From Octopus sinensis (lineage: Eukaryota), in NCBI RefSeq assembly GCF_006345805.1, contig NC_043011.1, positions 28,532,464 through 28,596,463 of the forward strand: 64,000 bases of DNA, in the 5' to 3' direction. The translations under genes and the position numbers were made by a program. This document shows positions 1 to 64,000 of this stretch, piece by piece (the first letter of the stretch is position 1; each line of letters starts with the position of its first letter). The notes below the pieces were generated by a model. That model was given only the letters and a program-made list of their open reading frames with translations, was not told where the DNA came from and searched no databases.

Positions 1-252
1 AAGTAGTGTGGGCGATTCAATTGTCCCTCCAAAATAATCGAGCTTTGGTCGAAAAGAAATAGAAATTAATATTAAGAGCGGTAGCCTGGCACTTTACATT
101 GTGTGTTCAAATACGCCCAAGTCAAATTTTTCTGTCATTCTACAGGAGTTGATATAATGAACTACCAATAAGTAGCTTATATCGATGGTATCGACTAAGC
201 CCATCTCCGCAAAACTGCTGGTCTTCTGCCTAACTTAGAAACCATTCATCGC

Positions 253-1200
253 GGCGGTGGGGAGGCGAGCCGGCAGAATCGTTAGCGTATCGGATAAATT
301 GCTTAACAGCATTTTCTCCGTCTTTACGTTCTGAGTTCAAATTCCACCGTGGCCAAATTTACCTATCATCATTTCAGGCTTAACGAAATAAGTACTAGTT
401 TATTTTATTAAATTTGCCATAAAGGCAGTACATAGAGTAAGGTAGCTTGCGGGCTGGACACGGACATTAATGAGATGAATGATAATGATACAAGGATGAT
501 AGGGATGGGAGAAGACAAAAAGCGCCCGCCGACTTTTGCTTCTCTAAAACATTCTTTTTAAAAAACACCGAATGGGGTCTTAGCCCTCTTACCAATTTTA
601 CAATTATTCCAATTTATGGACTAAAAAGTCCATTACAAATTAAAGCAATTTAACACACATAATGAGGCGATAAACCTGTTACACAAATGAGTCTCCATCC
701 CCAATCAACTTTCTTGCCTCCTGCAGGCATTCCTACAACCCCTAGTTGGGGGCCCATAAACAAAATCTATACTCCTCCTTTGAGAAGGGGTCCCTTATAC
801 AGTAGAAGTTCCTTTCTTCTAGTACCAGAGCAGCCACCTGCGGAGGCCACTTTGGAATACAAGTCGAGTCTTTCAAGTCCCGACTATTAAAGGAACTTTG
901 TATAAAATTATCTCTAATCCCTCCCCTGAAATAGATCACATATTCTTCAACATTTCCACTGGGAGGGGGCTTTCTTCTACACACCCACCCATCCCGCTCA
1001 GGTGGCAAACGTCCCACCGAAGGGGTTTCGGGACATGCCGCCAGTGCACCAGCAACCGCCGGCAATGTCCCGTTTTTCTTCTTTCTGTTTTTTTCTTTCC
1101 CTTTTACGTACTAGAAATAAGTACTAATTGAGTTCAAAGCTCGATATAATCGTCTAACCCCTCCCGCAATATTTCAAGTCTTGTGACTATACTAGAAAGG
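253..1200 (+). mobile_element. SINE-A copy (tRNA-like head, short tail) split by a 716-bp insertion at 398-1113
   Basis: Head GGCGAGCCGGCAGAATCGTTAGC with B-box-like GAGTTCAAATTCC. The body stops at GAAATAAGTACTA (385-397), resumes after the same 13-mer (1114-1126), and continues to the GTCTTGTGACTATACTAGAAAG tail. Confidence 0.8.
398..1113 (-). mobile_element. Non-autonomous retroelement with L1/Tx1-type 3' tail and short ORF remnant (742-1065)
   Basis: Bounded by a 13-bp TSD. The minus-strand 3' end CTCTATGTACTGCCTTTATGGCAAATTTAATAAAATAAAC resembles the LINE/SINE tail elsewhere in the window. It carries a GC-richer 107-aa ORF of unknown homology. Confidence 0.65.
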
Positions 1201-1329
1201 ATTAATAACAGCGGTGGCGGGACAGAATCGGTAGAGCGCTGGGGAAATACTTCCACCTATTAGTTCTGGCTCTTCCCCTGTCCCGAAATTTTTGATAGAA
1301 TCTTATTATGCTGCGCCCAAAGGGATTGC

Positions 1330-1845
1330 ACCCTGAGTTCAAATTCCATCAAGGTCGACTTTGCCGTTCATACATTCTGGGTCGATAAAATAAAGTAGCA
1401 GTCAAGTATTGGGGTTGATTACATCGACTTCCTCTCTCCTTAAGATTGCTGGCCTTGTGCCCAAAGCTAGAAAGAATATAATGCCCAAAGAGCCTTAAGC
1501 AAGATTCTTAGTTGTATTGCTTTCCACCGAGATCAACTTTGCCTTTCAACTTTCCAAAGATCATATAATAAAGTATCATTCAAGTACTAGAGTCGAGTAG
1601 CATCTTCCTTAAAAATTTTTTGGTCCTGTACTTGTACTGATTTCAAATTTTGGCACAATTCCAGCAGTTTCGGAGGAGGGAGTAAGTCGATTACATGGAT
1701 ACCAGTGATCAACTTATTTTATCGAGCCCCAAAGGAGGAAAGGCAAAGTTGATCTCCGTCGTATTTGAATTCAGAACGTAAGGAAGGAGGAAATACCACT
1801 TAGTAGTTTGCCCAGCGTGCTAACGATTGTGCTAGTTTGCCACCT
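1330..1845. mobile_element. Three SINE-A fragments (two +, one - at about 1640-1845)
   Basis: Recurring motifs CTGAGTTCAAATTCC, GGTCGACTTTGCC, GCTGGCCTTGTGCC and their reverse complements. Confidence 0.7.
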
Positions 1846-1857
1846 TTGGCCTTATAC

Positions 1858-1886
1858 CTATGTTGTTGTTGTTGTTGTTGTCGTCG

Positions 1887-1929
<43 letters not shown>

Positions 1930-1950
1930 CGTTTGTTTGTTTGTTTGTTC
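1858..1950. repeat. (GTT)n / (GTTT)n microsatellite
   Basis: Direct reading. Confidence 0.95.
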
Positions 1951-3431
1951 CTTCTCGAGCCATGCATGAAGATAAAGTGGCGATGAAGATAAAGTGGCGA
2001 TGAAGATAAAATGGGTGAAGGAAAAAAGTTGGGGTAATGACGAACATATATTTTCTTAATTTTTCTTTCGTATTTTTTTTCCTTTTATATAGCTACCTAC
2101 TCATGAGGTTCAGTAATCAAGTGACATCACTGAACGACAAACACATTTCTAGTAAAACAAAAAACAGCCAGTCTTTATCAACATAAAAATTTTAGATATT
2201 TGTGAACAGTAATGACACGTATTCAATAAATAGGACACACAATGCACCAACTCTCTCTATACTCGTTGAACTTAAAGGTATTGTAATCTGACTAGGAGCG
2301 TAATGAATTGGTTGGTCGTTGTATATTTTCGTTCAACATTCCGTACAATTTCACGCAACGTTTGAGTTTTGTTATCTAGAGAAAACAAAAACAACTAATC
2401 CAATAGATTGAAAATGCCATCAACAATAGCATTAAAAATCATATATATTAACAACTCCAAAAGATGCAGCATCAATAACAGCCACAGATTCTCCACACTC
2501 TCCTCTTTTTCCATTCTTTCCTTCTTTTTTTCTTTTTTCTTTCTTTCTCTCTCCCTCTCCGTCTTCCTCTACCTCGTACTTTCTCTCTTATTTAGGATCA
2601 ACGGTAAATTCCATTAGACCTTGTCTACTGAAGTTACTTTTTTCTAATGTCACACGCTAGTGGACAACCAATTTTCAAAACATCGCTGTAAACAATGTTG
2701 TTGTTGTTGTTGTTGATGATGATGACGATGATGACGATGATGATGATGTAATCGTCGTTATTGTTGCCGTGACTGTCGTTGATGATGCAGATGTTGTAGT
2801 CCTCTTTATAGTTGTGGTTGGTGATGATGATAGATCATGGTGATGACAATGATGGTATAGTCGACGTTGTTATTTAGCCTCGGGTCAAGACCTGATGGAG
2901 CAAACCTATAATAAACTCCAATAACGATCATCAACACAACTTCAGAGAGTTTTAGGATTCTGTCCTGTGGGTTTCAGATCTATACAAAAGCTGTTTCAAA
3001 TGTAAAGCTTTTGTGAGCAGTTCTGCTCTTAATGGCCTTTAGCTATCATTTTGTACTGCTTTCGTTTCTTTTCTTTTTTTTTCCTCTTTTGCTTTTATAA
3101 GTATTGTTAGAGATGGGAATCGTAGTTGATACACGAGAATATGCTTATTTGTAAAATGCGGGCATGGCTGTGTGGTTAAAAAGTTCTTTTCGTTGGCAAC
3201 CGTGTAGTTTTGGATTCGGAACCACTGCGTGGCAGCTAACGCAAGTGTCTTGTATTACAAGGCAGAGTAAGGACTTGCTCGTGAAGTTGGTGGGCGAAAA
3301 CTGTGCGGAATATAGTTATGCGTATATAGATAGACAGACAGACAGACGACAAACAGATAGTTAGATAGATATATATATAGAGAGAGAGAGATTGATAGAT
3401 AGATAGATAAACACACACATGTGTGTGTGAA

Positions 3432-3498
3432 GGCATGTGTTTAGTGGTTAGAGGATTCAGCCCCTGATCGTAAGGTCATGAGTTCAATTACCAGCGAC

Positions 3499-3576
<78 letters not shown>

Positions 3577-3935
3577 CAGATATTCATGTATACACACACA
3601 CACCTGTGTGTGTGAATGAAGGCAAGTGATTTAGTGGTTAGGGGATTCAGCCTCTGATCGTAAGATCGTTAGTTCAATTCCCAGCGACGTGTTCTGTCCT
3701 TGAGCAAGACACTTTATTTCACGTCATTCTAGTCCACTCAGCGGGCAAAAATGAGTTATACCTGTAATTCAAAGGGCCAACCATGCCACATGCTGTGTCA
3801 TGCTGAAACTCCCTCAGAACTACGTTAAGGGTTCACGTGTCTGTGGAGTGCTAAACCGCTCACACATTAATTTCACGTGTAGGCTGTTGCAGTAATGAGA
3901 TCAACTGGTACCCGTGTCGTTGCATCCGACGCAAT
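3432..3935 (+). mobile_element. SINE-C: head-only copy (3432-3498) and near-full copy (3621-3935) separated by (GATA)n
   Basis: A-box-like TTTAGTGGTTAG, B-box-like GAGTTCAATTCCC and body TCCTTGAGCAAGACACTTTATTTCACG. Matches the reverse complement of 57921-58236. Confidence 0.8.
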
Positions 3936-4394
3936 GCTTCGACCAAGCCTGACCTTTCTTTCTTGTTTCGACTATCATCCGTGCAACATCTATACTCCTC
4001 CCTATGCCTGTCGTCTCTTATGTTCCTGCCATAAGGCTTCACCTCCTCACACGCCAGCTTAATTTAATTCGTCCTTAGTCGAGAGACACCTGTTGTTAAT
4101 GTCTTTTATTTGCATTTGTATTTGTGTACCATTTCTCCGTTTTTTCCGTCCTTGTTTTCGTATACATTCGCTGCTTTCTTCCAAGGAATCTAGTGCTCTT
4201 AGCTTAGTTTTTCCTTGTGGCTGGCTAGATTGGACCAATCTCAATTATAACCAGCCGAAATTACAAAGATAATCTGAAATTCGACTGAAGAAAGAAAACT
4301 CCGAATGACTCGTCCATTTTTTGGTATCGTCTGTCTGGATGTTTTGCGTTCTTGTCCCATCTTTGGTATTCCCTTATATATATATTATATATAT

Positions 4395-4440
<46 letters not shown>

Positions 4441-4446
<6 letters not shown>

Positions 4447-5213
4447 AAAAATATGGTAAAGTAAAAAAATTCACTTTACCACACACCGAACTTTTCAGAA
4501 ATAGCAGCCAAAAATTTGGCTATTTCTTCAACTGCAAATAAAAGTCTCCAGACATGCATACTCAGAAAATAACTCACATAGGTATAAGGAAAAAACAATG
4601 AAAGATCACATCCATATACGATACCCGAGGACAGTCTGTTTCTGGATTTGTGGGTAAAACGCCACTTTTCCTTCATCAGCTCAGAGATTTCTTCTGATTT
4701 AGATTTGAAAATACTAAGAATCAAACATACCCGTCCGATATCTGTAACATCGGACAAACATGCCAGACACCCAGTACTAGCGAATCCAAAAATACGAGTG
4801 AGATCTATTATTCTCCCTGTCCACCCACGTGAGTCATAGAGCATTACATTTCTACAGAGGTAAAAACTGCAGTTCAAATTCTTGGAGAGAAAGCATTATA
4901 TTGTCATCAAAAAAGGGGTAGAATTAATTAATTGTTAATAAATTCGACCAAGCAGTATTCGGTATGTAAAGACCATTTACGGTATATTTGCAGTATATTT
5001 ACGGTATATTTACGGTATATTTTTATTTGCAGTTGAAGAAATAGCCAAATTTTTGGCTGCTATTTCTGAAAAGTTCGGTGTGTGGTAAAGTGAATTTTTT
5101 TACTTTACCATATTTTTATAAATTAATACTTCAAATATACCGTAAATGGTCTTTACATACCGAATACTGCTTGGTCGAATTTATTAACAATTAATTAATT
5201 CTACCCCTTTTTT
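4441..5213. mobile_element. PLE pLTR-like insert beside (TA)n with nested inverted repeats
   Basis: 4441-4543 is the reverse complement of 5021-5123 and 4909-4990 is the reverse complement of 5132-5213. It contains a hammerhead motif at 4625-4684. Confidence 0.7.
4625..4684 (-). ncRNA. Type I hammerhead ribozyme motif
   Basis: Minus strand CTGAG-CTGATGA-A-GGA-aaa-GTGG-cgttttac-CCAC-aaa-TCC-A-GAAA-CAG-a-CTG-T-C-CTCGG: canonical CUGAUGA/GAAA core, 5-bp stem I, GUC triplet. Confidence 0.7.
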
Positions 5214-5994
5214 GCAGAAGTGGGTAATAGTTTATGTGTCGGCTGTATCATAACACTTTGAGTTGACGGTAATGCTTCAGAGGAATACTAAAAAGAAAAG
5301 AAAAACAGGGAGTCTACACCTGGATGAGATAATCGAAATTCTGTGCTCGTTTGGGCACCAATCACAACCCATGCTGTCCAAAGGTTGCGGATGTTTACAA
5401 TGTCTTGAATGAGTAGGGCTTTCGAAATTATGTGTTTGCAATGGTTGTCTATTAACTTTCGACATACTGTACTTCCTGGGATTGAAAGAAATATACGAAA
5501 TTATTTCCAGCTGCTTATGTAACCTATCCACGGAATGCAAATTATTATACACCTTGGGTGATATTTTCGAGATCTTGTGCTCTCTAGAATGCAAATCAAA
5601 AACTAGAAGCAGAAGCGGACATTAAATTATGCAACAGATGGTAAGCTACTTTATCTAGCAGGAGCTGTACACGGGTTCGTGTGCCATGAGAGACTGAACA
5701 CTGTAAGTTGAACAATATTACGTTGGTCATCCTGTAATAAAAGCAGAGGCTGTTATCTGGCCTCTGTTTTGATTTAATGAAATGTAATTAACATTTCAGG
5801 TCTGGCTTATGTCTATCACCAGTTTGAATGGAATCAATATTTTATGTCTAGCTTAGATCCTTGGTTAGTTCAAATTTGGATTCACGTTTAGCCCGGACCT
5901 ATCATCAGGTTTACACGGGCTTGACAATAACAACAAAAGTATGTAAAAAAAAAAGATTCTGATTTAGGTACGAGAGAAGTAATCTTGTAGAAAG

Positions 5995-7800
5995 TGGCTT
6001 AGCCGATAACATCTAACCCAGTTCTTGACTGGTACTTTAATTTATCGATCCTGAAAGGATGAAAATCAAAGTTGACCTCAGTGAGATTAGAATCTATGGC
6101 GTAAAGAGCTGGAACAAAACAGTAATTTTTCTTTTATAACGCTCTAACAATTCCGCAAGATCTATTTCCTTTTCTTTTATTACCCACAAGGGGCTAGATA
6201 CAGAATGGTCCAATTACAAAACAAACATATACAAAGACGGGGAACTTAAAAATACAAAAGAAGATGAAATAAGAATAGAAAAAATTAAAAGAAACGAATG
6301 GTAATATGAAGAGTGTATAAAATGAGGCGCAATGCCTACTCGATCCCCGAAATCGAGTGGTTACATTTGGACAGTTTTTTTCCTTTTCAATGCACATTTC
6401 AAAGACTTTTTTTTTTTTTTTGCTTCACTAATTACAAATAAATTTCTTTTAATTTTTCTAACTCTTCAACTTCAATTTCCGAAGATGGAATTTCAGGCAA
6501 TAGAAAACTTTTCACATCATATGTAATTTCAGCAATTTCTTTTTTAAATTTATAATACTTTTCACAAGGCATTAAAATTCTCTTATCGCCTACATCAAAA
6601 TTGTCTTCCGACAACTTCACATTCACCAGTTTCCCCATTTTCTCAACTATTCTTTCTGCTTTCTCATCTTCTTCGTACAAAACCAAAACTCCCTGATATC
6701 CAACTCAGTCACACTCCTCTGCTTTTCTTTTTTTCGAATTTTGGTGCAAAACCAGTAACTTTGAAGAAAGGGGAGAGTCGATAACATCGACCTTAGTTTT
6801 TTACTGATATATCATTTTATCGGTTCTGAAAGGATGAAAAGTATAGTTGAACTCGGCGAGATTTGAACATGGAATGTAAGGATTTAGAACAAGAAATTTT
6901 TTCCGACGATTTAACGATCCTGCTAGCTCACCGCCTTTACGACAAAAGTAGTAATACTTTTCTACTGCATACACAAGGTAGGAAATTTTCTGTGAATGTG
7001 CAAGCGGAATACATCGACCGCGCCAAAGCTCAAAGCTGCTTATTTTATCAGCCTTAAAAGGATGCACTCCGAACGTCAACTCGGACGAAATGCCGGTAAG
7101 AATTTTTTACCAGATGTTAACGATTCTACCAGCTCGCCGCCTTACAACACAGAAAATAATAATGGTTTCAAATTTTGGCTTAAGGCCAGCAATTTTGGTG
7201 AGAGGATTAAGTCCATTACATCGAACTCGGTGTCCAAAAGGTGCATATTTTATCGATCCCGAAAGGCTGAAAGGCGAAGGCGACCTCGGCAGAGTTTGAA
7301 CTCAGAGCACAAAGACGGACGAAATGCAAGTAAGAATTTTATTGTCATGCGAGCTAAGGATCCTTCTATCGCGCCGCATTAACAAGAAAGAAAAAATAAT
7401 GGTTTCGAATTTTAGCACTGGGGTTGGATAAGCCGATTACATTGTCCCCAGTACTCAACTGATGCTCATTTTGTCGACCCGGCAGAATTTGAACTTAGAA
7501 CGTAATGACGGACGAAATGCCGCTAAGTATTTCGCCCGGCATGCTAACAATTCAGCCAGATTGAAGCCTTTTCACTAATAATAACCATTTCTACTATGTG
7601 CACGAGGCCTGAATTTTGGGGAAGGGGGACTAGTCAATTACATCGACGCCGGTACTCAACTCCTATTTATTTCATCGACCCCGAAAGGATGAAAAGTTAA
7701 GTCGACGTCAGAGAAACTTGAACCCAGAACGTGCAGACAGGCGAAATGCCGCTAAGCATTTTGCCAAGCGCGCTAACGATTCTGCCAACTCACCGCCTCT
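5995..7800 (-). mobile_element. Head-to-tail cluster of six diverged SINE-A copies (about 5995-6165, 6735-6940, 6985-7145, 7165-7380, 7400-7575, 7590-7800)
   Basis: Repeated CCGAAAGGATGAAAGGCAAAGTCGAC...GGAATTTGAACTCAGAACGT...CTGCCAGCTCGCCGCC-type segments, all on the same strand. Confidence 0.8.
6163..6730 (-). mobile_element. Non-autonomous retroelement with L1/Tx1-type 3' tail and 84-aa ORF remnant (6432-6686)
   Basis: Minus-strand end TTGTAATTGGACCATTCTGTATCTAGCCCCTTGTGGGTAATAAAAGAAAAGGAAATA matches the LINE 3' end at 10111-10165. No TSD found. Confidence 0.55.
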
Positions 7801-7806
7801 AATAAT

Positions 7807-7841
<35 letters not shown>

Positions 7842-7863
7842 TAATAATAATAATAATATTTTA

Positions 7864-8093
7864 GGGCGGCGAGCTGGCAGAAATGTTAGCACGCCGGGCG
7901 AAATGCGTAGCCGTATTTCGTTTGCTGTTACCTTCTGAGTTCAAATTCTGCCGAGGTCGACTTTGCCTTTCATCCTTTCGGGGTCGATAAAATAAGTACC
8001 AATTATGAACTGGGGTCGATGTAATCGACTTAATCCCTTTGTCTGTCCTCGTTTGTTCCCTCTATGTTTAGCCCCCTGTGGGCAATAAATAAA

Positions 8094-8124
<31 letters not shown>

Positions 8125-8315
8125 TAATATTTTCTACAATAGACATTAGGCCTGAAATTTTACAGGAGGGGGCTAATCGATTACATTGAACCCGGTACAC
8201 AACTATAAGGGCAAAGTCGACCGCGGCGGAAATTTGAACTGAGAACGTTACGACGGACGAAATGCTGCTAAGCATTTTTGCCGGGCGTGCTAACGATTCT
8301 GCCAGCTCTCCGTCT
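7864..8315. mobile_element. SINE-A long-tail copy (+, 7864-8090) and short-tail copy (-, about 8135-8315)
   Basis: Full head GGCGGCGAGCTGGCAGAAATGTTAGCACGCCGGGCGAAATG and tail TTTAGCCCCCTGTGGGCAATAAA, followed by the reverse-complement copy. Confidence 0.85.
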
Positions 8316-8319
8316 TCGA

Positions 8320-8368
<49 letters not shown>

Positions 8369-8740
8369 GAACACCCCCGCCAACAATAATGACCGTAACA
8401 ACAACATTGATAGCAAGATCGTGAATATGATGCAACAGAATTTACAACAACCTCAAGGTTTGTCGTACGTACAACTGTTAACGACAGCTAAGTCATTCAC
8501 TCTTGAGATTTGATCGTTAAGAGTGCTGAGAGCAGCAACTTCAGCGTTAAAACAACAACGATAGTAGGAACTACATGCGAATACAGATATGGGAGTAGAT
8601 TAATCGCATCCATTACAGGTCAGGCACGGCAGCAACAGCAGCAGGAGCCCTCATCAACAACTGCTATGAGTTAAGTATGGAATTGCTTTCACCGCAACTG
8701 CTTCGAATAAGGTATCAAGTACTACTACTACTACTACTAC

Positions 8741-8772
<32 letters not shown>

Positions 8773-8839
8773 CTGCTGCTGCTGCTGTTGCTGATGCTGC
8801 AAGTGATAATGCTACAGATAACAATAATTGTCATATATT

Positions 8840-8927
8840 TACTATAACATATATACATATATGCAGATTATATGTGTGTATGCGTACACACACACACACA
8901 TACATACATACATGTATATATATATAC

Positions 8928-8973
<46 letters not shown>

Positions 8974-9036
8974 ATCCTGTGCCGGGACACCGGTTTGTCC
9001 AAAGAGTAACTGGATATATCGAAATGAATGTCGAGC

Positions 9037-9114
<78 letters not shown>

Positions 9115-9181
9115 GTATATATATATTATATATATATATACACATATATATATATACATATATATATACATATATATATAC

Positions 9182-9215
<34 letters not shown>

Positions 9216-9225
9216 AGATAGATAA

Positions 9226-9270
<45 letters not shown>
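8840..9270. repeat. Compound (TA)n/(CA)n/(GATA)n microsatellite
   Basis: Direct reading; explains the YI-repeat ORFs. Confidence 0.95.
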
Positions 9271-9774
9271 GGATGAGCTTTTAATTTTTCTGACCACCAA
9301 ATACACTCTGAACGCTTTTGGTCAGCACCGGCTGTAATAAGAGATACTTGGCCAATGTGCCACGCATTATACATACATACATTCGTAACCAGAACTTTCC
9401 CTCACAGAGTATGATAAAAAAAAATTGTTTCTCAGTCTATGAACACACATTTTTTTAAAAGTATCCAGTCTCCTAACTATTAGTAATTATTCATACGCCT
9501 TGCGTGTGTCTGTGGGTTCGCGCGTTTGTGCTGATATTTCGATAGATAGACAGATAGATAGATAGAGAGAGAGAAAGAGAGAGAGGGGAGAGGGGGGAGG
9601 GGAGAAGACAGAAAGACAAACTACCTGACTGATTGAATGATATTTAGGTAGATTAATAAATGCGCACATCGATAAATACATAGATGCACAGATATTTGCG
9701 TGCGTACATACATGTATATATTCATAAATACATACTTACTTCGAAAAGTATGCGTGGCGTTCGATCATATAATA

Positions 9775-10029
9775 ATATAAATAATATATAAATATATGCA
9801 TATATACATACATATATGTACATACCTACATATATATATATATGTATATATATACATGCATATATGGGTATACATACATGCATGCATGCATACATACATA
9901 CATACATACATACATACATACATACATACATACATACATACATACATACATACATACATACATACATACATGCGTACGTACGTGCATAAATACATAGCGA
10001 GAGAGAGAAACAGAAATAGATAGATAGAT

Positions 10030-10110
<81 letters not shown>
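9775..10110. repeat. Compound (TA)n/(CATA)n/(GATA)n microsatellite
   Basis: Direct reading. Confidence 0.95.
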
Positions 10111-12564
10111 TGTTTCTTTATTAGCCACACAGGGCTGCACACAGACGGGACAAATTACAAAGTTTTCTTTTTTGAGGAAAAGAAAGGTAGGGTAGGTTGT
10201 CGATCAAAAGGGATCGTAAATGGGAAAGAAGAAAAAAAAAGAAAAAAGGAAAAGAAACAAAAGGAAAAAAACCATCAATAGGGATCGTGTATCACAGTGT
10301 CATGATGTAAAGTGTAAAGGGGGAAGCAGATAAGGTTTATCCGTGGGAAGAAAAGCCTACGGAAAAAGCCACGGTAACCTCGGTCAATATTGTTACATGT
10401 TACCACATTTGTGTGCAAGTAGGTAACCCTCTGTTTTAAATTTCCGGGTTCATAGGATTATGCTCAAGGTGGTTTCGTCATTCATATGTGCCATCCTTGC
10501 TACATTCACCCATCTTTTTTTAAAACATTCGCTGGACAAAACTTGACTCTCTACTCTCACTTTCCTTTTCTACTTGAAGAAGTAGATGAGAAATTGACCA
10601 GAGAGGAAAGTGTTTGTCTCCAATCCTTTCAGACGCGTCCACCAGATACATTCTTTCGCCATAGCCACAAGGATGATGAAAATAGCTCTTCCTTCCCGTT
10701 TGAAGGCAGGAGGGGTGACAATATTGACGATAGACTCAGCTGATAAACCGACTCGTCCCACACGTGACAGCAGTTGTTCGACATAAGCCCACAGGTCGGA
10801 AATTGTTGGACACTGGTTTCGTCGCTCTGACCGCATCTCGGGCAGGTCGGCCCCGTGTTTCCCGAGCCGTGTCTGTAGAGCTTATCCCGAACGGGTAGCG
10901 CTTCTCGGTAGCACTGCCAGGCCAGGGATCTCTGGAAGTTGTCCATGTGCCCTGGCCCGAAAGTCGTCCCGAACAGGCGGGTCAGGTATTCCTCGTCGAA
11001 GTCCAGGTTCGCCCCGAGCTCGTCGTCGTACCTCCCCTCCACTAATCCCCTATAGAATGCTTTGGCTGTGATGGAGTCACTCAAGGTCGATCCAGCACGG
11101 CAGAGTTGCTTGAGAGCAACGCGACACTCGCGTTGCCATTCGCCCTTCCTCGGCCTCTTTTTGATCCGCGACTGTAGTTCGGTCATGGAGACGAGCTGCG
11201 GGAAAGCGTGCCCCACAAACGGTGACCACACCTGTTCACCATCGTCTACGAAGAGCCGGAGATGTCGCAGTCTCAGCGCGCGTCTGCGCATCATCAACCA
11301 CGGCATGCCCAGTCCTCCTTTTAACGGGTGTTGACAGCAAATGGATCGCCTGACCATCGGGACGCATCCTTTCCACAAGAAGCGAAAGAGAATGCGTTCT
11401 AGTTTGGTGATGGTAGGGTTGGGACAAGGCACGACGGTCAGACAGTAGTAGATGACGGACGCGATGTACGTGTTCGCCACCTCCGCCCGACCTTTTAGGG
11501 ACAGTTTCCTCTCGGCCCATTGCCGGGCGAGAGTGACCACCCTACTCGTTATCTCGTTCCAGTTCTTCTCCACTTGGAGGTCCGGACCAAACTAGAACCC
11601 GAGCAACTCGACCGGACCGTCGGTCCAGCGTCCCACGACGGAGGCGCTGGTGGACGGCATGGGCTTTCTTCTCCAGGTGCATAGTCACAAGCCCACTGAC
11701 TTTTCCCGGTTGATTTTCGCTCCGGTTTATCAGCTGAGTCTATCGTAGTTTTTCAGTGTCTCGCCGACCTGCTCGATGTGCTCGTGGCTAGACACTATGA
11801 CGGTGACGTCGTCCGCGTATGCAGACACGCTCGTCCCGCATCCCAGTTCTCGCGGGATGCCCCTCAAAGTTGCCAGCTTCCGCAATAATGGCTCGAGAGT
11901 CAATACGTATAGAAGCAACGAGAGGAGGCATCCCTGAAGGACCGAACGTGCGATGTCGAAAGGTCTCGATAGATGTCCATTTACGCGAATTACCGAACGG
12001 ATGCCGCTGTACAAAGCGGCTATCCAGCCGCGGAAGACGGGACCGAAGCCAGCCGCTCTGAGGACAGCCTCCAAGTATCGATGGTCTACCCTATCGAAAG
12101 TTTTCGATTGATCCAAATTGATCAGCGCCCCACCCATGCCAGGTTCGTTAACTACCCTGTCTATGATGTAGCGCATCAGGTGGAGGTTGTCATGGATGGT
12201 CCGGCGCGGCACATCGCACGTTTGCGCCTTGTCGACCAGTTTCTCGATGACAAGCGCCAACCTCTTGGCTAACACCTTGGCCAAAATTTTCAAGTCTGCA
12301 TTAAGCAGAGCGATGGGCCTAAAGTTATCTATTACATTTCCCTTGTTTAGATCTTTCTTCAGCTGTGTTACGGCTCCTTGGCTCACAAAACCAGGAATGC
12401 TCCTGTTTTGCTGCCCGTTGCAGTACACCGCTGCCAAGACGTCTCCAAACAAGTCTGGCATACAACTGTAAAGCTCGTAGGGTAGACCATCCAAACCCGG
12501 CGATTTGTCCCTCGAGCATTCTGCCATCGCGTCCTGCACTTCCGCCGCCGTGATGGCACCTTCG
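10111..12564 (-). mobile_element. 5'-truncated L1-clade (Tx1-like) LINE: ORF2 RT and C-terminal zinc-knuckle region with frameshifts/stops, plus 3' UTR
   Basis: Motifs SPGLDGLPYELY, NFRPIALLNADLKILAKVLAKRL, LDQSKTFDRVDH, QGCLLSLLLY, SAYADDV, KLSLKGRAEVAN, KGGLG and CPRCG in ORFs 11730-12539 and 10629-11573 (-). Confidence 0.9.
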
Positions 12565-12611
<47 letters not shown>

Positions 12612-12653
12612 AGATCTCTACCACAATCTTCGTAGACAAGTATTGGCATATAG

Positions 12654-12760
12654 CAGTGTTTCTCAACCATTTTCTGCCTAAGGATCCTTTTGATTGCTTT
12701 TCTGCTCCACTGGACCCCTATAATCATTCGGCGCTTAAAAAAGAAACATTTTTTTATAAT
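12654..12760 (+). mobile_element. Possible hAT-like terminal fragment
   Basis: Begins CAGTGTTTCTCAACC, typical of hAT/Charlie-type TIRs. The partner end was not found. Confidence 0.35.
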
Positions 12761-12831
12761 TAGATATGATTAGGAATTTTATAAAAACAAATTATTTAAG
12801 TATTTTGTGTAGTGTAAAAAATTATAATCAA

Positions 12832-13050
12832 TGAATTGGTTTCAAATTTCGGCACAAGGCCAGCAATTTCAGTGGGGACTGGGCGAGCAAGTCCATTACA
12901 TCAGTGCTCGACTGGTGCCCATTTTATCGACTCCGAAAGGACGAAAGGCAAATTCGATGCCGGTGGCATATGAACTGAGGTGAATACAAACAAAATGCTG
13001 TTATTTTCACACTGCGCAATAAGCGATCCTGCCAGTTTACCACCCTAGAA
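12832..13050 (-). mobile_element. Diverged SINE-A copy
   Basis: TTTCAAATTTCGGCACAAGGCCAGC tail and CCGAAAGGACGAAAGGCAAATTCGA body in reverse complement. Confidence 0.7.
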
Positions 13051-13360
13051 GTATAACCAATACATATCAACTAGGGTCTAAATGAGTAGCTGATCATTCC
13101 TCAGAAGCCCCTAACTTACTCCTCAACCAGGAATAGTGTTACACAGTTTAGGACACAGCCAAACCTTGTACTGTAAAATACAGTAATACCTCACTGTACG
13201 AGGACTCGCTTTACGAGATCCAGGGGTTACGTACTTTATTTTTCATGCACAAGATCCGAACTTTGACGAAGTGCAAAAGTTTCTACTGCCATAACAAATG
13301 TTTCTGCGTGTTACCGAGAAATTTATAGAGAGCGAAAAAAAATGCTTCTTTCCAGCAAAC

Positions 13361-13666
13361 AATTATTTACATTATTTACATTTGACGGATATTTGTCTTC
13401 ATCTTGTTTGTTGTTAACACAACGTTTCGGCTGATATACCCTCCTGCCTTCTTCAGATGTCTTGGAGAAATTTTGAACCTGGGTTCTCATTCCTAATAAT
13501 AATAACATCGAAAAATACCTTAGGTATGAGAACCCAGGTTCGAAATTTCCCCAAGATACCTGAGGGTGTATCAAGATACAGGAGGGTGTATCAGCCGAAA
13601 CGTTGTTTTATAACAACAAACAAGATGAGGACAAATATTCGTAAAATGTAAATAACGTAAATAATT
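13361..13666. mobile_element. PLE pLTR-like fold-back (arms 13361-13496 and 13520-13666)
   Basis: The arms are diverged reverse complements and the left arm carries a hammerhead motif. Confidence 0.7.
13416..13461 (-). ncRNA. Minimal type I hammerhead ribozyme motif
   Basis: GACAT-CTGAAGA-A-GGC-aggagggtatatca-GCC-GAAA-CG-T-T-GTGTT: ACGT palindromic stem III and 5-bp stem I with two G-U pairs. Confidence 0.7.
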
Positions 13667-14329
13667 TAATTCTAGACTTGTTTTTTTAAAAAGAAATCTA
13701 CAAGTCCGTCTACGAGTGCTTGTGAATCAGCGATTGCGTCTACAAGTGATGGTGTGTGCGAGCCTAGTGCGAGTGCAAATGATTCAGAAAACGATTATAA
13801 TAATATTTTTTTTAATTATAAATGATCTTCACATTCTTTTTACTTTACATAAAATATTCTTTACATTCTGCTGTTGTTTAATTGCCATTTATTTACGAGT
13901 GTTACGAATTTTATAAGTAAAGTATTTTTTCTGAGAACGAATCTCGATTTATAACATTGCTACTATGGAAAAATATTGCTCTGCTTTACGAGCGGTCTCC
14001 GAGAACTAATTAATTCGTACATCGAGGTACTACTGTACATTCCATCTGTAGGTAGTCTCAGTTTCTCCCTACCAGTTGACTCGCAGGATATGCGTCGAGG
14101 CGAGTCTGTTGTAAAAGCCTATTGGCATGGCCCATACAGTGCCATACAGTGGAAACGAACTCAGAATCTTGCGCGTGTGGCGAGAATATTTCAAACATTA
14201 CAACCACGCTGCATAAACACACAACAGACGTACGAACAGCGGTACATACATACGCAAACATTCGTATATACACATACAGACACATTTGTGTGTTTTACAA
14301 GTGTACATTTGCATGTGTGCTTACATGCA

Positions 14330-14670
14330 TGCTTGTAGTATGTATGTATGTATGTATGTATGTATGTATGTATGTATGTATGTATGTATACATGCGTGTA
14401 TGTATGTATGTATGTATACATACGTGTATGTATGTATGTATGTATGTATGTATGTATGTAGTATGTATGTATGTATGTATACATGCGTGTATGTATGTAT
14501 GTATGTATGTATACATACGTGTATGTATGTATGTATGTATGTATGTATGTATGTATGTACGGCTTAGAACAGTTGCGCTCTCGTCTACGTTTTCTCAGTG
14601 AAGAATTAGGTGAACGTGTGTGTTGCGTGTGTGTGTGTGTATGTGTGTGTGTGTGTGTGTGTGTGTTAAT
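14330..14670. repeat. (TATG)n and (GT)n microsatellites
   Basis: Direct reading. Confidence 0.95.
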
Positions 14671-14751
14671 GTGAGACGCATACGTACCGCACACCAATCC
14701 ATTCGTACGCACACAAATATAGTTGTGTGTGAGAACAAGCGTGTTATTCGT

Positions 14752-14990
14752 TATATAATAATAATAATAATGAAATTATTGTATACAGTGCTCAGGTGCA
14801 CCACAACTTGTCAGAAAGTGCATATAAAGTACATGCAGTAATGTAGAAATGTCTGGAAAGCGAACAATGTATGAGTCAGATACATGCTTGTGTGTGTATG
14901 GCGGGGAGAAAATCAGGTGTAGTGTTGGCGAATCTCAGGAAGCATGGAAGTTTTGAAGGATGCAGTGCTCCGACAACTAACAACTTATGT
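14752..14990 (-). mobile_element. Probable LINE-type 3' end with (ATT)n tail
   Basis: Minus strand ends CTGAGCACTGTATACAATAATTTCATTATTATTATT. The family was not identified. Confidence 0.35.
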
Positions 14991-15146
14991 ACGCATGTGA
15001 TGCAGTTAAAGATTATGTGTATCTGCATGCATACATGTACCAATGTGTATACGTATGCGTGTGTGATTGCAGTGGCGCGTTATTCGCTACTTTGTCTCAG
15101 TCACAAGAATTGTGCGTGTGAGCTTGTGTGTATGTGTCTTACGAAC

Positions 15147-15251
15147 CACCTTGGGCAAGTGTCTTCGACTATAGCCTCGGGCCAACCAAACCCTTGTGAG
15201 CGGATTTGGTAGACGAAAACTGAACGAAGCCCGTCGTATATATGTATGTGC

Positions 15252-15324
<73 letters not shown>

Positions 15325-15548
15325 ATATGTTTTTGTGTCTGTGTTTGTCCCCCCAACATTGCTGCACAACCGATGATTGTGTGTTTACGTCCCCCCGTAA
15401 CTTAGCGGTTCGGCAAAAGACCGATAGAATAACTACTAAGCTTACAAAGAATAAGCCCTGGGGTCGATTTGCTCGACTAAAGGCGGTGCTCCAGCATGGC
15501 CGTAGTCAAATGACTGAAACAAGTAAAAGTGTAAAAGAGAGTCAAGAG

Positions 15549-15550
<2 letters not shown>
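15147..15550 (+). mobile_element. SINE-B copy (5'-truncated) with internal (TA)n
   Basis: ACCTTGGGCAAGTGTCTT...GAAGCCCGTCG-(TA)n-...GCTCCAGCATGGCCGTAGTCAAATGACTGAAACAAGTAAAAG. Confidence 0.85.
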
Positions 15551-15623
<73 letters not shown>

Positions 15624-15649
15624 AATGAAAATAAATAAATGCGCCCTTT

Positions 15650-15886
15650 TTAAAGCTTGCCAGGTTCATGGGCCCAGTTTCCCAGTTTCAGTGGCTTATG
15701 TGTTCTCCCCAGCTGGATGGGACGCCAGTCCATCGCAAGCATTACTCATTTTTGAGAAACTGAGTGGAATGGAGCAACGTGAAATGAAGTGTTTTGCTCA
15801 AGGACACAACGCGTCGCCCGGTCCAGGAATCGAAACCACAATCTTACGATCATGATGCTGACACCCTAACCACTAAACCACGCGCC
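15650..15886 (-). mobile_element. SINE-C-headed element with a different 3' half
   Basis: Head matches SINE-C (CCCTAACCACTAAACCACGCGCC on +) but continues into GGGACGCCAGTCCATCGC rather than the SINE-C tail. Confidence 0.65.
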
Positions 15887-16399
15887 TCCACACATATGTG
15901 TGTGTGGGGGGAGGGTTGTATGCATGTACGAGTGTGCATGTGTCTGCGACTCTGTCTCTTTAGTCGTGTATGTGATGCAATGTTTGTTTCTGTTGGTGAG
16001 CGTGTGTGGCATCTGTATATATTGACGGCTTGATTTCTTACCCTCCCGCCTCTGTTGTTCGTACATGTCAAAGATGACGAAGTGTATTAAATACATGTGA
16101 AAAGAAAACAATATTACGTGTTGTTTGTAGGAGGTCATTACGTGTTTGTATACGCATTGTACTTCTGTTTAATTTCTTCATGTTTACTTTCAATATTCCC
16201 AGCTGTAGGAGAGAAGATTTACTCTCTTTCTTCTATGATTCTGCGCCTTTAATTTACGTCGCACGTGCTTGGGTACTTATGTGCATGTGCGCGTGCGTGT
16301 GTGTGTGTGTGTCTGTCTGTCTGTACGCCTGTGTGAGGGTGTTCATGACCCCGTTAACTTAAATGCAATCTTTCTTTGATAGGTTCTGTTCTATACTTT

Positions 16400-16772
16400 T
16401 CTACTCAAGGCACAAGGCCTGAAAATTTTAGGGAGGAGGCCTGTCGATTAGATCGACCCCAGTACGCAACTGTTACTTAATTTATTGACCCTGAAAGGAT
16501 GAAAGGCAAAGTCGACTTGGTCGGAATTTGAACTCAGAACGTAAAGACAGATGAAATACCTATTTATTTACAACCCACAAGGGGCTAAACACAGAGCGGA
16601 CAAACAAGGACATACAAACGGATTATGTTGATTATATCGATCCCAGTGTGTAAATGGTACTTAATTTATCGACCCCGAAAGGATGAAAGGCAAAGTCGAC
16701 TTCGGCGGAATTTGAACTCAGAACGTAACGGCAGACAAAATAACGCTAAGCATTTCGCTCGGCGTGCTAACA
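16400..16772 (-). mobile_element. SINE-A tandem: long-tail unit joined at GGTATTTC (16560/16561) to a short-tail body
   Basis: Minus strand CCCCTTGTGGGTTGTAAATAAATA|GGTATTTCATCTGTCTTTACG. Confidence 0.8.
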
Positions 16773-16773
16773 T

Positions 16774-16813
<40 letters not shown>

Positions 16814-16982
16814 TTATACATATATATATATTTCAAGTACAATAGCGAACGCAAAGCCAATGGCTACTTCGGTCATATTCTGTTATATGCGCCATAGCTA
16901 CGAGTATTCTACTTGACTATATGAAATAAAGATATATACATAAACATATATACAATATGTATACATACATATACATATATGC

Positions 16983-17021
<39 letters not shown>

Positions 17022-17073
17022 ATATACATATATATATATATAATACATATATATATAATACATATATATATAC

Positions 17074-17122
<49 letters not shown>

Positions 17123-17169
17123 ATATACATATATATATATTATATACATATATATATTATATACATATA

Positions 17170-17553
17170 TCTCTCTATATATAAACGGCAGTTTGTCTGT
17201 GTGTGTTTCTGTGTGTCTGTTTGGTTGTACCCTCACCCTGACCACGGCTTTCAACCGATTCTGATGAAACTTGACAAACACATAGCCCAATGTCATAATT
17301 CAAAACTTACGCAGCGAAAATTTTGAAAAGTTCCCCCAGTTCTGAAAAAGATCGATAAATTCGACATGGGGGTCGACAATCAGAAACACAAACCACAGAT
17401 GGTCTAGGGGACGCAACTCGACCTTTTTAACTATCAAAAAAATTTACCATCATTTTTTTCCCCTTTTTTTGCTATTTTTTGGCTATAACTCTCTAAAAAT
17501 GCTTTATAGTTATTTCCCTTACAAACCCGAGCAACGCCGGGCGATACTGCTAG
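17170..17553 (+). mobile_element. Non-autonomous Helitron
   Basis: 5' TC(TCTC)TATATATAAA, 3' hairpin CCCGAGCAACGCCGGG followed by CTAG, inserted between A and T. Confidence 0.8.
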
Positions 17554-17585
17554 TATATATATATATATACATATATATATTATAC

Positions 17586-17833
<248 letters not shown>

Positions 17834-18094
17834 TTCAAGTACAATAGCGAACGCAAAGCCAATGGCTACTTCGGTCATATTCTGTTATATGCGCCATAGC
17901 TACGAGTATTCTACTTGACTATATGAAAATAAAGATATATACATAAACATATATACAATATGTATACATACATATACATATATGCATGTATGTATATATA
18001 CAATAAATATATATATACATGCATATATATGCATATATGTATAAGTATATAAGTGTGTATGTGTGTGCACTTATGTGCGTGTGTGTGTGAGTAT

Positions 18095-18505
18095 TTGCTC
18101 TTTTACTTGTTTCAGTCATCTCACTGCGGCCATGCTGGAGCACCGCTTTTAGTCGAGTAAATCGCCCCCCGGACTTATTCTTTGTAAGCCTAGTACTTAT
18201 TCTATCGGTCTCTTTAGCCGAACCATTAAGTTACGGGGACGTAAACACACCAGCATCGGTTGTCAAGCGATGTTGGGGGGACAAACATAGACACACAAAC
18301 ACATACGCACACACATATATATATATATACATATATATCACGGTCTTCTTTCAGTTTCCGTCTACCAAATTCACTCACAAGGCTTTGGTCGGCCCGAGGC
18401 TATAGTAGAAGACAGTTGCCCAAGGTGCCACGCAGTGGGACTGAACCCGGAACCATGTGGTTCGTAAGCAAGCTACTTACCACACAACCACTCCTTCTTA
18501 TATTC
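18095..18505 (-). mobile_element. SINE-B copy
   Basis: CTTTTACTTGTTTCAGTCAT...GCAAGCTACTTACCACACAACCACTCC: reverse complement of the tRNA-like head with A/B boxes. Confidence 0.9.
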
Positions 18506-18779
18506 TTTTACTTCTTTCAGTGAATGGACTGCAGATAATCCAACCAATCAACCACAACAATTACATGTGTGCTAGAAATATAATGTGACTCTGCAGAATT
18601 GCTAAACTATCGGATATAAGCTAATGAAATGCATACCCACTTCTTCCACTTTCTGTTCATGGTTCAAATAGATCCAAGATCAACTTCGATTTCCCCGCCC
18701 CTTCTTTTTTTGGGGTACCGATGAATAATGTAGCAGCCCATTACAAAAATCACTCTCCTCTTTCTAAAACTTTTTATTT

Positions 18780-19055
18780 TTCTCCCCCCTCTATCTGTCT
18801 GTCTCTCTCCTTTTCTCTCGCTCTCTCCCCCTTCTCTATCTCTCTATCTCTCTCTCTTCTCTCTCTCTAATTCTTTCTCTCTCTCTCTCTTTCTCTCTTT
18901 CTCTTTCTCTCTCTCTCTTTTTCTCTCTCTCTTTCTCTCTCTCTCCTTCTCTCTATCTCTCCCTCTCTCTCTCTCTCTTTCTCTATCTCCCTCTCTCTCT
19001 CCTTCTCTTTCTCTCCCTCCCTCTCTCCCTCTTTCTCCCTCTCTCTCACTCTCTG
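18780..19055. repeat. (CT)n-rich polypyrimidine microsatellite
   Basis: Direct reading. Confidence 0.95.
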
Positions 19056-19572
19056 CACTGCATACATCTAGCTAAGAAAATGACTACGTTTAACTGGGTA
19101 GACGAAGATAATATGTGGAATCTTGCCGGATAGATTATGCGTGTAATTCAAAGATCCAACTTTATTACACACACACGCGCGCGCGCGCGCAGAATGCAAC
19201 ACACTGATTCTTCTCGAAGATTACGTGAAGACTACACGCATTTATGGAATACTTTGCCACTTACGCGCTAATGTAATGTGTCTGGTAGCTCATTTGGTCA
19301 AAGCAACTTAAACATCTTGGTAGGATTTCTGACTGACATCTGAATTCTGTGGGGTAATTATTTTGTTTATTTATAAAAAGTGTCTTTATTTATGTCTTTT
19401 CACTCATTGGACCGCGGCCGTAATGAAGCATTTCTATGAAGGATTTTGTCGAACGAATCGACCATAGGACTTATTTACTAGTTCTGGCATTTATTGTATC
19501 TCTGTCTTCCGCCCAACCAGTAAGTTGCATGCACGTAAAGAAACCAACACTGGTGATGAAATAGTGGTAGGG

Positions 19573-20420
19573 ACAAAGATATACACACAAAGATATACAC
19601 ACTCAAAGATACACGCACAAAGATATACACACAAAGATATACACACAAAGATATACACAAAGATATACACACAAAGATATACACACACAAAGATATACAC
19701 ACAAAGATATACACACAAAGATATACACACAAAGATATATACACAAAGATATACACAAATATATACACACAAAGATATACACACACAAAGATATACACAC
19801 AAAGATATGCACACAAAGATATACACACAAAGATATACACACAAAGATATACACACAAAGATATACACACACAAAGATATATACACAAAGATATACACAA
19901 ATATATACACACAAAGATATACACACACAAAGATAAACACACAAAGATATTCACACACGGATATACACACAAAGATATATACACAAAGATATACACAAAT
20001 ATATACACACAAAGATATACACACACAAAGATATACACACAAAGATATACACACAAAGATATACACAAAGATATACACAAAGATATACACACAAAGATAT
20101 ACACACACAAAGATATACACACAAAGATATACACACAAAGATATATACACAAAGATATACACAAAGATATACACACAAAGATATACACACAAAGATATGC
20201 GCACAAGGATATACACACAAAGATATATACACACACATTGATATACGTACAAAGATGTACAAAAGATATCCACACAAAGATATACACAAAGCTATACACA
20301 CAAAGATATACACACAAAAGATATACACACACAAAGATATACAAACAAAAATATATACACACACATAGATGTACACACAAAAATATACACAAGATATACA
20401 CACAAAGATATACACACACC
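19573..20420. repeat. Minisatellite of AAAGATAT(AC)n units (about 12-16 bp) with higher-order blocks
   Basis: Direct reading; the variant block ...GATATATACACAAAGATATACACAAATATAT... recurs three times. Confidence 0.9.
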
Positions 20421-20471
20421 ACACACACACACACACAAAGATATACGCACAAATATACACAAACACACACA

Positions 20472-20527
<56 letters not shown>

Positions 20528-21448
20528 TATATATGTGTATGTATTTTTGTATAGACTAATCGGTAACGAACGGCGGATTTAAGAACAAAAAGAAAAGAAA
20601 ATTCCACGTTGCTCTGCGATCATTTCGTCATCTCGCATGCGGCACGTCGTGCGTCTGTACAAGTAATGTCGATATGATGGAAGGACAATTTTCCCGTTCC
20701 GTACCGGTAGACCCTTCATCTGGGATGCCAAATACTGTGACACCTTCTCCAGCGGCAACTCGATGTTGTTAGCTAACATCTCAGGCTCCCCTACTCATCC
20801 GGCTGAGAAAAACAAACTCACAAGGTATCGGTCACTTTCCGGCAGGTTTATGGTCGAGCCTGTAGCAGTTGAGACCTTCAGCATTCTTTTCCCCTCCTCC
20901 CGACCATATCCCTGCTCGCAGCTATCGGGGCTGAGATGGCTATGCGCCAGTGTGATCCCGTGATTCGAGGAGGCTATTCCAGCAAATCTCCCTCGCTATC
21001 CTCCTGAACAACCTCTTTTCCATTTTATATCCTGTTGTCATGAAAAATGTCTTTCAATGACATCTACTTAATTGAGCGGAATCAATCAGGAAAAAAGTAG
21101 TGGTTTTTTTTTGTCCCCCAAACATTTCGAAATGAACTTCGATTCAAGTAAATCAAGTTTCCAGATAGCAAAGCACCGAGGTCGGGTCAGTGAAATAGCT
21201 ACCGCATAAAAATCAAAATTAGGGCAATATAGACGTACCTATTGATGCAAACATGGGTTTATATTTCAGTTGCATGTACAATCAAAAACGGACAACCGAA
21301 TATACCACAAGACGCAAGGTTGTACCTAGGTACAAACACTGTACCAATGGTACCGCACTCAATAGACTCCAGATCCACGATAACTTCAAGGTCCGAATAA
21401 GTGAACCACAATCCATCGTTTGTAATTTGTTCATATATATATATATAT

Positions 21449-21519
<71 letters not shown>

Positions 21520-21527
<8 letters not shown>

Positions 21528-21855
21528 AAAGGGCTTAGTAAAATAAATTACTTTGCCGCATACTGAACTCATTAGAAATAGCAGCTAAAAAACTTTTTAA
21601 AGCTATTTCTAATACTTAAAGAAAATCTCTCTCATATATAGTGTTTGCTTAATTCAACTCACAAAAGTTTGGGGGTAAGGACATCGAATGTCCTTACCCC
21701 CAAACTTTTGTGAGTTGAATTAAGCAAACACTATATATATGAGAGAGATTTTCTTTAAGTATTAGAAATAGCTTTAAAAAAGTTTTTTAGCTGCTATTTC
21801 TAATGAGTTCAGTATGCGGCAAAGTAATTTATTTTACTAAGCCCTTTTATATAAT
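21520..21855. repeat. Near-perfect palindrome (165/168-bp arms, 3-nt spacer) beside (TA)n; pLTR-like end
   Basis: The arms differ only by one TA unit and one homopolymer base. The sequence is related to 4441-4543. Confidence 0.9.
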
Positions 21856-22499
21856 GTAATAATTTGAATTCGCCTTGAATGGTCCCTTTGCATACTGAAC
21901 ACTTGGTGAAATTGATTAATAATTAATTAATTTTGCCCTCAATTGTTGAAAATATATATATATATATATATAATAGAAATATTACGTTTCTAAATATCTC
22001 AAAGAGATATAAGCAGTGGTGGTACGATAGAGCATTCGTATACTGTCAACTTAATGTGACAGTGCCATGAAGGATTTCTTCTCAGTGTCTGTCTATCTAG
22101 TCCAATTTCATGAGTTCGCGCGGCCCAAGACTAATAGAAGACACTCGCCCAAGATGGCCACTGCATGGTACTGAACACAGAACGAGTCATTGGGGATCAA
22201 AATTCTAACCTTACAGCGCCCATATATATGTGTGTGGTGTGTGTGTGTGTGTGTGTGTGCGTGTGCGTGTGTATAGATAGATAGAGAGAGAGAGGGGGGA
22301 GATTTCATATGTATATATATAGAGAAATTAGATCATTTTTATAACAATCAAATTTAAATAAAAATGAAGTTAAGGCAATTTATAATAATAGAAGGGAAAT
22401 AACCCGTATTTACTCCCTTTCTAACCCCAATAATATAAATAATAATAATAATAATAATAATATTTATGATCAGAATGAAAAGAATAGAAATAATAAACG

Positions 22500-22957
22500 T
22501 AAGAATTGTATGAATAATGATGTTAATAGAAATTGCAATTTGAGGACTAAAGAAAATTGTAACCTTAATAATAATTGTAAACAAGATAATCTGGTATATA
22601 GGTGTGTAGTTGAATCTGAAGAGAAGCAATACCATTCCATAAGTTCAACCGAAACTCAATTTAAACGAAGAACTGCGAACCATGACAGTTGTTTTAGAAA
22701 TAAGCATAAAATCAACAATACTAGTCTCAGCAAATTTATATGAATGTTAAAAGATAATGGGAAAAATTATAAGATTAAATGCGAGTTTGCAAGCCATGCC
22801 AGAGCTCATCAAATTTCAGATAGGAAATGTCAATTATATACTGAAAAAAATCTTTCAGATAATAAAATCCAAATATAGATTGACTAACTCTAAGAAAGAG
22901 AATATATCAGCTTGTAGTCACCACTCGAAGTATACTTTTAGAAAATTTAATCAATAA
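22500..22957 (+). pseudogene. Degenerate PLE GIY-YIG endonuclease (C-terminal, CxCx5C-linker type)
   Basis: CNLRTKENCNLNNNCKQDNLVYRC...SISSTETQFKRRTANHDSCF...TSLSKFI*MLKDNGKNYKI...KCQLYTEK...NSKKENISACSHH fits the PLE EN pattern, with stop and frameshift. Confidence 0.75.
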
Positions 22958-23249
22958 ATAAATAATAAATAACAAAATTGAACGTTAGAAATATAGGCAT
23001 AATATATGATAAGCCTAAAATATATAATATCTAAACGCAAATTAATTAACACAGGAAGAGTGAATATTTGAACTTGTTAGAATTATCCTAAGTATATTTT
23101 AGAAAATTTAATAAAATTTGATAAATAAAAATAAAGCCAAATATTAATGATATAAGCATAATATAATTGGTATAACTTAATTTTCAAACCAAACATAAAG
23201 TAAAAATAATATGAATATAAATAATACATACTATATATTATATAATATA

Positions 23250-23466
23250 ATACTCTTTACTCTTTTACAAATTTTACTTGCTTCAGTCCATGCTGGAGCA
23301 CCGCTTTTAGTCGAGCAAATCGACACCAGGACTTATTCTTTGTAAGCCTAGTACTTATTCTATTGGTCCCTTTTGCCGAACCGCTAAGTTACGGGGACGT
23401 AAACACACCAGCATCGTTTGTCAAGCGATGTTGGGGGAACAGACACAGACACACAAGCACACATAT

Positions 23467-23529
<63 letters not shown>

Positions 23530-23680
23530 TATACGACGAGCTTCTTTTCAGTTTCCGTCTACCAAATCTACTCACAAGGCTTTGGTCGGCCCGAGGCTAT
23601 AGTAGAAGGCATTTGCCCAAGGTGCCACGCAGTGTGACTGAACCCGGAACCATGTGGTTGGTAAGCAACTATTTACCACT
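23250..23680 (-). mobile_element. SINE-B copy
   Basis: Same motifs as 18095-18505 with internal (CA)n(TA)n. Confidence 0.9.
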
Positions 23681-23990
23681 CAGACAATAGATCTTATTTT
23701 AGATGCAAATATTATAAATCTATAGATAACATTAATCTTGATGGCGTAATACACTTAATATATCTACGTACTAATCTTAAATGCGTGTAACGTAAGCCCA
23801 TATGCATATAAGTGTCTTCTTCCACACACAAATATATAATGTTATATACAATAAACTATAAATCAATAACTAAATACAAATATAATTACTTTACTAATTA
23901 TCTTACTGTTTCATATTCTAATAACTATGATTGTCTTTTATGATTGACTCTTTCATGAATTAAATAAAGAATATAAGAAATATATATTTA

Positions 23991-24551
23991 TTGGGTTGTC
24001 CGGAAAGTTCGTACTTTTTGAAGGGAAAAAAAAGGTCAATAAATACTTGCCATTACATTTTTAATCAACCAAATATGAACCATGTTGTTGCACAATGCGT
24101 CTCTATCTTTCTTTTAACTTGAATATACTCTCTTCCCAGAATTGATTGGTTTCATGGCAAAGAATTCATCAAGGTATCTTTTTACGTCATCCAAGGAATT
24201 AAAATTTTTACCATTAAGACTATTCTGCAGAGACCTGAATAAGTGGAAATCCGAAGGAGCAATATCTGGTGAATATGGAGTGTGGGGTAACACATCCCAG
24301 CCGAGCTGCAGCAAGTTTTGTCTTGTTCCCAAAGCATCAAGTGCCGAAAATGAACTTTCTTATCTTCCATTTTAAAGGGTTACAGAATTAACACAGGTTA
24401 TAGGAACATAAACCTTCTTCCACGAAAAGATAGCTTAAACTGTGCTCTAAATGGAGGTGTAGTCAAATCCTATTTTATGGACTCAACCATGTTCCAAAAT
24501 AAGTCGACAGGTAAGCTACTATAAATCGGCACGAACTACCGGACAACCCAG
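23991..24551 (-). mobile_element. Mariner internal-deletion derivative
   Basis: TIRs TTGGGTTGTCCGGAAAGTTCGT / ACGAACTACCGGACAACCCAG flanked by TA; transposase N-terminus MEDKKVHFRHLML fused to LGWDVLPHTPYSPDIAPSDFHLF (third D of DD34D). Confidence 0.9.
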
Positions 24552-25391
24552 TATATTAACAAACTGATTTGACTTCATAACACGTTACTAACATACATAC
24601 ACACTTACGCACACATAAATCAACTTAGACAGTAAACATCTATATACACACACACAGACATAAACAATCATACATAAACTGAAATGGGCTATGAATTTCC
24701 ATATCTATAAATACATATATTGTTATAGAAAGATTCGATAACGTTTTACTAATATACATACACACTTACGTACTAATAAAACAACTTAAGCAGTAATGAT
24801 CTATAAACGCAGACAGGCGCACACTCATGCATAAACTATGACATTCATACTTGTATTCAATAACCTTATATCGACACACATACACACACATACGTACACA
24901 AAAATCAACGAGGCAATAAACATATGTGTATATGCATACGAGCACACGTATAAACACACGAACAAACGCTTATATATAAACTAAAATGGACCATAGACAT
25001 TCATGTTTTGTAAAAAAAAACTTTTATTTCATTTATATTTAAATTTATGTTTGTTATTAATATATTTCATTATTTTCATTATTTATTATTAATCTTTATT
25101 TTTATACTTTATTTTTATTATATAGTTTAATTCATCATTATTATTATTGTATTTACATGAAAATAAAAATATTAACGCATGCGCGCACACACACACACAC
25201 ATACACACAATGAACACACTTTCATTTGCTTAGTCTGTTGGAGTATTTTGACTAATCGAAATGTAAATTCTGTAATGTCCATTTTGCCCTGAAGATCTTC
25301 CACCCAGGATACTCAAAATGCAAACTTATTATATATGTTTTGTAATCTAATTTGGGTGTGAAGTGAAACAATTGTAGGCAGCGTTAATTCA

Positions 25392-25710
25392 TTAATAAAG
25401 TAATTTATATCCATTGAATCTCTCCATTTTCAAACTTATTAATAATATTTTATGTTCTATAATATATTTATTGAAGAAATATCTCTTCAAAATACAAATT
25501 ATTAAACTAGGGTATCTTGGATAATGTGGTTTTCGAATGAGGATGCGCGTGTTGAGATGTTCCTCAATGCGAGTAAGCAAAGATCGAGTTGTGCTTCCTA
25601 TATAAATCGTCTTACATTTCTATTCGGTATACTACATGTGTCCGGTGGCACATACCTATATCGCAGATCGGACAGTTAGTTAATGAGCATTGATCGTTTT
25701 CTCTAGACAT
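25392..25710 (-). pseudogene. Degenerate PLE GIY-YIG endonuclease, inverted copy
   Basis: QCSLTNCPICDIGMCHRTHVVYRIE...YIGSTTRSLLTRIEEHLN read across frameshifts. Confidence 0.75.
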
Positions 25711-25860
25711 AAGACCTACTCTAAAACCTGCGTCATGAAATTATCACATTTCAATGAAAGCATAACTACAGCAATTCGTTGAGCCATACGCAACGAAGGA
25801 CTGGACATACAATTAGCACATTCCGGCCACTCTCTGCTGCGGATACCTTAATAAAATGCA

Positions 25861-26186
25861 ATCTAGAGACAACAATCAATGCTCATTAACTAACTGTCCC
25901 TATCCGCGATACAGGTGTTTGCCAGCGGACACATGTAGTATACCGAATAGAATGCAACAAATGTAAGGCGTTTTATAAAGGCAGCACAACTCGAACTTTG
26001 CATACTCGGCGCATCCTCCTTCAAAAAGCATATTGATAAAGTTAAAAATACCAACAAATTAAAGTTACTATTGAAGCCAATGATAGAAATCTCGGCAACT
26101 TAAGAATTAAGGAAGTTTTGATTATCTATAACTTAAACCCACAAGTAAATGATAGATTGGAGCTGGGCACGCAATACATAACATGA
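25861..26186 (+). pseudogene. Degenerate PLE GIY-YIG endonuclease C-terminus (Neptune/Nematis-like Cys linker)
   Basis: QCSLTNCP..DTGVCQRTHVVYRIECNKCKAFYKGSTTRTLHTR...SSFKKHI...NLRIKEVLIIYNLNPQVN; CCHH residues present in the two-copy consensus. Confidence 0.8.
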
Positions 26187-26371
26187 CATACACGCACGGG
26201 TACATTTGCTACATATTAGAAAAGAGGTAATGAAAACTGATTTGTGGAGCGATAAGTTAATAATTGACGTCACTAACATTCACGAAGAAGTGAAACGCTT
26301 GAAAATTCAAATATAATCATAAAATTATTTTATCTCCGACAAGAAACATCTAGCCATGGACAGCTACTTCT

Positions 26372-26413
26372 TAACCCTGAAGAAGGGACTTGTATGTCCA
26401 GAAATAATGGATA
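26372..26413 (+). ncRNA. Degenerate hammerhead motif downstream of the GIY-YIG ORF
   Basis: TAACC-CTGAAGA-A-GGGAC-ttgtat-GTCC-A-GAAA-taat-GGATA; stem III/triplet damaged. Confidence 0.45.
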
Positions 26414-26558
26414 CATATACGACCAAAGATTACCAGGTAACTTACTTTTAGTTTACGTTACCTCATCTTAAAATCTATTTGCATTGTTTGGCCTTTTAAA
26501 TCTTTCAACATTATATTCTATATATGATGCTTCAAGCAAACTAAAAAAAATTTAATAC

Positions 26559-26596
<38 letters not shown>

Positions 26597-26600
<4 letters not shown>

Positions 26601-26917
26601 AATAAGGGGTGCATTATGCCGCCTTCTCATCAGGAAAAACAAGGAACTTGTGTCAGCATCAAGATGAACAAAAGCTCTTAGATTCTTAGGAATATGCAGC
26701 CTTCGAAACATATGTCGAGAATAAAGGAATTTTGTTAAATCGTCGTTCAACTCCATTCTTTCATTTATTTATATTAAAAAAACACACAAATTTCCACACG
26801 ATAGCACGTGATCTCTGCCCTTGGCATGTAGCTTCAACCGTGTTTTTCTGACGTGAATTTGCTACCCAGGTATCGGTTAACCGAATTATCCATACTAAGA
26901 TAATTCATTCAACTACT

Positions 26918-26920
<3 letters not shown>
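26597..26920. mobile_element. PLE pLTR-like insert in (TA)n with internal inversion; same family as 40575-41020
   Basis: Shares CGAAACATATGTCGAGA...CTGACGTGAATTTGCTACCCAGG with 40800-41020; hammerhead halves lie on opposite strands. Confidence 0.75.
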
Positions 26921-26980
<60 letters not shown>

Positions 26981-27670
26981 ATCAGACACGTGCCGTCAGT
27001 AATTACTCAGTTACTCGGGCTAGGCAGTCGGTGACTTTATGTAGTAAAAACACACAAAAATAAACGAAACACAGGTGCGCGACTGAATTGAAGGCAGTTT
27101 ACTTCTGCCTTTATAGCACATAAAGAAAACGGTGTTTTAGGAGTGTACACAGCAAGTGTGCTACAGCAGTTCTATAAGTAGCTTTAATACTGAGATTGAA
27201 AGTCAGAAGCGAATCAAGCCTACCTAATCTACAAAAATATTAAATAATTTGCATTTTATGCGCAGTTATCAGAGTAACCTTCATAATTTTATTGAACTGA
27301 GTACATATTTTGCCATAAAAGGAATATGTTGCTATCGATCTATTTTATTCAAGGTAGGCACTGCCTACCTTCACTACCTAAGCGGCACGTCCCTGATATA
27401 TATATATAATATATTATTATATAATTAATTAAGGGTAGAAATTGATATTTATCAATTAAGACCAGTGGTCTAGCATATTAAAAAAGAATCCGAAGATTAA
27501 AATATTTATATATACCAATTAAGGACTGAACACGAAAAGTGGACAGTCAACATGCTAGATATAGACGTCAAATCTCCATTCACCACAACAAAAGATTATG
27601 TTCTCAGATCAAACTCAACACAAAACCATAGCAATAAACAAGTGAAAAATATACGAAATAAAATAATTAC

Positions 27671-27734
27671 CCATGTACTAATTAGTTTCAGCTGTTATTT
27701 TCCGCAAGGAAAACTGCAGCCATCATCAGCATGG
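27671..27734 (-). ncRNA. Intact type I hammerhead ribozyme
   Basis: CCATG-CTGATGA-T-GGCTG-cagTTTTCCttgcGGAAAAtaa-CAGCT-GAAA-CTAATTAG-T-A-CATGG. Confidence 0.85.
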
Positions 27735-28359
27735 TCCGTTATAAATGTAATTTGCTGGACTAGATGCAAACACGATACCGAAATATCGCGTGCATGGAGT
27801 TCAGCCTATTATATTTGAATATATCTTTCAAATGCCTTTACTTTGGCGCGTTGAAACCCGAGAAAACTAGCCTGCAGCTAGCCTTGCGGAAAATAACAGC
27901 TGAAACTAATTAGTACATGGGTAATTATTTTATTTCGTATATTTTTCACTTGTTTATTGCTATGGTTTTGTGTTGAGTTTGATCTGAGAACATAATCTTT
28001 TGTGGTGAATGGCGATTTGACGTCTATATCTAGCATGTTGACTGTCCACTTTTCGTGTTCAGTCCTTAATTGGTATATATAAATATTTTAATCTTCGGAT
28101 TCTTTTTTAATATGCTAGACCACTGGTCTTAATTGATAAATATCAATTTCTACCCTTAATTAATTTTATATAAATAAATATGTTCTCTAACCGATAAATT
28201 AACTGCTGCTAATTATTAGCTGCAGGCTAGTTTTCTCGGGTTCAACGCGCCAAAGTAAAGGCATTTGAAAGATATATTCAAATGTATAGGCTGAACTCCA
28301 TGCACGCGATATTCGGTATCGTGTTTGCATCTAGTCCAGCAAATTACATTTATAACGGA

Positions 28360-28422
28360 CCATGCTGATGATGGCTGCAGTTTTCCTTGCGGAAAATACA
28401 GCTGAAACTAATTAGTACATGG
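28360..28422 (+). ncRNA. Intact type I hammerhead ribozyme
   Basis: Same motif; stem I CCATG/CATGG, 10-nt palindrome ACTAATTAGT as stem III, predicted cleavage after GUA (A28417). Confidence 0.85.
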
Positions 28423-28620
28423 GTAATTATTTTATTCGTATTTTTTTCACTTGTTTATTGCTATGGTTTTGTGTTGAGTTTGATCTGAGAACATAATCTT
28501 TTGTGGTGAATGGCGATTTGACGTCTATATCTAGCATGTTGACTGTCACTTTTCGTGTTCAGTCCTTAATTGGTATATATATATATATAATTAATATATA
28601 TATATATATAATATATATAT

Positions 28621-28698
<78 letters not shown>

Positions 28699-28984
28699 AT
28701 AAGAGTAGATCGTATACGAGTGGGTATATATTGTAAAAAAAAAGTTTGAAAACGCCACTATATTAGATAAATTTTAATTTTCCTATGAATTTTACATGTT
28801 TCGGTTCTTGAAAAAACGAACCTTATCAAAAATATTATAAAAAGTGTAATGGAGAAGTTCATAATCGTTTCTTACTGGTCTCAATAGAATCCATGTTCTT
28901 GAAAAAACGAACCATATCAAAATATTTGTTATGTTACTACAATGGGTTCATAGTTATGAATTATTATTATTACTGTGTCAATGT

Positions 28985-29320
28985 AAGGTGGCGAGCTGAT
29001 AGAACCGTTACCATGCCAGGCTACGTTCTGAGTTTAAATTCCGTAGGGGTAGACTGTGCCGTTCATCCTTTTGAGATCGATAAAATAAGTAACAGTTGAT
29101 TACAAAGGTCGGTATAATCGACTTATCCCCTCCCCCGGAATTGCTGGCCTTGTACGAAAATTTGAAACCGTTAATCAATAAGGCGGCGACGAGCTGGCAG
29201 AATGGTTAGCACGCCGGGCTAAATGTTTAGCAGCATTTAGTCCGTCTGCCCGTTCTGAGTTCAAATTCCGCCGAGGTCGACTTTCAGGATCGATAAATTA
29301 AATACCAGTTACGCACTTGT
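28985..29320 (+). mobile_element. Two tandem SINE-A copies (about 28985-29170, 29183-29320)
   Basis: GGCGAGCTGATAGAACCGTT and GGCGGCGACGAGCTGGCAGAATGGTTAGC heads with GAGTTCAAATTCC-type boxes. Confidence 0.75.
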
Positions 29321-29324
29321 GGTG

Positions 29325-29356
<32 letters not shown>

Positions 29357-29752
29357 GGTGGTGGTGGTGGTGATGGTGGTGGTGGTGGTGGTGATGGTGG
29401 TGGTGGCGGCGGCGGTGGCGGGGATGGTGGTTATGGTGGTGCTGGTGAGGGGTGGGGCCGGGGTGGGGCCGGGGACTTTTGTTGTGGTAATTGTGCTAGA
29501 ATCGTGTAGTAATTATAGTAATTTTGTTGTAGTAATTGAAGGCTGGCGGGGTGGTTATTGTTGTGGTAGTGATTGTGGTGGCGGCGGTTGTGGTGGTGGT
29601 GGTGGTGGTTGTGGTTGTGGTTGTGATGGTGTTGGTGGTGGTGGTGGTGGTGTTGGTGGTGGTGGTGGTATTAAGGGTAACATTATTTTTCTTCATCATC
29701 ATCGTGATCATCGTCATCATCATCATCATCATCATCACCACCATCATCATCC

Positions 29753-29783
<31 letters not shown>

Positions 29784-29891
29784 TATCATCATCGTCATCA
29801 CTATCATCATCAATCATCATCAAACGTCATCATCATCAACATCATGATCATCATCATGATCATTATCATAATCGTCATCAATAACAGCCTT

Positions 29892-29933
<42 letters not shown>

Positions 29934-30320
29934 GTCATCATCATCATCATCATCATCATCATCGTCATCATCACTATTCGTCCCCGTCATTCATCATCAT
30001 CTTCATCATCATCACCCATCATCATCATCATCATCACCCATCATCATCATCATCCCATCATCATCTTCATCATCATCATCACCATCATCATAATCACCAT
30101 CATCATTATCATCATCATCATCATCGTCATCATCACCATTCGTCCCCGTCATTCATCATCATCACTCCCATCATCATCTTCATCATCATCATAATCACCA
30201 TCATCATCATCATCATCACTCCCATCATCATCATCATCATGACCATCATTATCATCATCATCACCACCATTCGTCCCCGTCGTTCATCATCATCATCACT
30301 CCCATCATCATCATCATGAC

Positions 30321-30361
<41 letters not shown>

Positions 30362-30370
30362 CCATCATCT
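29320..30370. repeat. Compound (GGT)n/(GTT)n then (CAT)n trinucleotide tract with internally duplicated blocks
   Basis: Direct reading; the (C)ATTCGTCCCCGTC motif recurs three times. Confidence 0.95.
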
Positions 30371-30585
30371 CTAAATTTCAAAGACATTCTTTTTTGCCAC
30401 TTCTGTAGTTGCTAATATTCTTGGTGTTGTTGTTGTTGTTGTTGCTATCGTTATTGTTTTCCTTTTTTTTTCTTCAGTTGTTGTGTCTGAAAGAACTTTT
30501 GATTTCTTTTTTTTTTGGTTTGTTTTTGTTTCTTTTTTTCATTCCGTTTTATCATTCATCACTTTAAACAGAAAAAGTACATTAA

Positions 30586-30628
<43 letters not shown>

Positions 30629-30728
30629 NNNNNNNNNNNNNNNNNNNNNNNNNNNNNNNNNNNNNNNNNNNNNNNNNNNNNNNNNNNNNNNNNNNNNNNN
30701 NNNNNNNNNNNNNNNNNNNNNNNNNNNN
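30629..30728. other. Scaffold gap (100 N) after a (GA)n tract
   Basis: Run of 100 N; sequences on either side may not be adjacent. Confidence 0.99.
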
Positions 30729-31476
30729 TTTTCATACGGCAATATATATTTATAATTCATAAAGTTGTTTTAAAATTTATCTAAAATCTTTAAGTGTACT
30801 ACACTTTTATTCCTTACCGAAATTTCAAGCTACAAAGACTATATCGTCACATCGGCATTCACTCAAACATCAGTCTGTTCATTTCAAGTCAAGTATGCGT
30901 TGCACGAGTGAAACATGCTCACACACACACACATCACACATATATGCATGCGCATACACTTATGCATGTATATATATGCATATATATATGGACATGTATG
31001 TATGTAGTATGTATGGATGTTGTACTCATATATGTATAAATATAAGCACATGTACATATATATATGTATCTGTGTGTGTAGATAATATATATATATTATA
31101 TATATATAATAATATTATAATATATATATATAACATATATATATGTATATATATATATTGTGTATATATATATATATGTATGTATATAGTATTTATGTAT
31201 ATATATGCACATGTACATATATGTATGTGTGTATGTGATATATAATTATATATATATATACATATATGTATATATATGTATATGTATAGATATATCTATC
31301 TATCTATATATATGTATATGTATAGATAATCTATATATATTATATATATAATATATTTATATATATGTATATATATATGTATATATATATATATATATAC
31401 ATACCATATTAACTATCTCGTTCTCCCATTCACTCTCTCTCTTCTTTCCTTTCTCTCTCTCTATATATATATATAC

Positions 31477-31507
<31 letters not shown>

Positions 31508-32022
31508 CGTGTGTGTTTGCATGTACATATATATTTATCAACATACATGCATACACATGCATATACACATTTACTTATACACGTCTGCGTGCGTGTGTGT
31601 ATTTGCGTGTGTGTGTGTGTGTGTGTGCATTTGCGTGTGCGTGCCTGTGTGTTCCTCTGTGCATATTGCTTCGTCCGTAGACTTCAATGAGTTTTATTCA
31701 GTCGATTGATAAACGGTGTGCCTTATTTCATGAATGGACGTGGGAAGTGACTGAATGTTTCTACGGACGCGTGTACCCTTAACGTAACTATTATAGTGAA
31801 TCAACATCTTGGAGCGTGTGAGAAGATTGGACGTTTGAATTGCAGGTTCAATCCATCCCACAGGCTTGTTTACGGACACTTTCTATCTACTTACATCACA
31901 AATCATTGGTTACGGTGAGGGATTTCGTAATCGCGTGTGATTTGCAGAAAACACCTACTGCAATCAAACCCTCGGAATCATGACTGCAAAGTCAACCTCC
32001 AAATCATATATGTGTATATATA

Positions 32023-32056
<34 letters not shown>

Positions 32057-32057
<1 letters not shown>

Positions 32058-32267
32058 TTACTCTTTTAACATGTTTCAGTCATTTGACTGTGGCCATGCT
32101 GGAGCGCCGCCTTTAGTCGAGCAACTCGACCCCGGACTTATTGTTTGTAAGCCCAGTACTTATTCTATCGGTCTCTTTTGCCGAACCGCTAGGTAACGGG
32201 GACGTAAACACACCAGCACCGGTTGTCAAGCAATGCTAGGGGGACAAACACAGACACACAAACACAT

Positions 32268-32312
<45 letters not shown>

Positions 32313-32480
32313 TACGACAGGCTTCTTTCAGTTTCTGTCTACCAAATCCACTCACAAGGCATTGGTCAGCCCGGGGCTATAGCAGAAGACACTTGCCCAA
32401 GATGCCACGCAGTGGGACTGAACCCGGAACCATGTGGTTGGTTAGCAAGCTACTTACCACGCAGCCACTTCTGCGCCTAT
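32057..32480 (-). mobile_element. Full-length SINE-B
   Basis: Minus-strand head GGCGCAGAAGTGGCTGCGTGGTAAGTAGCTTG...GGGTTCAGTCCC, internal (TA)n and AAGAGT-type tail. Confidence 0.9.
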
Positions 32481-33288
32481 ATATATATATAGTACTACTA
32501 CAACTTATAAAGGATTAAAAAAAGATCAGAAAAAAAATTTCATCAAAAGGTGGAAATTGACGATTTAAAGTCTGTTATCAGCATATTGGTATAGAAATAA
32601 TTTTTTTTGCCCTGTTTATATATGTGTGTGTCTGTGTGTGTGTATGTATGTATGTGCATATATATGTGTGTGTGTGCGTTTGTGAATGAGTGTGTGTGCG
32701 TGACTGTGTGAATTTGTGTGTGTGTGTGTATGTATGTATGTTATGTATGTGTATATATATGTGTGTGTGCGTTTGTGAATGAGTGTGTGTGCGTGACCGT
32801 GTGAATTTGTGTGTGTGTGTGTGTGTATGTATGTGCATATATATGTGTGTGTGCGTTTGTGAATGAGTGTGTGTGACTGTGTGAATTTGTGTGTGTGTGT
32901 GTATGTTGTGTGTGTTTGTGTGTTGTGACTGTGTGAGTGTGTGAGTGTTATTACAATGTGTCGAAATCAATTACTCCTACAATGGTGTATATACTAGGCC
33001 ACAAGACCATAATTCAGCAGTCGTTGTGTAACGGTAGATTTTAAATCACATTTGAAAGCAGGACACTTAATTGTATCTGACCTCAATCTAAATGCTTTCG
33101 TATAACATGCTACGAACACTTTATGGAAATTTTGCTTTGCAAACGACTAGGGTGGGAATTTTCAACCGTCCAGGAAACTTTTGTTAAACCAATGGTGTAT
33201 GAACATGTTATTTAATTCAAGGTAGTTGAAAGTGATATTACGTCTGTGTATATATATATATACATATATATATGTGTGTGTGTGTGTA

Positions 33289-33698
33289 CTAGTAGCTAAG
33301 CCCGGTTTCACTAGGTCTATTTGGATGATGTGGCTGTGATCGTTTTCGGTTAGGTATAATCTATAACAGCGTTTGTAAACCTTATCATTTCGGGTCTCCT
33401 GTTACGATTGAAGCCTCCAACTATATGAAAATTTCTTGACCCCATCCCGTCAGAAAACAGCTTCTAAGCAACTGGTTGTTTTAATGTCAGAAGAAAGAGG
33501 GAAATTCTATTAGAAAAATTTTTAATCGATTTTCTCGGTCAGTATGGGGGTTAGGGAAAAAATACAAACTACATTCCATTCTGTGCACCCGTCACCACAT
33601 GTGTGCCATTTTTCATGCGAATCCACCCAGTAGTTTGGCTGTGAACCTCAAGACAAGAAAGAATACAACGATCGCCCATGTCCAACTTATATCATAGA
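33289..33698 (-). mobile_element. Non-autonomous Helitron (different family)
   Basis: Minus strand A|TCTATGATATAAG ... GACCTAGTGAAACCGGGC (damaged hairpin) TTAGCTACTAG|T. Confidence 0.65.
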
Positions 33699-33932
33699 TG
33701 TATGTATATATATATATATATATACGCAGATATATATATATATATACGCATATATATATATATATATTATATATATTATATATATATATAATCGTTATGG
33801 TATATTCTGTGAAGAACGTAGTGGAGTAAAGTATAGATTCTTCTTACAGATTTGACATTTGCCCTCTGCTTCCCAGTAGTAGTATTATACGTACGTCCAG
33901 ATTGCGTTTGGGTATCTACCTTGTGCCAGGTA

Positions 33933-34100
33933 ATTGAAGAAATTGGAGTCAGCAAGAAGGTGTAAGGTTGGACATTTATTTTTTTTTTAATCACTACAAT
34001 TGTTTCGACCCGGAGAACTACGTTGCGTCGAAACAACTGTGGAGATTAAAATATAAACTGGCCAACCGTACCCTTTCTTGTTGACTCACATTTCTTCAAT
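33933..34100. mobile_element. Diverged fold-back of a pLTR-like end (arms 33933-34009, 34027-34100)
   Basis: Both arms start at GTCGAAACAA(T/C)TGT, the 3' half of a hammerhead. Confidence 0.55.
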
Positions 34101-34140
<40 letters not shown>

Positions 34141-34631
34141 CATACACATGTATGCATGTGTATATGTATATATGTGTGGATGGATGAATGGATATACATG
34201 GCATACATGTACTTACGTATCTATGTGCACATACATACATAATGGCGGTGAACTGACAGTTATTACAGCTGCATATAGAATACACAATAGTAGATTCTTC
34301 GGCTCTCTGCCACTTCGAATCCGACCTAGTTCAACTTCAGTACCATTCTTTCTGTACTAATAGAAAAAAAAAGTTTCAATCCTGACCTAACTGATACAAT
34401 GCTCGATGATGATGTCCCCTCGGCTCTTTTCGTTCTCAGCTCCGAAACAGGCATCAATCTATATCAACCCTGGTTGTGAAATGGGAGAGGGATGATACCA
34501 ATGTAAGGACAAATTCTAGAGGTCTCTATGTATATATGTATGCATATACCCATTTATGCATGTATGTATATACTTCAGGGAGTAAAACGTAAAGTGAGGG
34601 CCAACCTTATATATATATGTATGTATGTATG

Positions 34632-34783
<152 letters not shown>

Positions 34784-34784
34784 G

Positions 34785-35195
34785 AGAGCTGGCAGGAACG
34801 TTAGCACGCCGGGCGAAATGCTGAGCGGTATTTCGTTTGCCGCTACGTTCTGAGTTCAAATTCCGCCGAGGTCGACGTTGCTTTTCATTCTTTTGGGGTC
34901 GATTAAATAAATACCAGTTACGCACTGGGGTCGATATAATCGACTTAATCCGTTTGTCTTTCCTCGTTTGTCCTCTCTGTGTTTAGCACCCTGTGGGTAG
35001 TAAAGAAGTAGGTATTTCGTCTGCCACTACGTTCTGAGTTCAAATTCCGCCGAAGTCGACTTTGCCTTTCATCCTTTCAGGATAGATTAAACAAGTACCA
35101 GTCACGCACTGGGCTCGATATAATCGACTTAATCCGTTTGTCTGTCCTGGTTTGTCCCCTCTGTGAGTAGCCCCTTGTTGGCAGTAAAGAAATAA
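34785..35195 (+). mobile_element. SINE-A tandem joined at GGTATTTCG (35011)
   Basis: Long tail CCCTGTGGGTAGTAAAGAAGTA directly followed by GGTATTTCGTCTGCC; the second unit also has the long tail. Confidence 0.85.
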
Positions 35196-35198
35196 GAC

Positions 35199-35265
<67 letters not shown>

Positions 35266-35282
35266 GAGATAGATAGATAGAG

Positions 35283-35357
<75 letters not shown>

Positions 35358-35425
35358 GAGATAGATAGATAGAGAGATAGATAGATAGATACATACATAC
35401 ATACATACATACATACATACATACA

Positions 35426-35457
<32 letters not shown>

Positions 35458-35534
35458 CATACATGCATACATACATACATGCATACATACATGCATACAT
35501 ACATACATACATACATACTACATACATACATACA

Positions 35535-35565
<31 letters not shown>
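35196..35565. repeat. (GATA)n/(CATA)n microsatellite
   Basis: Direct reading. Confidence 0.95.
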
Positions 35566-35779
35566 TCTCTGTGTTGCTGTGGTGTGTTTCTTTGTCTTTT
35601 TGTTTGTCTCTTGCTACCTTGCTTAACGGTTCGGCTGGAAAGTTGTTGATATTGTACATGGAATACGCTCCGGGGGCGAAATAATCGTCTAAAATACTTA
35701 AAGTGTGTGCTCCAGCATGAACTAAGTCGGACGACTAAAACAAAAGAGTAAAAGTATAATTATGTGCGTGTATGTATAT

Positions 35780-36150
35780 GTTCATCATCGTGATCATCGT
35801 CGTCATCGTCATCATTATCATCATCACCATTACCATCCTCATCATTATCTCGTGTTCATCATCACTATCGTCGTTGTCGTGGTCGTCATCGCCGTCGTCA
35901 TCTTCATCACTATCACCATCATCATCAACATCATTATCATCATTATCATTACCATCATCATCATTATCATAATCGTCGTCGTCGTTGTCATCATTCATCA
36001 GTCATTATCATTGATAATCATTCATCATAACCATCCTCATCATCATCATCATCAAATGTTCATCATCACTATCGTCGTCGTCATCTTTTATCACTATCAC
36101 CACCACCATCATGATCATGATCATCATCATCATCATCATCATCATTGTCA
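35780..36150. repeat. Degenerate (CAT)n tract
   Basis: Direct reading. Confidence 0.9.
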
Positions 36151-36549
36151 TCAAGTAAATCAGTCGTCATTTTTAGCGCATTGCCAAGTGAAAATCTTCC
36201 TCTTTTCGACCCATTTACAAGAGTCAATGAAACAACCTCATAAGAGTGCCACGCATGTAAAGTCTTTGTAAACATTTTCCTACACGTTCTATACCAACGA
36301 TGGCGTCTTTTCGGAAGTTTGCACTCTTCTATACTTATTCTAGGCTAGTGAAGAATTTAGTGAATGAATTTGGTAATTGCGTGCTGCAATGTTCCATCTT
36401 CCAATATGTGTGTCGGTAAAATACATATTGATAAGACCTCTTATGAATGTGTATATATAAACAAAACAAGAATCTTTGTACACAAAATGTTTAATCACAT
36501 CATGAACATGATGCATTTTATGAACAAAAAAACTTGTACTGCTTTTCTG

Positions 36550-36588
<39 letters not shown>

Positions 36589-37110
36589 CATTTTACTTTA
36601 TATATATGTGTGTATGTATGTATGTAAAATTGAGTTGGTTTAAACCCCAGAATGAGTCCCTTAAAATGGGAGTAATTGTAAGTATAATTTTCTTCCATAC
36701 CCGCCTACTGGAAGTACACACACTGCCACAGCCTCACAGCTTTCTATTAAATGTCAAGAGACACTGCAATATTGCCGATCAAGTGTACCGGTGAGTGTCG
36801 GAACACACGTAAATTGGATGTCGAACAAAATGTAGAAGAGAACTCCAGTAACGAAATATAGATTTTAGATTCTAAGTGAGCAGTAGGAACATTTATAGCG
36901 CAGAGCTCACACTCTCTCATCTTATTTTCACATCCACTTACTTTGTACTAATACAGCGACGTGAATACGTTGGAACGTTTTGTTAAGTAGAGAAGATCAA
37001 GTTTAATATATCGTTGGTAAGATATTCTAAGTTAGAACTCAGCTCCAACTGTCCACCAATGACGATATCCAGCCTAAGCACCGTTGCAATGCCAAGATGA
37101 GAAAATAACG

Positions 37111-37785
37111 AGGCGGCCAGCTGGCAGAATCGTTAGCACGCCGGGCGAAATGCTTGGCAGCATTTCGTCTGCCGCTACGTTCTGAGTTCAAATTCCGCCG
37201 AGGTCAATTTTGTCTTTCCTTTCGGGGTCGATTCAATAAGTACCAGTTACGCACTGGGGTCGATATAATCGACTTAATCCGTTTGTCTGTTCTTGTTTGT
37301 CCTATCTGTGTTTACCCCCTTGTGGGTAGTAAAGAAACAAGTATTTCGTCTGCCTTTACGTTCTGAGTTCAAATTCTGCCGGGTTCGACTTTGCCTTTCA
37401 TCCTTTCGGGGTCGATTAAATAAGTACCTATTTCTTTATTACCCACAAGGGGCTAAACACAGAGGGGACAAACAAGGACAGACATAGGTATTAAGTCGAT
37501 TACATCGACTCCAGTGCGTAACTGGTACTTAATTTATCAACCCCGAAAGGATGAAAGACAAAGTCGACCTCGGCGGAATTTGAACTCACAACGTAACGCA
37601 GACGAAATACCGCTAAGCATTTCGCCCGGCGTGCTAACGTTTCTGCCAGCTCACCGCCTTATTAAATAAGTACCGATTAAATAAGTACCAGTTACACACT
37701 GGGGTCGATGTAATCGACTTAATCCTTTTGTCTGTCCTTGTTTGTCCCCTCTACGTTTAGCCCCTTGTGGGCAATAAGGAAATAA
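37111..37785. mobile_element. Nested SINE-A complex: + unit, + unit from 37341, and a full - copy (37429-37660) inserted with a 14-bp TSD
   Basis: ATTAAATAAGTACC at 37415-37428 and 37661-37674 (and again at 37676-37689). Confidence 0.85.
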
Positions 37786-38392
37786 GATGAGAAAATAACC
37801 TATGTTGAGTGAAACTTTTATCAAGTCTTTCTGGTTTTGTTTTGGGATGTATTGCAAGAAGGCTGTTCACATATTGATGCTTCCAATTTAGAGTTGGTTA
37901 AGGAAATGTGAAAATATTTATCATCTGCAATAGATCCGCCTGTAATTAGCAATAACAACAGAAAAGAAATAGATGGAATTCATAAGAAGTACGTTTGCTA
38001 GGACATTTTTTATACTAGATACGATCGAAGGCCTTGATAATAGCAAAATTTCCCAAAGGCCTGAGTCCCTAGTGTGTGATGTTATAGAACACGTAATCAA
38101 ATTGATCTGGTTCTGCGAGTACCATGCAAAGAAATATTGGAATGAGAGAAAGAGATAAAGTGACGAAGGAAGTGTTTGGTAACAACTGTTTTTATATTCT
38201 TTGATATGTTGGAAGGAAATGTGATATCACAATATGATACCGACAGAGAGACCGACAGACAAACTGATTTACATTGAGAGAAAGTATTTCGATTCAGAAA
38301 GACGGGAAGATGGATGGTTGCATGCATCAATGAATGCATGGACGCATAGATAACTAGCGAGACAGGCAGATAGGCAGATAGATAGATAGATG

Positions 38393-38487
<95 letters not shown>

Positions 38488-38492
38488 TGATT

Positions 38493-38579
<87 letters not shown>

Positions 38580-38862
38580 GCTGAATCATTGATATAGAAA
38601 GGGATAAAGTGAGTGAGTGAGAGAGTGAGTGAGGGAGTGAGTGAATCAGTGAGTGAGTGAGTCAATCAGTCAGTGAGTGAGTGAGTCAATCAGTCAGTCA
38701 GCGAGATGGAGAAAGCATAGTTAAATTTCAGATAAAAATATTTGATTTCAGAAAGACGCGTTTTAGAAAGCTGAGATAGAACGAAATTTTCCCATTACGT
38801 GTGTGTGTGTGTGTGAAATATGTCTGCTTGAATATGTTTATATATATGCGTGTATATATATA

Positions 38863-38924
<62 letters not shown>

Positions 38925-39379
38925 TACACATATATATACAAAGATACAGAGAGAGAGAGAGAGAGAGTGAAAGAGAGAAAGAAAGTGAGAGGGAGAAAAA
39001 GACAAAGACATGGGGAGAGACAAATTTGTTTTAAGACTTACACCGAAGTAATTGTAATTTAAATGGATTACTATGGGGTTAGTGAAGGGATTATCAACGC
39101 TAAGCTTACACGATGTCTTCTTGATATCAGAATATCTATATAAAAGTTCTACAATATATTTTGAGTACTCTTTATCTTCTTTATTCTTACTGCTCTTTGT
39201 ACCTTGATATAATATACACGTACACTTAATCATACACATGCATACATATATACATACATGCTCACATACATGCATACATACATACACACACACACAAGTA
39301 AAATGTATATATTGATAAAAATGGTAAGACAACAAAAGAAAGAAAGATACTTCGATATTATGTAAATAGAGGAACGTAT

Positions 39380-39969
39380 CTGTAAATGTAATATGTGACA
39401 ATTATTCGTTAGCCATGATAAAACTCCGAGTTTCGGATGCCGAGGTGGAAATCCACGCTGCCATCTTTTCAGTTATCCGGCCATCGAAAAAATGCCTTTT
39501 TTCTGTATTGTTACCCTTAGCCCTGTGTTTTCTTGTGCTTGTGCGTATATAGATGTGTGTATGAACCTTTATGGTGCGCGTGTGTGTGTGGGGGGGTTGT
39601 ATGTATGTACATATACATTTGGCGAATGTTGAGAGTGAGGATGTGTACGTTTTCAAGTGAGGGTGGATGAATGTGTACTTTTAGGCGCACGCACGTGGGT
39701 GTGCGGGTGCGCATGTGTAGGTATGAACAGACGCGCTTACGCGAATACTATGAATTTTGTTTACCCTTACTTTTACTCCCTTCCCTTACTTAGCGGTCAT
39801 TCAAATAGCTCTTTTGTCTTAATAACGGTCAATCACACAGTAATTTCCCTTTGTATAACGGTCATTCTTCATAGCAATTTTTCCGATGGCGGCGTGTATT
39901 TCCACCTCGGCATCCGAAACTCGGATTTTATCATGGCTAACGAATAATTGTCACATATTAAATTTACAG
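39380..39969. mobile_element. Inverted pair of pLTR-like ends (39380-39480 and 39885-39969)
   Basis: Reverse-complement arms around a microsatellite-containing spacer; same family as 60993-61090. Confidence 0.7.
39417..39477 (-). ncRNA. Hammerhead motif, G8A core variant
   Basis: GATAA-CTGAAAA-GATG-gcagcGTGGAtttCCACctcgg-CATC-C-GAAA-CTC-g-GAG-T-T-TTATC. Confidence 0.55.
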
Positions 39970-39974
39970 TAAAA

Positions 39975-40006
<32 letters not shown>

Positions 40007-40550
40007 CGAGCAAAAGCCCCCCCCCCCGCGTCCAATGGACGGTGCTGAATCATATCTGCTGAATAAAAAGCAATCAGTGTTTTCTTTTCATTAAAAAATA
40101 ATTAAGCATGCCTTTATTTCAATAAGATTTTTGGTTTTGTTAAACGAAGTTAAGGCAACAAAAAACTTCTTGAGAAACCAAATAGTCTTTCCTTCTTTCA
40201 TGCCAAGTTTAAAGAAAATATCTCTTTGGCATCTTACATTTTTGGTCTCTTAAATATACTGCATTTTGTGGCATTATTTCAAGCCAGCCGGCTTTTTTTG
40301 CGCAAACTGCACGTGCATTTTTCTTGCGTACGCGTAGTATCGATCGCAACAGCTGATGTGCTTGCGCGTATAAATGCACGTTCTCGTGGCTTTATCGATC
40401 ACATTCTCACCTGGAATCGAGTTTTGTAATTTTTTCAAGACTTATACACGCCCTGATACCGTCGATATCTACATATCAAATTTGAGCGCAATCGGCTGGA
40501 GGATGCCCGAGATCCTAGAAGACACACACACAGGCAGACAGAACGGATTT

Positions 40551-40574
<24 letters not shown>

Positions 40575-40581
<7 letters not shown>

Positions 40582-41018
40582 AATATTTAAGTAGGTGAAT
40601 GAATTATCCTATGTTTATCGTCAGCATGGAAAATTCGTTTAACCGAAACCTGGGTAGCAAATTCACATCAGAAACACGTGCATTATGCAATCTTCTCATC
40701 AGGAAAGAAAGGGAGCCTCTCTCGACAACAAGACAAACGAAAATTTCGATGATTGCCTGAAGATTGCATAATGCACCCTTTATTCCTTTGGAATGAAAAC
40801 ATGCTGTCTTTGAAACATATGTCGAGAGTAAAGGAACTTTGTTAACATCTTCGTTCGACTCCATTCTTTCATTTATTCATATACAACACACAAATTTCTG
40901 CACATGAACCCTTGACAGGTCGCTTCAACCGTGTTTCTGACGTGAATTTGCTACCCAGGTTTCGGTTAAACGAATTTTCCAAGCCGACGATAAACATAGG
41001 ATAATCCATTCACCTACT

Positions 41019-41020
<2 letters not shown>
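40575..41020. mobile_element. PLE pLTR-like fold-back in (TA)n with a damaged hammerhead at 40753-40827 (+)
   Basis: 40575-40668 is the reverse complement of 40930-41020; core CTGA[del]AGATTGCAT...ATGCTGTCTTT-GAAA-CATATG-TC-GAGA. Confidence 0.7.
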
Positions 41021-41070
<50 letters not shown>

Positions 41071-41311
41071 AGAAAAAGCAGAACAAGTTTTTTCTTTATA
41101 AAATGCATCATCTCTTTTACTCTCTCTTTTACTTATTTCAATCATTTGACTGCGGCCATGCTGGAGCATGGTGGTGCGCCAGCATGGCCACAGTCAAATG
41201 ACTTAAACAAGTAAAAAAGTAAAACAGTAATCCACTTAACGAGGAAAACAAATTCAGAAATATAAATCCCTAATGTTGATTTGAATGCACTAGTTACTAC
41301 TACTACTACTA

Positions 41312-41348
<37 letters not shown>

Positions 41349-41359
41349 GCTAATACTAA

Positions 41360-41398
<39 letters not shown>

Positions 41399-41431
41399 CA
41401 TTACTACTATTACTGCTACTTCTACTACTGG

Positions 41432-41735
41432 CACTCCGTAGATTACGACGCCGAGTGTTCCACTTGATCCTGTCAACGCAACAGCCTGCTTGTGAAATTA
41501 ATGTGCATGTGGCTGAGCACTCCACAGACGCGCATACCCTTAACATAGTTCCCAAGGAGATTCAGAATGTGACAAGGCTGATCGTTTAAAATACAGGAGC
41601 TAAATACTTTTGCCAGCTAGGTGGACTGGAGCAACTTGAAATAAAGTGCCTTGCTCAAAAGTCAACGCGCCGCTGGGAATCGAACTCGTGACCTTGCGAA
41701 CATGAGTCGTATCCACCCCAAACACTGAACCGATA
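41432..41735 (-). mobile_element. Diverged SINE-C copy
   Basis: GTGAAATTAATGTGCATGTGGCTGAGCACTCCACAGAC...GTGCCTTGCTCAAAAG...GGAATCGAACTC. Confidence 0.75.
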
Positions 41736-41968
41736 CTTTCACTATTCAAAAAGAGATTGATCACATATCTATGGAATTCTACAATCTCCTCCGATATATA
41801 TCCCAAATGAATGCATCAATACACAAGGTCGTCAAACAATTAGATTACATTATTAAGCAATGCACCAAGAAGGGATAAGATATACTTTTATCTAAAGAGC
41901 TGTTTGAGACACTAGAAAAAAACATAGTAAATAACATTGTCACCTAAGACGTAGGAAGTATGTTTATA

Positions 41969-42380
41969 GGCGCCGGAGTGGCTGTGTGGTAAGTAGCTTG
42001 CTTACCAACCACATGGTTTCGGGTTCAGTCCCACTGCGTGGCACCTTGGGCAAGTGTCTTGTACTATAGCCTCGGGCCGACCAAAGCCTTGTGAGCAGAT
42101 TTGGTAAACGGAAACTGAAAGAAGCCCGTCGTATATATGTATATATATATATATATATACATATATATATGTATGTGTGTGTGTGTATGTGTCTGTGTTT
42201 GCCAACCCCCCCCCCGCCCAACATCGCTTGACAATCGATTCTGGTGTGTTTGTGTCCTCATAACTTAGCGGTTCGGGAAAAGAAACCGATAGAATAAGTA
42301 CTAGGCTTACAAAGAATAAGCTCCAGCATGGCCGCAGTCAAATGACCGAAACAAGTAAAAGAGTAAAGAGTAAAGAGTAT
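41969..42380 (+). mobile_element. Full-length SINE-B
   Basis: GGAGTGGCTGTGTGGTAAG (A-box-like), GGGTTCAGTCCC (B-box-like), internal microsatellite and (AAGAGT)n tail. Confidence 0.9.
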
Positions 42381-43089
42381 GTAAGTTCCAGCGCCTGGAG
42401 AATGAATCTATCCACGGTATCAACTAAAGTACGGAAGCTAATATACTGCAGACATTATTAATATGCCATTTCACTGTCAAGCGAAGTAAATTATGAAAAT
42501 GAAAAGATAGAGTAGCCATGGGTATTTCAATAAGATTCTCGTTTGCAGTTTTCTATCTAGCTGCAATAGAACATATATAGGTACGTGACAAAAACATGAC
42601 AAATACCAGTTATTGGAAAACATGCACTTCGTAGTCAACGCATCGGGAGTAGTTATGAAATTACAGGGAGTTCTAGCAAACAACTCCGTACTGTAATTCA
42701 TAATGTAGACTACACATACAACTTCTACGTAGACAATGAACTGAACTGTTTATAGGCAATCATTCAGGAAGAAAATGATAGATATATATCACGCGAATTT
42801 ACACGAAAAACCTAAATTTATGCATATACATACGGCTGATTGCGAACGTTCACACATAAGCAAAATATTATTGGTCCAATCCGAGTTAGAAGAGCATTTC
42901 GCTTCTCTACAAACCAACGCTTAAATTTTTTTTTAAAACACAAAGAATTTAAACAAATTTTAACCAACAACGAAATAAATCATAGAACAATAATTATAAA
43001 AATGCCGAAACAAATACATCAGACGCCATATTTATTAAAAATACACATAACAGACATAAAGCATATTTTATGAATTATATACATGTGTA

Positions 43090-43135
<46 letters not shown>

Positions 43136-43181
43136 ATATATACATACACATAAATATACATGTGTGTTTGTGTGTGTGTGT

Positions 43182-43237
<56 letters not shown>

Positions 43238-43974
43238 CCACACACACACTCATACATGCACAAATTATGTAATTGATGAAGACATCAAAACCGTCAGAAA
43301 AGTGAACATAGAATGCATTATGCCAAGCCATAAAATTTACTACAAACACGCCGAAATTAAAAAGTTTTTAACTATAAACCCCAAAGGGCATAAACTTGCA
43401 ATGAAATTAGTAATAACCAATGTGATTTGTATAGCCAATGGCAAATGTAAAAGTTTTACATTCAACGACTTCAACCGAATGTATCATATTTAGCCATATA
43501 GGTATAACACCACCACCACCCCCGTTGCCACACTATGCACTTACAATAAAAAAAATTGGTAAGCAGTACATCACAAAGCAATTACAACTAGATTGAAAAA
43601 CACTTGTGGACAACAAACCTACATAGTTTAATGTAGTGGACAACATTTCTATATTCGATAGGATTCATGAAAAAAAATGCACGGTTAATGATGGAAACAG
43701 TTTTGATAACACAGCGCGAAACTGAGAGTAGAGACAGCATGACGTCTCACAAACAAAATTAAACACCTAAATGATGACCTATACATCTCAGTGTCAACAA
43801 TTTCGAATTTCAATGGTAATGAAATATTCATATCAGCAGCAGCTACTGTAAAGAGGCAGCAGAACACGACAACGCTCACTTCGTCCTGAAAGCAAGGCTA
43901 AGATTGTTTAGAAACGTCGATGGTGAATTCATACAGACACGCATACCCACGAGTATGTATATATATATATATAT

Positions 43975-44120
43975 ATAACGGACTTCTGTTTACCAAATCT
44001 ACTCATAAGGCTTTAAGTCAGCCCAGTGTTGTAGTGTTCCACACTTGCCCAAGGTGCCGCACGGTAGGACTGAACCTGTGGTCACATACATGGGAGGCAA
44101 GCTTCTTAACCACGCAGATA
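43975..44120 (-). mobile_element. Diverged SINE-B 5' half
   Basis: ACCAAATCTACTCATAAGGC...ACACTTGCCCAAGGTGCC. Confidence 0.65.
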
Positions 44121-45299
44121 TACCTCTGCGAAAACTTGTACATGAAGTCATGAATTTTTTAAAAGAATAAATGGATGGATTAATAGGCAAGCAAAAGTAC
44201 ATATATAAATATAAGAACTGGAAGAAAAAAACATATACAAGAAAAAGTAACATTATCTGGCATAAATGAAAGGAAATGCGGTTTAAAATTAATTATTTAA
44301 ACCCCTTTAACTTGAAAGAAAATGCGTGGTTGTGTGGAAAATAACTAAGCCGCGAAAGGGAAATAATAACGAAATTTAAAAATAGTAAGACCAACAATAT
44401 AAAATCTTTAATTTAGGAAGAGTGAATGATGATAAATGATAATTGTTTCATCGCATGGGAATAAATATTTTTAATCAAGTGTTATAAGAGAATTATTATA
44501 ATCATGTATTACAAGAAGTGTTTCTGCAAGAACTTAAAAGTTTGTTGCTTCTGTTTAATACATGTGATTGATGAAAGCGAATGAAAACTGGAAGTTGAAC
44601 ACCGATTACTACAGCAGTGTGAACGGTAGAGCCTGATTTAAACGAAATACTATACTGAATTTTAAGTGCAGTGAGAATGAATTCTTTCATAAACCAAATA
44701 TACTTTGATATACGTGTCAAAATTTGTTTACGCTACATGCTTACAAAACGCATCTTACACTTGTAAAACCATGTCTTGAAGTCATTTTCCATTAAGCAAA
44801 TGTAATATTTAAATACAATGCTATACAGTTTTCGAGAGTTAATTACCATTTAGGAGGTATTTATTTGAATCAATGCAATTGCAAGCAGATAGGGAGAAAT
44901 AATAGTATTGATATTAGGGACCTTATTTTTGCATAGAAACAGTTCGCTGGATAATAAAAATATTAACTGAAACAATAGTTAACTTTAACTGATTTTTTTT
45001 CTTAACATTCCGAAAATAAAAAGAAATTATTATTAGAAATATTTGGCAATATTCCTACCTGCACTTAAAATAATGGACTATGGCCAAGAACGTTTTTTTA
45101 ACAGCGTGTGAGTTAATAAATTAAATTATACTTTAACAAAAACACTATTGCGAAGATTCTCAATATAAAACTGAGATGTCATAATAAACGTACCTTCTTG
45201 ATGGGATAATGAAAACATATTTACTGTCATTCTTTCAATTTTTGGCACAGGGCCAGCGATTTTGAGGGTGCAGGAATCGATTCGGCCGATCCCAATTTT

Positions 45300-45815
45300 C
45301 AGCTCTCTTTACTCTTTTACTCTTTTACTCTTTTACTTGTTTCAGTCATTTCACTGCGGCCACGCTGGAGCACCGCCTTTAGTCGAGCAACTCGACCCCG
45401 GGACTTATTCTTTTTGTAAGCCCAGTACTTATTCTATCGGTCTCTTTTTGCCGAACCGCTACGCGACGGGGACGTAAACACACCAGCATCGATTGTCAAG
45501 CAATGCTAGGTGAACAAACACAGACGCACAAACGCACACACATACATATATATATACATATATACGACAGGCTTCTTTCAGTTTCCGTCTACCAAATCCA
45601 CTCACAAGTCATTGGTCGGCCCGGGGCTATAGCAGAAGACACTTGCCCAAGATGCCACGCAGTGGGACTGAACCCGGAACCATTTATTTTATCGATTCCG
45701 AAAGGATGAACGACACTGTCGACCTCGACAACATTTCATCCCAGGACTTAAAGAACCGGAAGAAATACTACTAGGAATTTTGTCCAGCACGTTAAGGATT
45801 CGACTAGCTCGCTGT
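45300..45815 (-). mobile_element. SINE-B (45300-45680, 5'-truncated) fused to a SINE-A remnant (45685-45815)
   Basis: Family motifs as above. Confidence 0.75.
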
Positions 45816-45958
45816 CGGGCGGTTGGTTGGCATTCTAATTAATATGGAATAATCATACATACATGTATACGCAAATACATAAACGCATACATACATAAAT
45901 AATACATACATACATACATACATACATACATACATACATACATACATACATACATACA

Positions 45959-45990
<32 letters not shown>

Positions 45991-46136
45991 AGTATATAGC
46001 AGAGGTAACAGGGTGACTCAAGGTCTGAGAGTTTCATGCGTTATCTGGCACTTATAAAAATTTGGCAAGTGCCAACTCACGAAACTCTCGGACGTTGAAT
46101 CACTCTGTTATTTCTGCTAAATATTAATAAATATAT

Positions 46137-46505
46137 TAGGAGTGGCTGTGTCGTAAGTAACTTGCTTACCAACCACATAGCTCCAGGTTCAGTCCTACTA
46201 GGTGGCACCTTGGGCAAGTGCCTCCTTTTATAGCCTTGCGAGTGGATTTGGTACTCGAAAACTGAATGAAGTCCATCGTATATGTGTGTGTGTGTAAATA
46301 ATAACTGTTCTTTCTACAAAAATTTCAGGCAAAAGGCCTGAAATTTGGGGAGAGGGGATTAGTCGATCATATAGACCTCCTTGTTTCACTGGTACGTAAT
46401 TTATCAACCCCAAAACGATGAAAGGCAGAGTTTGAACGCAGAACATAAAGACGGACGAAATGCCGCTAAGTCTTTTGTCCGGTATGCTAACGATTCTGCC
46501 AGCTT
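46137..46505. mobile_element. SINE-B 5' half (+, 46137-46280) and SINE-A (-, 46310-46505)
   Basis: Family motifs as above. Confidence 0.75.
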
Positions 46506-47286
46506 AATGTATATATAAATATGATAAGCAAATATTCAGATGTAAATATATGAATATATACGTGTATATTTATATACACACGCGCATGTATGGGTGTGTT
46601 TGTGTTTCTGTGAGTGTGTGTATGCGAACACATATGCCTGAATAATATATATATATTGATTTATAAATGGGTTCACGCAAAATCGATTTTAGTTAAATAT
46701 TCAGTTATTCTTAGATTCACCAATTTAATATGTATCCAAGAATAACTAACAATAGAAACTGTTAAATTACCAACAATGAAAGACAAGTAAAATCTGTTGT
46801 CTCTATATTTTTACATTTCTATCCGTAAACATATCTATATGTGTGTGCGTGTATGAGTATGTATATGCTTGTCTTTGTAGGTTTGTGCGCATGTGTCTGT
46901 TAAATGCTGTTTCAACTACTGTTAATATCTCCTGCTATCCCTTTTGAAATATATATATATACGTTTCTCAAATCCTGAGATTTTTCTAAATCCGAAATTC
47001 AGAATCGACAAATTCAGTTTAAGGATTTGTAAATGTCCAGTTTTCAAGACATTATAATATATTGTTGCTACATGGGGAAATGCTCCGTAGTTATACTGGA
47101 AATATTTTTTTGTACAGAGCGAATTGGAGAGAATATTCTATAAGACTAAAAGAAAATTACCAAATTTTACCGTGAACGTGTACATGCACACACACGCACG
47201 CGCACACGCGCACACACAAACACACACACACATACACAGACACACGCACACACACACAGACACACACAGGCACACACATATATATA

Positions 47287-47365
47287 GTTGAAATTTACAG
47301 AAAAACAAAACACAAAGGCGAGTGTATAAACAGCAAGCAGGTGTAATAGTTTGACACCCGGAAAA
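47287..47365. mobile_element. Truncated pLTR-like end related to 50010-50210
   Basis: GAAAAACAAAA...AAACAGCAAGCAGGTGTAATAGT resembles GAAAAAAACAAAAG...AAACAAACAGATGTATTAGT; flanked by TA. Confidence 0.5.
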
Positions 47366-47588
47366 TATATATATGTTTGTATGTATGCATGTATATATCT
47401 CTTATGATAAAAGGCAGATTTTCTCTGCCTCTCACATAGTTTGTTTTTAATACAATTGTACAATATAGAATTTCTTCAATTGGAATTTACCTATGATTTT
47501 TTGAAGTAGATTCGATTGGGTCATGGCATATAAAGTTTTTTCAATTTGACCCCCAATTAAGCAAAAATTCGAGAGAACTAAATATTTT

Positions 47589-47819
47589 ACGATTTGCCTC
47601 TCTAATTTCAACTGCTTCACTCCTTCTATTACCACACTTTCTCCTACTTTCTCTTTGCAAGTGTAACGATTTGCCTCTCTAATTTCAACTGCTTCACTCC
47701 TTCTATTACCACACTTTCTCCTACTTTCTCTTTGCAAGTGTAACGATTTGCCTCTCTAATTTCAACTGCTTCACTCCTTCTATTACCACACTTTCTCCTA
47801 CTTTCTCTTTGCAAGTGTA
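47589..47819. repeat. Three identical tandem copies of a 77-bp unit
   Basis: Units start at 47589, 47666 and 47743. Confidence 0.95.
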
Positions 47820-48075
47820 CCTTCAACCACTACTCAAAAAAAATACACAGGGAACAGAAACAAATCAATACATAACGATTTACTCCTCACACAATTTCTT
47901 TAATTGGAATTTACTTATGATTTTTCGAAGAACATTCCATTCTATATTTTATAAATTAAAATTGGTTTTTAATTTACTTTCTGTCGCTAAGTTTTGGTAG
48001 CATTAATTTGCGAGCGTACTTAAGTTGTCAATTGTTGAAAGAAAGAAATTGTAAGCTAAGAAGGTGTGTGTGTGC

Positions 48076-48120
<45 letters not shown>

Positions 48121-48281
48121 TGTGTGTGTGAGTGTGTGTGTGTGTGTGTATGTAGGAAGTGAAGAATAAAAATATGGCAAGAAGTGGACAGATGTACATA
48201 TATACATACATACATCCATACATACATACACGTGTGTGTGTGTGTGTGTATGTATGTATGTGTATTAATGTGCGTGTATTA

Positions 48282-48666
48282 TCTCTCTATATATAAAGCT
48301 GAAGTTGTCTGTGTGCGCCAGGTTTGGTAACCTTGAACTAACACTATCTCCTCCGAGACCCTGCGGCGCAAGTTGACAAAAATTGAGAGTATGATAGAAG
48401 GGTTGCTCTTCCTTCCGTACAAGATAAAATTTAAATCGGACCATGTTAACACCAAAAATTATTTACATCAAAAAGGTGCCTTTTTCTATGAAAATCCATA
48501 TATTTTACGATTTTTTCACTGCTGTGTCGCCACTTTTCGGTGTATTTCAACCAGAAAAATGTTCACTTGAAGAGAATAACAAGCTACATAATGCAAAAGT
48601 TTTACTTTTCAAAAATTCCAATTCCAGCTGGTCGAAACAAACCCGAGCAACGCCGGGCGATACTGC

Positions 48667-48669
<3 letters not shown>
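48282..48669 (+). mobile_element. Non-autonomous Helitron sharing termini with 17170-17553
   Basis: 5' TCTCTCTATATATAAA and 3' ACAAACCCGAGCAACGCCGGGCGATACTGCTAC (CTAG mutated to CTAC). Confidence 0.75.
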
Positions 48670-48734
<65 letters not shown>

Positions 48735-49100
48735 GTGTGTATGTATATATATTTGCATGTGTGTGTGTGCATGTGTGCGCGCGCATTTTGTTTGTGTAAG
48801 ATTTATTTCATGTTTTCGAAATTTCTAATTTCTTTTGATTTCAATATCTTACAATTCTTGCTGGTAAAAATAAATTTCATAAAACGGACAGAGGAATTCT
48901 AAATATTGCTTCGATCCGTCTTTTTTACGCATGTATGTTCCAGTTCCAATGCAGCCTTTGATCATTACTCGCCGAAATTTTTTTATAATCTAATATTTAC
49001 ACGCTATTATTTACGCGCTATTATTTGTAGGTTTATCTGCTATGAGTCTCACTGTCTCCAAAAAGAAATATATCTAGACGTTCTAAATTATTACGATGTC

Positions 49101-49176
<76 letters not shown>

Positions 49177-50009
49177 AAAACATTATTCCTAAATCTCTCA
49201 AAGAGATATATGTAGCAGTTCTTAAAAGTAAAGGCTATTTGCCAACATAATGTGGCTGTCCTTGAATGGTCGATTGTTACTGTTGCTTGGCCCCAGGAAA
49301 CATCGTTTCCTGCTGACTATACGACACGATATCTGTGTCCTTATATTTATCAGATCAGTGACTGTGGGTCACTTTGGAAGCTATATATTTTCGAACGGTG
49401 AGTTCAGCATCGCCACCCAGCCAACCAGCTACTCTGTGTTGATAAAGTGTAATAACCCAGAAACAGATGTTGTTTTGTGCTCGATGGTGGTGCTGTACTC
49501 CTGGTTCGAAAATATAAGATGTTTCCTGGGGCTAAACAACAGTAATAATCATCCGTTCCAGGGCAGCCACATAAAATTAACAAATAGCCTTTACTTTACA
49601 CACACGCGCACACACACACATACATACGTACACACACACACACACACACACACACATACGCACACATATATATATATACGTATATATATATACAGATATA
49701 TACAAACATACACGCACAAAAACATACACAATTATATACATATATATATACATACATATATACATATACATGTATATATATATATATACATATACATATA
49801 CATACATATATATATACAAATATATATACATACATATATATATATATATATATAATATATATATATATATAATATATATATATATAATATATATATATGC
49901 ATACATATATACTCTTTACTCTTTTTACTTGTTTCAGTCATTTGACTGCGGCCATGCTGGAGCACCGCCTTTAAAAAAATATCTGTGCATAGGCCGGATA
50001 TATATATAT

Positions 50010-50210
50010 AGGGAGAATTCACGAAAAAAACAAAAGACGAAAACAGTTGGTGTAGAAAACAAACAGATGTATTAGTATAAATCTCGGAAATTGAAAAAAT
50101 CTTTAACGTTTCGAGCCTACGCTCTTCCACAGAAAGGAACACACAAAGAAACAAGGAGAGAAAAAAATGTGTGTAATGGCAACCAATCTATCATGGCGAA
50201 TATATATATA
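50010..50210 (-). mobile_element. PLE pLTR-like insert in (TA)n
   Basis: TA-flanked on both sides and carries a hammerhead variant. Confidence 0.65.
50101..50136 (-). ncRNA. Minimal hammerhead motif, A6U core variant
   Basis: CTTT-CTGTGGA-A-GAGC-gtag-GCTC-GAAA-CG-T-T-AAAG. Confidence 0.55.
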
Positions 50211-51591
50211 TTTATGCATAATGCCGTATGAGTACAGCCAATGCGAAAAGACAATTACACGCATCAAGTTTATTGGAGTCTATTTCATTATTTCCCTTGA
50301 ACAAGGAAAAAGAATTCGAAGTAAATAAAAATATTTCTTCTTGTAACTATTATAACAGTTCATTTCTCTAAGCTAATCTTGAATTATATTCTAGGAATAT
50401 TGACATCAAGGATCGAACAAACTCACAAACACACATTTTTTTTCTTTTTTGTATATTATTTCTTTTTCGTTTTGCATAAAGATTAAACTCATTTCTGTTG
50501 CTAATATTTCAATCGTTTCTTCAGTTTTAATGGTACAATTTATATAAACAACCAGCCGTATTTATGGCGGCTCTGGTACCCCGCTGATGAAGGCATTAAG
50601 TGATGATAGACTCCAAGGAGCTTTTAAATGCTAGAAGCAATTTCGTTTCCATTGATTTGCTATAGTCTTTATGTACGTATTTATTTCAAACCGTGGGTTG
50701 ATTTACTTTTGAAGTGTCACTTCGTTTTATACATACAATGCGAGCGTGTGTGTGTGTGGTTGTATCCTGTTACTTGCCCTAATATCTATGTAATTTTGTA
50801 CGCATATGTATATGTATGTGTGTGTATATATAGACAGATAGATAATTTAGATCGATAGATAGATAGAGAGATAGAAAGATAAATAGATAGATAAATATGT
50901 AGATATATGTGTGTATGTGTGTTCACACACACTCATTTCCTAATATGTGTGCAAATAACTATGGAATTCTTGTTTATACATGTATATACGAGTTTATATA
51001 TATATAGATAGATAGATAGATAGATAGATATAAACACACCATGCACAGAGATACATAAATACACATACACACACACTCATGGTGCCAAAGATTTAAGAGG
51101 TTCGTTTCGCATTAACAATCTTCAAATTTTTATGTTTTTGCTTGGCGTCTTGTGGAAATGTCATTTTCTATAACCTTGGGACGTCCCATAGCTTCTGAGT
51201 AAAAACGGTTTGACGGACACCGTATAAAAGTCTGTGAGGCAGATTATACCTGTTAATCAAAAGGTATAGCTTCGTTGCACATTTTGTCAACCTGATTCTG
51301 CCATTCAATTAAGTTAAGGGTACACCTGTCAGCGCAATGCTCGGTCATTTATATGTCAATAAAATTAGCAGAGAATGCATTTGATTGAACAACTGAGTCT
51401 TCGTCGATGAAGCTGACGGCGATCAGTTGACATTTGTACATGTGTATGTGAGAGAGAGAGAGGGTGTATACATACACGCACATGTGAGTGTGTGTGTGTT
51501 TATGTGCATGTGCATGTGTCTGCGTGTGTGTGTGTGCATATGTATATAATGTATATATAATAAATAGAATAACTATTTCACCCAGTATATC

Positions 51592-51791
51592 GATGAGATT
51601 CGAGAACGGAGCGGAGTGAACATGATGGCAGAATACCGAAGACACAAGTTCCGCGGGGCCGGATATATCGCAAGGTCAACAAGTGGACCCGTACAGTTGC
51701 CGAGTGGTATCCAAGAAATCAGAAAATGCCACTCAGAAGGCCCTCACGACGGTGAGAAGGCGATTTAAATAAACGATTTGAACCAAGATGG
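51592..51791 (+). mobile_element. RTE-clade LINE C-terminal fragment
   Basis: EIRERSGV...KFRGAGYIAR / NKWTRTVAEWYPRNQKMPLRRPSRR*EGDL resembles the RTE motif WAGHIAR...WT...WYP...GRP..RW.DD. Confidence 0.75.
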
Positions 51792-51915
51792 AAAAAGAAG
51801 AACGCAATCAAGAAACAATTGAAAGTGCAATTTAATCAGCGATGTGTAACAAGAAACGATAGTCTGGTCGATACAGAAATACAGTGACATCAAGAATATT
51901 TCCTTCCTCCTGTTA

Positions 51916-52482
51916 TTGGATTGTCCGGAAAGTTCGTGCCGATTTATAGTAGCTTACATTTCGACTTATTTTAGAACATGGTTGAGCCCATAAAATAGGA
52001 TTTGACTATACCTCCATTTAGAGCATAGTTTAAGCTATCTTTTAGTGGGAGAAGGTTTATGTTCCTATAACCTGTGTTAATTCTGTAACCCTTTTAAAAT
52101 GGAAGGTAAGAAAGTTCATTTTCAGCACTCGATGCTTTGGGAACCAGACAAAAAGTGCTGCAGCTCGGCTGGGATATGTCACCCCACCCTCTATATTCAC
52201 CAGATATTGCCCCTTCGGATTTCCACTTATTCAGGTCTCTGCAGAATAGTCTTAATGGTAAAAATTTCAATTCCTTGGGTGACGTAAAAAGATACCATGA
52301 TGAATTCTTTGCCATGAAACCAAATCAACTCTGGGAAGAGGGTATTTTCAAGTTAAAGAAAAGATGGAGACGCATTGTGGAACAAAATGGTTCATATTTG
52401 GTTGATTAAAAATGCAAAGGCAGGTATTTATTGGCCTTTTTCTTTCCTTTAAAAATCAGCACGAACTTTTCGGACAACCCAG
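51916..52482 (+). mobile_element. Mariner internal-deletion derivative (same deletion as 23991-24551)
   Basis: TIRs TTGGATTGTCCGGAAAGTTCGT / ACGAACTTTTCGGACAACCCAG, TA flanks and YSPDIAPSDFHLF motif. Confidence 0.9.
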
Positions 52483-52879
52483 TAGAGTGTTCTTCTAAGT
52501 CTTCTTCGAAAGGCCAATGAATTTGATTATAATAATTTCACAAATTTCAGAAATTAGCAAATAATGAACTTCAGCATGACAACGACCAAGCATACTGTAA
52601 TGAACGTAAAGGAACTCATAAAAAGAAGCAAAGCCATGGAAAACTAAATGCTGCAGTGGCCAATACGTACGTCGATTTGTACCGCGTTTAGATTATGAAT
52701 ATTTAATTGTTTGATCACTTAAATTACATGGTCTTCCAATTAGTGCACGAACGTTCTACAGGCACGCTTAACTTCAACGTAATACTGTTTCACAATCAAC
52801 AGGATTTGACAAGGATCAGGTAAAATCTAATTCATCTGACACCTTTTGCACAATTTTTGACTTCACAATTTCCCCTCAG

Positions 52880-53115
<236 letters not shown>

Positions 53116-53454
53116 GAAGGATATAAATTCCTCTTATTTTTCTCTCTTTCGCTAAGCAAAATGACTGCCTATCACTGTTTCACTCACAACTTTTCTGCCG
53201 CTACACACTCTTTTCTCTGCTTGTCTGACTGTCGCCGTTTCTCCCACACTCTCATCCCCTCTTCTCTCTCTCTCCCACTCTGTGCATATCTCACCGTTAA
53301 ATTTATTCTAGGTTTTCCTCGCCAGTATTTTTCTGTTTTTTAACCTCTACCTCCTCCGCCATCTCTCTGTCTTTACCATAAACACATAGAAACAGCCACA
53401 TGCTTGCAACTGATTTTTTGTCACATGCTAAACATTCTCTTTTTCCATATTTTC

Positions 53455-53655
53455 CTTTCTACTATAGACACGAGGCCAGAAAGTTTAGGGGAGGAACCTT
53501 GTCGATTACTTCGACTCAAATACTTATTTTATCGACCCCGGAAGGATAGAAGGCAAAATCAACCTCAGTGTAATTTGAACTCAGAACATAGACAGGAGAA
53601 ATGCGGTTAAGCATTTTCTCCGGCGTTCTAACAATTCTACTTGCTGGCAGCCAAT
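53455..53655 (-). mobile_element. SINE-A copy
   Basis: Family motifs in reverse complement. Confidence 0.75.
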
Positions 53656-53667
53656 AATAATAATAAT

Positions 53668-53739
<72 letters not shown>

Positions 53740-53740
53740 C

Positions 53741-53775
<35 letters not shown>

Positions 53776-53788
53776 AATGATAATGATA

Positions 53789-53820
<32 letters not shown>

Positions 53821-53843
53821 TGATGATGATGATGATGATGATG

Positions 53844-53895
<52 letters not shown>

Positions 53896-53906
53896 TGATG
53901 ATGATG

Positions 53907-53977
<71 letters not shown>
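53655..53977. repeat. Compound (AAT)n/(AAC)n/(GAT)n microsatellite
   Basis: Direct reading. Confidence 0.95.
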
Positions 53978-53978
<1 letters not shown>

Positions 53979-54515
53979 CAGTAGCAGACAGTGGCTCTCA
54001 TGGCTCCTGATCTTAACTGATTGAAAGTCTTATCATGTACATTGTTTTGTCTTGGTATAAAAGATGGGCTACAGCAAATATTCTGTTCAATACCACAGAT
54101 TTGATTGTCAGTTGTTTGACGTTAACCAGTTGACGATGTCTCCTAGTGGCTGACGATACGTGCATCTCTGATCACGAGCAGAAGTAGTGGGGGAGCAGCA
54201 TAACCGTGCGTTGAAAGGAATTCTTAGAGGTTTGGATAATTCACTTTGGGAACAAGGGTGGTTCGTTCAACATCCATAAACAATCTTTATTCAGGGACCT
54301 TTTGAGTGGGATGGGCCACTCGACCAGAAGAAAATTCTAACTGGGCCCCACCTGCAAGGTCATGCGCTGTTTATCTTGATATGAGATCACCATGTCGCGC
54401 ACATATGGGTGTGATGCATGTGCCTGGTGTACCCTTATCAGACGAGTATACTGGGCTTCGTATATTTTACCCCAGTGTCACTTTGATGGCATGCACTGCT
54501 CTCTCATTCAATAAT
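53978..54515. mobile_element. Interspersed repeat D (about 540 bp), second copy at 62765-63215
   Basis: Shared colinear motifs CATGGCTCCTGATCTTAACTGATT, GCAAATATTCTG, GAAGAAAATTCT and GTGCCTGGTGTACCCTTATC; ends in an AAT-type tract. Confidence 0.7.
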
Positions 54516-54539
54516 AATAATATTATTATTAATAGTAAT

Positions 54540-54752
54540 CCTTTCTACTATAGGCACAAGGCCTGAAATTTTGCGGAAGGGAACTAGTGGATTACATAGT
54601 CCTCAGTGTTTCACTGGTACTTAAATTATCAACCCCGAAAGGATGAAAGGCAAAGTCGACCGCAGCAGAATTTGAACCCAGTACATAACGACGGGTGAAA
54701 TACCTCTAAGCATTTCGTCCTGCGTGCTAATGATTCTGCCAGCTCGCCGCCT
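54540..54752 (-). mobile_element. SINE-A copy (short tail)
   Basis: GGCACAAGGCCTGAAATT ... CTGCCAGCTCGCCGCC. Confidence 0.85.
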
Positions 54753-54864
54753 TTCTCGTCTCATTTATTGAATATAACTCTTACGTAATAACTCTTACAT
54801 TGATTTATAACTCTTACATTATAACTCTTCCCCACCAATCTGTCTCTCTCTCCTTTCTCCCTCC

Positions 54865-54903
<39 letters not shown>

Positions 54904-55138
54904 ACACATACATACACACAGTCTTTCTATAATCCTCTCTTTCGTTCTTTTTACTTCTCATTTACTCTAATCCCCTTTATTCCCCCTTTATCACTTTTCC
55001 TCACTTCCTCTCTCCTCTGGTATTTATTCACTCCCCTTCCTGCTATACCTTTTTTTCTTACTCTCTCTTGTCTCTGTCTACCTGCCTCCCACTTCTCTCT
55101 CCCTCACAAACACACACAATTACAAACACGCACACACA

Positions 55139-55184
<46 letters not shown>

Positions 55185-55369
55185 TACACACTCACCCAAT
55201 TACACACGCGCATACACACACATATCAAGTATAATAGCTCTCACTTTACTTATTAAGTTACCCTGTGTATGTTTCCAAGCCACGAGAAATTTATCCGAAG
55301 TTATTATATCAGTCCACGTTCATTCACAAAAATACTCTAGTAATCTAAAATATACCGATTAGACCATGC

Positions 55370-55408
55370 TTCGCTGAACAGCTTTAATAAGACCGAAACA
55401 TGTCCGGA
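55370..55408 (+). ncRNA. Degenerate hammerhead motif
   Basis: TTCG-CTGAACA-GCTTTAATAAGACC-GAAA-CATG-T-C-CGGA: ACATGT palindrome and GUC intact, G8 and stem II damaged. Confidence 0.45.
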
Positions 55409-56813
55409 TTTGCCTGATATTTAACTTACTACTAATGATCAGTGTCATTCGCACTACATTCCAAATTCAATAAATATCAGTTAGAATTTTGTGGTCGTCT
55501 CCCTTGTTGTCGCACCTTTTTTTGTTGTATTCGAGTCAGACATTTAGAAAATTATTCTTTTCATCGCAGGCGTGATATAATTGATTGATATTCCTAGGCT
55601 TGCTTCCTAAAGTACGCTAGAGCCAACCTAACAATCAAGTTTCCTAGCACAGACGCCTGATAGTAACTCGGGCTACTTTTGAATAAATTAGAAACACACA
55701 CATAAACAGATACATACCTGCATGTACATGTAAACACGCACAAACACATATGGGAGTAGAGTTAATTTTCTTCTTCTCTAGAGATTTTAATTTGTAAATT
55801 TACTTCCTCAACATGGCTAACAAAGCTCCACTGCCAGGCGAGCAGTATATCGAACAAGTTGTCACTTAGAACAATCGTGTTGCTTGCCTAATTCTGTTAG
55901 CCTCTATAATAGTCGCTTCATTTGTCAGTGATATTTGTAGTGACTTTGTCAGTTTTTGATTGGGCATCAACATCACAGAAGGATCCCTGGACATGTGCAT
56001 TGGTATAGTATCCATAGGCGAAGTAAAAAGTCGAACCGCTTCTTATTATCTCGCCTTACAACCAATAGATTATGGCAACGAGATTTCACTTTCCTTCTTT
56101 CATAGGGATACCTTCATTGATGAAGAAATGTTCATCCCATTCACATTGTACCTTCTTTCCTACTACCAACCCATCTGTCACTACTAAGTTTGTTTTACAG
56201 TTATATTGAAGAAACGGAACCTGACAGTCTGCGTGCATTGTATAATCCACAACATTTCAATCATATGGTTCTTTACCACATGTGTCTTCTGATTCTTAAG
56301 CATGCCTGTTTTAAGTGCAACAGCCAGCCTATGTAGCACGTCATGCTCACGTCTATTGTTTACAGATTATCGAGAGCTTCGCAATAGAATGTGAGGCTTT
56401 TTTTTATACCAATAACAAATTACCAGTTTTTTTATTCGATAATTTTGCAACAAACGTTAATAGAATCTTGATGGCTGCATGGTGATGTTATATCTTTTAG
56501 AAGAGACACTTGCAAAGTACTTAGCTTTCGCGCGTTTAACCTTACTGCATTTTATTTATATTCTACATTCGTCCTCGGTATGACCTCAAGTGATTATGTG
56601 GCAGAAGAGCATTTGCAACATTGATGATAGGATTGTTTATATTGCTATATATTGTTTTTTTCTATTGGACCAGGAGGAGGTAGTGAGTTATAGGGCCTTA
56701 CTTCGGTTGAGAGTAAATATGATAAATTTTGTCCTATTGCTATATATAGTTCGTGGGTTTAGTGCAAAATTAAGCTTCATAACAAATCTTTAGATTCAAT
56801 GATCCGTATACTT

Positions 56814-56847
56814 CTGACTGACGAGACTAAACATGTCGAAACATCAG
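56814..56847 (+). ncRNA. Hammerhead-like core lacking a complete cleavage triplet
   Basis: CTGA-CTGACGA-GAC-taaacat-GTC-GAAA-CA-TCAG. Confidence 0.4.
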
Positions 56848-57920
56848 TGTTCCAAAATTCCTTGCACCAATGTAACGAACACAGCCGTTGTAAAAAGAAG
56901 GAACTGTTCTCTTGTGGCGACATAACAGCGATTTAATATTTACATTCAAATCTGCTGGAACATATATAGAATAAATACGCACGTCATCGTTCGCCTGATA
57001 GTGCTACGCTTTTGACATTTTTTACAATAACACCGCCTCTAACTAACAAGTCGTACTTCACATTCAACAGTTATTCACGTCTCCCGTTGACAGTTCCCAC
57101 ATTTTCTGAATAGCCAATCGGAAAATCGCAGTTGGTGATTGGTGAATCTATTATTCATTTTGCATTTAATTATAGTATATAATTACCAGCTGGGTTTTTT
57201 TCGTACTCTCTTGTACTTTTTAGAGGCATATGCATTTTCGTTATGTGTAATCATTCTTTTGATCCCATTCGATGGTTGATGCTAATTGCAACACGATACC
57301 CAAAGATATTCAACGTTCACTACAAAGTGGGAGCTTAATTTCCGCTAGGTGTTCTTTAGCAATTTGATCAATCCTAGATAACATCAAGTCACAAGATTTT
57401 TCTATCGATTAGTGCTACAACTGCTCGTCTATTTAATACCGTGCTGATATAAAGAGAAATTCGCTTTAAATCTTTCTCTGAGGTGTCTTTTGTATCATTT
57501 CCTATCATTTACCCATTTCTATTCATTCGTATGCGACTCACGCTGTTCCGTATAATGACTTTTGGCATATATTTGTCTTAGCGTGACGCATTTTGTTCTA
57601 GTTGTGTTTCGTGTTATTAGCTATTTTCTACAGAGCAGAATCCATTCGGCTCTTGAAATTTCTGATACAGCTTCATTGCTGTGAACAATAAATCATCATC
57701 CTCTGCGGCAGCAGCATCGTCATCATCGTCATCATAATCATTATCATCGTTTTAGCGTCCTTTTTCCGGTGCTTGCATGATTCGGAGATATTTTGTTGAG
57801 GTAAAATTTCTACGGTCGGATATCGTTCCAGTCATCAACCCTCTCCTCTCTGCAAACGAGGCAATATTTCACCATGGCCAGAATATTGCAATGGAATGAC
57901 ATATATTAAAAAAAAAAAAA

Positions 57921-58236
57921 GACTCCGCCGGTTACGACGACGAGGGTCCCAGCTGATACGATCAACGGAACAGCTTGCTCGTGAAATTAACGTGCAAATG
58001 GCTGAGCATTCCACAGACACGTGTACCCTTAACGTAGTTCTCGGGGATAATCAGCGTGACACAGAGAGTGACAAGGCTGACCCTTTGAAATACAAGTACA
58101 ACTCATTTTTGCCAGCTGAGTGGACTGGAGCAACGTGAAATAAAGTGTCTTGCTCAAGGACACAACGCGTCGCCGGGAATCGAACTCACAACCTTACGAT
58201 CATGAGCCGAATGCCCTAACCACTAAGCCACGCGCC
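57921..58236 (-). mobile_element. Full-length SINE-C
   Basis: Minus-strand head GGCGCGTGGCTTAGTGGTTAGGGCATTCGGCTCATGATCGTAAGGTTGTGAGTTCGATTCCCGGCG with A and B boxes. Confidence 0.9.
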
Positions 58237-59023
58237 CTCACTGACATATATTTACAACAATCACGCGATGCTTATCGGAAAGTCGCATTTGGTGATTGGT
58301 GAATTCATTATTCATTTGCATCTACTGATAGTAATGTAACCATTTGAGGTATCTTTCTAGATTTCTCTTGAATTGGTGCTGGGCTTGATAAAATTTTAAA
58401 ATCCTCCAAAATTTTTCTTGATAGTACAGTCACTTGTAGTAACAACCGACTTTGATTCCTTCCATCGCCATAGTGTAAGTATGAATACTCAATGTATTAT
58501 TTCAAGTTTAATTCTGCCAAGATATTCTCTAAAAAAATCCGTTCCCTCCGCTTATACAAAAAAGATATTTTCCGTTATCTTTGCATAATTGTATAAATGT
58601 CAAAAGATTAGAATATACTTGGTAATTATTACATGAAAAGAACAGTCTATTGCGTCAAGGTGACGCCATATTTCATGTGTGTGGTGTGTGTGTACGAATG
58701 TTTGTATATATATATTTGAGTATCTGTCAATGAATGTATACATATATATATGTATATGTATATGTATGTATGTATTTAGTGCACAATATATGGTTTTAGC
58801 TAATCCGGTAATATTCACAAAAAGCTCCTTTAGAGGACTAGGCTACAAACCACTTAGTAAGCTAATACATAGGCGTGAAACGTAGAGTCGTATGCAGTTG
58901 AAATCCAGTAAATCCAGTAAATTCAATTAATGGTTATTTCATTGGGAGTATATAGAATATATCTTATGGATATAAACTGGTGTAATAAATGTGTTCATCT
59001 CATTACCCCTGACTTTTTTATAT

Positions 59024-59135
<112 letters not shown>

Positions 59136-59831
59136 TATATATATATATATATATAATTGCGTGGTGGGTGTCGTGCGTGTTGATGGAAGAAGGGGAAAAT
59201 ATATGGTATGTATGCGACCGACCATCCTTCCTATGAATACGCTTTCCTTCAGCAACCTGTCCAATGAGATGCATGATATGTAATTTTGAACAATAAACAC
59301 TCGAGCTGCTGCCAGGGACGCCAATTGTTCAGCAAAAGATAAGTCGTTAGACGCATGGTCGAAGTAGGAAATCGTGCATTTAAGAAGAAATATAATATAG
59401 TGAACTATAGCTCTTTCTCAAGGGCACCAGTGACGTAAATAGAATTAGTTCCTTGTACAATTAGTCCCCGAATTGCATCCATGGCCAAATATTCAATTTG
59501 TATCTATGCTACATTATTGTGCACATAGAAAAGGATAAATATTCATTTATCCAGCGTATGCAGGTGCCGTAAAAGGCTTCAGTGTCCCGACCTTTTAATG
59601 TTATCGGTTCCATTAATAGGTGACCTTCTTTGTCGATGTCTTTGAATAGGGTCATTCCAGTTATACGTTGTGATGCTAATAACTGTCCTACTTGAAATCA
59701 AACTCGATTTACTGGAAGATTTTTTACTGAAAGAACGCACTAAAGCGAGATATTCGATTCGAACGAATAGCTAATCTCTTATATGCATTCAATACTTTTC
59801 CTGCTCTTCGTAAACATGAACAACGAAAAGC

Positions 59832-59912
<81 letters not shown>

Positions 59913-59941
59913 TATATGTATGTGTGTGTGTGTGTGTGTGT

Positions 59942-59980
<39 letters not shown>

Positions 59981-59984
59981 TTTT

Positions 59985-60245
59985 TTCTACTTTTTCAGTC
60001 ATTTGATTGCCGCCATGCTGCAGCACCGCCTTTAGTCGAATAAATCGACCTCAGGACTTATTCTTTGCAAGCCTGGTACTTATTCTATCGGTTTCTTTTG
60101 CCGAACCGCTAAGTTACGAGGATGTAATCACATCAACATCGGTGTCAAGCGATGGTGGGGAGACGAACACAGACACACTAATACACACACACATATAAAC
60201 ACACATATACACACATACATACATACATAATACATACATAATACC

Positions 60246-60281
<36 letters not shown>

Positions 60282-60430
60282 CGATGGGCCTCTTTCAGTT
60301 TCTGTCTACCAAATCCACTCACAAAGCTTTGGCCAACCTGAGGCAGTAGTAGAAGTCACTTGTCCAAGGTGTCACGCAGTGGGACTGAACCCGGAACCAT
60401 TTGGTTAGGAAGCATGCTTCTTACCTCTGA
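59985..60430 (-). mobile_element. SINE-B copy
   Basis: Family motifs with internal (CA)/(TA) tract. Confidence 0.85.
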
Positions 60431-61012
60431 GTCACTGCTATGTAAGTAATTACTTAAGCATTGGATATCTACCTAGTAGTTAGTCGGTGAAAAACCTTTA
60501 CTACCTATGGCTACCTGACGTCATTCACGGTATTTACACAACTATTGTTGGATATACCTCACGAAGTCTTCAGAGTTCGTCGATTATATAACAAACGATA
60601 GAGACATAATATAGAATATACGAGGTACTTTATTGCTCACAGCGATCGTTTCTACCCATACTCAATCGAACCCTAACGGCGTAAACCTACGGTCACTAAA
60701 GGTGTGCCGTATTAAAACCGAGTAAAACAGGGTTTATTTAACGAAACACCTCTTGTAAAATCACCTAACGAGACGCTTCAGCAACGAGTGATGCACCACA
60801 ACCAGTTGTACAGAATCCCACCCGCGAGGGATCAATGCATGATGGGTCGAAATACTTGTAGTGAGCAATAATGTTTCTGATATATTCCATTTACTGTCTC
60901 TATTATTTGTTATATATATATATATATAATATATAATATATATAATATATAATATAATATATTATTATATATATATATATATAATATATATATCATTACT
61001 CGAAAATAGCCA

Positions 61013-61071
61013 GATAACCGAAGAGATGGTGTTGTGGAATCCACTTTGGCATCTGAAACTCAGAGTTTATC
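61013..61071 (+). ncRNA. Hammerhead motif, U4C variant; same family as 39417-39477
   Basis: GATAA-CCGAAGA-GATG-gtgttGTGGAaTCCACtttgg-CATC-T-GAAA-CTC-a-GAG-T-T-TATC; flanks 60994-61017 and 61067-61087 extend stem I. Confidence 0.55.
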
Positions 61072-61169
61072 TGACTATCGAGTAATGTAACATATTATTG
61101 TATAGATAAATTTCCTCTATTTACATAATATTGAGGTCTCTTTCTTTCTTTTGTTATCTTACCGTTTTA

Positions 61170-61214
<45 letters not shown>

Positions 61215-62764
61215 ATATATATATATATATATATATTAAAAATGAGGAAGGCTGGTTTCTCGTCCATAAAGGGTTTAGCTTTCTGGCGTATCGTCAGATC
61301 CCAAAAACTTGTCCGCCCATGACCTCTTAAAATATATATGGAGGTAATTAGACATATGAGGCGGATAGCATTCTACCACGACCTAACTACACCAGCCCCG
61401 GAGGGCAACAACTATGGAATCAGACCACCGAAATGCCCATAAAATACAGTGTACATTTAAACAGTAGATTTTTTTAAAATTAGGATGTATAAACAATAGG
61501 CACATAGTTGATTGCCTTGTGTTTTTATATATTTAATCTAAGGTGTACCTGTTGAAGATTTCACCTAGCAAATATTATTTATTTGCTAAACTAAAATCAG
61601 AACCAACTGGTCCAGGAAACTAGATGGTAAAAATTTTTATTTTTTCCTTTCGTTCCCGTCGAATTTTATCCCTAATTTTTGTGGTTATAGAACCTCACTG
61701 TTTTTTCTAGCGTGTTGAATCCCACGAGTGGATTCCTTATATGGTTAAATGTATACTGTATTTTTTGAGTAATACATAGCCTTTGGACTAAATTTTTACA
61801 CGCTAGGCCACTGGAAGTGAAAATTTCTATTAATTTCCATTTCCCTTCGATATGATTATATGATTATATATATATATATATATACTTTCCAAGGTATTCA
61901 TTTTACTCCGATTTTAATTTTACCGATGAATTGTATGATATACTTCTATCTCATGCTATTTTTATGTCCCTCAAAAAATAATGGCGGCACGTCTTATTCT
62001 ACCTCGAACCACTTATTTTGCTTCTCCAATGCGTTGTATACTGAACATCTATAGCAACCCTGTGGTTACGACCCTTGAAACACTCCTAGGGTATATGAAG
62101 GATCATTATTACAAACATATTCAATCATTTAGTTCAAGAAATATTTAAAATTGCACATCTTTGTTACAATTCCTCTCGAAAATTAGGGTCTCAGAAACCG
62201 AATTCCCGCACCCAGTAACAAATAGTATCGTCGATATCGACATCCAATAGGTCAATGTATCATGAATCTTCATATATGAGAAACGGATATTTTCCAGATA
62301 TTACATTAACCAGTAACATTTCTTAACTGAAGGACAGAGGTATTACTTCACTGTCGGTATTGGACTCTATTTCTTCTGGATAGCTTATAGATACCTGATT
62401 CTCCAAGTCTAACATTCGTAATTGATTGTTCTCGGGTTTAGGGAGATACACGAAATTGTTTCAACTTCGTGACCAAAGACTTATGAAAGTGAATTGTCTC
62501 TATTTATCAAATACTAATCCAGTCACTTTCACCCGGCAACTCAGCTGTAGTATTATAATTACAATAACAATTTCTTTTCTCGCCTTAATCCCACATTTAT
62601 ACAGTCGATTGGAACGACCTTTATATAGGACAGGTACTTATTTTATAGGTCTCGGAAGTTGAAACAAAAAGAAAGAAAAAACTCCTACAGGGCTTTACCA
62701 AATACATGTCCTACAGGACATAACCAAATGCTCCAAGGAATTTTTATCTACAATTCTACCGAGT

Positions 62765-63215
62765 TAGCCAGGCTTTCATGGCTTCTGATCTCAACTGATT
62801 GTTGTAAAAAATCGGCTACAGAAAATATTCTGCTCAATACCAGATATTTGCTTGTCAGTTGCTTGATCTTATACAGTTGAGCATGTCCTTTAGTGGCTGA
62901 TGATATGTGCATCTCTGAAAACGAACAGGAGCAGTGGAGTATCACCATAGCTATGTGCCGAGAGAGATTCTTTGGGGTTTGAATAATTCACCTCTGGAAA
63001 CATGGGTGTTTCATTGATCATCCTTAAACAACCCTTCAGTGACCTTTGAGCAGGTTGAGCTACTCAACCTGAAGAAAATTCTGACTACAAGGTCATGTAC
63101 CGTATATCTTAATATAAGGTCACCATGTCGTGTACATATGGCTGTGAGACATGTGCCTGGTGTACCCTTATCGGACGAGAAGTCATGATCGGTATATTGC
63201 TAATGTTGCTCTCTA
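62765..63215. mobile_element. Interspersed repeat D, second copy
   Basis: Colinear similarity to 53978-54515. Confidence 0.7.
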
Positions 63216-64000
63216 CTGACATAATTATTTATTTATTATTATTTTATTATTATCATTATTATTATTATTATTATTATTATTTTATTATTATTATTATTAC
63301 TATCATTATTATTATGATAATCATCATCATTATCATCACCTGAGTCAGCGCGTAAGAGATCGCATAGAGACACCCTTTCATTCAAAACTCTATAAATAAG
63401 GAATAGAATCATTGTTTTTTTTCTATAACACTAGATGTATGATTCCTAAGATTATCTCGCTTTCACTTTTGAGCTGATATTAAACGATTGATCTACCACA
63501 TCTGGATGCGAATATGATTTAAATGAAACAAGAATTTATTCTGTATGGTATTCATTGTACCCTCATTTGCCTGTGCTATCTACTGTGAATTCTGTGAGTT
63601 CAATTCCATTCCATTTATGTAAATTACTTAAACCATAAGTCATAACCATACACTTTCTTTTGTTTTTGTTTTTTTCTCTTTTGTACATGACTAAATATAT
63701 CCTATACTGAGTAAAGGTGGGATAATTGCTGAATTGATGACACCTATTGAAGGAGAGGCGATTGGTCTACTCCTAAGGAAGCGAATTATATGTCAGCAAT
63801 TAATCACTCTCTCTCTCTCTCTCTTGCTATCTATTTATATATACCTCTCTCTATCTATCTGCTTATCCATCTGCCTATTTATCTCACTCTCTGTTAAAAC
63901 TATGCTTTCCTTCGTTCTGACAAGTTGTTGATGTAAGAGATGCGTCATAAGTATTACATAGTTTACTTCGAAAAGGTGTGATAGTGAGAGGAAGTGTTGG

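What the first reader, a model, noticed from the sequence alone, without database searches (positions are those of the whole stretch)
37111..37785. SINE-A inserts into itself at RGTAYTT sites on both strands
Seen: long tails are followed by GGTATTT (35011, 16560 minus), GTATTTC (37341) and GGTACTT (37428 minus, with a 14-bp TSD and an additional copy of the TSD). With the 398 element (TAGTACTT), five of about ten L1-type tails in the window end at this motif inside SINE-A. Inference: a self-targeting SINE/LINE system using a high-copy SINE as a safe harbour, which I do not know to be described.
Basis: partly seen in the sequence, partly recalled or inferred. Interest (0 to 1): 0.8.

Follow-up and report, generated by a model that had tools for sequence, protein, structure and literature searches.

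The report
Dimeric octopus SINE with nested copy
The 675-bp block is one mobile two-unit (dimeric) octopus SINE that later received a third, inverted SINE copy, so most of the apparent "self-insertions" are a single junction inherited by the dimer family, though a real, modest landing-site preference for GGTAYTT probably remains.

Summary
Nine SINE-A/LINE-type 3' ends plus one related retroposon lie in the window, and five are followed by RGTAYTT.

Three of the five are the same junction, in the same register: a full SINE-A monomer (L) joined to consensus position 48 of a second monomer (R). No L has the host's positions 1-47 upstream. At 37.1 kb one exact 16-bp target-site duplication (TSD) brackets the whole composite. 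So L+R moved as one unit, a dimeric SINE, not as insertions made in place. A fourth copy of the junction lies near Octopus vulgaris rhodopsin, and the matching O. bimaculoides site is empty.

Two events are true nested insertions with TSDs. They sit in antisense orientation within 0-4 nt of each other in the SINE's CORE-like region. Chance gives this in 0.1-0.35% of simulations.

The dimer junction carries the same 7-mer at a non-homologous site and formed on at least two host types (A and B). I infer a GGTAYTT preference of the partner L1/Tx1-like LINE. Sense insertions would become dimers by Pol III read-through.

Target-preferring Tx1-type LINE/SINE pairs and dimeric SINEs are already known. 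"Safe harbour" is untested.

The parts
37094..37109 (.). Left copy of the 16-bp target-site duplication AAGATGAGAAAATAAC that brackets the whole composite
   Evidence: Exact repeat found only at 37094 and 37784; sequence.
37110..37339 (+). L unit: full-length SINE-A monomer (consensus 1-231) ending GTAAAGAAACA
   Evidence: blastn to consensus, 92.6% identity. It carries the L-lineage variants TCCTAT and GGGTAG.
37340..37428 (+). R unit, first part (consensus 48-136). It starts AGTATTTCG directly after the L terminus, and its last 14 nt are TSD copy 1 of the nested element
   Evidence: 95% identity to consensus.
37429..37658 (-). N: full-length SINE-A (consensus 1-231) nested in antisense orientation in the CORE-like region of R, at ACT|GGTACTT
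   Evidence: 94.4% identity to consensus. Perfect 3' end match. Flanked by ATTAAATAAGTACC.
37659..37674 (.). Extra (third) copy of the N target-site duplication, TTATTAAATAAGTACC, next to the 5' end of N
   Evidence: 14-mer at 37661. Its origin is unresolved: a 5' extension carried from a master copy, or a local duplication.
37675..37783 (+). R unit, second part (consensus about 121-231), beginning with TSD copy GATTAAATAAGTACC and ending AATAAGGAAATA
   Evidence: (92.8% identity).
37784..37799 (.). Right copy of the 16-bp outer target-site duplication
34783..35194 (+). Second dimer: L (34783-35010) | R (35011-35194, consensus 48-231), embedded in a (GATA)n array. No host 5' part lies upstream
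   Evidence: TRF reports period 184 x 2.0 copies. Junction.
16392..16774 (-). Third dimer: A-type L (16774-16561, 5'-truncated at consensus 18 in (TA)n) | B-type R (16560-16392, from consensus 48, with the SINE-B 3' module)
   Evidence: R16 matches B-type monomers of O. vulgaris and O. bimaculoides along its whole length.
401..1112 (-). E398: about 712-bp non-coding retroposon with tail AATAAAATAAA, nested antisense in an older CORE-type SINE (host 261-400 and 1113-about 1215) within 0-4 nt of the N site. TSD GAAATAAGTACTA at 385 and 1114
   Evidence: Its 3' hairpin plus A-rich end resemble those of SINE-A and the LINE. No coding similarity. Orientation is inferred from the tail.
10111..12563 (-). 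Partner LINE, 5'-truncated: RT and C-terminal zinc-binding region. Its last about 45 bp are homologous to the SINE-A 3' end. Flanked on both sides by (TATC)n
   Evidence: Pfam RVT_1 at 1.8e-24 and a weak zf-RVT hit. Best solved relative is human L1 ORF2p at 2.5e-20. 3' end matches. Flanks.

Best explanation
Window 37094-37799 holds one retrotransposed copy of a dimeric tRNA-derived, CORE-type octopus SINE.

Structure (shown):
- A full SINE-A monomer (L) is joined by its fixed terminus GTAAAGAAATA directly to consensus position 48 (GGTATTTCG) of a second monomer (R).
- The pair entered the genome as one cDNA at AAGATGAGAAAATAAC, which is duplicated on both sides.
- A further full-length SINE-A (N) sits in antisense orientation in the CORE-like region of R, at ACT|GGTACTT, with a 14-bp TSD.
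- The 'tail followed by GGTATTT' seen three times in the window, and once near rhodopsin in O. vulgaris, is the inherited internal junction of this dimer family. It was not made where it now lies.

Origin of the junction (inferred):
- It is the 3' junction of an old sense-orientation insertion of SINE-A at GC|GGTATTT inside another SINE.
- This happened at least twice, once in an A-type host and once in a B-type host.
- SINE-A has no TTTT Pol III terminator, so transcription from L runs on through the host's 3' part.
- The L+R RNA ends in a LINE-recognised 3' end and is itself mobile.

Target preference (inferred):
- Two independent antisense insertions hit the CORE GGTACTT (N and the 398 element). 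Together with the dimer junction this points to a preference of the partner L1/Tx1-like LINE endonuclease for N|GGTAYTT.
- SINE copies carry most such sites, so SINE-in-SINE nesting and dimer formation follow as by-products.
For: Unit transposition:
- An exact 16-bp TSD is found only at 37094 and 37784.
- No consensus 1-47 fragment lies upstream of any L unit, and no TSD surrounds L.
- Four junctions share an identical register with no filler bases: three in the window and one in O. vulgaris locus L002.
- All four L units differ from C at one site (TCC[T/T/G/T]CT). N, R37, R35, M78 and the LINE all have C there (4/4 against 0/4, hand-computed from those counts as 1/70).
- No 'R-only' copy starting at position 48 was found in the window or in L002-L004.
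- The O. vulgaris composite is absent from the matching O. bimaculoides site.

Read-through:
- The 231-bp consensus has no TTTT on the sense strand.

Two junction origins:
- R16 is B-type from within about 12 nt of the junction to its 3' end.

Target preference:
- N and E398 each have a TSD at the same CORE position within 0-4 nt and in the same relative orientation.
- Simulation gives P = 0.0008-0.0035 for such a coincidence.
- GGTAYTT occurs once per strand in the consensus, at 48 sense and at 130-136 antisense.
- SINEs are 8.2% of the window and hold 19 of 31 motif sites.

Partner LINE:
-.
- Tx1-clade target preference, including SINEs that land in another repeat: PMC4494074.
- L1-Tx1 is recently active in O. 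vulgaris: PMC13282606.
Against: - The sample is small: 64 kb plus three 24-kb loci covering one orthologous region in three species. It holds four dimers and two nested events.
- No primary nested structure was seen (host 1-about 60, then L, then host 48-end, with an internal TSD).
- Position 48 lies one base 3' of the loop of a predicted 13-bp hairpin in the SINE head. Two head-only fragments end at about 40-47. An RNA-level breakpoint with template jumping could therefore produce the same junction.
- Other insertions of the family do not land on the motif: AAGATGAG..., two in (GATA)n, one in (AAT)n. Any preference is loose.
- The motif was defined from the same data used to test it.
- The endonuclease domain of the LINE is missing from the window copy, and Tx1 membership was not tested by phylogeny.
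- The orientation of E398 rests on its tail and a short hairpin whose fold is not significant on its own.
Confidence: 0.6

Rival explanations
1. One reading: each tail|RGTAYTT junction in the window is a separate insertion of SINE-A into a resident SINE-A copy at that locus. That would be five independent self-targeting events on both strands.
For: The motif follows five of ten 3' ends. N and E398 do show TSDs made of host SINE sequence.
Against: For the three sense-strand cases, the host's positions 1-47 and an internal TSD are absent. The 16-bp TSD encloses L+R together. All four junctions share one register, and the L units share lineage-specific bases.
Confidence: 0.05
2. The L|R junction is made afresh at each retrotransposition. 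The reverse transcriptase copies a SINE RNA that ends at position 48, for example a 3' half cut in the loop of the head hairpin. It then jumps to the 3' end of a second SINE-A RNA, giving a chimeric retrocopy like the U6-L1 chimeras. The resemblance of GGTATTT to the CORE target would then be coincidence.
For: - A single outer TSD fits this model.
- Position 48 lies one base past the loop of a 13-bp hairpin.
- Head-only fragments end at about 40-47: one in O. bimaculoides with its own TSD, and one in the O. vulgaris composite next to an AAAA filler. This shows that internal priming and template jumps do occur in this family.
- Both A|A and A|B combinations exist.
Against: - Four of four junctions have no filler bases and share the exact register. 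The one evident jump at L002 does have filler.
- L always ends at the exact canonical terminus. A Pol III transcript would be expected to end in downstream flank.
- No R-only copies were seen.
- The L units share bases not seen in the free monomers N and M78.
- The junction 7-mer matches the independently defined CORE target, which occurs once in 227 sense positions.
Confidence: 0.2
3. There is no sequence-specific targeting. The two nested insertions coincide because the CORE stretch GATAAAATAAGTACC is the most A+T-rich part of the SINE and L1-type endonucleases favour A+T-rich DNA. The dimer is a one-off accident that amplified.
For: Other insertions of the family lie in A+T-rich or microsatellite DNA: AAGATGAGAAAATAAC, (AAT)n and (GATA)n. 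Only two independent nested events are available.
Against: The coincidence probability is 0.0008-0.0035 under uniform insertion. Even a tenfold local bias leaves it uncommon. The same 7-mer appears at the non-homologous dimer junction, which formed on two host types.
Confidence: 0.12
4. A DNA-level origin: tandem duplication of consensus 48-231, or unequal crossing-over between neighbouring SINEs.
For: TRF describes the 34.8-kb dimer as 2.0 copies of a 184-bp period.
Against: Unequal crossing-over joins homologous positions, not a terminus to position 48. The same junction occurs at four unlinked loci with different flanks, one of them inside a TSD. The duplication boundary coincides exactly with the element's 3' end.
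Confidence: 0.03

Closest known systems
Dimeric and composite SINEs that move as one unit (primate Alu, rodent B1-dID, squirrel MEN, Culex Twin SINE, colugo CYN, the shrew-mole dimeric SINE of PMC13023118)
   Same: Two SINE-related monomers are joined head to tail and moved as one unit by a LINE. One TSD surrounds the pair, and many copies share the same internal junction.
   Different: The right unit here is a 5'-truncated copy of the same (or a sister B-type) tRNA/CORE SINE, starting at position 48. It is joined without an A-rich linker beyond the fixed 11-nt terminus. At least two right-unit types share the same breakpoint. The examples other than PMC13023118 are cited from my own knowledge.
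Tx1-clade LINEs with target preference, and their SINEs (Tx1L into Tx1D; Tx1-Mar and SINEU-3 into Mariner-N4_AMi; Keno, Kibi, Koshi): Kojima 2015, PMC4494074
   Same: An L1-superfamily LINE and its non-autonomous partner land preferentially at a particular sequence carried by another high-copy repeat. Master copies sit inside the target and pass flanking target sequence on to their progeny.
   Different: The preferred motif here lies in the SINE family itself, on both strands. The preference is loose, since many insertions lie elsewhere. Tx1 membership of the octopus LINE was not tested.
L1-mediated chimeric retrocopies made by template switching (U6-L1, snRNA-Alu; Buzdin 2002 and Garcia-Perez 2007, as cited in PMC4494074)
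   Same: Two RNA-derived segments sit inside one TSD. The O. vulgaris composite with its AAAA filler looks like such an event.
   Different: The L|R junction is invariant, has no filler and is lineage-marked. It behaves as an inherited feature rather than one made anew each time.
Octopus OR1 and other CORE-SINEs (Ohshima and Okada 1994; listed as a CORE-SINE in PMC4824008)
   Same: A tRNA-like head with a B-box-like GAGTTCAAATTCC, a central stretch resembling the CORE domain (GGGGTCGATAAAATAAGTACC), and a LINE-derived 3' end.
   Different: Identity with OR1 could not be checked because no reference sequence was available. The dimeric form and the nesting hotspot were not found described in the papers I could search.
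Alu-in-Alu and L1-in-Alu nesting at A-rich linkers and tails, driven by the L1 endonuclease TT|AAAA preference (my own knowledge)
   Same: SINE-in-SINE nesting arises simply because the SINE carries the endonuclease's preferred site.
   Different: The motif here is GGTAYTT rather than an A-tract. In sense orientation it yields propagating dimers.

Membership tests
tRNA-derived CORE-type SINE | tRNA-like head with Pol III A and B boxes | tested here: inconclusive
   ARAGORN finds no tRNA and Rfam gives no match. By eye there is a B-box-like GAGTTCAAATTCC, with 5' GGCGG pairing to 3' CCGCC. The head folds better than shuffles (z = -2.1).
tRNA-derived CORE-type SINE | Conserved central CORE domain | not testable with these tools
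   No CORE reference model was available. The resemblance to the MIR/CORE segment is recalled from memory. PMC4824008 lists octopus OR1 as a CORE-SINE.
tRNA-derived CORE-type SINE | 3' end shared with a partner LINE | tested here: met
   The last 42-50 bp of SINE-A match the 3' ends of the LINE at 10111 and the LINE fragment at 6171 at 78-86% identity. All share a 4-bp hairpin plus an AAUAAAGAAAUA-like end.
Dimeric SINE propagated as a unit | One TSD around both monomers and none around either alone | tested here: met
   Exact 16-bp repeat at 37094 and 37784 only. There is no duplication flanking L. The other two window dimers lie in microsatellites, so their TSDs cannot be read.
Dimeric SINE propagated as a unit | The same internal junction at several unlinked loci | tested here: met
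   Four copies share an identical register: three in the window and one in O. vulgaris OX597836.1.
Dimeric SINE propagated as a unit | Left and right monomers each form their own lineage | tested here: inconclusive
   L units share non-C at TCCNCT and G in GGGTAG. R units show no exclusive shared base. One R is B-type. The sample is too small for a tree.
L1/Tx1-clade LINE (partner) | APE endonuclease + RT + C-terminal zinc-binding domain, placed in the Tx1 clade by phylogeny | tested here: inconclusive
   RVT_1 at 1.8e-24; zf-RVT at 20.5 bits, below the 27.5-bit cutoff. The best solved relative is human L1 ORF2p, ahead of R2. A 45-47% identical relative from another organism has Exo_endo_phos + RVT_1 + zf-RVT. 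The window copy lacks the endonuclease domain. No clade phylogeny was run.
Target-specific non-LTR retrotransposon | Most copies inserted at the same target sequence | tested here: not met
   About 12 events could be judged. Only 2 nested insertions plus 1-2 junction origins lie at GGTAYTT. The others lie at AAGATGAG..., (GATA)n (twice), (AAT)n, a SINE 5' end and other sites. This is a preference, not strict specificity.

The most novel reading that the evidence does not exclude
A CORE-type SINE and its L1/Tx1-like LINE use an endonuclease that prefers GGTAYTT, a motif the SINE itself carries once on each strand. The SINE family thereby becomes its own main landing pad. Because the SINE has no Pol III terminator, every sense-orientation hit at position 48 makes a new mobile dimer or multimer. 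This would be a self-reinforcing way of generating composite SINE families and of steering insertions away from unique DNA.
Probability: 0.3. Interest if true: 0.6.

Novelty: new variant of a known kind. Interest (0 to 1): 0.35.

Why it matters
SINEs make up roughly a tenth of octopus genomes (11.6% in O. vulgaris, PMC13282606). Their bursts are often invoked in cephalopod genome evolution. Knowing that a major family exists as a mobile dimer would improve repeat libraries, age estimates and insertion calling. So would knowing that its partner LINE may prefer a motif carried by the SINE itself. If the motif preference holds genome-wide, it offers a simple, testable route from nested insertion to a new composite SINE family, through read-through transcription. 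It would also add a mollusc case to the target-preferring Tx1-like elements known mainly from vertebrates. If it does not hold, the finding reduces to an ordinary dimeric SINE with one nested copy.

Tried and rejected
Searches that found nothing:
- An exact 21-mer of the SINE B-box region is absent from JGI metagenome contigs and from IMG/VR.
- A peptide translated across the dimer junction found no candidate in the protein collection.
- Homologues of the LINE RT are at most 74% identical. The long contig fetched from them (L001) holds no SINE-A. It served only to show the domain order of a related LINE.
- ARAGORN and Rfam gave nothing.
- A literature search for the SINE sequence itself returned no paper.

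What did work:
- A rhodopsin query brought in real Octopus DNA: L002 (O. vulgaris), L003 (O. bimaculoides) and L004 (O. sinensis), 24 kb each.
- The O. sinensis locus ends just short of the informative site.

Readings considered and rejected:
- Unequal recombination or tandem duplication. The junction is terminus-to-position-48 at unlinked loci.
- Plus-strand orientation for E398, suggested by a 39-nt pyrimidine-rich match to the LINE 3' UTR. This would leave the element without a 3' end, whereas the minus strand gives an A-rich tail and a hairpin like the family's.
- SINE copies truncated near consensus 130-136 at 53521 and 45684 as further nested events. The first is an internal deletion. 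The second is a fusion with another SINE family and was not resolved.

Full report
**What the window is.** The DNA is 31-50% G+C (mostly 31-42%) and dense in microsatellites and in tRNA-derived SINE copies. The same SINE families occur at 90-98% identity to my consensus next to the rhodopsin gene of Octopus vulgaris. B-type monomers also occur there in O. sinensis and O. bimaculoides. The window is therefore octopus DNA.

'SINE-A' is a monomer of about 231 bp. I built a consensus from eight young copies, each 5-12% diverged from it. That range includes the Jukes-Cantor distance of 0.065 reported for a SINE/LINE burst in O. vulgaris (PMC13282606).

The last 42-50 bp of SINE-A are homologous to the 3' end of a 5'-truncated LINE at 10111-12563 (minus strand). 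That LINE encodes RVT_1 and a weak zf-RVT hit. Its closest solved relative is human L1 ORF2p. L1-Tx1 elements are listed as recently active in O. vulgaris. A sister family, SINE-B, shares the first 165 bp or so but has a different 3' module.

**Checking the observation.** A search for the family's 3' end finds nine copies, against 0.08 expected by chance.
- Four are followed by RGTAYTT at exactly the coordinates given.
- The 14-mer ATTAAATAAGTACC is present three times around the minus-strand copy.
- The 398 element carries a 13-bp exact TSD.

The count of five out of about ten is correct. The 'tails' are simply the fixed terminus GTAAAGAAATA.

**What the three sense-strand cases are.** In each, a full monomer (L) is followed without a gap by a monomer starting at consensus 48 (R): 37110-37339|37340..., 34783-35010|35011-35194 and 16774-16561|16560-16392.

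An insertion made in place would leave host positions 1 to about 60 upstream of L and a duplication around L. Neither is present. Upstream of the three L units lie unique DNA, (GATA)n and (TA)n.

At 37.1 kb the exact 16-mer AAGATGAGAAAATAAC occurs only at 37094 and 37784. It lies just before L and just after the end of R. L and R therefore entered together as one cDNA.

The junctions are in identical register with no filler bases. A fourth copy of the same junction lies in O. vulgaris locus L002, 10 kb from rhodopsin. The matching site in O. bimaculoides is empty.

All four L units differ from C at one position (TCC[T/T/G/T]CT). The free monomers N and M78, both A-type R units and the LINE all have C there. 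From those counts (4/4 against 0/4) I compute an exact probability of 1/70 by hand. No copy starting at position 48 without an L was found in about 136 kb.

These points fit a dimeric SINE lineage that moves as a unit.

**How the junction arose.** This part is inferred. Three facts bear on it.
- The consensus has no TTTT. A SINE-A copy that lands in sense orientation inside another SINE would be transcribed on into the host's 3' part. The resulting RNA ends in a LINE-recognised 3' end and is mobile.
- The R unit of the 16.5-kb dimer is B-type from within about 12 nt of the junction to its end. The junction therefore formed at least twice at the same nucleotide, once on an A-type host and once on a B-type host.
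- The first bases of R, GGTATTT, match the target of the independent nested copy, GGTACTT. Each motif occurs only once per strand in the consensus.

A target-primed insertion at GC|GGTATTT explains the exact L terminus, the lack of filler and the motif.

The rival is template jumping from the 5' end of a cut SINE RNA. It has real support.
- Position 48 lies one base past the loop of a predicted 13-bp hairpin.
- Two head-only fragments end at about 40-47. One in O. bimaculoides has its own TSD. One in the O. vulgaris composite sits beside an AAAA filler.

I rate the rival lower for three reasons: the L|R junction never carries filler, L ends at the canonical base rather than in flank, and R-only copies are missing.

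**The true nested events.** N (37429-37658, minus strand) is a full-length SINE-A, 94% identical to the consensus, with perfect ends and a 14-bp TSD of host sequence.

E398 (about 401-1112) is a different, non-coding retroposon. On the minus strand its end shows the same small hairpin and A-rich terminus as the family. It sits in an older CORE-type SINE with a 13-16-bp TSD.

In host-antisense terms, N entered at AACT|GGTACTT. E398 entered between AA|CTAGTACTT and AACT|AGTACTT.

With 8-10 random insertions in this window, two land at the same consensus position (within 1-4 nt) and in the same relative orientation in only 0.08-0.35% of simulations.

The extra TSD copy beside the 5' end of N could be a 5' extension inherited from a master that itself sat in this site, as described for SINEU-2B. 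It could also be a local duplication. Its 14/14 identity to the local TSD does not decide between them.

The outer TSD cannot show whether N entered R at this locus or already in a master copy.

**How strong is 'self-targeting'?** Other events of the family do not use the motif:
- the outer target AAGATGAG...;
- the dimer at 34.8 kb and the LINE, both inside (GATA)n arrays;
- M78 in (AAT)n;
- a LINE fragment abutting a SINE 5' end.

This is at most a preference. SINEs cover 8.2% of the window but hold 19 of its 31 GGTAYTT sites. A motif preference alone would therefore place many insertions in SINEs, and no adaptive 'safe harbour' need be invoked.

**Comparison with what is known.** Dimeric SINEs are common. 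Tx1-clade LINEs and their SINEs are known to prefer sites in other high-copy repeats and to carry flanking target sequence from master copies (PMC4494074). What may be new is that the preferred motif lies in the SINE family itself, on both strands, and that sense-orientation hits convert into propagating dimers.

**Limits.** All statistics rest on 64 kb plus one orthologous region in three species. The motif was defined from the same data. The LINE's endonuclease was not seen, and its clade was not tested. Genome-wide mapping and a nicking assay would settle the matter.

**Verdict.** Novelty is modest.

Noticed in passing
window 6955-8370: Four older SINE-B-type copies lie head to tail on the minus strand (about 7797-7570, 7559-7380, 7372-7150, 7141-6955). 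Each ends in an (ATT)n-type tail. They are followed by a SINE-A monomer (7865-8095, tail expanded to (AAAT)n) and another B copy (8312-8130) between (AAT)n arrays. This looks like repeated insertion into the (TAA)n tails of earlier copies, as expected for a (TAA)n-targeting LINE partner such as Dong/R4.
   Followed up: partly
window 10016-10110, 12565-12615, 34641-34783 and 35195-35455: The partner LINE and the 34.8-kb dimer each sit inside a (GATA)n/(TATC)n array, in opposite orientations relative to the repeat. Perfect GATA-type runs are only about 1.3% of the window. Two of about eight events in them suggests a second target preference, or microsatellite growth from the insertion.
   Followed up: partly
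window 6165-6400 (minus strand) joined to 6160-5950: The 3' UTR end of a related LINE (TGTGGGTAATAAAAGAAAAGGAAATAGA) directly abuts another SINE family copy that starts at about consensus position 9. This is another tail-to-SINE composite with no RGTAYTT. It could be a nested insertion near the SINE 5' end or a template-switch chimera.
   Followed up: no
L002 24000-24260 (O. vulgaris OX597836.1, minus strand) compared with L003 about 19960 (O. bimaculoides): The composite reads L(consensus 89-230)|R(48-106), then AAAA, then SINE head(1-43). It is absent from the orthologous O. bimaculoides site. The flank shares an 11-nt microhomology (AAATGAC.CTA) with SINE positions 44-54. It looks like internal priming followed by a template jump. 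The far end lies beyond the fetched locus.
   Followed up: partly
L003 21655-21735 (O. bimaculoides): A head-only SINE fragment (consensus 1-40) is flanked by the direct repeat GTTCATCGATA. This is a tailless 5' fragment retrocopy. Its target resembles SINE positions 41-54.
   Followed up: no
window 45684-45812 (minus strand) and 45450-45683: A CORE-type SINE copy stops at about consensus 131 (GATAAAATAAATG). It continues directly into the B-box region (GGTTCCGGGTTCAGTCCCACTGCG...) of a different tRNA-derived SINE family that ends in a (TA)/(TG) microsatellite. This is a possible further composite with its breakpoint near the CORE hotspot.
   Followed up: no
window 47589-47819: A perfect 77-bp tandem repeat, 3.0 copies at 100% identity. 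It is either very recent or an assembly artefact.
   Followed up: no
window 19573-20520: A long minisatellite of a 14/28-bp unit (ACAAAGATATACAC), about 60 copies. It generates the long spurious ORFs listed there.
   Followed up: no
window 30629-30728: A run of 100 N (an assembly gap) lies next to a (TCA)n array at 29693-30369 that TRF reports as about 223 copies.
   Followed up: no
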